Assembly (NCBI GenBank): GCA_030295235.1
Contig: AP026147.1
Location: 310,001-374,000 of the forward strand
Direction: 5' to 3'
Origin: Fistulifera solaris
Taxonomy: Eukaryota
Length of the DNA: 64,000 bases
Shown here: positions 1 through 64,000 of the stretch, in pieces
How the letters are laid out: every line of letters begins with the position of its first letter
Position numbering within the stretch: the first letter of the stretch is position 1
Translations under genes and position numbers: made by a program
Notes under the pieces: model-generated
The model's input: the letters and a program-made list of their open reading frames with translations, nothing else
Databases searched by the model: none
Told to the model about the DNA's origin: nothing

Positions 1-2406
1 GTGATATTGCTTGTCGGTGTCCCGTACTCAGTCGACGATGACTCTGATGGCACCTGTCCCGCAATCGTTGACAGTGCAGCAGCTCGCGATGGAACGGCGG
101 ATTCAGTCTTTTCAGAACTAGGAACTGCGTTATCTGTTTCACGGTTGAATGCAGTTCGATATTGCATGAAACGGGGCACAAATGGAGATTGGTCGTCTTT
201 CAATGTAGTATCCTGTTTGAACGATTCAATTGGTTGGCCGTCTTTAGAGATGGTCGGAACCATTTCGACGTCACCTACAAACGGTGCAGAAGCGGACGTG
301 GTTTCGAAAGGCTTAGCTTTGATAGAAGTCGTCTCCGCAGTCTTAGTACTGTGTGAACTATGTTTGCGCAACGAGTCACGGTACTGCATGTATCGTGGCA
401 CATCTGTGGACTTGTCGTCTTTATTCGTTATTGGGACTCCAGCAGCTGTATCTGCATCAAAACCTTTTGTCTCGATGTTGTCTGAACCGGATCCCGAACT
501 CAGATCTTTGGCCAGCGAACTTCTGTACTGCATGTAGCGCGGTATCGAAGTCGGGCGAGACGCTATTGATTCTGAGGTCGACGACGACGGGTCATTTTCT
601 GGAGTAACAACTTCTGATACTCCCCCTCTGAGAGGATGCTTTTGACGATTTGTCTGGTGACGAGAGTGAATTACGGTATTGCATATATCTGGGAATGCCC
701 GATGATTTTCCATCTTTGCTAGCTGAAAACATAGAGTTGCTTTCTGTCTCGGCTTCAGTAGTCGAAATGGTTCTTACAGCATTCATGGAAGTCCCTAGGG
801 GCTCAATGCGGGATATTGCTGGCTGCGCGTTTTCAAGACTTTCAGATCTGGAATCTTGTACGCTTCTCAATTTGTTCGCCGATTCCGCGCTGTTCACGCT
901 ACTTGGCGAGCCCTTGTCAAATCCTGACCCAGAAAGCTCCTTTGATAGCGTTTCGGTGTCAATACCGTCAAGATTTTGCGTAAGTCGAAGAAAAATTGCT
1001 TGGGCGGCCTCCTCTCCATGAATCTTTTCCAGATCGCGTAGAGCTGTGTTGATTGACTTCTTGAGCGCCTCCTTTTTAGCGGCAATCGCATCGTCAGTGG
1101 AGCCAGCGGCAGATATACTTTCCATTTCTTTTCTATACTTCGAAGTGTTGCAAGTGTTTCGTCATCTTCTGGAATGGCATCGTCTTGATCATATAATTCG
1201 CGAAACTTCTTTAAAGAAGATGACGTTTCCAATGCGTCGGCATCTCCTGCACTGTAAGCGTCTCGGAAATCCTTGTAAGAGCTTCGTTTGGATGCAGGAC
1301 TTTTCAGAATCGTGGCTTCTGGCTGCTGCTTCTCTTCTTGCTGAGGTTCTACCTGGTCCTGCTCTTTCGCTCGCTTTGAATCGGCGTTGCTTTTATCGTC
1401 GGTAGCTGAGCGCTTGGAGGGAGTTGCAGAGGCAGCCTCCATGTATGCATCAACGTTTTCGAGCATTTCCATTTCTTCATCTTCGTCAACATCGTCACCC
1501 GAGGACTCGTCACTACCCGATGAACTGGAGGATCCATAGTCTCCTTGGTAAAAATCATCATCTGACGACGTTGCGGATGCTTGGCTCTTATTCCCCGGCG
1601 TTGGCGGATGACCGAAAAATTCGGTCGACTCCGTTTCCGAATCGACTTCTTCCGTCACACCGAGCGTGCCTAACGTAGGTTTCGCCGCTGCTTTGACGGT
1701 AAAATGATCTCTTCTTCGCCACGACCCTTCATGATCTGGTTCCCCTTGAAAATGTTTCGAGTCCTCCTCCGAGATGCACGTGAGTGCTTCATCCACTGTT
1801 TCTTGGTCGGAACACTCCCTCTCGTCTTCGAACAAATTGTCTTGTTGTAGGGAATCTTCCAACATTCCTTCTTCGGGCGAAGAATCGTCCGGTATGGTGA
1901 CCGGCGGAGGGGGGCGGCGGTGGAGGTGCAGGAGTGGACTGTCTCGACGCCCGGGTTGGAGATGTGGATGCGAGGTACGTACCCAGCGAGCCCTTGGTCT
2001 GACTCGGACTTTCGGCACGAGTCTTTGGTTCGGTTCGCTTAGCGGCCGGTTCTTGCTGAAACACTTGACCCACTTCCATGCTTACCAGCGTGCCCTCTTG
2101 ACTGGATACTTCTTCTTCCACATACTCGACGGATTCCGACTCGTCTTCGTCTCCTTTTCGTGTATCCGATTGTGCTTTTGTGTTGCTGGCGCTAGTTGGA
2201 GCCGGAGGAACGTCTGCCTTGCCTTTCTTCTGGCCCAAGCACACCTTTTCATGCCCTCCACTCTTCCAGTCCCATTGCAAACAATGTTTACTGCAATACT
2301 GAGCCTCATTACAGTGCTCACAAGACAACATCCCTTCCGGAACATAAGACGCTTCGAATCCGCAAGCGTTGCAACGGATCTCGTTATCTGATCCGGAATC
2401 TGACAT
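1..2406 (-). CDS. Large low-complexity protein with N-terminal MYND zinc finger; 3' end runs off the window; split by 3 frameshifts
   Basis: ATG at 2406 (MSDSGSDNE). MYND pattern CNAC...CEHC..AQYCSKHCLQWDWKSGGHEKVC. ORFs 1789-2478, 894-2018, 592-1125 and an open frame below ~620 join through single-base shifts in homopolymers at ~1910, ~1130 and ~620. Confidence 0.8.
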
Positions 2407-3170
2407 CTCGATTGCCTCTGTTTTTGTCAACCTTCGAGGTGCTTGAGTAAATGAAACGACTTTTTCAAATGACTGCAATTAGACGCCGCAGACAATCCCT
2501 TCGCTTTCTCTCAACTCTATATGCCTTTCAGCTTGAATGGCAGGCTTTTCAACTCTTTATAAAGCAAGGTACCTTGGTATGAAGGTAGCACATGCAACAA
2601 ACATGACGGAATGATGAGCCTGCTTCTTGTCGGTCCGCCCTTGTACTATTTGAGTTTCTATTGATCCTGCCCCGTTCCGTGCTTGCTATGACTGGAATGA
2701 CCAACCGGGTCGCACCATCACTAAACTGTTAGAGGGTTTATCGATACAGTAGTTGAAAAAGAAGATTACTTTTTTCTATCTTGATTACGTAGAACGTGTT
2801 CTGATGCCGCCAAATCTTTCAAGTCCAAGTATTTTTGGCGGGAGTTTTGACTTCCGGCTAAGTATTCTTATTTGAGTAACGCGTGCATAAGCCAAAAATT
2901 CTTGGAGCGTTAAAAAGTCCTTAGGTAATAAAGTAGCTTAGCTAATTAAAAAGCACGCGCGATTACCCAACGGACATCGAGGCGGGTCGACCGATTTCCA
3001 ACCCGCTTTCACGACGTGTCACGTCAATTCAGGATTGAGCTAAATCATGAAACTTTCCCTACAAGTACAAGCCAGAAGTGCGATGTACGGAATATTGATA
3101 ATTTTGCGTGAAAAATGTACTATGAAAATTATGTTGAAACCGAAGCAAGAGACGACAAGGTCGTGTTCGC

Positions 3171-5684
3171 TTACACGGGACAGTTTTCGCAACAAGCGCA
3201 CGCGACCTCCGATGGACAATCGGCAGATGCCAATGCTTGCTGAGCAACAATGATAGCACACGTAGCATTGTTGATCTCTCCAACTAACGAATTGCCTTCG
3301 ATTCGGAGTTCTTTGACATTCACCAAGGCCGAAAAATCAGGAACCGGTCCGGTCAACAAGTTGTTCTCTGCATTGAAGTTCTTCATGTCCACCAGTGTTC
3401 CCAGCGACGAAGGAATCGTGCCAGTAAGTTGGTTATTGGAGAAGCGTAGACCCGCTTTGATCATTTTCAAATTGCCGAACTCGTTGGGGATGGTACCGAC
3501 CAACTTGTTGTCATTCACCCAGATACCTTTCGCTTCAGCGAGTTTTCCGAACTCAGTGGGGATTGTGCCTGTAAGCAGGTTGCCGTCCACCGAAAATTGA
3601 AGCATCTTCGGAGTGTCGCCGACCTGGGTGGGGATCGGACCCGTCAAGTCATTCTTTCGAAAGGAAATCTTGGTCGCCGAAGTCAGCAGACCTATTGTGG
3701 TGGGAATTTGCCCCGATAGTTTGCATCGCTCCATCAACACCGTATCCACGACAGGCCAATTCAAGAACAACTCCGGTGCGATGGTTCCTGTTAAATTGTG
3801 GTTCTTGAAAGAAAAGAACTCCATTGATGTTAAAAGTCCTAGCTCTGTGGGCAAAGATCCTTGTACTTTTACAGATTCTCCAGTCGGTTCATTGATTATG
3901 TTGAACGTCTTCAAGCTGGTCAACATTGCCAGCTCCGGAGGAAGCGTACCGCCGATGTTGTTTTTGTTGAATTCGAGTGTCGTAAAAGTATCTCCATCAC
4001 AGTTAAAAGCCGTACTTGAATCCGTGTACCACAGACACTCATCCAACGCATCTAGCCAAGATCCATTGTTGAGCCATTCGTCACCATTCGTGCTATAATA
4101 GAAAGTAGCCAAAGCAAATCGTTGTATAAGTTTGACGTCGGATAACTCCTGAAGCTCGGCATCCGCTTCGAGCCACAAGTATGCCTGATTCTGTGGCGTG
4201 CCTTCTTCTATCAGCGTCTCGTTGCCAGCGGGCAAAGCGGCCACAATCTTATCGTACAGTTCCTTGTTTTTCGGCCGGAAACCACTAGTGGTAGGTACCA
4301 TGCTGGGAGTCGCAACTGGAGACATGCTGGGCGCTAATGTCGTAGGTGCCGGTGACACTATTTCTTCGACAATGGCCGGAGTCGGCGCCGAAGTAGTATT
4401 GGCGACAACAACGACGGGAGCACTTTCCTCCTCTTTGAGTAAAATGGTGCTTAGAACCCCACCGAGCACCGCCGCCAGTAAGATTAAAGCACACGCGAGA
4501 CAAGCGACCAACGCCCAAAATGTAGGAGTCCCGTCCTCTTTTCTATAACTGTAATACGAAATGGTGTCGGAAGCTCGTCGATCATCGGAATATTCCGTCC
4601 CACCGTGATCTTCTATTTTGGTGACGCTCGGAATCGATGACTCGGGGTCCCGTTCGTCAAGACTGTGATTGGAAGCCGAACCATCCTGATACACGGGAAT
4701 ACTCGGAAGCGACGATCGAGGCGCCTCCGGTGGCGGCGGCGGCGGGGGTGGTGTCGAGTAGCTAGCGGATCGCGGCGCATAATAGTTTTTGGGTATCGGC
4801 GCCTGTTCCGGTTCCGCATCAACGGGCGCTTTTTGTGCTGCACTCGTTCCCGCAGCAATGGCCGCGGCCGCTTCACGAACTTCGTTTCTGGCTTTTTCCG
4901 CTGCATAATAAGCATCGGGATTTTCATTCGGATCGATACGATTCGGATCGTGAACGTAATTTCGTGGTACAATTCCTTTCTTCGTATTAGACGTGCGATA
5001 TCCTATGTACGAGTTAGGGTCCGTTGCCGCTTCCGAAACCGGTTGTTGAATTTCAGGAGATCGTACGGGAAGCTTAGGTGACAGGCTTTGGGCATTCATT
5101 CGAGCTTGAGGTGCATCATTCATGGGAGGCGAAGGAGGTCGATTGCTGGCACTTGCACCCATTTGTCCGAGATTTCTTCCCGCCGAGTTCTCTCGCTTTG
5201 CCATGTATGGAGCCGTACCCAAAGGAGAGGCGTCATCGTCCTGATCATCATCCTCGTCTTCGAGATCGAAAGTATTGAGCTCGGCGGAGGATGATCGTAA
5301 ATTGTTGAGTCGTTTCACGAGAGGACTCTCCCCTAACGGCGCGGCTTTCTGACCATTACTGCTTTTGGGATAAAATATAGAGTTCGTAGGGCGAGTTGGT
5401 GTCGAGGATGATATTTTGGGTCCCTTCGAAGCCGCAGCTAGATCACCCATTAAATCTCCTTCCGAGTCGGCTAAACCTCGCCTCTTTGGCCGAATCGGAA
5501 GATCTTCTTCTGAGGTAAGCCCATCATCGTCCGACCATCCCTCGCTATTCTCAGACACCTCTTCGAAGTCCATCTTCGAGGTACGAGGGTAACTGTGATC
5601 GTCCGAGCTTTCCGTAGAAACAGAGCGATCTTCGTTTTTTCGTGACTTTCGCACCTGCCGCTCTGTAGTCTTTGTTCGCGGCAT
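3171..5684 (-). CDS. Single-pass membrane leucine-rich-repeat protein (diatom-type LRR receptor-like protein)
   Basis: 837-aa ORF. Disordered N-terminus, TM helix WALVACLACALILLAAVLGGVL, Pro/Thr/Ser stalk, TPQNQAYLWL and QRFALATFYYSTNG cap, multiple plant-type LRRs (LxGxIPxEFGxL), C-terminal Cys cap (ADC..VACACC..C). Confidence 0.9.
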   Translation of the reverse strand: MPRTKTTERQVRKSRKNEDRSVSTESSDDHSYPRTSKMDFEEVSENSEGWSDDDGLTSEEDLPIRPKRRGLADSEGDLMGDLAAASKGPKISSSTPTRPTNSIFYPKSSNGQKAAPLGESPLVKRLNNLRSSSAELNTFDLEDEDDDQDDDASPLGTAPYMAKRENSAGRNLGQMGASASNRPPSPPMNDAPQARMNAQSLSPKLPVRSPEIQQPVSEAATDPNSYIGYRTSNTKKGIVPRNYVHDPNRIDPNENPDAYYAAEKARNEVREAAAAIAAGTSAAQKAPVDAEPEQAPIPKNYYAPRSASYSTPPPPPPPPEAPRSSLPSIPVYQDGSASNHSLDERDPESSIPSVTKIEDHGGTEYSDDRRASDTISYYSYRKEDGTPTFWALVACLACALILLAAVLGGVLSTILLKEEESAPVVVVANTTSAPTPAIVEEIVSPAPTTLAPSMSPVATPSMVPTTSGFRPKNKELYDKIVAALPAGNETLIEEGTPQNQAYLWLEADAELQELSDVKLIQRFALATFYYSTNGDEWLNNGSWLDALDECLWYTDSSTAFNCDGDTFTTLEFNKNNIGGTLPPELAMLTSLKTFNIINEPTGESVKVQGSLPTELGLLTSMEFFSFKNHNLTGTIAPELFLNWPVVDTVLMERCKLSGQIPTTIGLLTSATKISFRKNDLTGPIPTQVGDTPKMLQFSVDGNLLTGTIPTEFGKLAEAKGIWVNDNKLVGTIPNEFGNLKMIKAGLRFSNNQLTGTIPSSLGTLVDMKNFNAENNLLTGPVPDFSALVNVKELRIEGNSLVGEINNATCAIIVAQQALASADCPSEVACACCENCPV

Positions 5685-6162
5685 TCTTTCTTAGTTCTAG
5701 TTCACCTGTTTGTTGCTTTGTGTTAATCGTCGTTGCAGCAGCGCAATCAATAGAGTCGTCGTCGTCGTCGCAGTAATCAGTGGACTCTTCAGCAACAACA
5801 GCAACGTTCCAATTTCTCCGGGATTCTTGTGTGCTGTCGACAAAAATCTGGCTGCTGCCACAAAAATGCACATGGTAAACGGGCAAAAAAGTCGGGTCCG
5901 AAAAATTTGCATAGTGATCTGTAGGAAAATGTCACTTGTTATGGATTTTGCCGTCAGTGTACTTTATTCTCCTGTATTCGTAATGCCAAGGAAAAGGCCC
6001 AAACTACAATATATACAGTAGTAAATGTGAGTTTTTGATTCTTGACAGTCTAAATGTAGGAGAATCTGGCACAAAGCACAAAGGAATGTTCAAATAAAAA
6101 ATAAGGCACAAATTCGCAAGACTGCTCACTGCTCACTCTTATCCCGGTCATTGAAGTTACCC

Positions 6163-7967
6163 CTAACCATACCAGGTAACGAACAACGAGCCATGGTTAT
6201 GGGCACTTATTCCTCGTTTAGAGTACGGAATAAATTGATTTCTTTGAATAGCTAGAGTTAACAAAAAAGACACGGCTACTTTGCTTTTGTGAGCTTTTTT
6301 CTTTTGGAGATGAGAGGGCATGAACGCAACTAGATCTTTGTCCACCTTTGCTAGTTTCTTTGGACGTTCTATAGCTTCCGGCAATTCTGGCTTCCCCAAG
6401 GCTTCGGCCGGCAAGTTCGCGTCTACAGGATACGTGCTGGGATATGCTTCCGTCACTGGGTATTCACCGGTTGCCGGGTAATCCAGGTCTAAAGGATAGC
6501 TCGGTACCGCTACATCTAATGCATCGATTGGATAAACAGGAGGAACTTCATAGCTTCCGTTCGTAATGTAATCATCCAAGGGATACGCCGGAGGCAGACC
6601 GGAGTCGTCTATTTCGTCTTCATTCAATACATGATCGGTATAACTGTCAATCGGATACATCGGCTGCAGCTCCGCTGTCGATTCTCCGGTATCAGGAATG
6701 GGTACATCGTGCTTTTCGTCATTGTTGCTGCCGTCCCTCATTGCGCTCCGCAGAGCAGCGATTCGCCTTTGGACAGAACTGTCACTTTCATCGCCACTCG
6801 CTTCGTCAACCGTGGCTTTTTGCCGACTTTCATCTCGAAGGGCAGCAATACGCTGCTGAACGGAATTGTCATCATCTTCGGCATGTTCCTCCACACCCTC
6901 TTCATAATTTCCCTTTTCTTCTCTTTCATCCGATTCGACCCCAATATATGTTGCGATTTGAACCGGCTCTTCACTTTGTTGACGGAGTGACGCAATCCGA
7001 TCTTGGACCGATGACTTCCTTTGGCATTCTAATTGACGGGCCGCCTGTTGCTGCAGAGCCTCGGGCAGCACCGTTTGAAACACCGAATGCTTAATAATTG
7101 CTTTCCATGGTTCATCGTCGGACGATCGAACCTTGGTGGTCGATGGAAAGAATCCTGCTTGAATCCATTGTTTCATTTGATGCAACGGAAATGGTCCCTG
7201 CACTTGCTGGGAAGTATCCAGGTACCACCACGTATCCACTACCGTAACAACTCCCTCCAATCCAGTCCCTATCGCTTCCTCGTACTCGACTTCTTCGTTG
7301 GACGCCCATATATCGCACTGCAATTTTCGTTTGGATCGATTGACGGCCGCGGATGGTTTCGGTAATGCTGGTAGATTAGAAGGATCGATGATTGTTTTTT
7401 GATTCATTTCTTGTCTCGATTCTGGAGACGTTCGCGACGGTGGCTGCCGACGATCCTGTTGTTTCTTTTCGGGGAACGGATGCTTTGCCGGCGGTCGCGA
7501 ACTTACTTCACGTCGGGGTGGCGGTGGCGGCGGAGGAATCACATCACCCGATAGTCCTGCTTCCTCCACGTTCATAGTAACTCCACCATCCCGTCGATGA
7601 AAAAGTCTTGGCTTTCCTGGAGGAGGCTCGCCATAAGGATTCAATTTTGGGTCATAATAGACACTCAGTTCTGGCCTCGCCAGTGGGGTAAACGCCGGCT
7701 TTGTGGGCTGACTGATTGTTGGGGATACGGCGGATGACTCCTTTACTATTTTTAATTCTTTCTTCAGTCGGTCGATTTTACTTTGAATAGCGTGCGGTCT
7801 TGTTTCTGTATTTTTGTGCTGCTTTTCTAATTTGCGAATCTCTTCCATCACCATTTGCTCCGTCTTTTCCGCCTTGACTTTTTCATCGCGACTCGCAATC
7901 CGAGCCGCTTTATTCTTTGCAACTCTTTTTTGCGTTGTTTGCGATGCCAGTCGGATACATTTGACAT
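6163..7967 (-). CDS. WBP11-like splicing-associated protein with a GYF domain
   Basis: Likely true ATG at 7967 (MSNVSDWHRKQRKKELQKNK after restoring one A at ~7917), resembling the WBP11 N-terminus. Also YYDPKLNPYGEPPPG, GYF domain WWYLDTSQQVQGPFPLHQMKQWIQAGFF, and C-terminal AFMPSHLQ. Exact stop uncertain. Confidence 0.7.
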
Positions 7968-8280
7968 TTTTCTTTGTTGTTCGAGCAGTTGTGGCAGTAA
8001 TTGACGTAATCACGTACTACTATTCACTTGCTCCGAATAGAGAAATGGAAGGACAGTTTATGATCATTCGTCGTCGTCGATGTTTTTATTTTATTGCTTT
8101 CGCGTCGCGGCTCATTCACGAATAAAATCGTACCGGCAGTCAGATAGGCACTGTTTTTTCCCCGGGACTGCAGAAGCAGGGGTCACGAACTCATTTTTTT
8201 ATTATACTGCATGCGCATCCAAAGATTTTGCATTTAATTTCAACCAGAAAACCAAAATACCGAGTAATATTCGATCTACT

Positions 8281-10051
8281 ATGCTCCGCCTACAAACTAT
8301 TCTTTGTTTCTTGCTAATAATACTCTTGAATACTCCAAATGGTCTCTGCTCGGATGTGAAACAGATGGATGCTGATGCGCTAGAAAAGGCCATTGCCCTG
8401 GCCACCGAAACATCCGAGGGATCCGTACAACAGGCCCGTGACGGAGATGTTGCCGCTTTGTATTTGATTGCCCGAGAACTTGAAACGAAGGAATTATTTT
8501 CCCAAGCCATTCCTATCTATCACTATCTAGCGGATGAACGGTCACATATTGCCAGTCAATTATCACTCGGATTTTATTACTACAACATCGAGGACGATCC
8601 TTCCAAAGCATTGCATTATTTCATTCATGCCGGAGAACGAGGACCCAATCAAGCGGCACTCTACAACGCCGGAAGAATTCTCGGCGAACACCACAATTTG
8701 GTTCCGGCGGTCGCCTACATTCAATTGGCGGCTCGTTTGGCCACGACACACCCCGAACACGCTACCGAGCCCGTGACCGAAACGTGCGTGACGGCCTTTC
8801 AAGCCTTATCGCAAATCATTGCTTCCCGTGGCATGAGTCTGCAGGAGTCACTCGATGTATTTTCGTACGCTTCATTGGATGGTTTTCCTGTCGCCGAATC
8901 GGACACGATCGAATCTTGGCAAACGGCCGTGAAACTGCTCCAGAGTGCCGATGACATGTATCTCACGACCGGTCAACTCCATGTACCTGCTCTCCAAGAA
9001 GCCTTTCCGTATCTACGAAGTATATGGGAGAAGGACGCGGGACAGTTATCACCATTGCAGGCACATTTGTTGTTGTCGCACATGAACGATGCGTTGGCGG
9101 CACTGAGTGCCACCGATGATGATTACCTTTTCGCCGCCGGAGGTTATGCGGAAGCCATGGCGCGATCCACATTTTGTTTACAAAATGAAACAGATCTTTG
9201 TTTTGCCACCAGTGCATCACGTGCTATTTCCTACTATCGACGAGCCGGAGATACCGAGGCGGCTCAACGAGTGTTTGAGTTGGCGCAATCTCAATCATCA
9301 GGAACAACGGCTTGGAAATCCATCGACCAAACTCCCCCGGTAAGTAGGAAAAAGCAGTGTGTGCATCACTTTAATGACATGAGCCTCAGTGTGTCTTTGA
9401 AAGTCGTTTGATCCCAACATCAGCAGCAAACCCATTTGGTCAGACTCATCAATCACCCATCAGCTAAAGGCAGCCCATTCCAAGACAAGAGCTGTTTTGA
9501 TGAATGAAATATCTACAATTGATTGGCTGGCAACAACAACGACATCTGAAATTGGCTCCGATGGTTCCATAGGCTCCATCCCCGTCATCCGGCAAAATCA
9601 TCTGGTGCCTTTGAGTTTGTTGAGGTCTACGAGTCCAGCAGGTTGGCTGGAATATGGTCCCCTTTATGATGGATCTGCTTGGAATTTAAATCTTTGTCAA
9701 CGTGTGCACACGCTTTGCCGGGTGTTACGGAGTCACGAGACGACATTTTGCAAGAGCGATGATACCACAATAACGTGTGGAACGGATTCCATCGTTACGT
9801 TGGTACGTATGAAACCTGGAACGTCGGTGTTGACCCACTGCGGAATGAATAATTTTCGCTTGACTCTGCACTGGTGCCTGTATGGATGCATGAATATCGA
9901 ATACTCCTTTGGTAATCAGTCTCCACTGAACTACGAATCAGAAGGCGGTGTGATTGTTTTCGATGACAGCTTTGAGCATTCAATTCAACACAACGGCAAG
10001 GAAGACGCAATAATTGCTGTCATGTTTCTAAACCACCCCGATATGAATTAA
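8281..10051 (+). CDS. Secretory-pathway protein with Sel1/TPR-like repeats and a C-terminal aspartyl/asparaginyl beta-hydroxylase-like dioxygenase domain; intron 9340-9403
   Basis: Signal peptide MLRLQTILCFLLIILL; Sel1-like SQLSLGFYY...ALYNAG. The GTAAGT...AAAG intron joins in frame to PGTSVLTHCG..N.RLTLH and VFDDSFEHSIQHNG, the AspH-family motifs. Confidence 0.8.
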
Positions 10052-10162
10052 TAGCAGGACGGGCTACTTGGTAAGATTAACGCAAAATTTTGTAAATTAC
10101 ATAAACGACTAAAAGACAAAACAAGCTAGGTTTACCTACTTAACTTATCAAGTATAACATCC

Positions 10163-10983
10163 CTAGATTTTCTGTTCGTACTTTTGAGCGGCAAGATTGC
10201 TTCCGTCGGGTACAAAGGCGAAAGCTTGAGGGGGTGGCATCGGTGCGTATCCATCCATCATCAAAGGTTGAGGGTGGTAAATCATCGGAAGTCCTTCGGG
10301 CTCCATTGGGGTCGGCATATAATACATGGGGGCTACATATCCCGCAAACAGAGCCCCGGTAGGAACATGGCCGGGGTGGCCATAATAGTAGGGATTGTAC
10401 GAAGACGGATCCGGAGGGACCGGCACGGCGTACGCCGAGGGAATGGATGGTGCACGGCGCATCGATTCTTTCGGTTCCGCCGACTTGACTTCAATGGTTT
10501 TGCCTTGCATCTCCAAACGTCCCGAAGTTCCCGTGCCGTCGTGGCCCATGGCGAGGAGTTGTTGCGCCGTACTGGCCTGCTCAAAGGTGACAAACCCGAA
10601 TCCGCGAGATCGGTTCGTGAATTTGTCGACAAGAACGATACTGTCCATAACCGGACCGAATTGCTCAAAGAACGAACGGAACTCTTCACTGGTGACTATA
10701 TACAAGAGAAAGGAAGAAAATTAGTGAGAAAGCATCGCGCGAATCAAGGCAAACAAGACGAGCGACGGAACGTACCATTGGGAGGGAGACCGCCAACAAA
10801 GAGCTTTCGTTCATCTTTGGCTGTCGGTGGGACCTTGAGCGAAGGACGGGAATAGCGCATCGGGGCGCTTACCGTGGTTTTTCTTCGAAGGGGCGTCGTT
10901 CGCACCCCCGGTTCCCTGCTGGGGATTGGAGTCATCATTTCGTTTTTCTTGAGGAATGCTTTCAAAAGGGACGGCGTGTTCAT
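10163..10983 (-). CDS. RRM RNA-binding protein (Musashi/hnRNP A1-like); intron 10696-10775
   Basis: RNP2 KLFVGGLP is spliced to RNP1 RSRGFGFVTF; Pro/Tyr-rich C-terminal tail. Start codon uncertain. Confidence 0.85.
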
Positions 10984-11749
10984 TCTCGGGGGTAAAGCGA
11001 TCGATAAAGAGAGAGTTGCAAGTCTAAGCTAACCCACAAAGGGCAATCACTAGAAAAGAAGCACTCTTGATGGGTGAGGATGGGGTGATTTTCAAGAGAA
11101 CATAAAAAGTATGAGATCGCGAAACAGAATGGTTTTTGTTGATCTGAACCCATGCGACAACATGGCACGGTATCTTCTGGTACAAAATGTACGTAGATTG
11201 TACGTGAGAAATTCGGCGTAGAAAATGAACGATAATTATGTACTGAGATTTTTTCAACAAACAACCTCCACGACTGAGGTGGCCATTTTCCACTTTTTAT
11301 CCTATAGTAAACGACTTGTTCCGAGCGGCGTATGGACGGCTGTCAACCAGTCTTCTCTGACGTAATAAGTGAAGAACAAACATCATTCTCAAAGACTATA
11401 TTTCAAAGTGTAAAGCTCAGAAATGTTGCGTCCCAGCCTTCCACGTCATCAACGCCTTGAACGAAAGTTTCCGAAACTACGGTCCGGGATAAAATGATTA
11501 GAGTTTGGAGCTAAATCACGAGTCACGAGAGCTGATTTATAGCTCATAGGTCTAGAGATCAAATCAATCAACCCGAGGGAAATACACGCAACGGCCTTCT
11601 CTGTGCTAGTTTATCATCATTATCTTTCTTTCACTAAAGCAACTCTCAAGCATCTTCGTTTACTTGAGGTACAAATGATGAACGCGCGAGATCAGTTACT
11701 CCGACTTTGTGTCTAGCATCACTTTTATTTACTGGCCTAATAAAATGAT

Positions 11750-12472
11750 TTACAAGAAGCCTTTCGATCGTCCCTTACGAAACGCAATTTTTCCTTTGGC
11801 CCATCCTGGATCTACAATTCCATTGCGCATGCTAGCGGATACATTGCAATTTCCCACAAATAGTCCAGAATCCTTGTCACCTTCCTTGCGCCCTTCCGGG
11901 AACACTTTCACCGTACCCGAACTGCGGGGAACCATGGATTTGGGGTTCATCGATCCGTTTTCTAGAGGAATTTGATATACTACGGAGGGGGAGTTGTCTA
12001 GTTCCCTTCATGGGGGCAACTGGACTTCAAATTCGACAACAAAAAGTCGTGATCGTACGGCTTCGTCGTAGGAAGCTTCCAACAAGTCGGTCGATTTTAA
12101 CCGATCCGCCATGCTTGGTCGCCAGAACGCACGGAGCTTTTTCCCATCCTTCATTACACCGAAAGCCTTGAGGCCAAATTTTCCCCGTTTCTTTAACAAT
12201 TGCATTTGGACGGGGGAATTTAAATATTTATTGATGTGAGCTCTGACTTTACTGCACAGTTTCTCCTCTTCGATCTTTGGGGGTTGGAGTTCCCATTTTA
12301 CATCATGCATGAGAAACATCTCTCTCGTCATTCCTGACATTGATTCATTATCGTCAAGTTGCATCTCCCCTCGAGCTTCATTGCCCATCTGGCTGGAGAA
12401 ACCTTCCCGAAGAAAGCGCTGAGCCGATATTAAGGGAAGAAACAAGCACAAGAAGTAGTTTAGAGATTTCAT
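11750..12472 (-). CDS. Hypothetical signal-peptide protein, frameshifted near 11960-12015
   Basis: Signal peptide MKSLNYFLCLFLPLISA. ORFs 12008-12484 and 11750-11950 can be joined through homopolymer indels. Confidence 0.6.
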
Positions 12473-12928
12473 TGTATTGATCAATGAATAGCAGCGGTTC
12501 GATTAGACTTCAATGTTGAATGAGTGCAAAAGCGTCGGCGGCGGTTGCTGCTCATGGTGTGTGTCTTCAACGATCCACTCGTCGCTCCGCGCTTCATTTG
12601 CACACTCCACGTGTATGGCGAAAAGCACAGTATCGTCGGAATGTACTGACGCATTGTTCAAGATTGAAGATTGATTAATGAGTCACGTGCCAACGGTATC
12701 TTTTTTTGAAAGAACAAATAATGCCACCCGATGCGAACGGATGTCGGATGTCACGTGCAGCCCATTACTTTATTCCCAGGTGACATCGGAATTCTTTGTT
12801 CGTTTGGCCTCGCATCAAAGAATGAGAAAATAATAATGATCCCCTCGAAAAGATCTTGTCTCCGAAACCTCTTCGCATAATCTTCGTCGATCAAGAAGCA
12901 ACAACATTTTTACCCTTGTTCCTCAACC

Positions 12929-13360
12929 ATGCCGAACAACGGACATTCTGGATTCATTCATGAAAGAGCAATCAACTTGGCTCGTCGCTGGAGTGTTCAG
13001 AATGAAAACGATCTCATGCAGGTAAGATTCATTATCTGGTGATCCTTCGCTCGCCGTATGAACTTTTGCTTTCTCACCGCGATGTACCTTTGGCTTGGAT
13101 TTCACAGGAGGATATGTTTGGTAAGTTGACTCATTTTCACATGAAAGCAGTTTCTGTAACGCACGCTCACGTTCTTTGATTCTTCAGATAGCACCATGGA
13201 CATGAAGCATGTTTACAATCACGATTATTGCAAGGAACTGGCGAGCCACATGATTCATCTCAAATCTCTCCCGATGGAGTGCATGAAGTTCACGGATGTG
13301 TCTTCTGATTTGAGGCGACGTGACGCCGACACGACCCATCCTACTCAGATTTTGAGTTAG
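12929..13360 (+). CDS. Small hypothetical protein (92 aa); exons 12929-13021, 13108-13120, 13188-13360
   Basis: Two canonical introns (GTAAGA...CTCAC...TTTCACAG, 86 nt; GTAAGT...CTCAC...TTCTTCAG, 67 nt) splice into one uninterrupted ATG-to-TAG frame. Not in the ORF track. Confidence 0.65.
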
Positions 13361-13779
13361 ACTTGATATCAAACTAGTTATTTGTCTTATTTGTAGTTTA
13401 AAAGATCAGTTTACAATACTTTCGTATACTTTATGTGCGCTGCCAAGGGCGTCTCAGATTAAAGCCAAGACAGCAAGAAATTAAACATCCACATTCTCGA
13501 AAGGAGTCATTATGATTGAAGCGTATTATAGACATACCATGATACAAACAAGGGTTATGATAACGTCTACAAACGATCAACGAGTTGCTTGCGACTAATG
13601 ATAATAGAAAGACATATTTTGAAAAGTATATGCTTGTATTATAGATTCTTATGCAGTGGTGGATGCAAGGGTATGAAATCAAAGCCATCAGAAATAGTGC
13701 TACATGCAGCCGATACAGCTGGATGAATATAGCCATGTGATGATATACTTGTGAGTATGTGTCATGAACTGCTCTGTGC

Positions 13780-14780
13780 TCAAGGGTCAAAGACGTCTCC
13801 GGGGGCGCTCATATCGTGGAGAATTCCGGCCTTGCGAGCTGCGTAACCCATGAGAATGCCGCGTTTCTTCGCTGACTGGACGTAGGACTTGTAATAGCAT
13901 CGAATGCGGTCGCGTACCGTCACGAACGAAAACTCAGCTTCATCAAAAATGTAGCCATGTTCGGTTGCGAGTTCTAGCAGCTTTTCCGTCAAGCGATTGT
14001 TGTACTGTTTCTGTTGAATCGTGTAGTTCATAGCCGAGTGCCGAAGGTATTCTTCTCGGTTTGTGATGAGAAACTGTTCAAGCTGTAATGGAATTGTGAG
14101 TTTAAGCTCGTAGCATATATACACGCCAATAAATGTACGAAGGACTTACCTCTGAGTAGTTCTTCCACGAGAACTTGCGCCGATGAATCTTCTTTACGGT
14201 AACCCCTTTCGGAACAGCTCCTTGCAAAGGACCAGAGGACTTTCCATTGTCAGCCAGTGCATCGAATTCATCTTCATCTTCTTCCTCTTCAAGTTCTTCA
14301 AGCTCCGGCTGCTTCCGTTTGCGAGTCGAGACACGCAATCCTTTGCGAAGCATGGGCGATGGAGTCACGGGGACTTGTTGACCTTCCGTCATAGACAAAG
14401 GCGAAGGAGTACGATTCCCTCCCATGCGATTTTGTTCCACTAGATCCAAAGAAACCGTTCGAGCACGACTGGAGGCGTGCGTGCTGACGGAGTGGGGCGA
14501 GGGTGAGCATGCTGGGGAGCGCAGCGCTCCGGTGTTCTCTCAAGGTTTTGTCGCGAAGCGAGAAAGCCGATCCTAACAAGAGGGGGAACTTCGGAAGCTC
14601 CTCGTCATCTTTCCACAGCATCCTATCACCTGACTTCATCTCCGACTTGGCAATGTCAGCAATGGAGAGAAGTAATGCTGCTTGATCGCGCACAGAGGTT
14701 TTCGAGAAACCATCGGAAGGCTCGTTCATCGGGGCTCGCTGGGTAGCGAACGCAAAGCGTTTGTTCAGTTTTGGGTTCAT
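13780..14780 (-). CDS. Uncharacterised putative DNA-binding protein, paralog A (FSWKxY...RDRIRCYYKSYVQ domain); intron 14083-14149; frameshift ~14500
   Basis: ATG at 14780 (MNPKLNKRF). The spliced domain RRKFSWKNYSE|LEQFLITNREEY...GYIF...RDRIRCYYKSYVQSAKKR clearly matches the gene at 16641-17287. Confidence 0.8.
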
Positions 14781-16640
14781 TGTGGTGCTGCTAGGCAATG
14801 TTCTTGTCTTTCGTAAGTAGAAATGTTCTTTAAACTCCTTGTGTTGGCATGTAATGATGATTTGACGTCGGAGAGAACGAGTATGAAAGCAGCCGGTGAA
14901 GTTGTCAACGAAAACACGATACCGAAAATCCATCGGCATCAGAGAACACGCCATTCGCGTACCAGCGGAATTCCGTGGAGGAGCGCACGTAGATTTCTAC
15001 GCCAGTGACCCCTACAAAACACAAAAGCGTTCCACCTTGGCCAATTATCGAGAAAGTGGCCAATAGCCCAACGCCGAACGCCGATGCGTGCTGTGAACGT
15101 GGCTGTGGGACTCAAAGTTCAAAGAGAATGACTGGCTGGCTACACTTTGAACCTACAGAGAAAAGCGTCATAGGACAATAAAGTAGGCTTTTTCGAAAGG
15201 CGGGAACAGGAGGAACTTTTCCATTTAGATTACAGAAGGCCTATCCGTTGGGGGTGTCGACTTTAATGTAGAGCAGCTGACAGATGACAGTTAGAAATCT
15301 TTATTATTGAAGGCAAAGTATTATGGCTTGTTTCTCGCGTTCCTATTGGATAACGGGGAGGGGAGAAAATAGCCTACCAAACAAAATGGTGAGAGCGGTA
15401 TCCGTTGCTCTTATCTAAAATACAAGATGTACACGTCTCAGTCAATATATAGATCATGTTCTTCGACTACTGAGACGAGGAAATTAGACTAGAGTCTAAG
15501 GGAATCTCGAGATTTGATCACCCATTGGAGTATCTCTTCGTAAACCGCCAAACACTGGTTCTTTTCAATTATTTATTCATCATAGATTGAAGGATAATCC
15601 TAAATTGGAAAGTTGATTTCCATCAGCGTAAAGCAGACAAGTAGATATCTCCTCTGGCTCATAGGAAGCTTTTTAACATATCTCTATAGAGTCTAGAGGT
15701 CACCTCTCGAGCATCTTGACCGAACTGACTCGGATGATCAGATCAGATCACAATGAATTTATCCATTTTTCTACTGCTTGCCCGGATCGGTTTCAGCATG
15801 CATTGTTTACGGTGTGATGGTCGATGATTCGTTCACAGTTTAGATTGCGCATTGTTTTATTAACGAATCTCAAAACTTGAATATTAAATCAAAGTCATGA
15901 GGTTTGGTCCAAATCTTGGGCTCTTACTAGTAGCTACCATGTACAGAACCGTACATCGTACAGTTTATAGACAAATGAAGGCGCCTGCGATGCTCCGAAC
16001 TCCCTAGCCTTTTCATTACGCAACAAACGCGACTCCACTCAGTCCTGCTTCAACTATGTGAACGTTTAACGCTTGAATAACGCCAAAAGCCTCATAACAT
16101 AATACAACAAAACAACGTTTTTTAAGGCTATACCTTAATTTTGCACAGACGACCCTATGTACATTCCCCAGTATACATTGTTGTGTAGTTATCATTTGTT
16201 ATGGATGACCAATTCTAAGTGAAACCAGACTACTCTTTGTCAATATACAAAGTACAGAAATGACAAGCCTGACGTCTTAATTCCGACAGACGTCACCTGT
16301 CCAAATTCGATCCACTTACAATAGAAAAGAAAGTACTTTGCACGGAAATGCGCATTCTTCCCGCGAAACAGGCGGAGGCGCGGCTCCCCGTCTGAACAGA
16401 ATGCAAGAAAAAAGAACAAAATCAGCATCATCCTCCGATGAGGATCGGAGGAACACAATTAAAGAGTGGTTTGGAACGAAACAATTGATCTCTTCTCTAC
16501 ATTCACTCCAAGGTACGCAGCTGAATCGAATTGCGCGGCGTTCTGGTGCATGCAAACAGTTTTTGTGCGGCAATAGCATTCGATTTCTGACAATCTCCTT
16601 TCCTGCAAAGAACACTACAAGAAGAATCATCATCGGAACT

Positions 16641-17287
16641 ATGAAGTATCAGCTGCACGTAGACGAGGGCAAGTGCAGTCGCGGAGCCGCTCTCCTTCTC
16701 ATGAAAGTTCGAGAGATTGCGATCCACGAGATTCACGATGTCTCTCCTCAATCTACTGACGATGATGACATCAATGTCATTACCCCCAAGCCGCGGTGCC
16801 GCACTGTTTCTCTCGATATCGGTCCACAAATGCCCATTATTAGCGAATCAGCTAGTTCTAGTTCGTTTTCCAGAGACGACTTGGATGCAGCGATCGTGGA
16901 AGCTGATGAAGATTCGGACAGTATCGTGCTGCACCCCGTGTTCCCCTGTACATCGAGCAAAAGCTCGTGGGCACGAGTATCCGCACCAAAACGACTAAGG
17001 GCGTACTTCGAAAGAAGTTCTCGTGGAAGTCGTATCCGGAATTGGAGGCGTTTCTGGTGGAAAACCGACCCCAATACATGGAATACTCGTCGCAACTCAA
17101 CTATACCGCGGAGCAAAAACGGTACAACAACACGTTAACGCAAGGGCTGTTGGATTTGGCCGCCGAAGAAGGGTACATTTTTGAAGGCTTCACGTTTTCG
17201 GCCATTCGAGACCGCATTCGTTGTTATTACAAGTCGTACGTTCAGGCCAACAAGAAAAAGAAGAAGCGCCGCAAGCATACCAAGTAA
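16641..17287 (+). CDS. Uncharacterised putative DNA-binding protein, paralog B; intronless; frameshift ~16950-16990
   Basis: ATG at 16641 (MKYQLHVDEG). Domain RKKFSWKSYPELEAFLVENR...GYIF...RDRIRCYYKSYVQ followed by the basic tail KKKKKRRK. Confidence 0.8.
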
Positions 17288-17556
17288 CTCTCATCAGTCT
17301 GAGAGGAAGACTACCAGTTTTGGTTCCTAATCATGGATGTCCTTTTGTTTCACGACTCCATGACTTGGATAGTATCATTCAGCCGTCATTCAACTGTATA
17401 TCGATGAAGATGGTGTCAAATACGGGCGTTTCAACCCGCATTTGACACTAAAATGTGTCTGAAATGCATATTTTTACAATTTTTATTGTTATATTATCAC
17501 CTACTTTATCGCCACTCTAGATTTATCATGACTTAAGTATTGATTATACCTCGAGT

Positions 17557-20500
17557 CTAGTTCTTTGGGCCCCCGTTCTTCGCAACGCCACGCATGATGC
17601 GGCGTGCCATCGCCACACATTCCGTGAGTTGGCATCGCATTTCCTTGGACATTTCGCCGTTGTCATCGGCGATTGGGACTCCAGTGAAGGGGCGCACCAT
17701 GTCGTTCTTTACCACCCTCAGACCTCCCATTTCTCCTACCAGGGCAACGAGTGACCGATCGAGTCTCGAAAGCGATTCGGCAATTGTAGTGTCCGTAGCA
17801 ATGCACTTTCGCGCTGGCCACCAAGGGTAGTTTTCCACCTTGGCCATGCAAATGTCGTCTGAAAAGTGCACGTTAGTCCAAACTTCGGATGGGTCCTTTG
17901 AAGCAGATGCCGACATGCCGTTCTTGGCCTTTTTCCGGGGCTTCTTCTCATCTTCTGTGCTCCACATTCTAATTGCATCGGTCAGTGCATCCCTCTCGTC
18001 ACATATCTTGAGTAGTTTGACTTGGCTAATCTCGCAGAACGCAGTTGATAAAGCCGCTACGCGTGACAGCGTCTTGACACTTTTGACCGCGGCAATCCAA
18101 TCGAATCGAGATGCGTCATCAGACCCAGACAAGCAACTTTTCAAAATAGCGGCTTCCAATGACAGAACAGACGGAATATCATCCTCACTTATCTCCTCAG
18201 CGGGAGAATTATCGTCGTCCGCCTCTTCATAGTCTTCGTCATCTTCGGGGTCATATCCGCCGTAGTCTTCAAGTACCTTCAGAGCAGCTTCTTTGCACTC
18301 TCCTGCTGCGTTTGGGTGGTGAAGAAGCAAGGCTGATCGAAGCTTCGCCACAATATCAGGGATATGAGCTTGGCGAGCAGCACCAATAGCCGATACGAGT
18401 AGGTTTCGGATTTCAGAATGCTTTTTGGTTGGAGTCTCTTTAATTCGGTGAACAAACCGTTTCCATATCTTTTCAAGTTTTTCCTTTTCAGCCAGGTCGT
18501 CGTCAGACGCGTCTACAGACATGTTATCGTCGGCTAGTTCAGCATCCTGAGCTGCTTTCGCGGCATTCGTTATCGTGGCTGCACGCTCTTCCAGGTCAAG
18601 TAATGATTGTTTTAAGGTAGCTATGATTGAAGAAACGGAAGACGTGTTGCTAGTCTGCGACGTCGTTGCCCGAGGACTGTCAGTGCGACGCCTCTTGGCA
18701 GAAGAGTCATTCCCCAAACTATCCAATGAGTCGCGACGGCCCGAATTATCATCCATTGCAGTGGTGTCGTCGCCAGATGCTAGACTATCGGAAGCCATAG
18801 AATTCCACGCTGAAACAGCGCCTTCCAACAAATTTATCCATTCCGACCGAGTCTTGTCCTTCTCATTCCACGGCCGTAACGACTCGCAAAGCTCTTCGAG
18901 TCCTAACAATTGAGCCACCAACATACCGACCATTCCCGTTCCGTCGATGTTTCCTGTTCCAACTAGTGATGCACATCCTAGAACAGGGACATAGCGGTTC
19001 TTACTATCTTGACTTCACGCGTTCGGCGTTGATCTTTGAGACAGCTCGTTTCAAACAAGCGCAGTGTATTCAAGCCAGTGAGTTCGTCATAGTCCAAGAC
19101 GTCGTTTGTCACTTCCTCTGGAACGTCACTCGCTTCCAAGGCTTTTAATTCTTCCTCGATCTGAAAAAGCTCATTCTCTGATTGACCGACCAGCCGTCCG
19201 CTTCTTCGCCCAGCTTCCTCGCTGCACTTTACCCTGGCCGCTTCCAAGCGTTTACGGAGCTGCTCCATTTCTTTTACCCTAGAACTAGCTTCCTTGACCG
19301 TTTTGACATCATCGTAGGCGATAAAACGGCGCAGAGATTGCTGAGCACCTGGTGGACCCAAGAGCTCTTCGTATAACTCATTTTCTCGCTTTCCACGAAT
19401 ATCAAGACTAGAAACAAAACTCTCGAACAGAGACGTTGAGTCGATGATATGCCAAGATCGCCGTTCAAAGTGGAAAGACTGCGGAAGAGAGCACGCGATC
19501 CCGGACGGAGGCCTCTTCTCTTCGATGTAAAGAACTTCCGGATCATTACGAAAGCAATACAGGGCGTTGAAGTTCCGATCGTATCCAACCGCTTCAGTGC
19601 GTGCAACCAGCTTGCGTATTCCTTTTTCGTATGCTTCACTAGCCTTTTGTTGAGCACGTTTAGCGGTCTCGAATTCCTTTTGCTAGCCGTAGGCTTAAAA
19701 GGCTCTTCGCTTTTATCCTTTCCGTTGTTTGAAGCTTCGTTCTCCGCGTTCTCGTCACCATCGTTCTCTGAAGTACTTTTACGCGGTTTCTTCGGTCCTT
19801 CAAACGCTAGACGAACCTTTCGAAATTTAGCGTCCGCGGAACGCTTCGCTCGCAATAACTCCTGCATTTCTTCTTCCCGAGACGCCAGATCATCCGATAT
19901 AGTAGAGTTGGTAGCCAAGATGTCTTCCGTGAGTGCCCTTAATAATGCCATTAGTTCTTCAGCAGTCAAATACCAGGGATCTTGTCGAGCTAGCTTCCTG
20001 TGAGCCCGATTTAATGCACTGGCAGCATCGCCAAGATAGGCCGAATATCCTTCGGGTAGAATGTGGTTCTCCGGCGCATCTCCGTTACTCTTGCGCGTTT
20101 TGATCGCCGGCGTCATGGGAATCGACACAGTCTCTTTGATTCCGAGCAAGTATTCGGTGTCGATTGCCAGAGCTGGAAGGACGGTTGGGTCACGACTAGC
20201 ATCTGTGCTATAAAAACGTTCCATAGCATCCATGTAAAGGGAACAGACTTCGGCCCAGCTAGTCGGCGACAGCGCCGGACTTAGAAATTCACGGATTTCA
20301 CGTCGAAGTTTCAGCTCATTCTTATCCGTCACGAGGGATGTATCTGGCGGGAGGAACAAGATTTGCAAACAAGTCACAAACAGGTGGGAAATGAGTGGAG
20401 GAATCAATTTTGCCTTTCTAGCGTGCCCATTGAGAACTTGTTCGACAGCAAAGATCAAATTTTTGAGTGTGAAATCAGGGACAATGGGATGATACTCATT

Positions 20501-21403
20501 CTCGTTGGGGCCTGTAAAATGAATGTCCCCGCGGAAAAGTGATAGACATGCAGAAGATCTGGCACCAGTCCGTAACTCCCAGAGTCCAATCCGTCCACTT
20601 TGCTGGCCTGTAAAATACTACCCGAGGTCTTACCCAAGCGAGAAGGGTGGTTGGGAGGCACGGTGGCGTGCCAGAAATAAGGCAAGTAAGGGCGAGCCGT
20701 GACATCTGCTGGAGGCTTGACATTCAGTTCCTTGTCCTCGGCATGTAGCTTCGTGTCCTCCATGGGGAATCGGCGACGACGCAATCGCTCAGCTCGCTCC
20801 TTAGCTTTTGCTTCAAATTCAGCCTTACGCTTAACTGCTTCTTCTTTTTTCAAAAGTTCTGCCTTCATTTTCTCCCGCGTCTCCGGATCTAAATCTTTCG
20901 TTTCCATTTCTTTCAGTTTCTTAGCATTCAACTCGAGAGTCTTTTCCAGTGAGTTAGCATCCGTGTATTCCTTTAGTTTGGCTTTCTTTTCGCTGCGGCC
21001 AAACGCTTTTTCTTGGCGGATTCTATGGCTTTGTAAGCGGATGAGATCTTATACGAACATTTCACCTTCGTGAAATGCTCTTTTTCACTCCCAGTTTCAA
21101 TGCCCCGTTGAGATTTCGTCGAAAATGCGCCCCATCCTGCAGATCCGGATAGTTGCTTAAAATCCACTTGGAAATGGCGGGCTGCGAACTCCCGGTACGA
21201 TCTTTGAGTGCCACAATGGCTTCCTGAATCAATTGCCCGTACGATCGATTGAGGGAACTCGCCGTGCCGGGGGCGGGTTTTTTCTTTTTCGACGACGCCT
21301 TGTTCTCGTCGTTCTCATTGTGCTTCATGGGAGTGTTCATATCATCCGACGCGGAGTGATCCGCGGATGCTGGGGACTCGGCGTGTTCACCGCTGGTGGA
21401 CAT
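17557..21403 (-). CDS. Chromatin protein: linker-histone H15 domain + DDT + WHIM1/WSD-like + C-terminal PWWP; multiple frameshifts
   Basis: H15: SYGQLIQEAIVALKDRTGSSQPAISKWI...KVKCSYKI. Also RFPMED, DDT-like VPDLLHVYHF, WHIM1-like WYLTAEELMALLRALTEDIL, and PWWP MAKVENYPWWPA. Consecutive same-strand ORFs are joined by single-base shifts. Confidence 0.75.
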
Positions 21404-22586
21404 GGTAGAATATCCTGCTTTTGTTTGCAAATGATTTTCGTTTTTCGGTTTCTGCAGAAAAAGTGAGCACAGCGAAGTGAGGGAAAGAGAGTCGATGGAG
21501 TGAGAATACATCTCAGCGAAGCGATGAAAGAAGCAAGATGACTCGCATGGATGAGAGAGCCCATCCGAACCGGCATCGTTCGCCGCCAATGCGGCGGCGG
21601 AGGAAAGGCGTGGCGAACGCGCCTATCAGGCAGCATTCGGGAGATGTCACACGGATAAAAGCCCCTGCGAGCCGTAAAGTCCTTGACTGCTCAATTATCT
21701 TCTCACTCACCGATAGAGAGGATTCAAGACGTCAATGCAGCTCGGTCTATTCTCTTCGACGGATTATCAATGACTTGCAAGAAACATAACGTTTTCCTGC
21801 ATTTGTGTGGCAATCACCGCGCCTTTCTAATTTTTTTCGTCCTTTCTCTAATCCACTATAGCTTAGAGTGTATTTAAGAAGAACGCGCGGCCAGCCTCGG
21901 CCAAAACAAATTGTTAACCTTACCCCTAAAACCGGGGACCAAACAGAAACAGACCCTCGACTATTAGGGACACCTAACATGTAGTCTAGACTTGTCATGA
22001 CTCAACCAGATTGGAGTCCCGGCATCTACGGCCCACATTTGAAAAAAAAGGCAACGCTACGATCACCGACCAATCCTCGACAAGCCGTCAGAAAACGAAA
22101 CTATGCATAATTTCACTTGCTAACCTGAACTTTTGCAATCCTCCCTTTGCATTTCCTGTAGTAAAGAAGTATGAGTATTTATTTTATAAAAAATAATGTA
22201 GGGGCGACTTGATGTCACTCAACACTCAACCCACAGTCGGTCCCTACCTATTTCGTGGCCTAGATGTACCAATAAAAAATCACTTTTCCAAATACCAGGT
22301 CATTAAATAAGCAGTCATTAGGGAAACTATAAATGAAGCATTGCCAGAACTCTCATTGATTCTGATATATAATTAAATTTATAATTGCAAGCCGCTCTTT
22401 TATTTCTTTGAAGTAACGGGCGCGATCGCGTAAAATCGAACGGTATTCGTGCGACAGTCTAAGCTTCCAGGTAGCTAAGTTAACGATTTCTCTCGCCACT
22501 CACTTGACAAGAAACAGGGAGATCTTATTCAGAAACATCAGAGGAAGTTAGAGCGAATGGGAATGCCGTGTTCGATCACAGAGTCG

Positions 22587-23708
22587 TTACGTTTCGATTG
22601 TTGCTGAAAAGGCAGACACATCCCATAGTAGCACGCGGCCGTCCAATCCCCCGGTTATGACACACGAATTATGCCAATCGAGGCTTTGAATAGTCCCCGT
22701 GTGACCTCGACCCAGAGCCATCAACTTGTTCCGATTCAAAATGCGAAGTCTTCCGTCCCAGCCGCCCACAGCTACCAGTCGCTCGGAATGAAGTCTCGCA
22801 CACGAAACACCTGTCTTTCCTGTGCGACTGGTCGACAATTGAGTCCGTACCCGTGACTGTATGGATTCCTCATCTTGTTTGCTTTCGACCCAAGAAATGG
22901 TATTTTGGTCATCTTTATCGCCAGCTTGACCAGCCACTGTCACTATAGAATTATTCTCTTTCCTTTCTTTCATATCCAGACCAATAATAGGATTTGAAGA
23001 TTCCAATTTCACCGAGCTGCACACACGAGGTTCCATGCGAATGTCATGATAAAAGACGTGCCCACTTTCCATTCCACAAGCAATCATGTTCCCCTCTCCT
23101 GCCAGCGAAGACACCATTCCATATTTGCGCAAATTTTCGGCTCCAGCTTGGGGTGATAATCCTGCCGCATGAAATACCGTCGTTCGGGCCGTGGACTGCC
23201 GTTCATCGTAAAGTTGTACGACGGTTTCGACCGATGTCGGTAAGAGCGTCCAGTAATTCTCGTACGAGACGGCCGCGCAGAACGTTTTCGACATGGTTTG
23301 AGTACTCGAAATGGTTTGATTGGTTTCCATGTCATGAAAGGAAACCGTCCCCGCCTCATCTTTGGTCTGCAAGAGAACTCGTCCGGGGCCCGCGCGTTGC
23401 AATGATAAACACGTTCCCCCGCGGTTGGGCGCTAAGGAATGCAGTCGATTGTGACCCTTCCAAAGAAAGGCATCTCCGCTTCTTTGGCCTGTGAAGTAGA
23501 GGATATTCGCGAAATCCGTCGTTCTTGCGAGATGATTCCGTGACGGTAGCATCCATTCGTCGGACGAGGAATTGTCATCACCATCGGGTGATAAGTGCTC
23601 TAACTCAGTTTTCGAATCAACCAAACACACGGCCGAAACGGCATCTTCTCTCGTAGAAGTGATTTGAACAGTAGCAAAGGGATCGAATGTAGGTTTCTCG
23701 CTCTTCAT
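22587..23708 (-). CDS. WD40-repeat protein (ASA1/GNB1L-like)
   Basis: 373-aa ORF with VAVGGWDGRLRI and GHTGTIQSLDW...ITGGLDGRVLLWD WD repeats. Subfamily call is tentative. Confidence 0.75.
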   Translation of the reverse strand: MKSEKPTFDPFATVQITSTREDAVSAVCLVDSKTELEHLSPDGDDNSSSDEWMLPSRNHLARTTDFANILYFTGQRSGDAFLWKGHNRLHSLAPNRGGTCLSLQRAGPGRVLLQTKDEAGTVSFHDMETNQTISSTQTMSKTFCAAVSYENYWTLLPTSVETVVQLYDERQSTARTTVFHAAGLSPQAGAENLRKYGMVSSLAGEGNMIACGMESGHVFYHDIRMEPRVCSSVKLESSNPIIGLDMKERKENNSIVTVAGQAGDKDDQNTISWVESKQDEESIQSRVRTQLSTSRTGKTGVSCARLHSERLVAVGGWDGRLRILNRNKLMALGRGHTGTIQSLDWHNSCVITGGLDGRVLLWDVSAFSATIET

Positions 23709-24146
23709 CTGTTACCAGGTATAACTTTATTGGAGTCTCATTTTATTCATTCGTCTCAAAGAAGTCGAAAAACAAAAATGTAGGGCAGTCGAGGGGACGG
23801 GAGTACCGCAATAGTCTGCATTAAGCGCTTACTTAGTAAATTGAGTACCATAATGATTTCAAGCTTATTTTGTAGATAAGCAAGTTCAGACCGTTCCGAC
23901 AGGAGGATGTCTATACCCCGTCCGCCAAGCCAGAGGTGCGTGCTTGCGATGCCCACAACTGCAGCAACAAGCACCAAGGCAGCTTATTTATTTGTCAACA
24001 CAGCTCCTATTTATAATCTTATTTATTTGTAAGGAAAATCAGTCGCACACTTTACCTTCTGGAAAAACATTCAACTTTGCAGTAAATAAATCGATGAATC
24101 ATCCGTGAGAAGGGCCTCGCTGACAACTACACAATCGTTGCTGTAA

Positions 24147-27100
24147 ATGAGCCGCATCTTTGGGAGAAAGAAGGGTCGTAAACAAAAAATGTCGACAATG
24201 ATTGAACCTGCGCATTTGTCGCCCGAAGCGGTGGCTTCGTTACCTCCTCCCGGTTCTGCGGGACCGAGTCAACCGGTCTTTGCACCCGATTCATCGCGTT
24301 ATTTGGCCTTTGTTTCGATTCAGAGTAAAGCTTCCACCAAGTCGTCGCCGTCACCGCACCAAAGTAACGCTCTTTACGCACCTCTCACAACGAGTTCCTC
24401 GAAAGGATTGTTCGGGAATGGAGGGAGGAACGGCGGGGCCGAAGCCGTTTGTGGCTCCCACGAGTTCCGAACGAGTCTTGATGTGTTTGGATTTAGAAGA
24501 GGCGCAAGGAGCGCCGACGCCACCCTACAAGCCGTTACTGCGATGGAACGCGCTGACAAGGCATAGCAGTAAGCGGCGCATGACCGATGTGGAAACCGCT
24601 CCGAGTAGTAATAGTAGTGCAGCATCCGCGAATGATAGTATGTCGCTGGAAGAAAAGCTCAGGAGAGAACGACAACGAGTATCCTCCGGAAGTTCGTCTT
24701 TAACACAATTCAGCTGGGCATGGATGAATCAATCCGACACGCGCTGGCTGCGCTTACTGATACCCGCACGAGGATGTTTGTATATTCAAGATGGAGTTCA
24801 TCAGCAGCAATCACACAATCAACACGCTCGCTGTCTCCACGACAAATCAATGACGGGCATTCCGGCGGCTGGACCGGCCATCGATCCTCAATTATCACCG
24901 GATGGCACCATGGTGGCTTGGACCTGTCAAGGGGAACTGTTTCTAAAAGGGGCGCACTGGTCAGCGGATCAACCGGCTATTCAATTGACATTCGGTGCCG
25001 TGCAAAATGAGGAAGAATGCATATCGCACGGCGTCGCGGATTTTGTAGCACAGGAAGAAATGGATCGATATCGAGGCTTTTGGTGGCACCCGGACTCAAC
25101 TGGTATTCTTTTTTGCCGTACCGATGAATCGAATGTTCCGCTGTATCGAATTATGCACCAGGATGGATCGGATGCTTTCATCGATGTCGCGAAACGCAGT
25201 CAAAATCCTTCCGGCACCACCCCTATCAGTCCGTCCTCCTCATCGAATGGTCTGGCCTATGAAGATCATAGATACCCGTTTGCTGGTAAACAGAATGCCC
25301 TTGTTAAGCTCGGCTTCATTCTGATCGACCGTGATTCTTTTGTCAGTGAAAGCCACGGGATGGAAAGTCGCGAAGATGATGCGATGATGCACGACATATC
25401 ACCCCAAGAAATGGCATCTTATAAGTGGGAAAGTTGTGTTTGGATTGATCCACCACGTGAAGCTCCGGAATATTTGGCTCGTATCAATTGGTTACCAGAT
25501 GGAAGTGTTTCGGCTCAATGGCAGAACCGGGCACAGAATGTTTCAGTTTTACAACGGATTGATTTGAGCGTCGGAAAAGGTCGGACTCTTGTACTTGAAC
25601 GAAGCGATGTTTGGATCAACCTGCACCATATGTTCAAATCGCTGCCACGCCCAATACATCCGAGCGAGTGTCTGGGGGCGGTCTTGAACCAGATATTCCT
25701 CCCCCTTCCCTACCCGTTACCGTCGGGAAGCTTCTCGTTTCTCTTTGCGTCCGAACGATCTGGCTATTCGCATCTGCACTTGTACACTTATGTTCCCGGC
25801 ATCAACGGCGATCAAGCCATTTTCATCAAAGCACTAACATCCGGCGAATGGATGGTCGAACAAATCATTGGCGTTGACATGACGAAAGACGTCATATACT
25901 GCACCGGCACACTTGATTCGCCTCTCGAGCGCCACTTGTATGCGATTCCTTTTCTGAACACTCGTCTTTCCTCGGAAGATGGGAGATCGTATGAGCAATG
26001 TTCAATATCTGGCGATTTCGATCCACTGTGCGCCGCACCAAACGGCGTCCGGCGTGGTTTAAGCAAAGTCATGCACGCACTAAAAGGAGGACGATCCAGC
26101 AGCAGTGAAGTGGGTTCTTCTTCTTTGGTGAAGCCGATACGGATGACGGAAGAAAGTGGTATGCACAATATCGTGATGGACGACAACTGCCGCTTCTTTG
26201 TTGACAGTAGTAGTGATTTGTCGAGACCGTCTTCTGTGAAGATTTACGAAATACCACAAAATGAAACGCCTATCTTTGTAAGAAGTGAAGCCAAAGAATC
26301 TGGCCGTTTGGCCATAAGGTTAGTTATGGTGCTATACGATGCGATGCGAGACGACAAAAACTTGGGCACCATTATTGGTACGTCGGCACCTTCTGAACGT
26401 TTAGCTAAGGCTCTACCGGCCCCTGAATTCATATCATTCCCTACATCGGATGGAGCTGAAAGCGCTACATGCTGCGCTCTACCGACCCGACCACAAACGT
26501 CATGGCCCTGGCCCCTATCCCCTTGTTTGCGCCGTCTATGGTGGACCTCATGTACAACGGGTAAATCGCTCTTGGTCTCAGAGTGCCGACCTACGTGCTC
26601 AAAGATTAAGGAGTTTAGGTTTCTGCGTCGTGAAATGTGACAACCGCGGTTCCAGCAGAAGAGGCACTGCCTTTGAAAGTGCAATTGCGGGGCGGTTTGG
26701 GAGGTTGGAAGTTCTCGACCAGGTGGCAGTGGTTCGTCAACTTGTAGCGAGAGGCATTGCGGATGGGTCCAGAGTAGGTGTATACGGCTGGTCATACGGC
26801 GGTTACCTTGCTGCGATGTGTCTCTGTCGTGCACCGGATGTCTTTCATGTGGCGGTGGCGGGAGCCCCTGTTACTAGTTGGGATGGCTATGATACACATT
26901 ATACCGAGCGGTACATGGGAACCCCGACGGACAATCCATCTGGTTATCGAGAGTCTGCCGTTTTCGATCACGTGCCGAATATGAGAGGAAAGCTCATGCT
27001 TGTACACGGTCTTATCGATGAAAACGTCCATTTCCGCCACACTGCCCGGTTGATCAACAAGTTGATTGCTGCTGGCAAAGAGTATGATCTTCTCATCTTC

Positions 27101-27268
27101 CCCGAAGAGAGACATTCTCCGCGGCGGCTCAGAGACCGTGTCTACATGGAACAACGGATCAGTGATTACTTTGTTCGTCATTTGGCAACCAATACGAGTC
27201 CAAGCGCACTAGATATTTTGACATCGATGGGCCCCGCAGGACTTAGAACAATGGCCGGCCATCTATGA
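24147..27268 (+). CDS. Dipeptidyl peptidase IV/8/9-like serine peptidase (S9B); frameshifts ~24425 and ~26460
   Basis: [24 protein letters not shown], catalytic GWSYGG, DENVHF and ERHS motifs. No signal peptide, so DPP8/9-like. Confidence 0.92.
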
Positions 27269-28109
27269 TGAACGTTTATTCCAAGTAGAATCGATAAGCT
27301 ATAAGGCAGTCCAAAGATGATCGATGATCTTGACAAATTCATGCTCAAAAGCTCGCAACACACGCTAAGATGCTGTCGATAAACAATAGACGTCAACTAT
27401 CAACATACCCCTATCTTTGATACCAGGTAGTTCGTAGGATTTGTTCGAAGCCCTAGCTGAAGAGGGATCCTCTCGAGAGCTCGAGAGGTCTTCGAGTGTT
27501 GTGTGTTGGGACAGAACAAAGAGAAGGGGGAGGATTTGAAAAGCAATAAAGAAATCCTCTTTGATACTGAATTGTACTCAGGATATTGATCTCCCCTTCC
27601 GGACTGGTACCGAATTCGCCTATCACAGACAAGTCTTGCAGTTTCCATTTAGAGAAACTCCGAGAGACGCAGTATTAAGACCTATGTCGTCTTAGCGCCA
27701 AATGCTCTTTCAAGATGTATAGTGATGTGGAACTGGTACCCAGATTCCTAAGTTACAATACCGTGCGTCTTGACTGTAAAGGTGAAGGTATCATTTGTTT
27801 TCTTCCGCCTACTTCTTAACGAATACAAAAAGACAAAGTGTTTTTCTGTGACCACGTCTTCTTCTCCGTGCGGATTGCAACAGCGCAAGCCGCAACCTCG
27901 TTTGCAAACGACGCCAAAGCCCGCTGTTGCGCAAAAAGACTCAGAACGACAACGAAGGTCAAACATTCAATCCCAAGCAGATTATTTAGTTTATTCTCAA
28001 GCATTGCAATCAATTGAAGGTTTAAGAATTATTCGTCAGAATCATAAAAAAGATCATTAAGGTATCTCGTAACAAAGCAGTTTCTCCGCAAATTATACTT
28101 AACACAACA

Positions 28110-29275
28110 ATGAAGCCCACAGCACGCGACAGCCCGAAGGTGAAGAATGCGGCAATGCAATTACCGATTCATGATAATTCCGAAGTGGATGAAATAGATT
28201 TGAGTGCATTAAGAGGAATGCCGATCGGCGATGACATGTACATGATGGGAAATAACAGTGATTTGGAGCTAGAAAACTTGGCGGAAATCGTGCCAAATAT
28301 CAAGGCTCGGCGTCGCGGTGTTGATGTTGCGGATGACGCCGGTAGCTTGCAACCGGATAAAAAAGCGACAATTTCCCGCATATCAGAGTTTCCGTCGAGG
28401 GAAATGATGCTACCTCGCGACGAGAAAGAAAAGAAAGGAGCGCTAGTGTCCATGAGAGCTTTAGGGGAGAAGAATTATCAGAAGCTGTGCCTGATCATGA
28501 CTATGCCAGCGCAGGGCATGCGTACGACGCTGACTACGAAGCAGTGCATGGCGGTGCGGATGCTCATTCGCAGGAAGGGTTCAGCGATTTTCCTGATTCT
28601 GACAACGAATCGGATCCCAAGTCTCCAGCCAAGGTTCCGAAAGAATTTGTGAACATGTCATCCGGGCAATCGATTTCAACCGCTACACAGACGAATGAAG
28701 TCCGAATGCCCATGTATTTACCTACTTTTAAACCAGCCACGGGTTGCACAAACGCATCGGATTTCATTGTGCGATGCTTCATTGCTCGGCTAAGATCCGG
28801 AATAACTGTAGTCAAGCACGGTCGATCTCGCTGGTGCAAGTCACGACTGCGCGTATTACACATTCACCCCGACGGTCGATCCTTGAGCTGGAAGCCGGCT
28901 GAGGGAGAACCCAACTCGGCGAAGCGCGCTCCCAAGCTTGATTTGAATACCTGCTTAGAAGTCCGACACGCCTGGAGTCCCGATCCGCAAAACCCCATGT
29001 ACACAGGAACTCAGGTTCTTCGACAAAAATGCGAGGCAGCTAACGCACACAAAAGCTTCGCGTTAATTTTCAAGCATCGCACGGTTGATATCACCGCCGT
29101 GACTGCCGATCAATGCAAAGTGTTAATGGAGGGCTTTTCGGCCTTGTGCTTCCGGTTGCAGCTGGCCACGATCGCGGCGCGCAGTGGCAAAAAGGGCCAA
29201 GCTATGCCCGAAGAGGACGGCGTTTCAACAACGGCAAGTGCCACTTTAACGAATACATCCGCCAAGGGTCGTTGA
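28110..29275 (+). CDS. Protein with a C-terminal PH-like domain (PLC/Num1-type); frameshift ~28360
   Basis: LRSGITVVKHGR...RVLHIHPDGRSLSWK...SFALIFKHRTVDITA...MEGF fits the PLC-type PH pattern; acidic disordered N-terminus. Confidence 0.7.
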
Positions 29276-29791
29276 GGTGGCGAGACTGCTATTTTTGATT
29301 CTGTTTTCTTACTTAAGTTATATAGATTGATTCTTTTATGACGTACGTAGTTAAATAGCTATTGGCGAGGAGTAAGGTTTGATAAAAGACCCTTGGACCG
29401 AGAAAGGTATCAATCATGCCTATAATTGCGTTCCTTGGCCTAGGATGACAGTCCATCCTGCGCCCGACATCCTTAGTCGTGCAGTCGTGCAGCGACCGAC
29501 GAATTGAAGAAGCGTTCCACGAAAAATGCGAAACAGTTGTTGCTTTGGGTAAGCTCAACTACGTCTACATTCTATTCGATACAAAGAAACAACTTAAGAC
29601 GCCGATGAGACAAAAGCTTGTGCGTTGGGAGAAGGAAGGATGGAAGGATCCATTCTTCGTGACACCTGCCGAGCGAGCAAAAACGTCGTCTTCGCATTCA
29701 CATAATTTCACCAAAAGATACAGTTCTCATCAACTTCGACATTACAAGCAAAAAAAACCGTCGTTTACATATTCTACATCTGTGAATAACC

Positions 29792-30568
29792 ATGCGCTTC
29801 CTTTCGTTAATACTCTTGGCAGCAACCAGTCATGCTTTTGTTATGCAACCCAAGATAGGTCGCTTCCCATCGACTTTGAGCATGTCGACCGAAGTGGACG
29901 TGCCCATCATCGTGAACGGTCAAAATATCAATCTGACCCCGGCCTTGATTGACCACGTGAACAAGAAAATCGGTGCCCCTCTGAAGAAGCTGGCGAGTCA
30001 TGGTGCTGTCACGGAATGTGATGTGATTCTATCGGTAAACAAGAACCCCAAGGTGCGTCAAACTGCCGTCGTCAAATAATGACCGATGACCATTATCTCA
30101 CATTTCGTATTCGAATCTCAGGTCAAAGACAGCGATCGCGTGGAAGTAGTTACAAACTTGAAAGGAACCACCATTATTTGCAAGGTGGAAAGCCCCGACA
30201 TGTACAGTTCGATTGATTCCGTCGCCAAGGCACTCAGTCGTAAGTTGCGTCGTTACAAAGACAACCGTATTGCCGGTTGGCATGGAGGCAAGAATATGGG
30301 ACAGGACTTGCTCGAAGCGTTGGAAGCGGCGCGAGAGTTTGAGGAAGAAGCTGCCGCCGAGGAAGAGGAGGAGTTTGAAGATCCTGGAAAACCCGAAATT
30401 GTATCGATCAAATCATTTGATTTGGAGCACCCCATTAGCGTCGATGAAGCCGTCTTTGCGCTCGATTACGTGGACCATGACTTTTATGTTTTCCGAAACC
30501 AGGAGACGAATCAGATTAATGTAGTCTACAAACGCCATGTTGGAGGTGTCGGATTGGTAGAGCCCTAA
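29792..30568 (+). CDS. PSRP1: Plastid ribosome hibernation factor (PSRP1 / long HPF, S30AE family); intron 30053-30121
   Basis: Signal peptide plus SHA-FVM plastid motif; IIVNGQNINLTPALIDHVNKKI; DMYSSID.VAKALSRKLRRYK; C-terminal EAVFALDYVDHDFYVFRNQETNQINVVYKR. Confidence 0.9.
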
Positions 30569-31033
30569 ACATGGAGCCTGACGTGTCTCCCTTTACAATA
30601 AATATAGTAAACTGGCTACATGCTTCTAATCTAGATTCGTTTCTATAATTTCACCACTTTGGTTTTTAGTTATTTGGCAGTGCTTGCGATGACAGTTAGA
30701 CTATCGGGTATTAGCTTGTTTTGTCACCACTAGACTCGAGTACTTTGTATTTATTGGTCGATAAAGAACGCGACAGAAAGAGTAACGAGTACATGGTCGG
30801 CCAGTAGCAAGCGTCTTAGAAGCGTGGGCGAACCGTTGCCGAAGCTAACTCACGGTATAGGATGCGCTAAATTTTTTACTGTGCACACTAGAAATGAAAG
30901 AGATCAGAGTCGAAGAATCGATGCAAATCACTAAAAATAATGATTTTACTAAGTATTTGCTGCTTTATAAGCATTATAAATTGGCAATGCTTCAAGAAGA
31001 GGCGGGAGTTAGTGAGCATAAAGTCAATTGCCA

Positions 31034-31305
31034 GCTCGAGAATAAATTGACTCATGACTGAGATACAGCCGTGACGAAAAACGGACAACACATTGGCCTA
31101 TAGTTAATATCGCAAGGACCGGAAGCCATTGACGCATTTATTTCTAATGATGCTACATTACTAATTGTCACCTTTTAAAAGGTTTTCGATGGGTAATGCT
31201 AAAGAACAGACGAAATTTAAACAGGATAGACTCGAATTTCGGCTCGAGAAATTATTGACTCATGACTGAGATACAGTCGTGGCGAAAACGGACAACACAT
31301 TGGCT
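31034..31305. repeat. Two copies of a repeat segment 208 bp apart; same family as 60890-61510
   Basis: ctcgagaataaattgactcatgactgagatacagccgtgacgaaaaacggacaacacattggc (~31035) versus ctcgagaaattattgactcatgactgagatacagtcgtggcgaaaacggacaacacattggc (~31243). Confidence 0.85.
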
Positions 31306-31533
31306 CATAGTCCTTCCTGCGATGACGTTCCTTTCAAGATCGCGAAAGTTGAGGTTGGCGGGTCGTCGGTTTTTTCAACGAAAAAGGTAAAAGCCAATTA
31401 CAAGATAAGTAATGTTGCTATGCTAATACAACAACTCACTTGGATATATATTTATTTACAGTAATCAATATTCCCAAAAGCGGGCCTCGCAGTAGATCCG
31501 ATTCCGCGGAATTATTCTTTTACAAACCCGAAA

Positions 31534-32481
31534 ATGAGGCATTATTTTCACAACGTTTTTTTGGCCGTACTCGCCTTGGCGACGAAAGTGAGTGCTTTCT
31601 CTACAACAGGTTCGACTTATCGGCATACAGTTCAGCTGTCACTTTCATCAAACGACTCCTCATCGGAACAGCGTCGGACGATTCTGCGGCATCTTCTGAC
31701 CGGCTGGACAGTTCTGACGCCATCGGCATGGGCCGACGAAGAATCCTTTGCAGCGATATCTGCCCGTGCGAACCAAATTTCACAAGATATGAACAAAGAA
31801 GCGGCACAAGTTGCCATCACACAACGTTCGAACGATAAAACAGCTTACGATTTTTCTCTGCCGATGGAAGGGAAGAACACTCCGTTTAAGGATATTATTG
31901 GTCAGTCGATGACAGAATCGGGCGATGCTCGAGTCAAGGCAATTTTAGTGGTCAATTTGAAACAAGATGATCCTATTGCACGAAAGACGATTCCGGAACT
32001 TATCGCTTTGGCTACCAAATATGGCCGTGACACCGGTGCTCTGCGGGTGATTGTGTCTCCGTCGGATCAGGGATACTATGAACCCGATACGTCGCAACTG
32101 ATTCGTCTCAAGCTAGCTTCCGAGTACGGATATGGCATCAACCCTTCCACCATTGTTACGGATAAAGTCAATTTCCTTGGTACTGGGGCTCACCCTTTCT
32201 GGAGATGGTTACAAGCCAGCTGTCGTACGCCGGCAGGTCTGGGTCGTTTGGAAGGTAACTTTGAAAAATTCTTACTCGATGGACGAACGGGGTTGCCGTT
32301 ACGGCGTTACCCTCGCAAATACAAACCTCTCAATATGGAAGACGATATTGCTGCGGTGTTGAACGGAAAGCCACTTCCTCCTCCTCGCGCGAACTGGCAA
32401 GAAGAATGGAGAGCCGCTGCGGCGGAGGCTGACAGAGACACGTACCGCTTTCAAAAAGGTCTCAACTATTATGATCAGTAA
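31534..32481 (+). CDS. Glutathione-peroxidase-fold protein, plastid/thylakoid-lumen targeted, catalytic residues substituted
   Basis: VSA-FST plastid motif; RR...PSAWA Tat-like signal; GPx-like YDF, VVN, DKVN..G...HP.W.WL, NFEKFLLD and RRY motifs. Confidence 0.8.
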   Translation: MRHYFHNVFLAVLALATKVSAFSTTGSTYRHTVQLSLSSNDSSSEQRRTILRHLLTGWTVLTPSAWADEESFAAISARANQISQDMNKEAAQVAITQRSNDKTAYDFSLPMEGKNTPFKDIIGQSMTESGDARVKAILVVNLKQDDPIARKTIPELIALATKYGRDTGALRVIVSPSDQGYYEPDTSQLIRLKLASEYGYGINPSTIVTDKVNFLGTGAHPFWRWLQASCRTPAGLGRLEGNFEKFLLDGRTGLPLRRYPRKYKPLNMEDDIAAVLNGKPLPPPRANWQEEWRAAAAEADRDTYRFQKGLNYYDQ

Positions 32482-32653
32482 TAAAAAAGTCGAGGTTTCA
32501 TCACGACGCAATAAGCGAAATAAAGCTACTATAAGTGCAGCACGACTAGGAAAACAAACAAACAAACATGTTAATTAGGGTGCTTGCAGTAAGGAATTGC
32601 AATACGATACGCAAGCACCATTTTATAAACTAGACACGGTCGAGTGATAAGTA

Positions 32654-34144
32654 TCACTCTGGCTGCTCTACCTTCTTTCGTCGGCCTGACCATAACCTCA
32701 TTCGAGATGCACGACTAAAGGTAGAGATTTCAGAAGCCCCATCTGCTGATAAGTTCGACAAACTGGTAGCATCCATAGTTTGCTTTCCTCCGCGACTAAT
32801 TCGCTGCTGGAATGTCTTTTTCTGGGAAGAAACGACAGGAGGAGTTGTCAATACCCCCATTACAATCTGTTCCATAGATCCGCTTAATGGGGAAGGGCGA
32901 CCTGAGGCCGTTTGGCTACGACGACCATCTTGCTGTGACGAGTTCAGTTCACGTAGTATATCTTGTGTTCCGTTGGATCTCTCATCTTTGTGATCGGCCC
33001 TAGAATTTTCTCGAGATTTTACGCTGCGCGGATCGCCTCGATCGTCACGAGCTTCTTGCCTTTGTGTATTCAAGGAAGGTCTAGATTTCGAGGCTTTAAT
33101 TGGTCCACAGGAGAATACATGTGCTATTGACGACATGAGACACCCTTCTTCCAAGGAAGGAGCTGTATTGACATTTTGTGAACTTGACTGTTCTTCGGTG
33201 TAAGAAGCGTCGCTGTGTCGGTCGTAGGAAAGATCTTCGCTTCCCTCATCATACGAGCAGCTATCATAGTAAGATCCTTCTGGCAGTTTCGAAGTTGACT
33301 GAAGATGCTGCACATCGTTATTTCTCATGATTTCTTCCTGCTGCTTTGGCATTTTAGGTGCATCTACGAGCGCAGATCGTCTCGCGAGTTCGCTTCCGTC
33401 CTCACTTAGATTGTTAACGAGCTTCTTTCTCCGGAAGTATAGCGATGTAGTTTTCGTTTGGTTCTCTGTCGCATCTTTCGGCTTCTCAGTTTCTACGGCT
33501 CGTTTTGAAAACAAATTTCTCCCGATACTGAATTGGGAAACATTATCACTGACGAACGTCTTGAATCGCGATGGTTGCGAATCATTTTCACTACCTGCCT
33601 CTGTATCCGTATCAGACTGAAACAAAGGGGCTGCTGACTGGGGCAGAATCCCACGTGTATTTCGAATATGATTCACGTTTGCATGGGGTTCTGAGGCATG
33701 CATGCTACCAGAAACGCTGGCTGCAGCTGTGTGAAATATCAAAGCCTTCTCTGGGTGAGCGCCACCTCCTACAGCCCGACCCGCGCTATTTCTCTGGTCC
33801 TCTATTTCCTTCCTAGCAGACACCACAGCCATCGCAGCAATTATTTCAGCTTGACGTCTCGTCGTCCTTCGAGAAAGAAGGTGCATGCCAGAGAATCCAC
33901 TCGTTGCCGAACGGGAAGGACTTAGAACCGACGAAGCTGCTGCTTTGGCAGTAGAAGATGCTGTTTCCAAATTTCCGCCATAAACTAAAATCGATTTTGC
34001 GGCTGCTGATGCTTGGGATACTGCTTTCGCTAGCATATCAGCTTCATCCGACACGGAAAGTGACCGATGGAGTTTCATGGAAATTTTTCCGGATGAGAGC
34101 TCGGCATCCCTCCCATTTGCCGTGGAATAATCCTCGAAATGCAT
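32654..34144 (-). CDS. Hypothetical low-complexity protein
   Basis: Long uninterrupted ORF; first ATG at 34144. Ala-rich helical segment followed by Ser-rich disorder. No recognised domain. Confidence 0.7.
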   Translation of the reverse strand: MHFEDYSTANGRDAELSSGKISMKLHRSLSVSDEADMLAKAVSQASAAAKSILVYGGNLETASSTAKAAASSVLSPSRSATSGFSGMHLLSRRTTRRQAEIIAAMAVVSARKEIEDQRNSAGRAVGGGAHPEKALIFHTAAASVSGSMHASEPHANVNHIRNTRGILPQSAAPLFQSDTDTEAGSENDSQPSRFKTFVSDNVSQFSIGRNLFSKRAVETEKPKDATENQTKTTSLYFRRKKLVNNLSEDGSELARRSALVDAPKMPKQQEEIMRNNDVQHLQSTSKLPEGSYYDSCSYDEGSEDLSYDRHSDASYTEEQSSSQNVNTAPSLEEGCLMSSIAHVFSCGPIKASKSRPSLNTQRQEARDDRGDPRSVKSRENSRADHKDERSNGTQDILRELNSSQQDGRRSQTASGRPSPLSGSMEQIVMGVLTTPPVVSSQKKTFQQRISRGGKQTMDATSLSNLSADGASEISTFSRASRMRLWSGRRKKVEQPE

Positions 34145-34616
34145 CTCGTCCTGCAGATTGCTGATATTACGATACCTATCATTCAACAAGTAACACGCAA
34201 ACAGCCCTTCGTGTCGACATGAACGAGTTAGTCGCTTCTCAATTTGGTTCTCATCACAAATTCCAAACGCCGCCAAAATATGAAGACGTCGCAAGTTTTG
34301 GCGAGACGGAATATTGAGATTTGACTGTACCGCATTGTGTTGAAGGAAGGATTAGTTGGGTTTATGATTTTCAAATACATAGTCAGTATCCTTTAAGTAT
34401 TCAAGAAAACACATTTCATTCTTAGAGACGAACTATGCTTGCAGTGTTCTTCACGAAAAGATGAAACTCGAGTTAGAGGATATTTGAGAGTTCGGTACTC
34501 ACATTTCTGGTAACTGGTTTTTGATTACGACCAGACAACGTACAACAAAATTGATGTCGTACAGGTACCGGTACCAATCTCCGGTCTACGTTCTTCGTGA
34601 CACTTCAAGTTGAGAT

Positions 34617-34882
34617 TGACGTCATTCCTGGGAATTCTGAAACTCTACGAGAGGTGTCACTTCAATCTGGTCTGACGTCGAATTCCATTCTCTTGGTTAT
34701 TGTACATGACGTCGTGACGGAAGTTGTTGAATGACACATAGGTACTCATTCTAGGTACCAAAATCCATCAAGATACGACGATGAGTCAGCTGAAAACAGC
34801 TGGTTTGCCATTCATTGATTGTTTGTCGTTGCTCGTGGATCGACGACTGGACCTGGATCCTGGATCCTGCGCGCACACGTCA
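34617..34882. promoter_or_regulatory. Cluster of bZIP-type elements (4x TGACGT including one TGACGTCA palindrome, 1x TGAGTCA) upstream of the HSF gene
   Basis: TGACGTCA at 34617, TGACGT at 34673 and 34707, TGAGTCA at 34782, ACGTCA at 34877, all within the divergent intergenic region. Confidence 0.4.
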
Positions 34883-35021
34883 CGCCGGTGGAAGGTGGAA
34901 ACCTTTGCGAAAGCGTTCTCTCTCTCACATCTCACAAGCTGATTGAGAGGTGTCCACAAAAAACTCGGGGCAACTTGAGTTCCGACGAATTTCGTGCTTC
35001 CAACCGACTACAAAAATAATA

Positions 35022-35950
35022 ATGGCTTCTATCAGCGATAGTCTCTCACCACTGGTAGAAGCAGCGAATGCACTTGCTGCACTTCATTCTGCGGGGAGAC
35101 CTACCACGCAGTCTCGGCCTTTGCTGCCATATCGAGAAAGCGCCCCCTTGATGATTGTTAGCGAGGATGAATGTAACAAGAAGACTACAGGTGCCACGGC
35201 TCAGTCCAGACGATCCAAGCGTGATATATTTCCCCAACGCCTCATGTCAGTTTTAAATGACCCTTCTTTGTCTTCTATCATTACGTGGCTTCATCACGGA
35301 CGATCTTTTGTTATCCTTCGCCCTGATGTCTTTACTGCCACTGTTTTACCGAAATATTTTTCTGCCGAGTCAAACTCAGCCACGAAGTATCCATCATTTA
35401 CGCGAAAGCTCAATCGGTGGTAGGTCCGATATGGATCGAAGAGCTTAATCGAGTGTGATGTATGTGTCGTCTTACAACCGTTCAACTTTTCCTCACAGGG
35501 GGATTCCGTCAAGCAACCAGAGGTCCTGATACCGGGGCTTTCCACCATGAATTGTTCCGTCGAGACGAACCGGAACTATGCCTTCAAATGGTGTGCCATC
35601 GAACCAAGTCAGGCGACCGCCATTCGAAGAAGATCAAGAGCAACAAAGAGCCCCCGAAGAAATCATATCTACGTCTAACCAAAGATTCCCTCGATGAGGT
35701 AGCACAAAGATATGGAGACAGTCATGGAAACAAGGCTGCAACTGTCTCGGTTTCCGAAGATACACAATCCAAGTCTTCTGCTGACAACAACTCTGAGATG
35801 GCAGGTAAGTACGATGTTTCTCATCAACACATCTCAATTGACCGCAAAGTCGTTGATGATGCTCTTCAGCGAAGAGATGAACTGGAGCGCTTGAACGCAA
35901 ATCGTGTGATGCTGTTTGAAGCTTACCTGAAGGCGCTGCAGGGAAAATAG
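35022..35950 (+). CDS. Heat-shock-factor family transcription factor; intron 35420-35498
   Basis: FPQRLMSVL...IITWLHHGRSFVI...VLPKYF...KYPSFTRKLNRW|GFRQ...FHHELFRRDEPELC is the HSF DNA-binding domain. One extra G in the G-run at the acceptor. Confidence 0.92.
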
Positions 35951-37520
35951 CTCCCGGCAATGTCCTTCAAAACTATGTGCAAAGATATGCAGGCAATTTA
36001 TACAATCTGCTGAAGTTGAATAATAATAGATATCATTTATTTGAAAAGTACATGCATCATACAATATGACATGAGCTAGAGACTAGAATCGAGCTCTGCC
36101 TAGCTTAGAAACATCTCGAAGCCTTAGCTTCTGCAGCAGCCTCCACGTCCCACGTTTGACGATGATGTGTCTTTCATCGTGTCTTCTCGTACTGTTTGTT
36201 TCGAATTGCCATCTTGCACTTGCACTTTTCTTTGGGTGTGATTGATTGACGTGTCTTCCGACTTCCGATCGTCATGCGACATGATGCTACTTCTTGTCGT
36301 ACATTCGCAATTTCGTAAGCAACCTGGCGGCGTGCGTCATTTTTCGGTCCTCCACCTGCCTAAACCTTAACGCTAACGCGACCTCTTTCCAGGAGAGCAC
36401 CGACGACAAGATTAAGATTGGGGTGATGGCTAGAGCTCATGACTCATGACCAAGGAAATAACTTGCTCATGACTAGTCGGATTTTGCCTCCATCTTGCAT
36501 CGAAACAAACGAGAATGTAAGTACGGATAGTATAGAAATTCATCGAAATATGGGCAACAGGAACACTTTAGTTCATATCTAGCGACTTGAATTTAAACGG
36601 CGAAATTTGACGACTGTAAAAGGTGCGTTATCATCCTAGATTGCACTTAGTGATGACACGACCGAAACCTGAACTGGTCGTCTACGAGCCGTCTCTCTAG
36701 TATTTCGTGGCTAGCTATCAAGCTAAAAAAGAGCCTAGATGCAAACCCATTTGTCTGGAGTTACGATGCTCGTTATCATGCCTCTGTGATCCTCATTTGC
36801 ATCCGTCGGCTGGATTCTCCTCAATAGACATTTCTTGTAAAGGGATTATTACCTCAATATCATACGGAGTATCATTTTTCCCAAATTTTGAGCCTAAGTT
36901 GGCGTTGTCAACCTCTTTCACTGGTATCAAAGACTTAGCTAGAGAGTCGAAATACCATTTGCCATTACAAGACACGCAACCTTATTCGGTTGTAAAAGAG
37001 AGAAGACGATGCCATGAATGAAAAGTGGCACGAGGTGTCGGATGGCCAATGGCTGGGGGCCAAGGGTCCGATTTTCTATCTATTTGAAAGTACTAAATTC
37101 TCCTCGACCAGTCTTGGCTTGTGACCTCGAAAAGTGACAAAAAGTGCGAAAGTCCCCGCCCGAAGGAATGTCGCACCATAGAATGCATACTATCTGTGTC
37201 ACACTAACATCGTCATCGCCATCCTCAACGAAAATTGGGTCACAGAGTCACAACTCCGCAAACGAAAAAGTCCCAATCTCGAGCTCCTGTTTGCGGAGCA
37301 AAACAATCATTCGTTTTATACCCTTCTAGCCTCCTTTATCGTAACATAGAGTCTATCCTTTGATTCTTGACGGTTCCTTGCGCTTTAATTGTCGTAAAAA
37401 ACAAAGGATCAACGATTCGTGGCACCTTTTAGTCCGGCTTTTGAGCAATTGAGAAAAGCGGCCCTTTGCGCTGTGTTTACGAGCAACAACCCGTAATTTA
37501 CGAATCAACAATTAGATCTG

Positions 37521-39136
37521 ATGGCGCCTCAACAACAACAACACGCCATGACTCCGAAACAAAAGGAAGAGATTGGAAAAGAGCTTGGAAAACCGCTTCC
37601 AGAGCGGCCAAATACATGTCGAAACACTCGAAAATTGTCAACCCTTCCATGGAGAAATGCATTCCCCGATTTGAACGAGATGAAGTGATTGTTGGTGAAC
37701 TATTAGGATCCGGTGGATTCAATGACGTGTACGAAATCAAACAAATAGCACTTTTAGAAGATTTGACACAAGCGGAACACGCCAAGAAAATATCCAGTCC
37801 TCTCCAAACGGAACACCGGGCGTTTGTCGCGAAGCATGTCTTCCGCGAGTCGTCTCAGAATTGTCGATACGCGGTCAAATTCTTGTCGGCGGATACATTG
37901 AATGATCCCAGTCGCTATTGTACGGGAGCAGCGGATCTGGTAGTGGTAAGTTGTGTATTCGTGTTGTTGTATGTGTTGTGTGCGTTGTATGGCTGATTCA
38001 CTCTTTCTTTTCCTCTCCTGCAGGAAGCCAAGTTTTTAGCCTCATTGTCGCATCCCAATATTATCAAACTCCGTGGCATGGCGGCATCCGGAACATCCGG
38101 ATTCGCCACCATGAATGAACGCGGTTACTTTCTGCTTCTCGATCGATTACAATGTACGCTGGAACATAAAATTGATCACTGGAAGAATTTTAATAAAGCG
38201 GCATCCGAGAAACAATCCAAGGGCTTTTTAGCGGAGCGACTGCATGTGTCGTTTGACATTGCCGCGGCGTTGAGTTATTTGCATGCCAATCACGTCATCT
38301 ACCGGGATCTTAAGCCGTAAGTCTTTTTTGCTTTTGTGGAATTGTCTAGTGTTTTTTTTTCGCACTTTGCTCACCACATACACTGCTGTTTCTATCGGAA
38401 TTCAGGGATAATGTTGGATTTGATATCAGAGGTAAGTTTTCTTTGTGATGCCGCTATTTCATCCTTGCATTATCCGATCCTTGCTAAATAGTTTCTTCAT
38501 CTCCTTACAGGTGATGTGAAAATCTTTGACTTTGGTCTAGCCAAGGAGCTCGACCCATCGTTACGACATGGCTGCACGGAATTCTACGAACTTTCGGGGA
38601 ATACGGGCTCTCTCCGATATATGGCGCCGGAAGTCGCTCGTTGTGAACCCTACAATTTGACCGCGGACGTTTATTCGTTCGGTTTATTATTGTGGCAAGT
38701 ATGCTCCATGGATTTACCGTATGACGGGATGAACCGTCAAGACCATTCGGAACTGGTCGTTCACGGCAATGAACGCCCGCCCCTCGATGGTTCTTGGAGC
38801 ACGCCTCTCCGTATTTTGATGAAACGGGCCTGGGAGCCAGATCCATCGGTTCGACCCAGTATGGAAAGTATTTACAAAATTCTGAAACGAGAAATCTTGT
38901 CACTACGAGATGGCGACGAAACCGGTCTTGAACATAACAGCCGTCGATCTACGTTTGTTCTAGGACGTGATTCTCTGGCGAATAAGGCCCGCAGTGGTAC
39001 GGATGATTTGGATCGACAAAAGGCTCGTCTTTCCAGAGCACGCAACGGCGTATCGCGCGTTCCGGAAAGCATTCCTTCCGATAGTCAACGAGGTTCTTCA
39101 TCCGGTAACCAACGCTTTATGACAGCAGTTTCATGA
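37521..39136 (+). CDS. Protein kinase (TKL-like, diatom-expanded type); introns 37946-38023, 38317-38405, 38432-38510; frameshift ~37590
   Basis: LGSGGF, YAVK, HPNII, YRDLKP|DNVGFD (26-nt exon), DFG, GSLRYMAPE and DVYSFG motifs. Confidence 0.92.
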
Positions 39137-39345
39137 AGCCACACTTTGCCAAACTAAACTGCAAAGCTTAGAATCCATTATGAAGGAAATTGTCCTTTTT
39201 ATCTATTTTAGCGTCCCTCGTGATCTAGCAAGGAGCCTCCAAGCAGCCAACAGTTACTTTATTGATAGCACTCGGTGAACAATGTTCGTTGGCAGTTGTG
39301 CAGCTGTTAACTTAACTTTTAAAAATGATTATTGAGTTGAAAGCG

Positions 39346-41850
39346 TCATTGTATAACTGACTCTGCAAGGCTGGCAGTTGACACACTTCCAGCGCTCGAC
39401 ATCATTCGGTAGACCTTAGATCCGTCAAAGAACGCTACCTCGCGCTCACTTGTTGATCGCAGGCCCGCCTTGCCCTTTCCCAGGCTTTGATCGCCCCTTT
39501 GCTTTTCAGCATATCGTCAGGGGAGACTGGGTTCTTTACCCTCAAACGAAAGGAGTTCCCCATCGGGAACTGATGCAGGGACTTGAAGCAGCTCCACTTT
39601 TCCGCTATCACTATCAGATGCAGCTAGCAGCATAGCTTCGCTCTCGATTCCTCGCATTTTGGCCGGCTTCAGATTAGCCACCACTACAACTTTGCTTCCG
39701 ACGAGATCGGTCAGCTCTACCTGTCCGGCTAAAGCAGCCACCACCGTTCTGGGTTCCGGATCCCCGCAGTTCACTTTACACACGAGAAGGTTTTCGGCTT
39801 CTGGGTGTGGATCGGCCGATACTATGGTGGCGGCTCTAAATGCAACTCGACGAATGTCCTCTACTGGAGTAGCGTCCTTTTCATTCCTAGTATTCCCTCT
39901 ATTCCGTTCGGGCTCATCTTTCTTCACACCCCAGGTATCACGTAATGTAGCGACTCGATTCAAAACAAGACTTTCTGGGCCTGTCGATGAGGTGTCTAGA
40001 GCAAAATACCCACTTCGTTCAAATTGATAAGCCAGCGTTGAGTGGTAGATTTCTTTATTTTCGTCAATCTTTTCAGAATATCAACAACGTCCGTCAACAC
40101 GCTCGGCTCTACGATAGCACCTGGTAGTATTTCAAGAGAATCAGGGTTTATGTCCTTGAGAAAGTCGCCACTGTCCTTTCCTGGCTCTTCTACTTTGAAT
40201 AACCGGTCATATTGATTGATCTGGCATTTTACCCCGGTAGACTCTTCAACCCAATGAATGATTCCTTGGACACGGCTCATTCCTTCCGGTGTATTCCCTG
40301 CTCTCGTATCAGGCAAATATGTACATTTCAATTCAATCGGTTCCTGTGATTCAGCGTCGCGGATAATTTCATTGCATTGAATTACGTACGCATAACGCAA
40401 TCGTACCATCTCATTCGGCAGCAACCGCTTGAATCCTTTTGGAGGAATACCACCGCTCAATTTTCCTTCTGGGCCTTCCAAATCAAAGAAGTCGGAACGC
40501 TCAATGAATAAGGATTTACCGAAAGGAATCACACGAGTCCCCATTTCAGCCAGCTTGGGATGTTTGTCCACGGTGAACTCCTCCAAACCTCCTTCCCAGT
40601 TGGTAATGGTTACTTTGAGAGGATGGAGCACACAGAATGCACGTGAGCACGCCTCATCCATAACTTCGCGAGCGCAATCTTCCAAAACGGAATAATCAAT
40701 ATTGGAATCAGCTTTCGAAATACCCACACGCTCACAAAAGGCGCAACGCCGACGGCGGCACACCCCGTCGTCGTAAACCCGACAAAGTGGGCAGACGCGG
40801 ATCGTCCCATCCATTCACATGATTCTCTTCGACTAGTTGGATCAATTTGCGTTTGGATAAGACGGTGCTTTTGATGTTGAGACGACTGAACTCAATTTGA
40901 CGAGGCGTGGCAGAAATCAGACCCGAGGGGAGCAGTTTCTCGATGGTCCAATCATAAAAGGGCCGATGGTCTTCAAATTCCAATGTGCACAACGAATGAG
41001 TAATCTCTTCTACGGCATCGGAAATGGGGTGACTGAAGTCATACATGGGATAGATGCACCACTTGTCACCTGTTTCCTGATGCGATTCGTGTTTGATGCG
41101 ATACAATGTCGGATCCCGCATATTGATATTGGGGGATGCCATATCAATTTTGGCACGTAGCACATGTTCACCTTCCGCACACTTTCCCGCTTTCATTTCT
41201 TGAAATAGCTGCAAATTCTCTTCCACGGATCGACTGCGGAACGGACTGTCTTTTCCTGGTTCGGTCAAAGTGCCACGATACTCGCGCATTTCGTCAGCCG
41301 ACAAACTATCCACATAGGCGTGTCCATTTTGGATCAAGAAAATGGCACAATCATAAATGAGGTCAAAGTAATCTGAAGTCTTTCGAACCTTCCCATCCCA
41401 AGGCGCGTCACCGTCGTACAAACCACCCTGGATCCATTTCACATCTTCCAAAATACTCTCGACGTACTCACGGTCTTCTTTCGACGGCTGAAAAAGCAAG
41501 AAAGGTGAATTAGCGGAAGACAAAGGTAAGTAAGATTGTATTCATATGGGGTTATCAAAATAGAATACATCGCGTGTTGTGTGTCTTACATTGGTATCAT
41601 CCAAACGCATGTGACAAGCTCCTCCAAACATCCTCGCCACCGCAAAATTGAATGAAACGGCTTTTGCATGACCTAGATGCAAATATCCGTTGGGTTCGGG
41701 AGGAAAGCGTGTTTTGATCTTGGACGATTCGATGATTGTTTCCGAAAAAGGATCCAGCTGAGTATCTTCTTGTATGATTTTGGTAATAAAGTTGGGTGCA
41801 TACGCAAATGCCGACACTGCGCTCGGCATCAACCACAGGATAAGACGCAT
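39346..41850 (-). CDS. glnS: Glutaminyl-tRNA synthetase with plastid presequence and C-terminal tRNA-binding OB (EMAPII/Trbp111-like) domain; intron 41488-41589; several frameshifts
   Basis: VSA-FAY presequence; [69 protein letters not shown]-terminal [12 protein letters not shown]...[21 protein letters not shown]. Confidence 0.92.
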
Positions 41851-42307
41851 CGTTTGCTACTCTTTCTATAGTCCAGCGTGCGTTTATAATCGATAACAAG
41901 CGTGATGAAGTCCTTGGCGGTTATTATGCTTCGTTCTTGTGGTTCGTTCTTCTTCCTCTCTTTTGTTGCTTCCATTTTTCTCTGGCTCATCAAACGGCTG
42001 ACGAGAGTGTGCGGGCGGAGAAATTTGTTGCGATCGAGGATGATGTACGAGTCACGAACATAATGAGTCATGACCAGCGAGTCCCGGTACGAGCTCATCA
42101 AAGTTGTCAGACGTCATCGTTTCCGGCGATGCAGGTATCTTTACAATAGGACAATGTGTATAATACCTTTTTGGTGTCACTTTTCGCTTTTCCTCCACAA
42201 AACTCCAACATCAACCAACATTCGATCGCTATCCTTTGCTTGTCACATCTTTCATTAGACAAGTCTATAGATTTATTAACATTCGGTTCTCCAACTCGTC
42301 CGCAGAA

Positions 42308-43306
42308 ATGTCGATGCGCGTTTTCCTGCTAAGCTTATTATCTTTGCAAAGCGCCATCGGATTTGCTCCTCGCAGCACGACGATTCGCACAACTCCTCTA
42401 TTGTTTGTGGTCAACAAGCCGCAAACTCTCACGGAAATTTCATCACGAGGGCATTCTCTCATTTCTCAAAAATTGGGGATCAAAAATAAATCTCCGGGTG
42501 TCACCAAGCTCCTGGAGGTCTCCGATATCACATCCAGCTCCAGCGGGCAAGATATTGAAATTTCAGACCCGCAATCTACGCTTGCCTTGATTGCAAGCTG
42601 CCTGGTGTTCACGTCGCTGGTAGTTGCCTCGCAAACGATCGGATGGGAAGGAATCACGCAAGGCCTGTCCGATTTAACGGCCGATCCCCAGCAATCCCTG
42701 CAAGCGGTGATTGATTTTGTTCAAGAGGCCGGTCCCATGGGACCTCTGATTTTTGGGGTCGTTTATTTTCTGGCCGAAATCTTGGCCGTCCCCGCGACGC
42801 CCCTCACATTGTCGGTGGGCTACCTGTTTGGCTTTCCCATGGGTTCCGCGATTGTCCTCGTCGCGGCCACACTCGCCGCGAGCGCCGCATTTTTCATTGG
42901 CAAAACCTTTCTGCGGCAATGGATTGAACAACTGTTGGCGGAGAATGCCAAACTGGCCAAGATCGATAAAGCTATTGGAAGAGAAGGATTCCGTTTGTTG
43001 CTGTTAGTTCGGTTGTCTCCTCTATTTCCATTCGCTTTATCGAATTACGTGTACGGTGCATCGTCGATTGAGTTTGTACCTTACTTTTTTGGTACTTTGT
43101 TAGGATTTGCACCGGGTACGATGGGTATTGTGTATGCCGGAATGGTAGGGAAAGCTCTGACCACGGGCGATGGGAGTCAGCCGTGGTATGTGTATGCCGT
43201 TGGGTGCCTCGGTTTGGGGTTGCTGATGAAGCTAATCACAGATGTTGCCGGCAATATTGTCAACTCGATGGAAGACGACGATATAGACATACCAGAGGCG
43301 CAATGA
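42308..43306 (+). CDS. TVP38/TMEM64 (DedA/VTT, SNARE-associated) membrane protein with plastid-type presequence
   Basis: AIG-FAP cleavage motif; PATPLTLSVGYLFG; LLVRLSPLFPFALSNY; GTLLGFAPG. Confidence 0.88.
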   Translation: MSMRVFLLSLLSLQSAIGFAPRSTTIRTTPLLFVVNKPQTLTEISSRGHSLISQKLGIKNKSPGVTKLLEVSDITSSSSGQDIEISDPQSTLALIASCLVFTSLVVASQTIGWEGITQGLSDLTADPQQSLQAVIDFVQEAGPMGPLIFGVVYFLAEILAVPATPLTLSVGYLFGFPMGSAIVLVAATLAASAAFFIGKTFLRQWIEQLLAENAKLAKIDKAIGREGFRLLLLVRLSPLFPFALSNYVYGASSIEFVPYFFGTLLGFAPGTMGIVYAGMVGKALTTGDGSQPWYVYAVGCLGLGLLMKLITDVAGNIVNSMEDDDIDIPEAQ

Positions 43307-43494
43307 TCGTTTTACCGATCTGACTCGAACTGTGTATAATAGAAAATAAAGTTTTTATAGCATATGAGCCCCCTGTACATTCGTTCGCCTAAACTAAACG
43401 ACGATAATTTTGATGTGGGCAATATATTGAAACTACGAAAAAAGGAAAGAAGCCTGTTGCTTTAGAATCATCTGTGATTATTCCTACCTCCCTT

Positions 43495-44785
43495 TCATTT
43501 CACACCATCCGCCGGATCACCCGATGGACACATTTTGAAATGTCCTCCGAATTTCCAGTCCCATTTCTGACATTGTCGACTGCAATAATAGGCCTCCTTG
43601 CACTGCTCACAGCGCTGCACTTTCTTCACGTCCAAACTGCCGCACGCCTGACACGCTTTCGTCGCAGTCCAGCCGAAATACTGTTCAGTTTCTCCCTTAC
43701 AGTGGGCCGCTTTGGACGCCGGCGTGTCTTGACAAAATTTCGAGTGCAGCCCCATGATGTTGTCGCAATACTCTTGACACGCCACGGAGCAATAATGAAA
43801 GTACCAGCATTTCTGGCAGCGATGGGGGTGAGGATGACCCGGCATTTCAATGTTCGCACACGCCGGAGCGGAGCATTTGGGAAAGTATCGCCAACGTTGC
43901 GGTGCCTGGTCTTCGGTATACCGCATGAACCGCACCGAAAAGAATTTGCACTGCATCGAATTCCGAGCATTCCGGAGAATCGTCGTCTGGTGGTGCAACG
44001 CGGCATCCGTGGGAATACGTTGCAACGGCGCGTTGGGGAAGCACCGTGCTTCCAAACCTTTGAGAACTTCATCCCAGCCTCCGAGCATATTCCAGTCTTT
44101 ATCTAACACATCCAACATGGCGCAACGACGCAAAATGGGAATAAAGTCGTTCGGGTCAAAAACGATCGAAAAGTCGTACAGCGTATCCCATGTTTCACAC
44201 GCCACGGCCGCTAAAAATTCTTTGCCTTCAAAGTGAATGATCGTTTGACGAATATCTGTTTTATGATGCGGACAAGATTCGGCGAGGCGAGGAAGGAGTT
44301 CCAAAGTATTTCGGCACATGAGAATCAATTCGCCTTTCAAAGACAACCATTTTGGATTGGTGGAGGTCAACATACTTCCGACCGCATGATGCATGAGGAA
44401 ATTGATTTTATAGCGTGATTGCTTCATACTTTCTTTCATTTGACGCTGATCGGCTGCCGTGACCGTCTCTTTCTTCCACAAGGCCGTGGAGGCGAGCAAT
44501 GTCGAAAGGACCGTCTGTTGCCAAATCTGATAAATATCTTGCACAATTTCTTTCGTTGCCGCGGATTGGGCCAGGAAATCTTGCAATAACAGAATCAACT
44601 CGTCATCTTCCTGATATTCGAGTTGCAAATAAGGTTCTCCATTCGGATCGCGACGGGTGTCGCATTCTCGAAGCCAATGGAGATCGTCTAAATTCTCGGA
44701 TTGAGCGGTGGAGTCCGTCCCATTTTTGGAGGATCCTTTCACCAATTTCGTGTTGTTCTTTCGATTCTTTTTGCTTTTTTACCAT
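43495..44785 (-). CDS. Protein with two C-terminal MYND zinc fingers
   Basis: CSAPAC...CQKCWYFHYCSVACQ...HSKFC and CQAC...CEQC..AYYCSRQCQKWDWKFGGHFKMC. The ATG at 44785 needs a frameshift at ~44760. Confidence 0.8.
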
Positions 44786-45287
44786 AATCTATTCGAATGA
44801 ATTAATTATATGGCATAAATTGAAAGGATGACAAGCTTTTGGAGATACAATTGAAGTATCGGATAACAAAGGTATACTGTAATGCTTGCCGTGTTAACAC
44901 CGTGAACGTGAGAGCTGCGTCAATTGCGTGACCAGCAGCCATCAATAAAATAAGGCTCGACGCAGATCGGGTGCCGTTCTATCCGACTCTAGCTTTTATT
45001 AAGTACTCTTGCTGTCTCTTAGGACGTACAACACGGATCGTTAAATCAGACATTATTTTTCAGGACGGCACTGGTCAGTACGTCGACCGACCTACCGTTG
45101 AATATTTCATTCGCGAACTGTGCGTCGATGAGGTTTTTGATCGTACTTCGGCGATCGACAAGGCGAAAAAAAAACGAGAATGACCATGGAATGAAGTTAC
45201 AGACTAACTTATCTTAAGCAAAGTGAATCTAACATTAGGATGTATATTACAGTGAATTATGAACATATGTTCTGTCAAAATTGTGAA

Positions 45288-45812
45288 TTATGCGTGAAGG
45301 GCCATGGAAGACAGACCTGTAGATGCCATCGAAAGACCCTTCACGAAATTTTTCCCGGAAAACATCCGCCGAAACTTTCTCTTTGTCGTGGATACGGCAT
45401 TATCCACAACCGCACCTACAGATCCGGTCGACGATGATATTTCTCGTTGTTTTCGGATCTTCTGAACTTCTTTCTCGGCCGCCCGGACTTCTTCTTCCGA
45501 AAATCCCCAGACATTCAGTAGTAAATTTTTCCGCGTAATACTGCTCATGCGCAAACTGCGCTTCGATTCTGGCTTAAAGCGTTCGAATTCATCAATATGC
45601 AGTGTAGGATTTTCCACAAACTCATTCCCCAAAGCAACGGGTGGACCGACTTTTGTTTCCGGATGCTCGCCAACGATCCGATTGAATTCGCGAACGGAGA
45701 CGGTGCCAAAGGAAACAGATTTCTTGTAACGTGTTTCCGCCAGACTTGTTAGTGATGTGCAGGAGTTTTGTGAAGGAATTAATTCAACAGGATTGATATC
45801 TCGTGGGCTCAT
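45288..45812 (-). CDS. Hypothetical protein of a diatom-type family (KxVxFxxVxVREx.RxxGxxP....GPPxxLG)
   Basis: KKSVSFGTVSVREFNRIVGEHP..KVGPPVALG...R..LL..WGFS.EEV; ATG at 45812. Confidence 0.75.
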   Translation of the reverse strand: MSPRDINPVELIPSQNSCTSLTSLAETRYKKSVSFGTVSVREFNRIVGEHPETKVGPPVALGNEFVENPTLHIDEFERFKPESKRSLRMSSITRKNLLLNVWGFSEEEVRAAEKEVQKIRKQREISSSTGSVGAVVDNAVSTTKRKFRRMFSGKNFVKGLSMASTGLSSMALHA

Positions 45813-46501
45813 GGTTAGTGGTTGTGTTTTCTTTTTATGTTTTGATGGTGAATAATGGCGAGGGCGCAAAAATAGTTCGTGCCAACCTCGGTCTTCCGAG
45901 CTGTTCCGAGCGAAAAAGTGAAAACAGTTCGAGGCCTACGTAGAGCTCTGTAGAAATTGGTACCGCTTAACTTGCATCGGTGGACGAATCGTGCACCTCG
46001 TCAGCGTACAGTGTAGCTTTACTCTCGGTTGATCCAGGAACTTCCAGCTCAGATGATTCGAAACACGTCGTCTGCCAGCTGTCAGATTCACTTGGGACTG
46101 AGTCATAAACCGCAGTCATGAATAACGTACGTTCATCTAGGGCGACTATTTTTTCACAAAACTCATAACTGCGTGCTTCTATTTTTAGTTAGATCTACCA
46201 GCAGCAGTTATCACTCGCCATTCACATCGGAAAACTCGTGTGTCATTTTTTAAATATCAGGTGTATACGTCAAAAGAGGCAAATGTCGACCATTTCACAA
46301 GGTCATTGTCCTTCTTCAATCTGGCTATTGTAGTCATCCCAGAACAATTGATATTCTCAAGCGATTGCACTTGTTCGAAGTTGCCATCATCTATCATTCC
46401 GTTCCAGTTCGTGTTTGAGCGATGCTTCTGTGAAAACTGCTCTCGGTATTGTCGATGGTTGCATTAACTGCACCGAGAACTGCTGTGCCGGGGTTGTTGT
46501 A

Positions 46502-47730
46502 TTATACAATGGACGACAACTGTTTTAGGGGTGATGGCTCCGCCGGAGCACAATAGCGTCGTTCGTTGCGCAGATACGTAAAGGCGAAAAACCCCAAGAC
46601 GCTCGTCAACAATCCGAGCGCACCAATCCAGGTCATGGGTACACCAAAAAAGAGGCAGGTGGCGGCAATGGCAAAAGGCGTCGTAAACATCCCAATGAGG
46701 AATACTGCAGAACTGAAAGCTTACTCAAACAAAATGTAGATGCCCAGCTGGAGGGGTTACCGTAAGAATCCGACATTCTCTATCAATAGAGGCAAGCGAT
46801 CGTCGATGGCACTTACTTATAGCTCACATAGCAAATGCTGTTGATCAACGACAGTCGAATATAGTAAAGACAATCAATATGTGATGCCGTCCATAGAAGT
46901 CTCCCGATAAACGGAGCATAACCAATCAGGGCGGGTACCGAGAGAACGGCAGCTCCCAGTTGCTGAAATCGACACAAAAGATTGGCGTCATCTATTTGTA
47001 ATGCCACACTGGAAGCCCGATACCTCTTTTGAAACATACAACGAAAGGCAAAACACAGATTGGCAATCGTCACAATGAGTGATCCACGGAACAGTTGCGA
47101 TTGCGTCGGCAGAGACGACTCGAGCACTTGGTTGCCCCACGTACTTAACACGATGCCGCCCATCAAGAATGTGAGCGCCACAGCTTCCAGAGAAGTGACA
47201 TAGTCAATCTTCCACGCCAACGCCACCGCCGTTGTAAACAAGGGATCCGTCGATTTGATGGTCTCGACGTAGGACGCAGCCGCGTGGCTGAATCCGATAT
47301 TTGATGACAAAAAGTCGAGACTATTGAACATTCCGGCCAACCAGAAGTCGGCATACTCTTGCCAGATGGTGTTGAACGACTTTTCGGCAAACGGGAAAGG
47401 CACCAAAGAACCATTCATGGTCAAGATGAGTCGCAAAAGGGTCGAGGCGCACGTCAGTTGTTGCACGGTCAACAATAAGGGAGGCACGTGCCAGTCGGTC
47501 AACAAGATTTTGGTTGTGACAATAGCGCCGACTCCCACAAAATACCAAACAGCAATGATGAAAAGCAGTAAGACGCGTTCGCGTCGATCTGATGAAGAGG
47601 ATATTATTGTATCGATTGTTGGTGAAGAATGCTCGCGAGTGGGTGTGCCTACCAGCGGCCATGCCGAGCCGTCTGGTTCGGTCGTTGCTATTGCTTGCGG
47701 AGAATCCGATCGACTTCGAAACATTCCCAT
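46502..47730 (-). CDS. Triose-phosphate/nucleotide-sugar transporter family (DMT) protein; intron 46748-46816; frameshift ~46675
   Basis: IAVWY..GV..IVTTK, SYVETIKSTDPLFT, ANLCFAFR..FQK, spliced YN|WAS...LRRLF; multiple hydrophobic helices. Confidence 0.85.
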
Positions 47731-48469
47731 GGTGCTCTACTAATCGTCTGCAAGTGTTTGACTTGGTTTGGAGAGAAAATGAAAGATTATGCTACCGGTA
47801 TAAGCCAAAGGCAGCGTGGAAAAAGTCCTCAACACGAAAAATTACGTCTCCGTCGATCTGCCATTTTCAAAAATTCGATTTTCTCCGCCGCCTTATTTTT
47901 TCGCCTTTGCCGGACCGGTACTGAAGTAGCTGAAGCGGAAAATGGCTCCCTTTTCTACTAAAATGCAATCGACCTCTCTAGTTCACCGCTGCGGCATCAA
48001 TATCAAAAGCTCTAACAAATACGTTCACGACCTTGCTTTACGCCGTTTATTACTTTTCGTGCGTACATAGTCCTTCAATTAGACATATGGGGATCGTCCA
48101 TTATTTCGGGACTGAAAACTTCTGAGTCATTGGAAGTTGAAGACTGCTTCAATGTGTTGCTTTGTCAATAGGATTGTCGGATCGGGACTTCTTGGAAGAT
48201 CTTCGGTCGAGCTGACAACCCGCGCAATGAATGATGCTGAATGATGAGGAATGACAATGATAACACCCTTTATAGAGAGCCATTGTAAAGAACGAGATAC
48301 GTTTATACTTGTTTGTGATTCTTCTGTAACGAATAGTCATATATAGTTCTGTCTCGAAAACCCCGGAACCGCAATTAAAGCAGAATTTTGTGTCAGAAAA
48401 TCACCAGACTTTCCGCCTCTACAACAACCCTTTGTGCATCTCTGTTCTCAATCGGTATTTCTCGTAAAA

Positions 48470-49580
48470 ATGCCAACAACAACGGGAGGATGGGGCGATG
48501 AATCGTCTTCCGGTTCGGAAGATGAGGCTCCTATGGAACCGGAAATAAATCCGTCATCTTTACAACAACAAACGGTCCGAGGAAGACAACAGCATGAAGG
48601 AAGAGGACAACACCACGAAGGGAAGAGGACGACGTGCACCGGCACGAGGAGATCGTTCGGGACGAGGAACGGCTCGGGGAGGTCGTATACATCCCCACGA
48701 GGACTGGAAAACGGCAGCCAAACAAGCCTCCATTCTTCCGGCAAGTGCACCTCCCGTCGATGGCTCGAGCTGGATGGCGCAACGACAAAAGAAATTAGAG
48801 GAACAAAGACAGCAACAAGAGCAACTGCGGCGCGAACAGAAGGAGCAACAAGAACTGGCATCCAAAGAACGTCGGGCCAGTCAATTTCAAGCACTGCATG
48901 CGGCGGTGAAAACGATGCAACAACAGGACACTCCACAATCTTCTTTGCAACAGGCCGCATCGAAAGAATCATCGTCTTGGAGGGAACGGGCCTCCCAAGG
49001 CGGTAAACGAGGCGGAAGGCACGACGGCTCGGATTCCAACACTTGGCGTGAACGGGCCGCAATGGAAGAGAAAAGCAGTGATGATAATCGATCGAAGGGT
49101 TCGAAAGGGGGACGGCACGGGAAAGGAGGTCGCGGAAAACAGGCTCCGAAACCAGTCGTTCTCAAGAAGCCAGTCGAGACGGATAACAAAGATCAGTCCG
49201 AATCGAAAATGAAAGTAAAGTACCTGCCGGATGGATCGATTGATGTAACAAAAACAGAAAGTACGAGTAAGCAATCGAACGAGGCTAATAAGAAATCATC
49301 TTTGCAGAAAGCTTTGCATCCACAGGAAGCAGGAGCTGGGCGCGGAAGAGGACGCGGTGGTGGCCGTGATGATACAGGAAGAGGTCGCAGTGAACGAGGC
49401 GGAGGACGCGATGGTGCAGGCAGAGGGCGTGATGATGCAGGCAGAGGCCGAAGTGAACGAGGTGGAGGACGCGATGACTCGGGCAGAGGCCGGGGTGCTC
49501 GCGGTCGAGGTCGTAGTGCCAAAGGCAGGGGTCGCGATGATAAGGGAAGAGGGCGCGCCGCGACGGGTGAAGGCTCTTGA
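48470..49580 (+). CDS. RG/RGG-rich intrinsically disordered protein; frameshift ~48570
   Basis: Start MPTTTGGWGDESSSG; Q/E coiled coil; C-terminal GRGRGRGGGRDD repeats. Confidence 0.75.
49340..49555 (+). repeat. Coding tandem repeats (GRDDxGRGRSERGG units)
   Basis: GRDDTGRGRSERGG / GRDGAGRG / RDDAGRGRSERGG / GRDDSGRG, visible at both DNA and protein level. Confidence 0.8.
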
Positions 49581-49672
49581 TCGTTCTAGTTGAATTCCAA
49601 CCTAGAGCTGGCTTGTAATGTGATGTGGCAGTACGAAGGAAAATATGATATCATTATTTATGCGACGATCAG

Positions 49673-50926
49673 TTAATGTGTTTCGTTCTGTGCTTTTATT
49701 TGTGCAAGGTACTTTTGCGCTCGCTGTTCAAGACTTTGCGCATCCTCAATACTTCGCTGAATCTTCAAGAAATGAAGTAACAACTGATTATAGACATCCA
49801 TCTTTCCTGGGTAGCAGTTGTGCAGGCAGTCGCCTTGATGAGAGCGGTGCAAGTCCGGCCTTAAGATGTTCAAGCCATAGCCGTCAATGACTTCGTATCT
49901 CAAACCTGAAGCATCCAGTTCGCGTAGAAAGAGTTGGTTTTGTTTTTGGTAATCATACCAGTGATACGTGATAGTATGATCGTTGTAATTGTCGAGGTTG
50001 TAAATAAGCGATTCCATTGCTCCAATATCATTGACTGGTTCCGAATAATTTCCACAACCTGGATGACCTGGGACACTGGTTCGCCAAAAGAAATGGCATT
50101 TCATATCATATTCATCGCACTTGTCTTGCCACGCTCGTATTTCCTCAATCTGACCGCGAAATTCATTTAGCGTTCTGGTATCGTTAACCCAATGTGCACC
50201 GCGATTGAGAACCAACACAGTAGGAAAGTCGGCATCAAACGACTCCGTCAGCTTGTACAATCGATGGTCGTTCCGCCAAACAACTTTCGTCTTGTGATTA
50301 CAAGCCCACTGATGATGGTTCATATTCTCAGTCTTGCTTCTGTGTTGTGAACTTTGATAAACGGTTTGTCCTAGAAGCTGTAATAAGGATGAATACATTT
50401 CCCAGTTCAACGAATCTCCGATGATTGATACCGTTGCGTAGGGAAGCAGATTGCAGAACTCTTGGGCATTCCAACGAGATAGTTTGCATGATTTCTCCTG
50501 AGGGACCCATTCCCAAGTCTTCCATGGTACCTGCTTGTAGTAATCGTCGGGAAAGCAACGAAGATGCGACGTCCTCGAAATATAGGGAACTTTTTCCATC
50601 TCAATGGCTTGCCATTGGCCTGTTTTAATTTGTGCTCTAGTGCAAAGAATTTCGTCTGAGGTTCTGCTGCTAATTGTACCCAAAGATTGTGACCAGCCAT
50701 TTGATGTTTTGTAAATGTCGATAGGAGGCAACGCATCAGCTTGAACGATTTCACTTGTAGTGGCAAACGAGGATGTAACAAGGGTCGACGTGTCGAGGGA
50801 AGAGATTGTCCACCAAGCTGCTGAAATGGATTGGTAAAACTGGAAAATTAAAAGGAAAACTATCCCTGATATTGCCGTTTGCGTCTTGAGAAAGGACATT
50901 TCAAAGGTGCGATCAGTTCTTGCCAT
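49673..50926 (-). CDS. Trichome-birefringence-like (TBL/PC-esterase, SGNH) putative O-acetyltransferase, paralog 1
   Basis: N-terminal TM segment; W.W.P...C.L; IIGDSL; VLNRGAHW; FFWRTSVPGH; RPDLH...DCLHNCYPG (GDS and DxxH motifs). Confidence 0.88.
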   Translation of the reverse strand: MARTDRTFEMSFLKTQTAISGIVFLLIFQFYQSISAAWWTISSLDTSTLVTSSFATTSEIVQADALPPIDIYKTSNGWSQSLGTISSRTSDEILCTRAQIKTGQWQAIEMEKVPYISRTSHLRCFPDDYYKQVPWKTWEWVPQEKSCKLSRWNAQEFCNLLPYATVSIIGDSLNWEMYSSLLQLLGQTVYQSSQHRSKTENMNHHQWACNHKTKVVWRNDHRLYKLTESFDADFPTVLVLNRGAHWVNDTRTLNEFRGQIEEIRAWQDKCDEYDMKCHFFWRTSVPGHPGCGNYSEPVNDIGAMESLIYNLDNYNDHTITYHWYDYQKQNQLFLRELDASGLRYEVIDGYGLNILRPDLHRSHQGDCLHNCYPGKMDVYNQLLLHFLKIQRSIEDAQSLEQRAQKYLAQIKAQNETH

Positions 50927-51538
50927 CAAAGTTACTCTTTCTACTAGATCACTCACACCAGTGTGTAAGATAACCACTTTATTTCAAGATCCAACATCGT
51001 TCCATTTTCTAATACATGGATCTGTTTATGGTCTTTGCATGGATGATGTGAGACGCCATCATCACATCACAAAATCCGCACCTTTTTCTTGCAACTTGAA
51101 ACGGTAAAGGCTCATAGTAAAATAGTAGGAGGGAATTAACCGTCGAGGGAGCGCGCATGACAACACTATCATCTACAGTGAGACAAGCGCGCGAGCACAC
51201 CCAAGTACGCGCCATTATTTGTGCTACTTAGGAAACATCACATAGGCTTTCATGCGCGTAGGTTTTCCGCGCCGTTATTGAAATCCGTCACGCCGGCGTC
51301 CTCGAGTTCAAGGTGATTGGCTCTGTGGCCTAAGTAAAATTTCCCGCGCCTCGCTAAAATTGAAATTCAGTCTTATACAACTATACATTGCTGTATTTAT
51401 ATGATCAGGTACGAGCCGACCGACCATACGAGACATACGAAGGCAACAACCTTCATTCAACTCTCGGCAGTCTTCACATTTTCAAGACAGCTTTCTTCTC
51501 GTTTTGCCATCCTCATTCAACAGGTCAACTTGAACCGC

Positions 51539-54211
51539 ATGATTATGGAGCCATCAGCTGATAAAGCGATCGGAATTGCCAAGTCTATGTCTCACGATGA
51601 GTCTATGGGTGGCAGTGAAAGCCGCGAAGAGAAACCTGGCCGTCGGGAAAAGAACGGCGGCGAACGAGAAAAGCTCTCGTATGAAAGGCGGTAACGAAGT
51701 GTTTCCACAGAATGGAGGACATTATGGATATCCTCAACAGCAGCATCAGCAGCAGAAAATAAACATGCGAGCCCCCCTACCCGATGGTCCGCGGTAACGC
51801 GCCTCCTCCCTATGGCTTTCCCCATCATGGTTTCATGGGCAACTCGTACGGTGGCCATCCGTCTCATTACCACGGCCACTTTCCTGTTCCACCGTATGGC
51901 GCTGGACCTTACGGGGGTGGTCATCCGGGAGCTATGAAAGCACCTGGTTACCATCCTCACCCGCATCACCATCACCCTCAGTACCAAGGCGCTCACTATG
52001 GAATACCACCGACCTACCCTCACAGCCACCCGCAAGGTCCTAGCTACGGAAGTCAAGTTAACCCTTCCGATTCAGCTTCGATTTCAAGTAAAAGCAGCAT
52101 GAACTCGAAAAAGAAGCGGACTTTCGACGGAGTACATGTAAATAGCCTTCCGAACTCTTATTCCTTTCGCCGAACTGACAGCAACAGCAGCACAGCTAGT
52201 ACGCTTACAGCTGGCAACAACACAAGCATGGAGACAAACCAAACCGATGATTCGCAGCAAAAGCGCGACCGGGATGAAAGTCTCTCTGGGGTTTTGAACA
52301 TGGATCGAATGGATTTTGATGATCGGCATATTCATCATGAAGTAAGAAATGGCAACCATAGACGGTCCCATTCGGGCGACTCGACCGCTTCAAGTCTAAG
52401 CGCTTGTGGTTTCAGCCTCGCGTCGATTGAGGGTCAGCATGGTATGTCATTGGAACTTGTTATGCTTTCCGTTCGTTATTGTGTTTCTCTGACAACGCTT
52501 TACAGATGATAGCAGCAAAGCATCAATCAAGCGACAGAAGAAACTGGTTGTTGATACCAGTGTGCGCCCTTCGTCGAGTTGTTCTCATTCTATTGACGTT
52601 GACCAATCCTCTAGATTTGAACAAATGTCGATAGAACACAAGCAACTAGATTCGAACACGTCTGCCGCCAGTTCCAACAGTGGGAGAAACATTTTTCTTG
52701 CCCTGTCATCCTCTCCGATGAATGCCGTTGACGTTGATGCTACTCCGCTAAAGACCAATACGACGAAGAAGACTGATCAGATTTTCAAAAGCAAAGGAAT
52801 TCAATCAACTGGTATGGACGGACACCCTCCGTCTGATACCCCGACACCTCCTGCCCATGTTGACATAGAAGACGCGGTCGTTCACGATGACCACAACATG
52901 TTGAATCGTCATCTCAGGGGTCAGTCTTTCACTCCCTTGCCTCATTTCTCTTCCGTAAATGTTCCTGGGGCGTCTCCCTCAAATGCCGCCTTTGCCTCTA
53001 TGATCAATCCACAACTCTCGTGGAGTATTGCGGGAGATACCCCATCGCTGGCAGACTTGGCTGAATGGGAGGACGATTCTAAATCCAAACAGCGACCCGG
53101 CTCTACTACAAGTATGGAGTCAAGACCTTTGCCCGTCAGTCCTCACGATTTCCAAGCTTGGAAGGAGGAACACGACATGGCTGATCATGCGATGAGTGGG
53201 ACGACAACGCCACTTCCTATGTTCTTTGAAAACGCAAATGAGTCAAACGAAAATCGACAGATGCCATCGTCAAGAAAGGCTGCTTCCCACGGCGATGTCC
53301 ATCCGTATTTTCCTGGTAGCTCGAATGTAAAACCACTACGTCCTGACCAGCATGGTCTGTGGAATCAGACGCCAATGTTCGTTGGTTCGGACGACAACAA
53401 CTACATGCCAAGTCCCCACGAGCGTGATTACTATGCTTATCACCACATGGGGCATGGCGGACCGGGTGATCGCATCAGGAATCTTCGTGGGCGTGTGCAT
53501 CCTGGCCATTCCTATCACCCAATGCCTATGCATATGGCTCCAACGATGTCCGGCCATCTTCCAATGACTTCTCCTATGGGAATGAATGGCGGAAAGGGCA
53601 TGTGGAGTCCGCACCCGGGAATGCAGGGAAGTATGGCTAGCCCTCACCACATGGGCTCCCCGCTAGCTGGTATGGCTCAGTCGAAGCGAAAATGCGTTCC
53701 CATCAAAGCTCCCATTCCGGCGAAGTTCCAAGGTGACATCGAGAAAAATAAGAGTCTTCCTGTTCCTGAATTTACCAGCCTTGTTAACTTTCCTTCTCAC
53801 ATGTCTCAGAAGCAAGCTGTTAACCTCCCTGATGGCATGCGTTGTTGTGTTATGTGCGGACAAGCATGCCCTTGCTCAACGGGAAACAAAGGAAAGAAGG
53901 GGAAATCTAAGGAAGGCGGTCTTCCAAACCAAAACGAACATCTCAGCGATAAGAACAGCGGATATGCCATCATTCCGTCTCAAAATAAAGGCCTATGTAC
54001 CCACTGTGACGTTAATGTCTGGGTCGTTGTTACTAGCGGCTTAGAAATCAAGTGGTGCAAGGGATGCAAGAATTTTCGGCCGTGGGCAGCCTTTGGGGAT
54101 AAAGGCCTCGCTACAAAGTGTCTAAGATGCCGTGAAAGACAACGCGAGAAGTATGCTCTTCAGAAGGAAGAAAAGGATAAGTCTCGCATCGAAACGGATA
54201 TCGTAGCATAA
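51539..54211 (+). CDS. Putative transcription factor: long disordered His/Pro/Gly-rich region plus C-terminal Cys-rich zinc-binding domain; intron 52442-52505; frameshifts ~51685 and ~51780
   Basis: Exons join in frame at G|AT. C-terminus CCVMCGQACPC...LCTHC...WCKGCKNF...KCLRCRERQREKY; basic clusters KKKR and KGKKGK. Confidence 0.8.
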
Positions 54212-54410
54212 TGTTACACGCGAGACAACAGCACACAATAACAGATTTAACATGTTAAACAAATCATCAATACACTTATCCGCAAACATTCCTATGTAGT
54301 TTATTCAATTGCTTTAGTACAACTTCGCGTCGTCACTTGCAGTGCGTCGAGATTGTCTATGTTTTCCTCAATTATTCTCAACGATGGCGTTTTACTGATT
54401 CTCCTTGTCG

Positions 54411-55679
54411 TCACTTGCCGTGCTCCTTGAAGTTTCGAATTTTCCTCGCGGCTTCAGTGGCTTCGGGGTCGTAGACCGTCGTTTCATCGATAGGCCAGTC
54501 GTTTGCTTTGGCAACCTTTTCCGCTTTCTTGACGTCACTTTTCGATCGATTCATTCGCAGAAAATGCAGCATGAGTTGATTGTATACGTCCATTTTCCCC
54601 GGATAGCAATTGTGTAAACAATCGTCTTGGTGCGCACGATGCTCATCGGGACGAAGCATATTCAAGTAATACGCATCGATGATATTGTACTCGATTCCGG
54701 CCTTTTCCATTTCTTTCAATACCAGCTCATTCTGATGTTGATAATCGTACCAGTGAAAATTGATGGAGCGATTGTTGTAGAACGCCAAGTTGGCGACCCG
54801 TTCTTCCATCAACGCCAAATCATTGACCGGTTTGGAAAAGGTGCCGCATTCGGGATGACCCGGTACACTGGTGCGCCAAAAGAAATGACATTTCATGTGA
54901 TACTTTTGGTCGCAATCGTGAAGCCACTTCTGAACTTCTTGCAGATTGTGTCGAATATCGTCTAACAGAACCGTGTCATTCACGTAATGCGCCCCACGAT
55001 TGAGCACCAAGACGGTCGGGAAGGTCGACGCAATGGCATCCGTAACATTTTGCAATTTGTCGTCTCGACGATAGACGACGCGCGTCCGGCCTTTACAAAC
55101 CGACTGCGCAATGTTCATTTGCAATTCGCGGGATTGATGTTGATATCCTTGGTGTGTCTTCAAACCATTCAATTGAATCAACGAAGAGTAATGTTCCCAC
55201 GACAGTGAGTCGCCCACAATGGCGACCGTGGCTCCGCGCATTAGAGAACAGAACGTTTCTTGGTCCCAACGGGTCAATGTGCATTGTTTGTCGTGCGGTG
55301 ACCACCTGTACGTATCCCAGGGACCCTCTTTGTAATACAATTCGTGGGGATAACAGCGCAAATGCACGGTGGGTGTAATGTAGGGCGGCTTGGGAAGTTG
55401 TTCTTCGACCCATTTTCCGTGAATGATTTGTTCTCGCGTACAGAGTGGCTTCCGTCGTTCTATATTCGTTCCATTGTATTCTTCGTTGGCTAACACAAAT
55501 TGATGGTGTTCGGGAAGCGTGGGATGCACACGCAATTCTTTGGTTTCGACCGATTCGGGCGGATGTTGTTCCGATTCATTGACATTCCACGGCAGGATCC
55601 ACGATGCATCAAACCACGAAGCCGCTAAAAGGACCGAAACAAAGAGTCCGATCAAGCCACTACTGGCCGCTTTGGGCAT
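54411..55679 (-). CDS. TBL/PC-esterase putative O-acetyltransferase, paralog 2
   Basis: N-terminal TM segment; IVGDSL; VLNRGAHY; FFWRTSVPGH; RPDEH...DCLHNCYPG; long blocks identical to 49673-50926. Confidence 0.88.
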   Translation of the reverse strand: MPKAASSGLIGLFVSVLLAASWFDASWILPWNVNESEQHPPESVETKELRVHPTLPEHHQFVLANEEYNGTNIERRKPLCTREQIIHGKWVEEQLPKPPYITPTVHLRCYPHELYYKEGPWDTYRWSPHDKQCTLTRWDQETFCSLMRGATVAIVGDSLSWEHYSSLIQLNGLKTHQGYQHQSRELQMNIAQSVCKGRTRVVYRRDDKLQNVTDAIASTFPTVLVLNRGAHYVNDTVLLDDIRHNLQEVQKWLHDCDQKYHMKCHFFWRTSVPGHPECGTFSKPVNDLALMEERVANLAFYNNRSINFHWYDYQHQNELVLKEMEKAGIEYNIIDAYYLNMLRPDEHRAHQDDCLHNCYPGKMDVYNQLMLHFLRMNRSKSDVKKAEKVAKANDWPIDETTVYDPEATEAARKIRNFKEHGK

Positions 55680-56108
55680 TATTGTTTCGATACTTATTAT
55701 TATTGGAGGTTCTCAACCGCTTTTTCTGTCGCGCGTCGATTTCCTGCGTCTTGCGGATCAAAAAGGCTTCACTCGGGTCGAACGGCACCAGGTATGAGGC
55801 CGTCGTTCACAAAGGGATGTTCTTTGTATGTCACAAACACAATAAAACGGCTTGTGTGTCTATGATTTGCGCCTCATCGTCTTTTTTTTTCCTCCCTTGC
55901 AGACGTGTGTGATGATGGTGCAGGACTCAACGGTCGAAAAACAACAAAACGCGTGAGTCACGAGTCACGAGTCATTGAAAGGTTGCTATAGAGTGTGGAA
56001 AACAATTCGACTACTCTAGAGAGGGTTACGAAAGTGCCGTTCAACAAAACTATTAATGTTACGCCATAGCTACGTGTGAACAGATCCAGTCTATTATAAG
56101 CATTACGT

Positions 56109-58716
56109 TCAACTCAGCCAAACATCTTCTACGTCCTTTTCGCTAAATTTGTTGTTGCATGTAGGACACTTGCGACTGCGGTTACTGATTCTCTCGTCCA
56201 CGCACTGCTTACAGTGCATGTGCCGACAGCGCATGATGATGCATTCCTTGTCTCGATAGTGACACACCGGACACGCGAGACGATCTTTCAAAACAGAGAT
56301 TTGGGTGTTGAGTTGATCCACCGTAAAACTAGAAGCCCCCACTCGGACATCTCCTCCCGTTGAACTATGCATGATTTTATTCAAATTCTCTTTCGTGCTT
56401 TGTGCCTCGCGCTCGGTCTGATGCAGCGAATCCAACAGTTTCCGGATCTCTTCGTCCTTTGCTTCCAATTCTGACACCAATTCGTTGCACCGCTTGACGC
56501 TGTTCTCAAACTTGGACTGCAGTGCCGAAACCTTGCCGCTTCCTTCCGACAAATCGGTAGAAAGCTTGTTAAGCTCATTCTTTATTCGCGTCGTTTCTTT
56601 TCGGATAAAGACAACTTTTCTTCGAGTGATTCTTTCTCCTTGATCATCTCTTCGGATACTCTCGCTTTCGCATTACTCGCCAGTCGCGCGGCAAGGGCCA
56701 GCTGACTGGCACTCTTGGCTTGTTGCTCCAGATTTTCGTTCTCTAGCTTGAGTTTCTCAGTGAGACTCTTCAAGTGCAATATTGTTGACAGTGATTTCGC
56801 ATTCATTTCGTCCTTTTCCTTTATTTGCTGCAATAGCCGCGAGTTCGTGGCGATGATAGCGTCGCGGTCCTTCTCCGCTCTTTCGAGTTTGCCTTTCAGA
56901 CTATCTATTTTCGTATTCAATGCGCTGATTTCTTTTCGAGCCTTTCGATGATTCTTGTACTCTCTATCATACTTTTCCTTGTCGACTTTGTCCATACTGG
57001 AAGTTTCCTCCGCATTTCCGTCACCCTCGCTCGATAACGGCATGACTTCGGGTTTCTCTGGAGGTGTAGTATTATTTTCACACGTGCTTTGCAGGGCTGC
57101 GTATTTCGACTTGAGATCTTCCAGCTTTGATTGCAGGTCATGGTTCAATTCCAGGGATGTTGCCAAGGTACATCGAATTACTTCGGCCTGACGAACATTC
57201 TCCAATGCTTGACTCAGTTTGTGTTCCAATTCAGCTATCCTCTCAGCGTTCACAATTCTGGAAGGTTGAATGCCCAATAAATCACCATTCGAAGCCTCTC
57301 CATCCACGTCTGTGTTCTCTGCAAGCTCCGACCATCGTTTCTCAAACTTCGTCAGCTGTTCCTCTATGGACGCCATTGCAGACTTTTCATTGCCTATTGC
57401 TTGTGCCCACTTTTCTCGAGTACTTTCCACTTCCTTTTCGAGTTCCAACACCTGTTTTTCTTTGAGCTTTAAAGACGCGCGTGTCGCTTCAAAAGACTGC
57501 AATTTTTCGGCGTCCTCTGCCGACTGCTGAGAAAGTGACAATTGGTTTAATAGCAGCTCCTTTTCTTTCAGCTTTCCCCTCAACTGCAAGTTAAAATAGA
57601 AAAAAATTTAGGCGTGAGTAAATTTTTTTCTCACAAATATACATTCTTGCACTGCGCGCGACAAGTATTTACAACGCACCTCTTCTATTGATCCATCGCG
57701 ATTTCTCAATGTTGCTTCCAGGTTGGCAATTTTTGATTCATATTCGGTCACTTTCGATTCAGACACGGCTGGTGTTGTCGCATCGACCGGTGCTACGTTC
57801 GATGTGGCGCTCGCCAGATCCTCTTCTTGTTTCACTTTTTCTCGTGTCTCTAATCTGACTTGCAACCATTCGTCGTCCCCCTCCTGGTCCAACGTTTGCA
57901 TGGCTTGCTCTGTCGTCAAAATCCCTACCGATATGCGATATAAATTCCGCCTTAACTTGCGCTCTTTGCTGGCAATTTGATCACGTGCTTGGGTCAGTTC
58001 TGCTACTTGTGTTTCTAAAAACCGGGCATGCATCTGCGACTCGGCCAGTTGTTTCGAAAATTGCGCAGTTTCGATGGCTTCAGCAGACGGAGGAGATGAA
58101 TGGAACGCTGTTAGTATGCATTCTTGTAAAGTATTGGCTCGAGCTGTCACATTCGCAGAAAGTTGGGATAAATCACTGTAAAATTGATCGGTGCTGTCCG
58201 CCGGACGGCGCCCCAAACCGGCCAGAGCCTCCGCCAGTGCTCGGGTCCATTCCATACTACTACTACTGCTACTATTACCCGTCACGGCCGGAGCCCCCGA
58301 CTCCATCATGGACGGCAGTGGTGGCGGTGCCGCGGAAGCCAACAAGGCGGTCTCCAATTGCGTCCACGTCGCCTGCAACGAGTTCAAGGCCTGACACGCC
58401 GCCCAGCATTCTTGTCGACGATAATCGCGTTCTTTTCCAATGCCTTGGTCGTGTCTTGTAATGACAATAATTCGGTCGCCAGCGCTCGATTTTGATGCTT
58501 CAAATAAAATGCATCATTGTCCTCATTGACTTGAGAAGCCATTGCCGTAATTCGTTTTTGTCGTTTGGCTGGTGAAGTCGGTGTAGCGGAGGAAGGAATA
58601 GCGTCATCCGGAACGGCCGATGCGCTCAATTCGAGACGAGGAACTTTAGTGGGTTCCGCCACCGAAGGCGGCGGCGGCAGCGATTGCTTCGCTCGTTCGG
58701 CCAGGGCTCGTTTCAT
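56109..58716 (-). CDS. BRE1: BRE1-like H2B E3 ubiquitin ligase; intron 57584-57679; frameshifts ~58420 and ~56590
   Basis: N-terminal LKHQNRALA, long coiled coils, N.RLLQQI.EKDEMN, and C-terminal RING CPVC...C.HMHCKQC.....NRSRKCPTC..F...DV. Confidence 0.85.
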
Positions 58717-59195
58717 GACAATAATTAATTATTCTCGTTATAAATTTAGCCGCGGATTCGCCTCAAACGCCCAAGAAACAAATAACCGACTTTTCAGACA
58801 AGCAATCGCAAATAGTCTTTGCGAATATAATATTGAGTATTGATTCAAGTCTTGTTGCTGCAACAACAAGTGTCGAATGAATGGCGGGCTCTTTGCAAGC
58901 CGAGCCGCAAGCCGCAAAAAAAACAAAGGAGTCCCAGTCCCACTACAGTTCACCAGACAGTAGCTTGTTTTACTCAAAACGCTTTTAAATTCCGCATTCT
59001 GTATTCCTAAGGAATCTGGAATGTTTGTTGTAGCAAAAACACATCCACTTCTCCACGTGGAGCGCAGATTCCCAGTTTGAACTTTTTTGATGTCTCGCAA
59101 AAATGTTTGCGATCCCCTCGTTTTTTCCCACACCCTACGTTCGTCGGTGTCTTCCTTGCATACCTTTATTACAAAGAATACACAAACCGACCAAC

Positions 59196-60556
59196 ATGCG
59201 CTTCTCCTTATTCGCTCTCCTGTCGCTGACGGCGACCGAAAGCTTCACCCCCGCGCGCATGGCCCCACAACGTGCTCGTGTCATCCTGCACGGTGAATTC
59301 GATGACATTTTGCGAGAAACTGCCGCAACGTCGTCTCCTTTGCCGAGTCGCCGGCGCATTGAGCTCGGTAATTTACAAAATTCTCGTACGACCGTCCTAG
59401 CGAGTAGTTTTCCGGCTCCTTTACAAGAAGAACTCACGGACGACCCGTTCGCCGACGAGTCCGAAGCACTCAACAAAATTCAATACTTGCAAGAACAGAA
59501 AACAGTCACCCTGGAAAGTCGACTCAAGTCCATGGATCTGCAAGATATCGTCACCACCATGGTAGTACCGGGCATTGCTCTCTTTGCCGCGGGCCGTTGG
59601 GGCTACAATCGGGTTTCGGGACGCGTCACGCAATCGGCGGACGACACCTTGGCGGCATTTGCGAAAGAAATGTTGTATCACGATGGAGATTTCAAGGAAA
59701 TGGAGTTGTGTGTCAAAGATTATAACAAAAAAATGCTGTGGTTGCCGACGCGGAAAGATGCCATGCTGAAAACGTATTTGGAAGCGTACGCCAAGAAGAA
59801 AACGGTGTCACCACAAGCGATTGCTTCCATCTCGTACGTCTTTACTCTATTTCAACTCAATGAAGCCAAAGCCGCCGAAACTCTGGTCGCACTTTGTAAG
59901 AAAATGGGGACGGAAAAGATTTCGTCGGCGGGAAAACTCTTGTTTTTGGGGTCGAGGATTCTCAAATCACCCGAGGGTAAAAATGCTTTGACACCCATCA
60001 AGGAATTGATCAAATCAACCTACCGAGATGCACAAGTGGCGGAGACACTGGTGGAAACTTCGCAACAGTAAGTATGGATGGTCGTACTCTGGCTTTTTAT
60101 AGTGTTCCCACTCATGGCTATCTTCAAAGTGCTATTGCCGAAGCGGCCTACCGCGCGACGGTTCAAGCGGCGGGAAAGAATCAAAAGTCGTTGACCAAAG
60201 GATGGCAAGCTCTGGGCCTCGACAAGGAAAAGGCGACCCAAATTTTCGAAGAGGAAGCGAAGGAAGGCTTTATTAGTGCTCGCGAAACCATGTACGGAGG
60301 ACAAACACAAAAATACGACAAGAAAGGGAATCGTCTCAATCCCGATGGTTCGTACGAAAATCCCGAGGATGCCAAGAAGGCAGAGGAAGAAAGTAGCGAA
60401 GATGCGGTCAGCAATGTTTATGAGTGTGGAGAATGTGGTTACACTTTGTTCATTGCACAAGGAAGGGAGACAAAGTTTTTCGGAGAAGGATTTCGATGCC
60501 CTGAATGTGGGGCATCTAGAGATAAATTCAATGCTCGAGACGATGTCGAGGAGTAA
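59196..60556 (+). CDS. Plastid-targeted membrane protein with C-terminal rubredoxin-like domain; intron 60068-60129
   Basis: Presequence MRFSLFALLSLTATES-FTP; one hydrophobic segment; YECGECGY...FRCPECGASRDKF. Confidence 0.8.
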
Positions 60557-60889
60557 ACGTTGTAAAGACTAGCTACTAAAGCGTGATCTACGAACTAGAT
60601 GTCCTATTGACTTGTGTATTTATTGACTTTGTATCGTCTTTCCTACCTTATAAATTTACTGCTTTTTCGTTCCATGTGCTATTTAGTGTTGGTGCTCCTT
60701 ATTACTCCGTAACTTACAACTAGGAAACTCGTGAGTGCCACTGTTTATGTGCACGACTTCAGCTAACGACTGCACTACAAAAACTGGTAATTATAATCAC
60801 TAAACCTAGGAAAAGGAAAGTGTTGGTGGGATAACAATTTGGCTCGGACAAACAATTGTATTAATTCAGGACTCATAACTCATGACTAA

Positions 60890-61510
60890 AAACAACGTAC
60901 TTGCAAGGCTCGTCGACGCAAAATATAATGAGTGTAAAGCAAACGCCCCAAAGACTATTCCATTGCAGCAACGACAAATGGAGGAGCTCATGATTTTTGC
61001 TGAACGAACGAAATTTAGGTGAGCGTTGTCGCCTAAACAAAGTTTGATTATTCATGACTGAAGTGCAGTCGTGGCGAATACGGACAACACTTTGGTCAAT
61101 AGTAGAATTTGGCAGACAACGTTTCGCAGGCTTTGCGCCGCAAAATAGCAATGCATATAATAAAACTCCGCTAAAAATCATTTCATTGCAACAGAGAAAG
61201 ATGGAGCCAAAGAAATTTGGTGAAAGAATGAATTTTAGGTAACATTGTCGGTCAAAAGAATATTGATTCATGACTGAAGTGCAGTCGTGTTTTTCCTTAA
61301 ACCATCACTTTAAGTCTATAGTACATAGAAGACAACGTTTCGCGAGGCTCTTCGACGTAAGATTAATTAACGTGTAATGAAAACGCTGCTAATGACTATT
61401 TCCTTGCAACAACGACAAATGGAGCTCAAGGTTTATTGCTGAACGAACGAATTGCGCGCAGCATGTCGATCGAAGGAATATCAATTCATGACTGAATTGC
61501 AGTCGTGGAA
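60890..61510. repeat. Three diverged tandem copies of a ~217-bp unit
   Basis: Anchors recur in register: ACAACGT at 60892/61116/61332, TTGCA.CA...ATGGAG at ~60963/61186/61404, and TCATGACTGAA.TGCAGTCGTG at 61052/61268/61486. Confidence 0.88.
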
Positions 61511-61740
61511 AAGTTGTTATACACTTTCGATTATAGTGAATTTAGTTTTCCTTTTTCTCGTGCTCCAAAACGTCTTACCCTAAACAAGTAACCTCTTATA
61601 ACGTTCGCGAACGCCTCCTTTTCATTATTCAACGTTTTTTTCTTTTCCGACACGAGCCTTCGAAGGGAAACGACAAACGACTCGAAATTCAAACGACACA
61701 CAATAGCATTCTGATAAACCATTTGTAAAAAAGAACAATC

Positions 61741-62461
61741 ATGGACTCTCCTGCTTGGTTACAAGACTCTTCGGCTGCTGCTGCTCCCGCTCCCGCTCCA
61801 CAAGTGGCTGCCGCACCGGTCGCTCCCGTGAACATTGGCGGTGATGATGAGCCAGCCGAGCCCGACCTTCCGGGTGTCATTCTTACCATGCGGCTTGCCA
61901 ACATGGGTGTTGCTGCCGCCATGATCGCTATCTCGGTATGTTATTTCGTAAGAATCTAGTCTGGTAATCTGGGTTCATTCTAACACAATCTTTTCGGCTC
62001 TAGGTGATTGGATTGATTGGATTTCCAGGGGCATCTGTAAGTCGTGAATTCAATATCATTCGCTTCTTTTGATATGATTTTCTGACAAACTTGTTTCATA
62101 ACAGACATTTGTGTTATCACTTTACGCGATTGTCGGCTCTACGCTGATTTGTTGCTTGGAGACGCAACTTAAATTCGTCCGAGTGATGATTGCTGTGAAT
62201 TTTGGCTTTTTGTTCAGTTCGATCTGGCGCTTTCTGTTTTACTTGCTTTTGGCGTCTATTGCATTCAGCTACGAAAAATTGCGGGGTCAAGTTGTCGGAG
62301 CTGCTTTTGTTGCCGTGGCTTTTTACAATACCTATGTCCTCTGTCGTTATCCTTCGTACCGGAAAATAAGGGAGAAAATTGCCGAAGAAGAAGATCGTCG
62401 CATTGAAGCCCGAATCAGCAAGGAGGTAAAGAAGCAGATGGCTAGCCAAGTCATGAAGTAA
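61741..62461 (+). CDS. COPI-associated / TVP15-like Golgi membrane protein; introns 61936-62003, 62037-62104
   Basis: Three exons join in frame; LICCLE...NFGFLFS..WRFLFY motif; four hydrophobic segments. Confidence 0.8.
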
Positions 62462-62580
62462 TGCTGCAATCAATGTAACGCTCGTGCTCTACAATAAAAA
62501 ATATTTTGTGAAAACTAAAATTCGTAGTTCTCTGGCTATCTATCTACTCGTTTAGCCCCAAGGAGAGAGAAATAAAATCA

Positions 62581-64000
62581 TTATGCAAATCGAACTCTAG
62601 AGATTCGTCTTGTGGCAGCAGCTGTTCGACCGCGGGTCCCGCTAAGAGCATGCATGAGTCCTTTCATGCTTCGACGTCGCGACACTTCTTTCCGCTTCGG
62701 CTTTTCGAAGAGCTTCAACTCATCTTCTGCAGAAAGGGGCCCCAAACTCAAATCGCTCTTTCGTCGATCCACCCGATTTTTGAAGCGCTCTTTCTCACGA
62801 GCTACAGCGTCACTGTAGTCCATTTCGCTAAAGTAATCCTGAGAAATAGCTCGCCAGTCTCGTTTCGATCCTGCCTCACCATGTTTTCTCGTTGGCTCCA
62901 GTTTCTGTATGATATCTGCCGTTCCTGTGAGCAGCGTAGGGACAAGTGTTCTGCTGCGTTCTTCGAGTGCTTGACGGAAGGTAGGAAGTGAGAATACTCC
63001 TCGTGGAGAGGATCGCAGTACAATCTCCATTGCCGCTTTTCGAAGGAAAGGTAACTCGTTCCCCGTTGTTCGTTTCTGTGACTCGCAAGCTTCGAGCGCA
63101 TCAACCACTGTATTCACACCAACAAGTTGGGCCGCAGCGATTTCGCACATGAGAGCCAGACGGGGAACAACTGCCTCTTCGGCTAAAAGTAGAGCAGAAA
63201 GCGCTGTTTGAAATGTGACTGTGGGTTCTCGCGATTCCCATTTTACTTTCTCAAGCAAAGACTTCGTGCTTGCTTTGACGAAGGCATCGAAGCCAAGAGA
63301 CTCGACTCGGTTCGTATAAAGGTATTCAAGAAGTATTCGAACAGCATCGGGGCCGTAGTTTGGGATTGTTACGCGGAGCAACCGAGGACGGTTGACGTCA
63401 AGATCGGATGCCACAGATGAATCATCCATTTCATTTCCAACGTTGTGTGTTTCTTGCTGATTGTCTTCGTCAAATGACACTAAATCATCGTCGTCGTCAA
63501 TTTCTATTTCTGCGGCCTCCATATGATTGGGCCGTATCGATATGTTAGGAACGTTCATTGGCTCAATTTCGTCTTCATCTTCTGATTCTTTTAAGACAGC
63601 AGGAGGAATTTTTGTATGCTGAGTCGTATCCTGGCCATTCGGAGTTGCATCTACAGAGACGACACTTCGACGGTCCTGTTCGTGACGAGCAGAAGCAATC
63701 ATTCTTCCAAGCCACGGACACCGCTTCGAGACAATGCCCGCGTGACATTGTAGTCCAGTCGTTATTAATCTCTGCACCGTGCCAGATTCGTCAACAACAA
63801 CTCCTTGACAATCCAATTCAACATCGGCATAGCGTGTTGCCACACCACCGATTGGTAACATGCTGCGAAGATGGATAAAGAAATTCCGATCGATATCTCG
63901 CTGGAGTCGCCGCAAATTCATATCCGCTTGTCGTTGCTTCGAACTTTCGGCACGCACGGTAATACGATCGTTTTTCATCAACGCAGCATCTTCTGCCTTA
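62581..64000 (-). CDS. BTB/POZ-domain protein, C-terminal part (5' end beyond the window)
   Basis: YADVEL...CHAGIVSKRCPWLGRMI [acidic insert] VTIPNYGPDAVRILLEYLYT...LLLAEE..VPRLALMCE. Confidence 0.78.
   Translation of the reverse strand, partial: KAEDAALMKNDRITVRAESSKQRQADMNLRRLQRDIDRNFFIHLRSMLPIGGVATRYADVELDCQGVVVDESGTVQRLITTGLQCHAGIVSKRCPWLGRMIASARHEQDRRSVVSVDATPNGQDTTQHTKIPPAVLKESEDEDEIEPMNVPNISIRPNHMEAAEIEIDDDDDLVSFDEDNQQETHNVGNEMDDSSVASDLDVNRPRLLRVTIPNYGPDAVRILLEYLYTNRVESLGFDAFVKASTKSLLEKVKWESREPTVTFQTALSALLLAEEAVVPRLALMCEIAAAQLVGVNTVVDALEACESQKRTTGNELPFLRKAAMEIVLRSSPRGVFSLPTFRQALEERSRTLVPTLLTGTADIIQKLEPTRKHGEAGSKRDWRAISQDYFSEMDYSDAVAREKERFKNRVDRRKSDLSLGPLSAEDELKLFEKPKRKEVSRRRSMKGLMHALSGTRGRTAAATRRISRVRFA

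What the first reader, a model, noticed from the sequence alone, without database searches (positions are those of the whole stretch)
13780..17287. Head-to-head paralog pair with an unnamed domain: candidate new transcription-factor family
Seen: two divergently transcribed genes share a ~1.9-kb intergenic region. Both have the same three ordered elements: an N-terminal AALLLxxxxIAxxE helix, an RxRTVSLD motif, and a ~85-aa C-terminal domain (KFSWKxYxELExFLxxNR...NYTxxQKxYNNxLT..LLxLAxExGYIF...RDRIRCYYKSYVQ, last 13 aa identical) with a basic NLS-like tail. The linkers are unalignable and only paralog A has an intron, so the duplication is old yet the inverted arrangement persists. Inference: the W...E...L..R / GY / final basic helix spacing resembles trihelix/Myb-SANT-like DNA-binding domains, the AALLL helix resembles Sin3-interaction motifs, and RxRxxS is a basophilic kinase/14-3-3 type site. 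Together these suggest a co-regulated pair of phospho-controlled repressors. I cannot assign a named family.
Basis: partly seen in the sequence, partly recalled or inferred. Interest (0 to 1): 0.8.

Follow-up and report, generated by a model that had tools for sequence, protein, structure and literature searches.

The report
Diatom head-to-head candidate transcription factors
Two back-to-back diatom genes are old copies of an unnamed, diatom-centred protein family whose conserved domain is predicted to fold like known DNA-binding domains, so they are probably unrecognised gene regulators, although DNA binding, repression and joint control are all untested.

Summary
The pair is real: Fistulifera solaris FisN_15Hh215 (A, 310 aa) and FisN_15Hh214 (B, 215 aa). 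Both are frameshifted in this window, but independent runs show single-base assembly errors. Both genes are spliced and polyadenylated or covered in RNA-like runs, and B also has an intron (5' UTR). The ~90-aa domain has no Pfam or PDB sequence match. It defines a compact family (728 clusters at 50% identity; named members are diatoms and Parmales; five loci per F. solaris subgenome). Two AlphaFold models (pLDDT 91, 93) give a three-helix bundle. The best match of both is the Zeste Myb/SANT-like DNA-binding domain (Z 6.3, 5.7), and 16 of the top 17 rows for B are homeodomain- or Myb-like; these Z values are only middling. The last helix carries near-invariant R, D, R, K, Q and K on the face opposite the core. 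Trihelix, Myb and homeodomain signature residues are missing, so this is not a member of those families. The N-terminal helix and RxR[TSA]xS motifs are conserved far above chance. Head-to-head linkage recurs in other pennate diatoms, but inside a larger conserved gene block. Best reading: a new lineage-specific transcription-factor family. Repression, phospho-control and co-regulation remain inferred.

The parts
13780..14780 (-). Gene A coding span (FisN_15Hh215, 310 aa): exon 1 14150-14780, exon 2 13780-14082; one extra base in this assembly at 14491
14083..14149 (-). 67-nt GT-AG phase-0 intron inside helix 1 of the domain; same position in paralog C, in the A genes of L023 and L027, and in a B-clade gene (L044)
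14640..14684 (-). A: N-terminal amphipathic helix motif (residues 33-47), candidate cofactor-docking motif
14444..14467 (-). A: RARTVSLD, basophilic RxRxxS-type site (residues 105-112)
13861..14176 (-). A: conserved three-helix domain (KFSW to KKR), split by the intron; followed by the A-specific GYAARKAG extension
13617..13779 (-). A 3' UTR; poly(A) loose end at 13617 in run X3
14781..16640 (.). 1,860-nt region between the start codons. It has two blocks highly conserved between homoeologs, near A (about 14850-15140) and near B (about 16240-16400), with a diverged middle. No cover in the spliced runs X2-X4 from 14884 to 16323.
16513..16610 (+). 98-nt GT-AG intron in the 5' UTR of B
   Evidence: run X2; homoeolog joint in X3 and X4
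16641..17287 (+). Gene B coding sequence (FisN_15Hh214, 215 aa); one base missing in this assembly after 16958
16686..16730 (+). B: N-terminal amphipathic helix motif (residues 16-30)
16794..16817 (+). B: RCRTVSLD, basophilic RxRxxS-type site (R52 and S57 invariant in 44 of 44 aligned B proteins)
17015..17260 (+). B: conserved three-helix domain; the last helix carries near-invariant R190, D191, R194, C195, K198, Q202, K205 and K206
17252..17284 (+). B: K/R-rich tail, NLS-like, specific to the B clade

Best explanation
A and B are old paralogs of an unnamed, diatom- and Parmales-centred family of nuclear, sequence-specific DNA-binding regulators with a homeodomain-like (Myb/SANT-like, trihelix-type) three-helix domain. 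Shown: the gene structures, splicing and transcript cover, the family, the predicted fold, motif conservation and the recurring head-to-head layout. Inferred (about 0.7): the long third helix enters the major groove through R190, D191, R194, K198 and Q202, and the basic RKK arm before the invariant Trp touches the minor groove or backbone. A and B, with the same helix, would then read the same site. Inferred (about 0.35): the N-terminal amphipathic helix docks a co-repressor such as Sin3. Inferred (about 0.5): the RxRxxS serine is phosphorylated by a basophilic AGC-type kinase and tunes activity or location. The pair arose by an inverted DNA-level duplication before the raphid pennates radiated. 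B then diverged faster and swapped the A-type tail for a basic tail. The two genes keep separate proximal promoters and sit in a conserved gene block, so tight co-regulation is possible but not needed to explain the linkage.
For: Fold: AF2 pLDDT 91, helices 26-43, 50-70 and 79-107. VIA-align top row Zeste DBD 5cqq_B, Z 6.3, rmsd 3.3, 71 aligned; 16 of the top 17 rows are homeodomain, Myb/SANT or trihelix domains. An independent model of distant paralog D (pLDDT 92.9) again ranks Zeste first, Z 5.7, rmsd 3.4, 71 aligned. The Atlas structure search lists Vhr1 (TM 0.50) and Myb_DNA-bind_5 (TM 0.48) clusters among its 10 rows. Helix 3: R190 in 469 of 469 rows, D191 466/469, R194 468/468, C195 466/468, K198 468/468, Q202 460/462. 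These lie at 100-240 degrees on the helical wheel, opposite I189/I193/Y196/Y200; helix net charge is +6 to +7 in 5 of 5 proteins checked. The R-D-x-x-R spacing equals TRF1 K421/D422/R425, which contact bases (PMC5737604 passages). Architecture: one small folded domain with an S/P-rich remainder; 1 of 57 long members has a Pfam domain over cut-off, an HA domain. Motifs far above shuffles. The helix matches the SID consensus h-x-x-L-h-x-h-A of PMC8657803 read backwards in 79 of 105 B and 52 of 144 A proteins (shuffles 1.0 and 2.2). Sin3-type PAH proteins exist in this genome. Linkage: 3 of 3 B-clade metagenome loci with at least 1.9 kb upstream hold a head-to-head A; consecutive gene numbers in Epithemia and Nitzschia Nitz4.
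Against: All structural Z values are under 8, which the tool says may reflect only a common helical arrangement. Foldseek found nothing at E <= 0.001. For model D the top rows are mixed. No sequence-level link: profile comparison with this genome's Myb repeats gave probability 0.7-1.7%, and 2 of 100 column shuffles scored as high. Only one invariant Trp, against one per helix in trihelix domains. The invariance counts are inflated because hits were gathered through exact words or as top-scoring rows. The D domain has net charge 0 overall. The SID consensus is loose, and its first position is Gln in F. solaris A. No localisation, binding or phosphorylation data were found.
Confidence: 0.62

Rival explanations
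1. The domain is a three-helix protein-, chromatin- or RNA-binding module (like a non-DNA-binding SANT domain), and the proteins are scaffolds or cofactors rather than sequence-specific factors.
For: Structural Z values are only 5-6, and SANT (DNAJC2, Z 4.8) and DAXX (Z 5.3) are among the top rows. No sequence link to any DNA-binding family. B sits next to a linker-histone/WSD/PWWP chromatin gene in 4 other loci (L025, L026, L027, L031).
Against: The invariant surface is basic and polar and lies on the last helix, with a basic arm before the first Trp. SANT domains that do not bind DNA are typically acidic there (recalled). The lone-domain-plus-disorder build is that of transcription factors.
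Confidence: 0.2
2. A and B are a functionally coupled two-gene switch. They are co-expressed from one control region and either heterodimerise or compete for one site, and this is why the inverted layout persists and recurs, as with head-to-head homeodomain pairs at fungal mating-type loci (analogy recalled).
For: Head-to-head in both F. solaris subgenomes, in P. tricornutum (L026), and in L023 and L027. A second kind of pair (A-like with A-like) is head-to-head in L037, L043 and L046 with wholly different neighbours. So the pair either moved as a unit or arose twice; AU tests reject neither (B+X p 0.456, X+Y p 0.402). A and B share the recognition helix but differ in their tails.
Against: In pennates the genes on both sides are conserved as well. 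One A-type locus (L078) has no partner within 4.5 kb upstream of its start. The intergenic region has two separate conserved blocks and no shared k-mer excess across species. Inverted paralog neighbours are common here.
Confidence: 0.15
3. Both window copies are frameshifted pseudogenes, or need recoding, so the pair is not functional in this subgenome.
For: As assembled, both reading frames break.
Against: Four public runs of one study show the in-frame form at full depth wherever they cover. The annotated proteins FisN_15Hh214 and FisN_15Hh215 are continuous. The C35 homoeologs are open.
Confidence: 0.02

Closest known systems
Myb/SANT-like (MADF-type) DNA-binding domain of Drosophila Zeste, PDB 5cqq; Pfam Myb_DNA-bind_5 PF13873
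   Same: Top structural match for both models (Z 6.3 and 5.7; 71 of 75 residues aligned). Three long helices with a long third helix, in an otherwise low-complexity protein.
   Different: 6-7% identity, no Pfam match, and a different conserved core.
Plant trihelix GT-1 domain (PDB 2jmw; Pfam PF13837)
   Same: Z 5.4, rmsd 3.8, 72 aligned; long helices; third helix extended at its C-terminus.
   Different: Trihelix domains have a Trp in each repeat and were found only in land plants in PMC4195496 (passages). This family has one invariant Trp and is named only in diatoms and Parmales.
Atypical homeodomains HNF1A, HMBOX1/HOT1 and WUSCHEL
   Same: Z 5.2-5.7; basic N-terminal arm before an aromatic residue.
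   Different: The WFxNxR helix-3 signature (recalled) is replaced by [YF][YF]K[ST][YH][VI]; no homeodomain Pfam hit.
Telobox/Myb recognition helix (TRF1 K421, D422, R425)
   Same: Same basic-acidic-x-x-basic spacing (R190, D191, R194). The best local profile alignment to F. solaris Myb repeats puts IRDR on IRDR.
   Different: Profile probability under 2%; helices longer; the Myb Trp of helices 2 and 3 is absent.
DUF6824 (PF20710), a large unnamed diatom family
   Same: Nearest named cluster by language-model features (0.84-0.85) and TM 0.56 in the Atlas; similar size; also found as inverted neighbours.
   Different: No Pfam match. Profile comparison is not significant: 7 of 100 shuffles scored as high, and the reversed profile scored higher. 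Its own function is unknown.

Membership tests
Trihelix / Myb-SANT-like (PF13837, PF13873) | Match to the family profile | tested here: not met
   0 of 19 aligned domains match these families at E <= 1;
Trihelix / Myb-SANT-like (PF13837, PF13873) | Conserved Trp in each helix repeat (PMC4195496; Phe or Cys allowed in the third helix of clade I) | tested here: not met
   One invariant Trp (W129) before helix 1; none in helix 2; Ile/Cys/Tyr in helix 3
Trihelix / Myb-SANT-like (PF13837, PF13873) | Three-helix helix-loop-helix-loop-helix topology with a long third helix | tested here: met
   Model helices 26-43, 50-70 and 79-107; Zeste Z 6.3, GT-1 Z 5.4. This is topology only: Z under 8 does not prove homology.
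Trihelix / Myb-SANT-like (PF13837, PF13873) | Sequence-specific DNA binding through helix 3 | not testable with these tools
   Indirect only: invariant basic/polar face
Homeodomain | Profile match and WFxNxR signature in helix 3 (signature recalled) | tested here: not met
   No Pfam match; helix 3 reads RDRIRC[YF][YF]K[ST]
Myb repeat / telobox (PF00249) | Profile match; three regularly spaced Trp (recalled) | tested here: not met
   No Pfam match; hhalign probability 0.7-1.7%
Myb repeat / telobox (PF00249) | Basic-Asp-x-x-Arg base-reading triad on the recognition helix, as TRF1 K421/D422/R425 | tested here: inconclusive
   The spacing is present and near-invariant, but the register rests on a non-significant alignment
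DUF6824 (PF20710) | Profile match | tested here: not met
   No Pfam match; hhalign probability under 1%, within shuffles
Sin3-interaction domain (PAH2 binder) | Consensus h-x-x-L-h-x-h-A (PMC8657803), here read in the reverse orientation (reverse binding by HBP1 is recalled) | tested here: met
   79 of 105 B and 52 of 144 A proteins, against 1.0 and 2.2 in shuffles; F. solaris B fits, A deviates at one end. The consensus is loose.
Sin3-interaction domain (PAH2 binder) | Physical binding to a PAH domain and repression | not testable with these tools
   Needs a binding or reporter assay
Bidirectional-promoter gene pair | Transcription starts within about 1 kb (definition from the abstract listing of PMC7817982) and co-expression | tested here: inconclusive
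   RNA-like contigs leave about 1.4 kb uncovered (14884-16323), but contigs cannot show starts or levels

The most novel reading that the evidence does not exclude
A previously unrecognised transcription-factor family of diatoms and Parmales, two members of which form a deeply conserved (or twice evolved) head-to-head two-gene switch. A and B read one DNA site, both recruit Sin3 through an N-terminal helix, and both are switched by a nutrient-linked AGC kinase at RxRxxS, a FOXO-like logic (analogy recalled) built on a lineage-specific domain.
Probability: 0.12. Interest if true: 0.8.

Novelty: new variant of a known kind. Interest (0 to 1): 0.52.

Why it matters
Diatom transcription-factor catalogues are built from known profiles, and HSF alone makes up 34% of the P. 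tricornutum set (PMC4827209 passage). A family with no Pfam model is invisible to them. This family has five loci per F. solaris subgenome, spans pennate and centric diatoms and Parmales, and has a near-invariant putative recognition helix, which points to a conserved target motif. The model species carries the pair (B7GE95/B7GE96), so DAP-seq, GFP fusions and CRISPR knockouts can test it directly. If the kinase site and co-repressor helix are real, it would link signalling to transcription in a group that fixes a large share of marine carbon.

Tried and rejected
Pfam scans of the window proteins, 19 domains and 57 long members: no family over cut-off except one HA domain; weak Nif11, Syntaxin-18_N and similar hits stayed below cut-off. 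PDB sequence searches: best E 0.0077 to Pumilio repeats, with no stretch passing on its own. Foldseek against PDB and BFVD: nothing at E <= 0.001; second look one search gave HNF1A Z 5.5. Complex prediction of the Sin3 PAH1-PAH2 region with B residues 4-37: no verdict (score 0.02, mark 0.34; alignments not used); it counts neither way. No relatives in prokaryote genomes (34 pattern hits, 0 confirmed) or viral contigs (88, 0 confirmed). TGACGT (bZIP/aureochrome-type site, recalled) occurs in all 8 intergenic regions and twice in the conserved block before B. At 1.74 per kb against 1.16 per kb in the window's other non-ORF DNA (0.32 in other loci), picked after seeing it, and not aligned across species, it was not accepted. 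Shared k-mers across species stayed at or near shuffle maxima. Tree tests could not tell one origin of the pair from two; the larger tree is a quick one on 99 columns. Literature: no paper in the library holds the motif or any of 10 accessions searched, nor DUF6824; diatom-trihelix and head-to-head searches gave nothing on this family. The library lacks most subscription papers. P. tricornutum expression or phosphosite data could not be reached: the PhaeoNet table is cut at 7,082 rows, and there were no hits in the supplements of PMC7670200 or PMC7408324 (I did not check that the latter lists peptides). Unseen supplements may hold expression data for these genes. Two non-diatom labels among the hits (Tiarina, a ciliate; Kryptoperidinium, a dinoflagellate) nest among diatom A genes; I read them as prey or endosymbiont sequence (inference).
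Full report
Setting. The window is G000:C34:310001-374000 of a 51.7-Mb assembly whose contigs come in pairs. The 30 kb of C35 that I fetched align to the window at about 87% identity and carry the same two genes in the same layout. Named database hits identify the proteins as Fistulifera solaris FisN_15Hh214/15Lh214 (B) and FisN_15Hh215/15Lh215 (A). That the species is allodiploid is recalled, and fits the pairs.

Observation. Gene A runs on the minus strand from 14780 to 13780, and gene B on the plus strand from 16641 to 17287; the start codons are 1,860 nt apart. The shared domain is 55% identical over 101 residues (E 1e-35), and nothing else aligns significantly. Contigs of four public runs, all from one study, lack one base at 14491 (3 of 3 covering runs) and carry one more after 16958 (4 of 4), each at full depth. 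The annotated proteins and the C35 copies are continuous, so these are assembly errors. The same runs confirm A's 67-nt intron and a poly(A) end at 13617, and reveal a 98-nt intron in B's 5' UTR. Runs X2-X4 cover both genes and not 14884-16323; their RNA status is a guess by the tool, supported by splicing and poly(A). Paralog C, other A genes and one B-clade gene (L044) have the coding intron at the same place. So the duplication copied an intron-bearing gene, and F. solaris B lost the intron.

Family. One query found 10 matches in the genome: five loci in two copies each (A, B, C, D, E). Homolog searches gave 212, 113 and 398 proteins (120, 113 and 120 listed). A 19-sequence profile found 728 clusters at E <= 0.001, 633 of them at E <= 1e-10, among 1.84 billion representatives (best 150 listed). 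That is a compact family with no long tail into large known families. Prokaryote and viral scans confirmed none. Trees split a D/E subfamily, which includes Triparma, from A/B/C (quick tree). B is a long-branched clade (100/99) whose named members are all raphid pennates. No Pfam family fits, and 1 of 57 long members has another domain over cut-off, an HA domain.

Fold. The B domain, modelled with 113 sequences, has pLDDT 91 and three helices, the last 29 residues long. Against 48,161 PDB representatives the best row is the Zeste DNA-binding domain (Z 6.3, rmsd 3.3, 71 aligned), followed by HNF1A, HMBOX1/HOT1, GT-1, WUSCHEL and others; 16 of the first 17 rows are homeodomain, Myb/SANT or trihelix domains. 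The distant paralog D, modelled separately (pLDDT 92.9), again ranks Zeste first (Z 5.7), though its other rows are mixed. These Z values are below 8, where the tool warns of common arrangements, and Foldseek found nothing significant. What persuades is the consistency of the rows, not any single score. The Atlas offered DUF6824, Vhr1 and Myb_DNA-bind_5 as leads under its bars. Profile tests against this genome's own DUF6824 and Myb domains were not significant: 7 and 2 of 100 shuffles scored as high.

Putative recognition helix. R190, D191, R192, R194, C195, K198 and Q202 (B numbering) are present in 99-100% of 462-469 aligned rows; the way hits were collected inflates this. On a helical wheel R190, D191, R194, K198, Q202 and K205 face away from I189, I193, Y196 and Y200, and the helix is +6 to +7 in the five proteins checked. 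TRF1 reads bases with K421, D422 and R425 and a basic N-terminal arm (PMC5737604, passages). The spacing here is the same, and A, B and C have a basic RKK arm before the one invariant Trp. Trihelix domains have a Trp in each repeat (PMC4195496, passages); this family does not. So it plausibly works like a Myb/SANT-like or trihelix DNA-binding domain, but it is not a member of those families by their defining tests.

N-terminal motifs. Among proteins with at least 110 residues before the domain, the loose helix motif occurs in 89 of 105 B, 59 of 144 A, 5 of 40 C and 1 of 93 D/E proteins. RxR[TSA]xS occurs in 83, 137, 8 and 1 of them. Shuffles give 0.1-2.0 (fragments, and the 68 of 489 proteins that the motif-based classifier could not place, were left out). 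In an unselected alignment of 44 B proteins, A17, L19, L20, R52 and S57 are invariant. The helix fits the Sin3-PAH2 consensus of PMC8657803 (passages) read backwards in 79 of 105 B and 52 of 144 A proteins, and the genome encodes Sin3-type PAH proteins. RxRxxS followed by a hydrophobic residue is the AGC-kinase consensus (recalled). There is no Pro at +2, so a classical 14-3-3 mode-1 site (recalled) fits less well. Both readings are inference from motifs. The K/R-rich tail is B-specific (92 of 105 against 0 of 144).

The pair. Among the 80 metagenome loci kept of 273, all 3 B-clade loci with at least 1.9 kb upstream of the domain hold a head-to-head A gene: L023, L027 and L026. L026 matches the P. 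tricornutum proteins B7GE95/B7GE96, the A side by its first 22 residues. Epithemia clementina (ACA910_011309/011310) and Nitzschia sp. Nitz4 (NITZ4_003429/003430, 1.3 kb apart) have consecutive A and B genes, orientation not seen. Of 4 A-type loci with that much upstream DNA, 3 (L037, L043, L046) have a head-to-head partner from a different clade, X, and unrelated neighbours; L078 has none. None of 9 C-type loci has a partner, though several are near-duplicates or end close to the gene's start. AU tests reject neither B+X nor X+Y as clades, so one old origin and two independent origins both stand. Against a special pair: in pennates the small gene beyond A (L023, L027) and the linker-histone/WSD/PWWP gene beyond B (L025, L026, L027, L031) are conserved too. 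The intergenic DNA is conserved between homoeologs in two separate blocks near each gene. No cross-species motif stands clear of shuffles. DUF6824 genes also form inverted neighbours in this genome. Two earlier scan notes describe another head-to-head paralog pair in the genome (unchecked).

Mechanism and verdict. The most likely reading (0.62) is two nuclear, sequence-specific regulators of a new lineage-specific family that read the same DNA site. Each has a docking helix and a basophilic phosphosite in a disordered arm, and they are kept side by side after an old inverted duplication. A non-DNA-binding scaffold (0.2) and a tightly coupled two-gene switch (0.15) are the rivals; pseudogenes are excluded (0.02). 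I found no description in the searchable literature, which lacks most subscription papers. Novelty: new variant of a known kind. Interest 0.52: a real, testable and apparently unnamed candidate transcription-factor family, but the fold evidence is middling, no function is shown, and diatoms hold other such unnamed families.

Noticed in passing
window 17557-21511 (-): Large gene convergent with B; linker-histone and PWWP matches here, and linker-histone, WSD and PWWP in its intact 1,324-aa relative in L027. It is broken into several ORFs in this assembly, and it stays next to B in L025, L026, L027 and L031.
   Followed up: partly
window 12930-13403 (+): Small multi-exon gene convergent with A, polyadenylated at 13403 and conserved beside A in L023 and L027; not identified.
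   Followed up: partly
window 11750-12472 (-): Unnamed gene with a signal-peptide-like start and no Pfam match; its homolog in L023 lies on the B side of the pair instead.
   Followed up: partly
window 16240-16400: A run of about 70 nt identical between the two homoeologs upstream of B, holding two TGACGT sites; not alignable to other species.
   Followed up: yes
G000:C24:256400-260230, C23:273854-277463, C38:338893-341823, C39:346526-349614: DUF6824 genes (130 matches in the genome) occur as inverted neighbours. DUF6824 has a similar size and is the nearest named cluster by features, so it may be another unrecognised DNA-binding family; no paper in the library names it.
   Followed up: partly
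L016:5165-5656 (paralog D): The D/E subfamily has extra conserved helices on both sides of the core domain, modelled with high confidence, and lacks the two N-terminal motifs.
   Followed up: partly
window 17222-17224 (B residue C195): A Cys that is near-invariant across the family (466 of 468 rows) sits on the putative recognition helix and could be a redox switch (speculation).
   Followed up: no
P0192; P0122: One D-type protein also carries an HA domain; another has two copies of the family domain.
   Followed up: no
window 14491 and 16958; L101: Single-base assembly errors hit both genes here, and a Sin3 copy on C14 also breaks frame, so apparent frameshifts elsewhere in this assembly need checking against reads.
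   Followed up: partly

What the first reader, a model, noticed from the sequence alone, without database searches (positions are those of the whole stretch)
53835..54175. SBP-box-like zinc finger in a non-green alga
Seen: CCVMCGQACPC-(basic insert)-GLCTHC-x16-CKGCKNFRPWAAFGDKGLATKCLRCRERQREKY. Established: the SBP domain, usually regarded as green-lineage specific, reads roughly VCxxH-x15[14 protein letters not shown]...SCRxxLxxHNxRRRK, with a VVVxGxxxRF hairpin. Here VVVTSGLEIKW-CKGC-KNF....AF and the final basic helix line up with it, with Cys instead of His ligands. The rest of the ~870-aa protein is disordered with many SP/TP sites. Inference: a divergent all-Cys SBP relative or an undescribed stramenopile zinc-finger TF family. 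The resemblance is by eye only.
Basis: partly seen in the sequence, partly recalled or inferred. Interest (0 to 1): 0.75.

Follow-up and report, generated by a model that had tools for sequence, protein, structure and literature searches.

The report
Diatom SBP-like two-zinc regulator family
A diatom gene ends in a strongly conserved, unnamed two-zinc domain whose predicted shape resembles the plant SBP DNA-binding domain more than any other solved structure, which points to a large overlooked family of probable gene regulators in diatoms.

Summary
The motif is in the window exactly as described. It closes a two-exon gene of about 868 aa. It belongs to a ~165-aa domain (window 53687-54184) found in 564 protein clusters; the named members are pennate and centric diatoms. 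No Pfam model matches. Eight conserved Cys form four CxxC pairs.

Sequence support is weak. The Pfam SBP model hits 0 of 53 members. hhalign against a verified SBP profile gives P 0.014-0.037 (probability 1.4-3.1%). Nine of 300 column shuffles score as well. SBP's zinc-binding His and its GTAC-contacting residues are replaced.

A rival signal covers finger 2. It gives weak, recurrent matches to zinc ribbons of phage and giant-virus endonucleases and to Stc1-labelled clusters.

Verdict: a real, unannotated diatom zinc-finger family, probably DNA-binding, with an SBP-like architecture. It is not a member of the SBP family as defined. Common ancestry remains open.

The parts
51539..52441 (+). Exon 1 (inferred). 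ATG at 51539. As assembled, the window reads it in three frames.
   Evidence: ORFs and sequence. One X1 contig lacks a base at 51669 (A run) and another lacks a base at 51772 (C run), which joins the frames. tblastn of the 861-aa homologue P0006 covers 51796-52470.
52442..52505 (+). Inferred 64-nt GT..AG intron
   Evidence: GT at 52442 and AG at 52504-52505. Frame C joins the exon-2 frame through a split GAT codon. The transcript-derived homologue P0054 aligns on both sides with 3 residues between. No RNA read evidence.
52506..54211 (+). Exon 2 with stop codon. Mostly low-complexity and disordered, with short conserved motifs, then the zinc domain.
   Evidence: 572-aa open frame 52493-54211. 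Consensus motifs LNxHLRGQSFTPLP, PQLSWSIAGD and DRVRNLRGR in 56 orthologues.
53687..54184 (+). Whole conserved domain (P0001 residues 10-175)
   Evidence: AlphaFold2 with 150 sequences: mean pLDDT 85.6, pTM 0.77, low only in 73-104. Conservation.
53687..53836 (+). N-terminal extension of the domain (residues 10-59): strand 12-14, helices 27-30, 38-41 and 46-55. It has no SBP counterpart.
   Evidence: Blocks of pLDDT 95-97. The motif is also conserved in divergent members.
53846..53857 (+). First Cys pair C63-x2-C66 (CVMC), on hairpin 60-72
   Evidence: >=90% conserved. Strands 60-62 and 69-72.
53876..53971 (+). Variable basic insert (residues 73-104), predicted disordered, NLS-like K-rich
   Evidence: Length and sequence vary between members. 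pLDDT 50-72. 6 K+R against 3 D+E.
53996..54007 (+). Second Cys pair C113-x2-C116 (CTHC), at the start of short helix 114-118
   Evidence: Invariant Cys, variable third position. Aligned to the SBP C-x2-H.
54017..54082 (+). Three-stranded antiparallel sheet (120-123, 129-133, 138-141). It carries the third Cys pair C133-x2-C136 (CKGC, 54056-54067).
   Evidence: This is the segment aligned to SBP by phmmer and hhalign.
54119..54130 (+). Fourth Cys pair C154-x2-C157 (CLRC), at the start of the C-terminal helix
   Evidence: Invariant. Helix 155-182.
54122..54205 (+). Long basic C-terminal helix (residues 155-182), RCRERQREKYAxQK conserved
   Evidence: pLDDT 90-98. R158, Y165 invariant; R160, Q161, K164, A166 and K169 kept in >=90% of rows.

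Best explanation
The gene encodes a long, mostly disordered nuclear regulator of about 868 aa. Its C-terminal ~165 residues form a two-zinc DNA-binding domain.

Four CxxC pairs most likely bind two zinc ions in sequence:
- C63/C66 (hairpin knuckle) with C113/C116 (helix start).
- C133/C136 (knuckle between strands 2 and 3) with C154/C157 (start of the long helix).

The core is a hairpin, a short helix, a three-stranded sheet and a basic helix. It is arranged like the plant SBP domain, with three differences: all ligands are Cys, a 32-residue basic loop sits inside finger 1, and a 50-residue N-terminal cap is added.

By analogy with the SBP-DNA complex, the CKGCK knuckle and the basic helix RCRERQREKY would lie in the major groove. 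The residues that read GTAC in SBP are replaced, so the target sequence should differ.

Shown here: the gene, the conservation, the Cys pattern, the confident model and its nearest solved fold. Inferred: zinc binding, the ligand pairing, DNA binding, nuclear role and any common ancestry with SBP (my estimate 40-50%).
For: - Motif and gene.
- Family size: 319 hits and 564 clusters at 50% identity.
- Named members are all diatoms apart from one label cut off in the output: Nitzschia, a Bacillariaceae MAG, Cylindrotheca, Entomoneis, Stauroneis, Fragilariopsis, Attheya, Chaetoceros.
- Cys conservation: six invariant, two at >=90%.
- Model: pLDDT 85.6, pTM 0.77.
- Foldseek against 350,542 PDB chains: 11 of the 37 listed rows are SBP chains, including ranks 1-7. 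Best is AtSPL13 8j4b_B at E 0.074, prob 0.92, rmsd 1.9 A over 45 columns.
- The model's hairpin, short helix and three-stranded sheet fit the published description of SBP (PMC10796333, passages).
- hhalign against 28 SBP domains, all confirmed as PF03110: the best local alignment is VTSGLEIKWCKGCKNFRPWAAFGD against the [16 protein letters not shown] region, P 0.014-0.037.
- The relaxed alignment is collinear. It puts C66, C113, C116, C133, C136 and C157 on SBP ligands C8, C25, H28, C44, C47 and C63.
- Charge: 23 K+R against 12 D+E in the folded part.
- Architecture typical of transcription factors: 63 of 66 long members have no other Pfam domain at E<=1e-3.
Against: - The Pfam SBP model matches 0 of 53 members at E<=10, and does not match the window's protein.
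- The family profile finds no SBP chain among PDB sequences.
- Single-sequence phmmer finds the SBP chain 21ch_A in only 2 of 4 members tried, at E 0.77-0.95. Ribosomal protein S20 scores better in three searches.
- hhalign probability is only 1.4-3.1%. Nine of 300 column-shuffled SBP profiles score as high. All the signal lies in finger 2; finger 1 alone gives P 0.18.
- SBP's ligand His51 aligns with R140. The residues that contact GTAC bases in SlSPL-CNR are replaced. They are Gln94, Gln95, Ser97, His119 and Arg123, which are Q45, Q46, S48, H70 and R74 of my alignment; they align to K134, G135, K137, K164 and Q168.
- Language-model features place the domain nearest to Stc1-labelled clusters, not SBP.
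- Earlier notes of this scan show SBP structures turning up as the nearest hit for unrelated small zinc proteins.
- No direct evidence here of zinc binding, DNA binding or expression.
Confidence: 0.5

Rival explanations
1. The domain is a tandem of generic Cys4 treble-clef or zinc-ribbon fingers. These are of the type attached to phage and giant-virus HNH/endonuclease VII enzymes and catalogued in eukaryotes as the Stc1 type. The likeness to SBP is then shared architecture of small two-zinc domains, not specific kinship. The domain would still most likely bind nucleic acid.
For: - PHROG scan of 53 members: phrog_29874 (unknown function) matches 41, phrog_22955 matches 13, phrog_2340 'endonuclease' matches 11 (best E 2.7e-4), phrog_1035 and phrog_2633 'endonuclease VII' match 4 each (best 7.5e-4), and Lar-like phrog_5558 matches 5.
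- The matches to phrog_29874, phrog_2340 and phrog_1035 fall on finger 2 plus the helix, for example P0001 129-174.
- Control: 28 SBP domains give 0 hits to these PHROGs and at most 2 members on any family.
- Foldseek against predicted viral structures: 315 hits at E<=10. Fifteen of the 50 listed rows are named endonuclease or HNH. Local matches reach prob 0.98-0.99, for example a Barrevirus protein at rmsd 1.2 A, 46 columns, 35% identity.
- ESM Atlas: the nearest named clusters are 'Stc1 domain-containing' at 0.87-0.89 (diatom) and 0.86 (haptophyte). PF12898 is carried by 34-45% of their members.
- All eight ligands are Cys, as recalled for Stc1.
Against: - Pfam Stc1 (PF12898) matches 0 of 53 members at E<=10.
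- Each PHROG E-value is weak. The 53 members are related, so recurrence is not independent. Those endonuclease-type matches cover only finger 2.
- No BFVD hit reaches E<=1e-3.
- No nuclease domain is present.
- The two fingers are not detectably repeats of each other: 17 of 200 shuffles reach the observed score.
- Atlas scores under 0.9 are leads only.
Confidence: 0.3
2. The domain is a protein-protein or RNA-binding adaptor rather than a DNA-binding transcription-factor domain. The tandem fingers of fission-yeast Stc1 are recalled to bind Argonaute, and SBP zinc fingers can serve as a docking surface for the effector SAP05.
For: - Stc1-labelled clusters are the nearest named neighbours by language-model features.
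- The solved SBP chains that match best are in protein complexes with SAP05.
- Nothing here tests DNA binding.
Against: - Strongly basic conserved surface and a basic terminal helix.
- Both structural neighbours, SBP and the endonuclease-attached ribbons, act on DNA.
- A long disordered region followed by one terminal folded domain is typical of transcription factors.
Confidence: 0.12
3. The domain is a cross-braced RING/PHD-like two-zinc module, for example an E3 ligase or histone reader.
For: - Four CxxC pairs could in principle be cross-braced.
- 2 of 53 members give zf-C3HC4_3 at E 3.6.
- PHD fingers appear among weak Foldseek rows at E 4-10.
Against: - Those hits are at chance level.
- The variable 16-40-residue spacing between pairs 2 and 3 and the 46-residue gap in finger 1 do not fit RING or PHD spacing.
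Confidence: 0.03

Closest known systems
SBP domain of plant SPL transcription factors (Pfam PF03110; solved as SPL4 1ul4, SPL7 1ul5, SPL12 1wj0, SPL5 8j49/8pfc, SPL13 8j4b, 21ch)
   Same: - Two zinc sites built from eight ligands in the same order along the chain.
- A hairpin and short helix, then a three-stranded antiparallel sheet, then a basic C-terminal segment.
- Shared core motif [WF]-C-x2-C-x2-F-x2-[WL]-x2-F.
- 59-61 of 65-66 SBP residues superpose at 2.3-2.6 A on the model.
   Different: - No match to the Pfam model.
- All-Cys ligands. The Zn2 His is replaced by Arg, and an extra Cys two residues before the last ligand takes its place.
- The first pair is spaced x2, not x4.
- A 32-residue disordered insert lies in finger 1.
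- A 50-residue N-terminal cap and a 28-residue helix are added.
- The GTAC-reading residues are not kept.
- Found in diatoms, where a published survey counted 0 SBP genes in stramenopiles (PMC4827209, passages).
Cys4 zinc-ribbon modules at the N-terminus of phage and giant-virus HNH/endonuclease VII proteins (PHROGs 2340, 1035, 2633; phrog_29874 of unknown function)
   Same: Finger 2 plus its helix (about residues 129-174) gives weak, recurrent HMM matches and local Foldseek matches of 44-57 columns at up to 35% identity.
   Different: - No nuclease domain.
- Only one of the two fingers is covered.
- E-values are never better than 2.7e-4.
- No relative was found in viral contigs.
Stc1 domain (Pfam PF12898; fission-yeast Stc1 tandem zinc finger, 2luy)
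   Same: Eight Cys in four CxxC pairs arranged as two consecutive fingers. Nearest named clusters by protein-language-model features, at 0.86-0.89.
   Different: - The Pfam model matches 0 of 53 members.
- Poor superposition on 2luy.
- Stc1's function as an RNAi-chromatin adaptor is recalled, not tested here.

Membership tests
SBP domain (PF03110) | Match to the Pfam SBP profile at or above its curated cut-off | tested here: not met
   0 families for the window's protein at E<=10. SBP matched 0 of 53 family members at E<=10. Positive control: 28 of 28 metagenomic SBP domains match at E down to 1.2e-35.
SBP domain (PF03110) | Ligand signature Zn1 Cys3His (Cys4 in one land-plant group) and Zn2 Cys2HisCys (PMC10796333, passages) | tested here: not met
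   All conserved ligands are Cys. SBP His51 aligns with R140. A Cys4 first site is tolerated in SBP, but the Zn2 signature is not kept.
SBP domain (PF03110) | Fold: antiparallel loops and short helices, then a three-stranded antiparallel sheet; the first four ligands bind one zinc and the last four bind the other | tested here: inconclusive
SBP domain (PF03110) | Significant profile-profile similarity to an SBP alignment | tested here: inconclusive
   hhalign gives P 0.014-0.037, probability 1.4-3.1%, over 24-34 columns. Nine of 300 column shuffles score as high or higher.
SBP domain (PF03110) | Residues that read the GTAC core: the Gln-Gln and Ser of CQQCS, and His and Arg of the C-terminal GHNxRRR (SlSPL-CNR-DNA structure, PMC13458263, passages) | tested here: not met
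   A numbering offset of 49 maps the paper's residues onto invariant columns of A4. The aligned family residues are K134, G135, K137, K164 and Q168. The C-terminal part of that alignment is low-confidence.
SBP domain (PF03110) | Binding to GTAC-core DNA; nuclear import through the C-terminal bipartite NLS | not testable with these tools
   Basic residues are present (R156, R158, R160, R162, K164, K169). There is no KR...RRRK-type bipartite signal and no assay.
Stc1 domain (PF12898) | Match to the Pfam Stc1 profile | tested here: not met
   0 of 53 members at E<=10. None among 66 long members at E<=1e-3.
Stc1 domain (PF12898) | Tandem Cys4 fingers structurally like 2luy | tested here: inconclusive
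Phage endonuclease VII / HNH endonucleases with N-terminal zinc ribbon | Presence of the nuclease catalytic domain | tested here: not met
   No nuclease family in Pfam scans. The protein ends 26 residues after C157.
Phage endonuclease VII / HNH endonucleases with N-terminal zinc ribbon | Sequence similarity of the zinc ribbon itself | tested here: inconclusive
   41, 13, 11, 4 and 4 of 53 members match phrog_29874, 22955, 2340, 1035 and 2633. Best E is 2.7e-4. The SBP control gives 0 of 28.

The most novel reading that the evidence does not exclude
The SBP superfamily is not confined to the green lineage. Diatoms would carry a large, fast-diverged, all-Cys branch of it. That branch would either descend from a finger shared with endonuclease-type zinc ribbons or have arrived by ancient transfer from a green alga. 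It has since acquired an N-terminal cap and a new DNA-reading surface, so it forms a major diatom-specific class of transcription factors missing from every published diatom TF census.
Probability: 0.35. Interest if true: 0.8.

Novelty: new variant of a known kind. Interest (0 to 1): 0.6.

Why it matters
Censuses of diatom transcription factors rely on Pfam-type models. The survey I read counts no SBP genes outside Chlamydomonas among its seven algae (PMC4827209). A family with hundreds of sequence clusters across pennate and centric diatoms, a confidently predicted two-zinc fold and no annotation would be a sizeable gap in those censuses.

If the SBP-like architecture reflects ancestry, it changes the picture of a textbook 'plant-specific' DNA-binding domain. 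It would also give a test case for how zinc ligands and base-reading residues are swapped while a fold is kept.

If the domain derives instead from endonuclease-type zinc ribbons, it would parallel the proposed origin of other plant transcription-factor domains from mobile-element nucleases (recalled).

In either case the domain is small, well defined and directly testable by DAP-seq in model diatoms.

Tried and rejected
- **First AlphaFold2 run.** With 56 close orthologues it was poor (mean pLDDT 50.4). Only the 150-sequence alignment gave a usable model.
- **Full-length family profile against PDB sequences.** 0 hits.
- **Domain profile against PDB sequences.** Only ribosomal S20, at E 0.53.
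- **Global hhalign against SBP.** Nothing (P 0.64).
- **Reversed SBP profile control.** P 0.69.
- **Internal duplication of the two fingers.** Not supported; 17 of 200 shuffles reach the observed score.
- **Receiver-domain fusion.** P0081 (1 of the 120 listed hits) carries a receiver domain. It is a truncated, bacterial-looking receiver (profile 1-88 of 111) on a 2.5-kb metagenome contig. I treat it as a probable chimera, not as evidence of function.
- **Paralogue in the window.** None. The only weak tblastn hit (1920-2000, E 0.15) lies antisense to a MYND-finger ORF.
- **Relatives in viral contigs.** 36 pattern matches, none confirmed.
- **tblastn against phage genomes.** 13 Pbunavirus hits at E about 1. 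The one I inspected (H1, Pseudomonas phage BL1) lies antisense to the annotated genes, so I treat them as spurious.
- **Whole genome.** Not held.
- **Earlier notes of this scan.** None near this place or like this sequence.
- **RNA evidence.** No RNA holder is listed. Run X1 looks like DNA, because one contig runs unbroken through the inferred intron. Splicing and expression therefore remain untested.
- **Other zinc-finger classes considered by eye.** GATA (the C-x2-C-x17-C-x2-C spacing of finger 2), LIM, nuclear-receptor, DM and B-box fingers. None has Pfam or fold support.
- **Paper PMC5156380.** Its 'SBP' means a bisphosphatase, so it is irrelevant.
Full report
**Observation.** The + strand of window 53660-54208 translates without a stop to a 183-aa C-terminal piece (P0001). 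It reads ...MRCCVMCGQACPCSTGNKGKKGKSKEGGLPNQNEHLSDKNSGYAIIPSQNKGLCTHCDVNVWVVVTSGLEIKWCKGCKNFRPWAAFGDKGLATKCLRCRERQREKYALQKEEKDK..., and the stop is at 54209-54211.

**Gene model.**
- Exon 2 is the 572-aa open frame 52493-54211.
- A 64-nt GT..AG intron (52442-52505) joins it in frame to an upstream frame. The transcript-derived homologue P0054 and the 861-aa homologue P0006 align on both sides of it.
- Upstream, the window reads in three frames. Contigs of public run X1 lack one base at 51669 (an A run) and one at 51772 (a C run). Each difference rests on one contig.
- X1 behaves like DNA, because one contig crosses the intron unbroken. Splicing and expression are therefore not shown.
- A public protein (P0002, 549 aa, 99.5% identical) starts at an internal Met at 52562.
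- The 395 aa of exon 2 before the domain are low-complexity and hold 8 SP and 7 TP.

**Family.**
- No Pfam family matches the protein at E<=10.
- A word-indexed search with the last 173 residues found 319 proteins at E<=1e-3. The best 120 are 66-100% identical.
- An exhaustive phmmer over 1.84 billion cluster representatives found 564 at E<=1e-3, 382 at E<=1e-10 and 163 at E<=1e-30. Only the best 150 were shown, so I could not inspect the weak tail.
- The named members come from Nitzschia, a Bacillariaceae MAG, Cylindrotheca, Entomoneis, Stauroneis, Fragilariopsis (FRACYDRAFT_239052), Attheya and Chaetoceros. One further label is cut off in the output. The family therefore spans pennate and centric diatoms.
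- Most members are unnamed metagenome proteins, so the true taxonomic range is unknown.
- Of 66 representatives of 400 aa or more, 63 have no Pfam domain at E<=1e-3. One carries an HA domain.

**Conserved anatomy.**
- In the 150-sequence alignment C113, C116, C133, C136, C154 and C157 are invariant, and C63 and C66 are kept in >=90% of rows.
- The spacing is C63-x2-C66-x46-C113-x2-C116-x16-C133-x2-C136-x17-C154-x2-C157.
- The His of CTHC varies freely, and the 'ACPC' cysteines are often lost.
- The stretch between C66 and C113 contains a variable K-rich insert.
- The loop between VWVV and EIKW takes insertions of up to about 25 residues.
- An upstream motif (KCxPLxxPIPxKFQGD...VPEFxxLVNFP) is conserved with the fingers.

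**Predicted structure.**
- With 56 close orthologues the AlphaFold2 model was poor (pLDDT 50.4).
- With 150 more diverse sequences it became confident: mean pLDDT 85.6, pTM 0.77, low only in the insert 73-104.
- Elements in order: strand 12-14; helices 27-30, 38-41 and 46-55; hairpin 60-62/69-72 carrying C63/C66; short helix 114-118 starting at C113/C116; strands 120-123, 129-133 and 138-141 with C133/C136 between the last two; short helix 142-145; a long helix 155-182 starting at C154/C157.
- Each CxxC knuckle followed by a CxxC at a helix start is the usual treble-clef geometry. I therefore infer sequential pairing (1+2 and 3+4). I had no coordinates to measure it.

**Tests of the SBP reading: structure.**
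- Foldseek against 350,542 PDB chains gave no hit at E<=1e-3. Ranks 1-7, 9, 10, 15 and 33 are SBP domains, which is 11 of the 37 listed rows. The best is AtSPL13 at E 0.074, prob 0.92, rmsd 1.9 A over 45 columns.
- The model's layout fits the published description of SBP: antiparallel loops and short helices, then a three-stranded sheet (PMC10796333, passages).

**Tests of the SBP reading: sequence.**
- Pfam SBP matches 0 of 53 members at E<=10.
- Family profiles find no SBP chain among PDB sequences.
- Single-sequence phmmer finds the SBP chain 21ch_A for 2 of 4 members, at E 0.95 and 0.77. These hits are at noise level and are outscored by ribosomal S20.
This gave 65 loci. I aligned 28 complete ones and confirmed all 28 as PF03110.
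- hhalign of the family against this profile gives one local alignment, VTSGLEIKWCKGCKNFRPWAAFGD against [24 protein letters not shown]. P is 0.014-0.037 and probability 1.4-3.1%.
- Nine of 300 column-shuffled SBP profiles score as well. The similarity is suggestive, not significant.
- The signal comes from finger 2 alone.
- With a relaxed threshold the alignment is collinear. C66, C113, C116, C133, C136 and C157 fall on SBP ligands C8, C25, H28, C44, C47 and C63. SBP's ligand H51 falls on R140.

**DNA-reading residues.** The SlSPL-CNR SBP-DNA crystal structure paper (PMC13458263, passages) names Gln94, Gln95, Ser97, His119 and Arg123 as base contacts. A long helix and a loop lie in the major groove. 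An offset of 49 maps these residues onto invariant Q45, Q46, S48, H70 and R74 of my SBP alignment. The family has K134, G135, K137, K164 and Q168 at those positions. If the docking mode is kept, the specificity is not GTAC.

**The rival signal.**
- The ESM Atlas puts the domain nearest to unnamed diatom clusters. Among named clusters, the nearest are 'Stc1 domain-containing' clusters of diatoms and haptophytes at 0.86-0.89, with PF12898 on 34-45% of members. Scores under 0.9 are leads only.
- Pfam Stc1 matches 0 of 53 members, and solved Stc1 (2luy) superposes badly.
- Foldseek against predicted viral structures gives 315 hits at E<=10, none at E<=1e-3. Fifteen of the 50 listed rows are HNH or endonuclease proteins of phages and giant viruses. 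Local matches reach prob 0.98-0.99 over 46-53 columns.
- PHROG profiles give recurrent weak hits on finger 2 plus the helix. phrog_29874 matches 41 of 53 members, phrog_2340 'endonuclease' matches 11 of 53 (best E 2.7e-4), and two 'endonuclease VII' families match 4 of 53 each.
- As a control, 28 SBP domains give none of these hits.
- The members are related, so the recurrence is not independent evidence.
- Earlier notes of this scan, which are unchecked, link such viral ribbons to the Stc1 type. They also show SBP structures as the nearest hit for unrelated small zinc proteins. Both points counsel caution.

**Reading.** The gene is real, and the domain defines a large, unannotated diatom family. 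The best-supported description is a two-zinc, all-Cys domain with an SBP-like overall architecture. Its second finger also resembles the DNA-binding zinc ribbons of viral endonucleases. Both sets of neighbours act on DNA. The folded part is basic (23 K+R against 12 D+E), and the protein has the build of a transcription factor. I therefore put DNA binding at about two in three. The domain fails the defining tests of the SBP family (profile match, Zn2 ligand signature, GTAC-reading residues), so I do not file it as a member. Common ancestry is open, at 40-50%.

**Literature.** Searches for SBP with diatoms or stramenopiles found no description of such a domain. A seven-alga TF survey lists SBP as 0 in haptophytes, stramenopiles and a red alga, and 23 in Chlamydomonas (PMC4827209, passages). 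I read no supplements. Subscription-only papers, such as the original SBP structure papers, were not available to me.

Noticed in passing
window 51669 and 51772: Contigs of run X1 have one base fewer than the window at an A run and at a C run. The window as assembled breaks the 5' part of the gene into three frames. These are probably homopolymer length errors or alleles.
   Followed up: partly
window 53898: One X1 contig, which also carries several substitutions, has an extra G behind 53898, inside the variable basic insert of the domain. Taken alone it would shift the frame. It may be a second allele or copy, or a contig error.
   Followed up: no
window 52562-54208: A public protein record (P0002, 549 aa, 99.5% identical) starts at an internal Met. 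It misses exon 1 and about 320 N-terminal residues of the model proposed here.
   Followed up: partly
window 52508-53690 (exon 2 before the domain): Short motifs conserved among 56 orthologues in an otherwise disordered region: LNxHLRGQSFTPLP, PQLSWSIAGDxPSLxDLAxW, TTPLPxFF and DRVRNLRGR. They may be docking or phosphorylation motifs.
   Followed up: no
proteins P0184, P0185, P0221, P0223, P0241, P0253 and others (alignment A2): A paralogous subgroup (HIIPRQNKG..CTACDV.VWV) carries an extra conserved C-terminal motif, LAAxxGLxxLMxA, that is absent from the window's protein.
   Followed up: no
window 54414-55712 (-): The convergent neighbour is a 433-aa ORF with a PC-Esterase domain (PF13839, E 2.5e-14).
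   Followed up: partly
window 56112-57607 (-): Long coiled-coil ORFs ending in a C3HC4 RING finger (PF13920, E 2.6e-7). By eye this is a Bre1-like E3 ligase gene, split by an intron or frame change near 56580-56670.
   Followed up: partly
window 1792-2478 (-): ORF with a MYND zinc finger (PF01753, E 1.8e-5). It is unrelated to the finding.
   Followed up: partly
protein P0081: One metagenome protein joins a truncated, bacterial-looking response-regulator receiver (residues 4-93) to a family member. This is probably a chimeric contig.
   Followed up: partly
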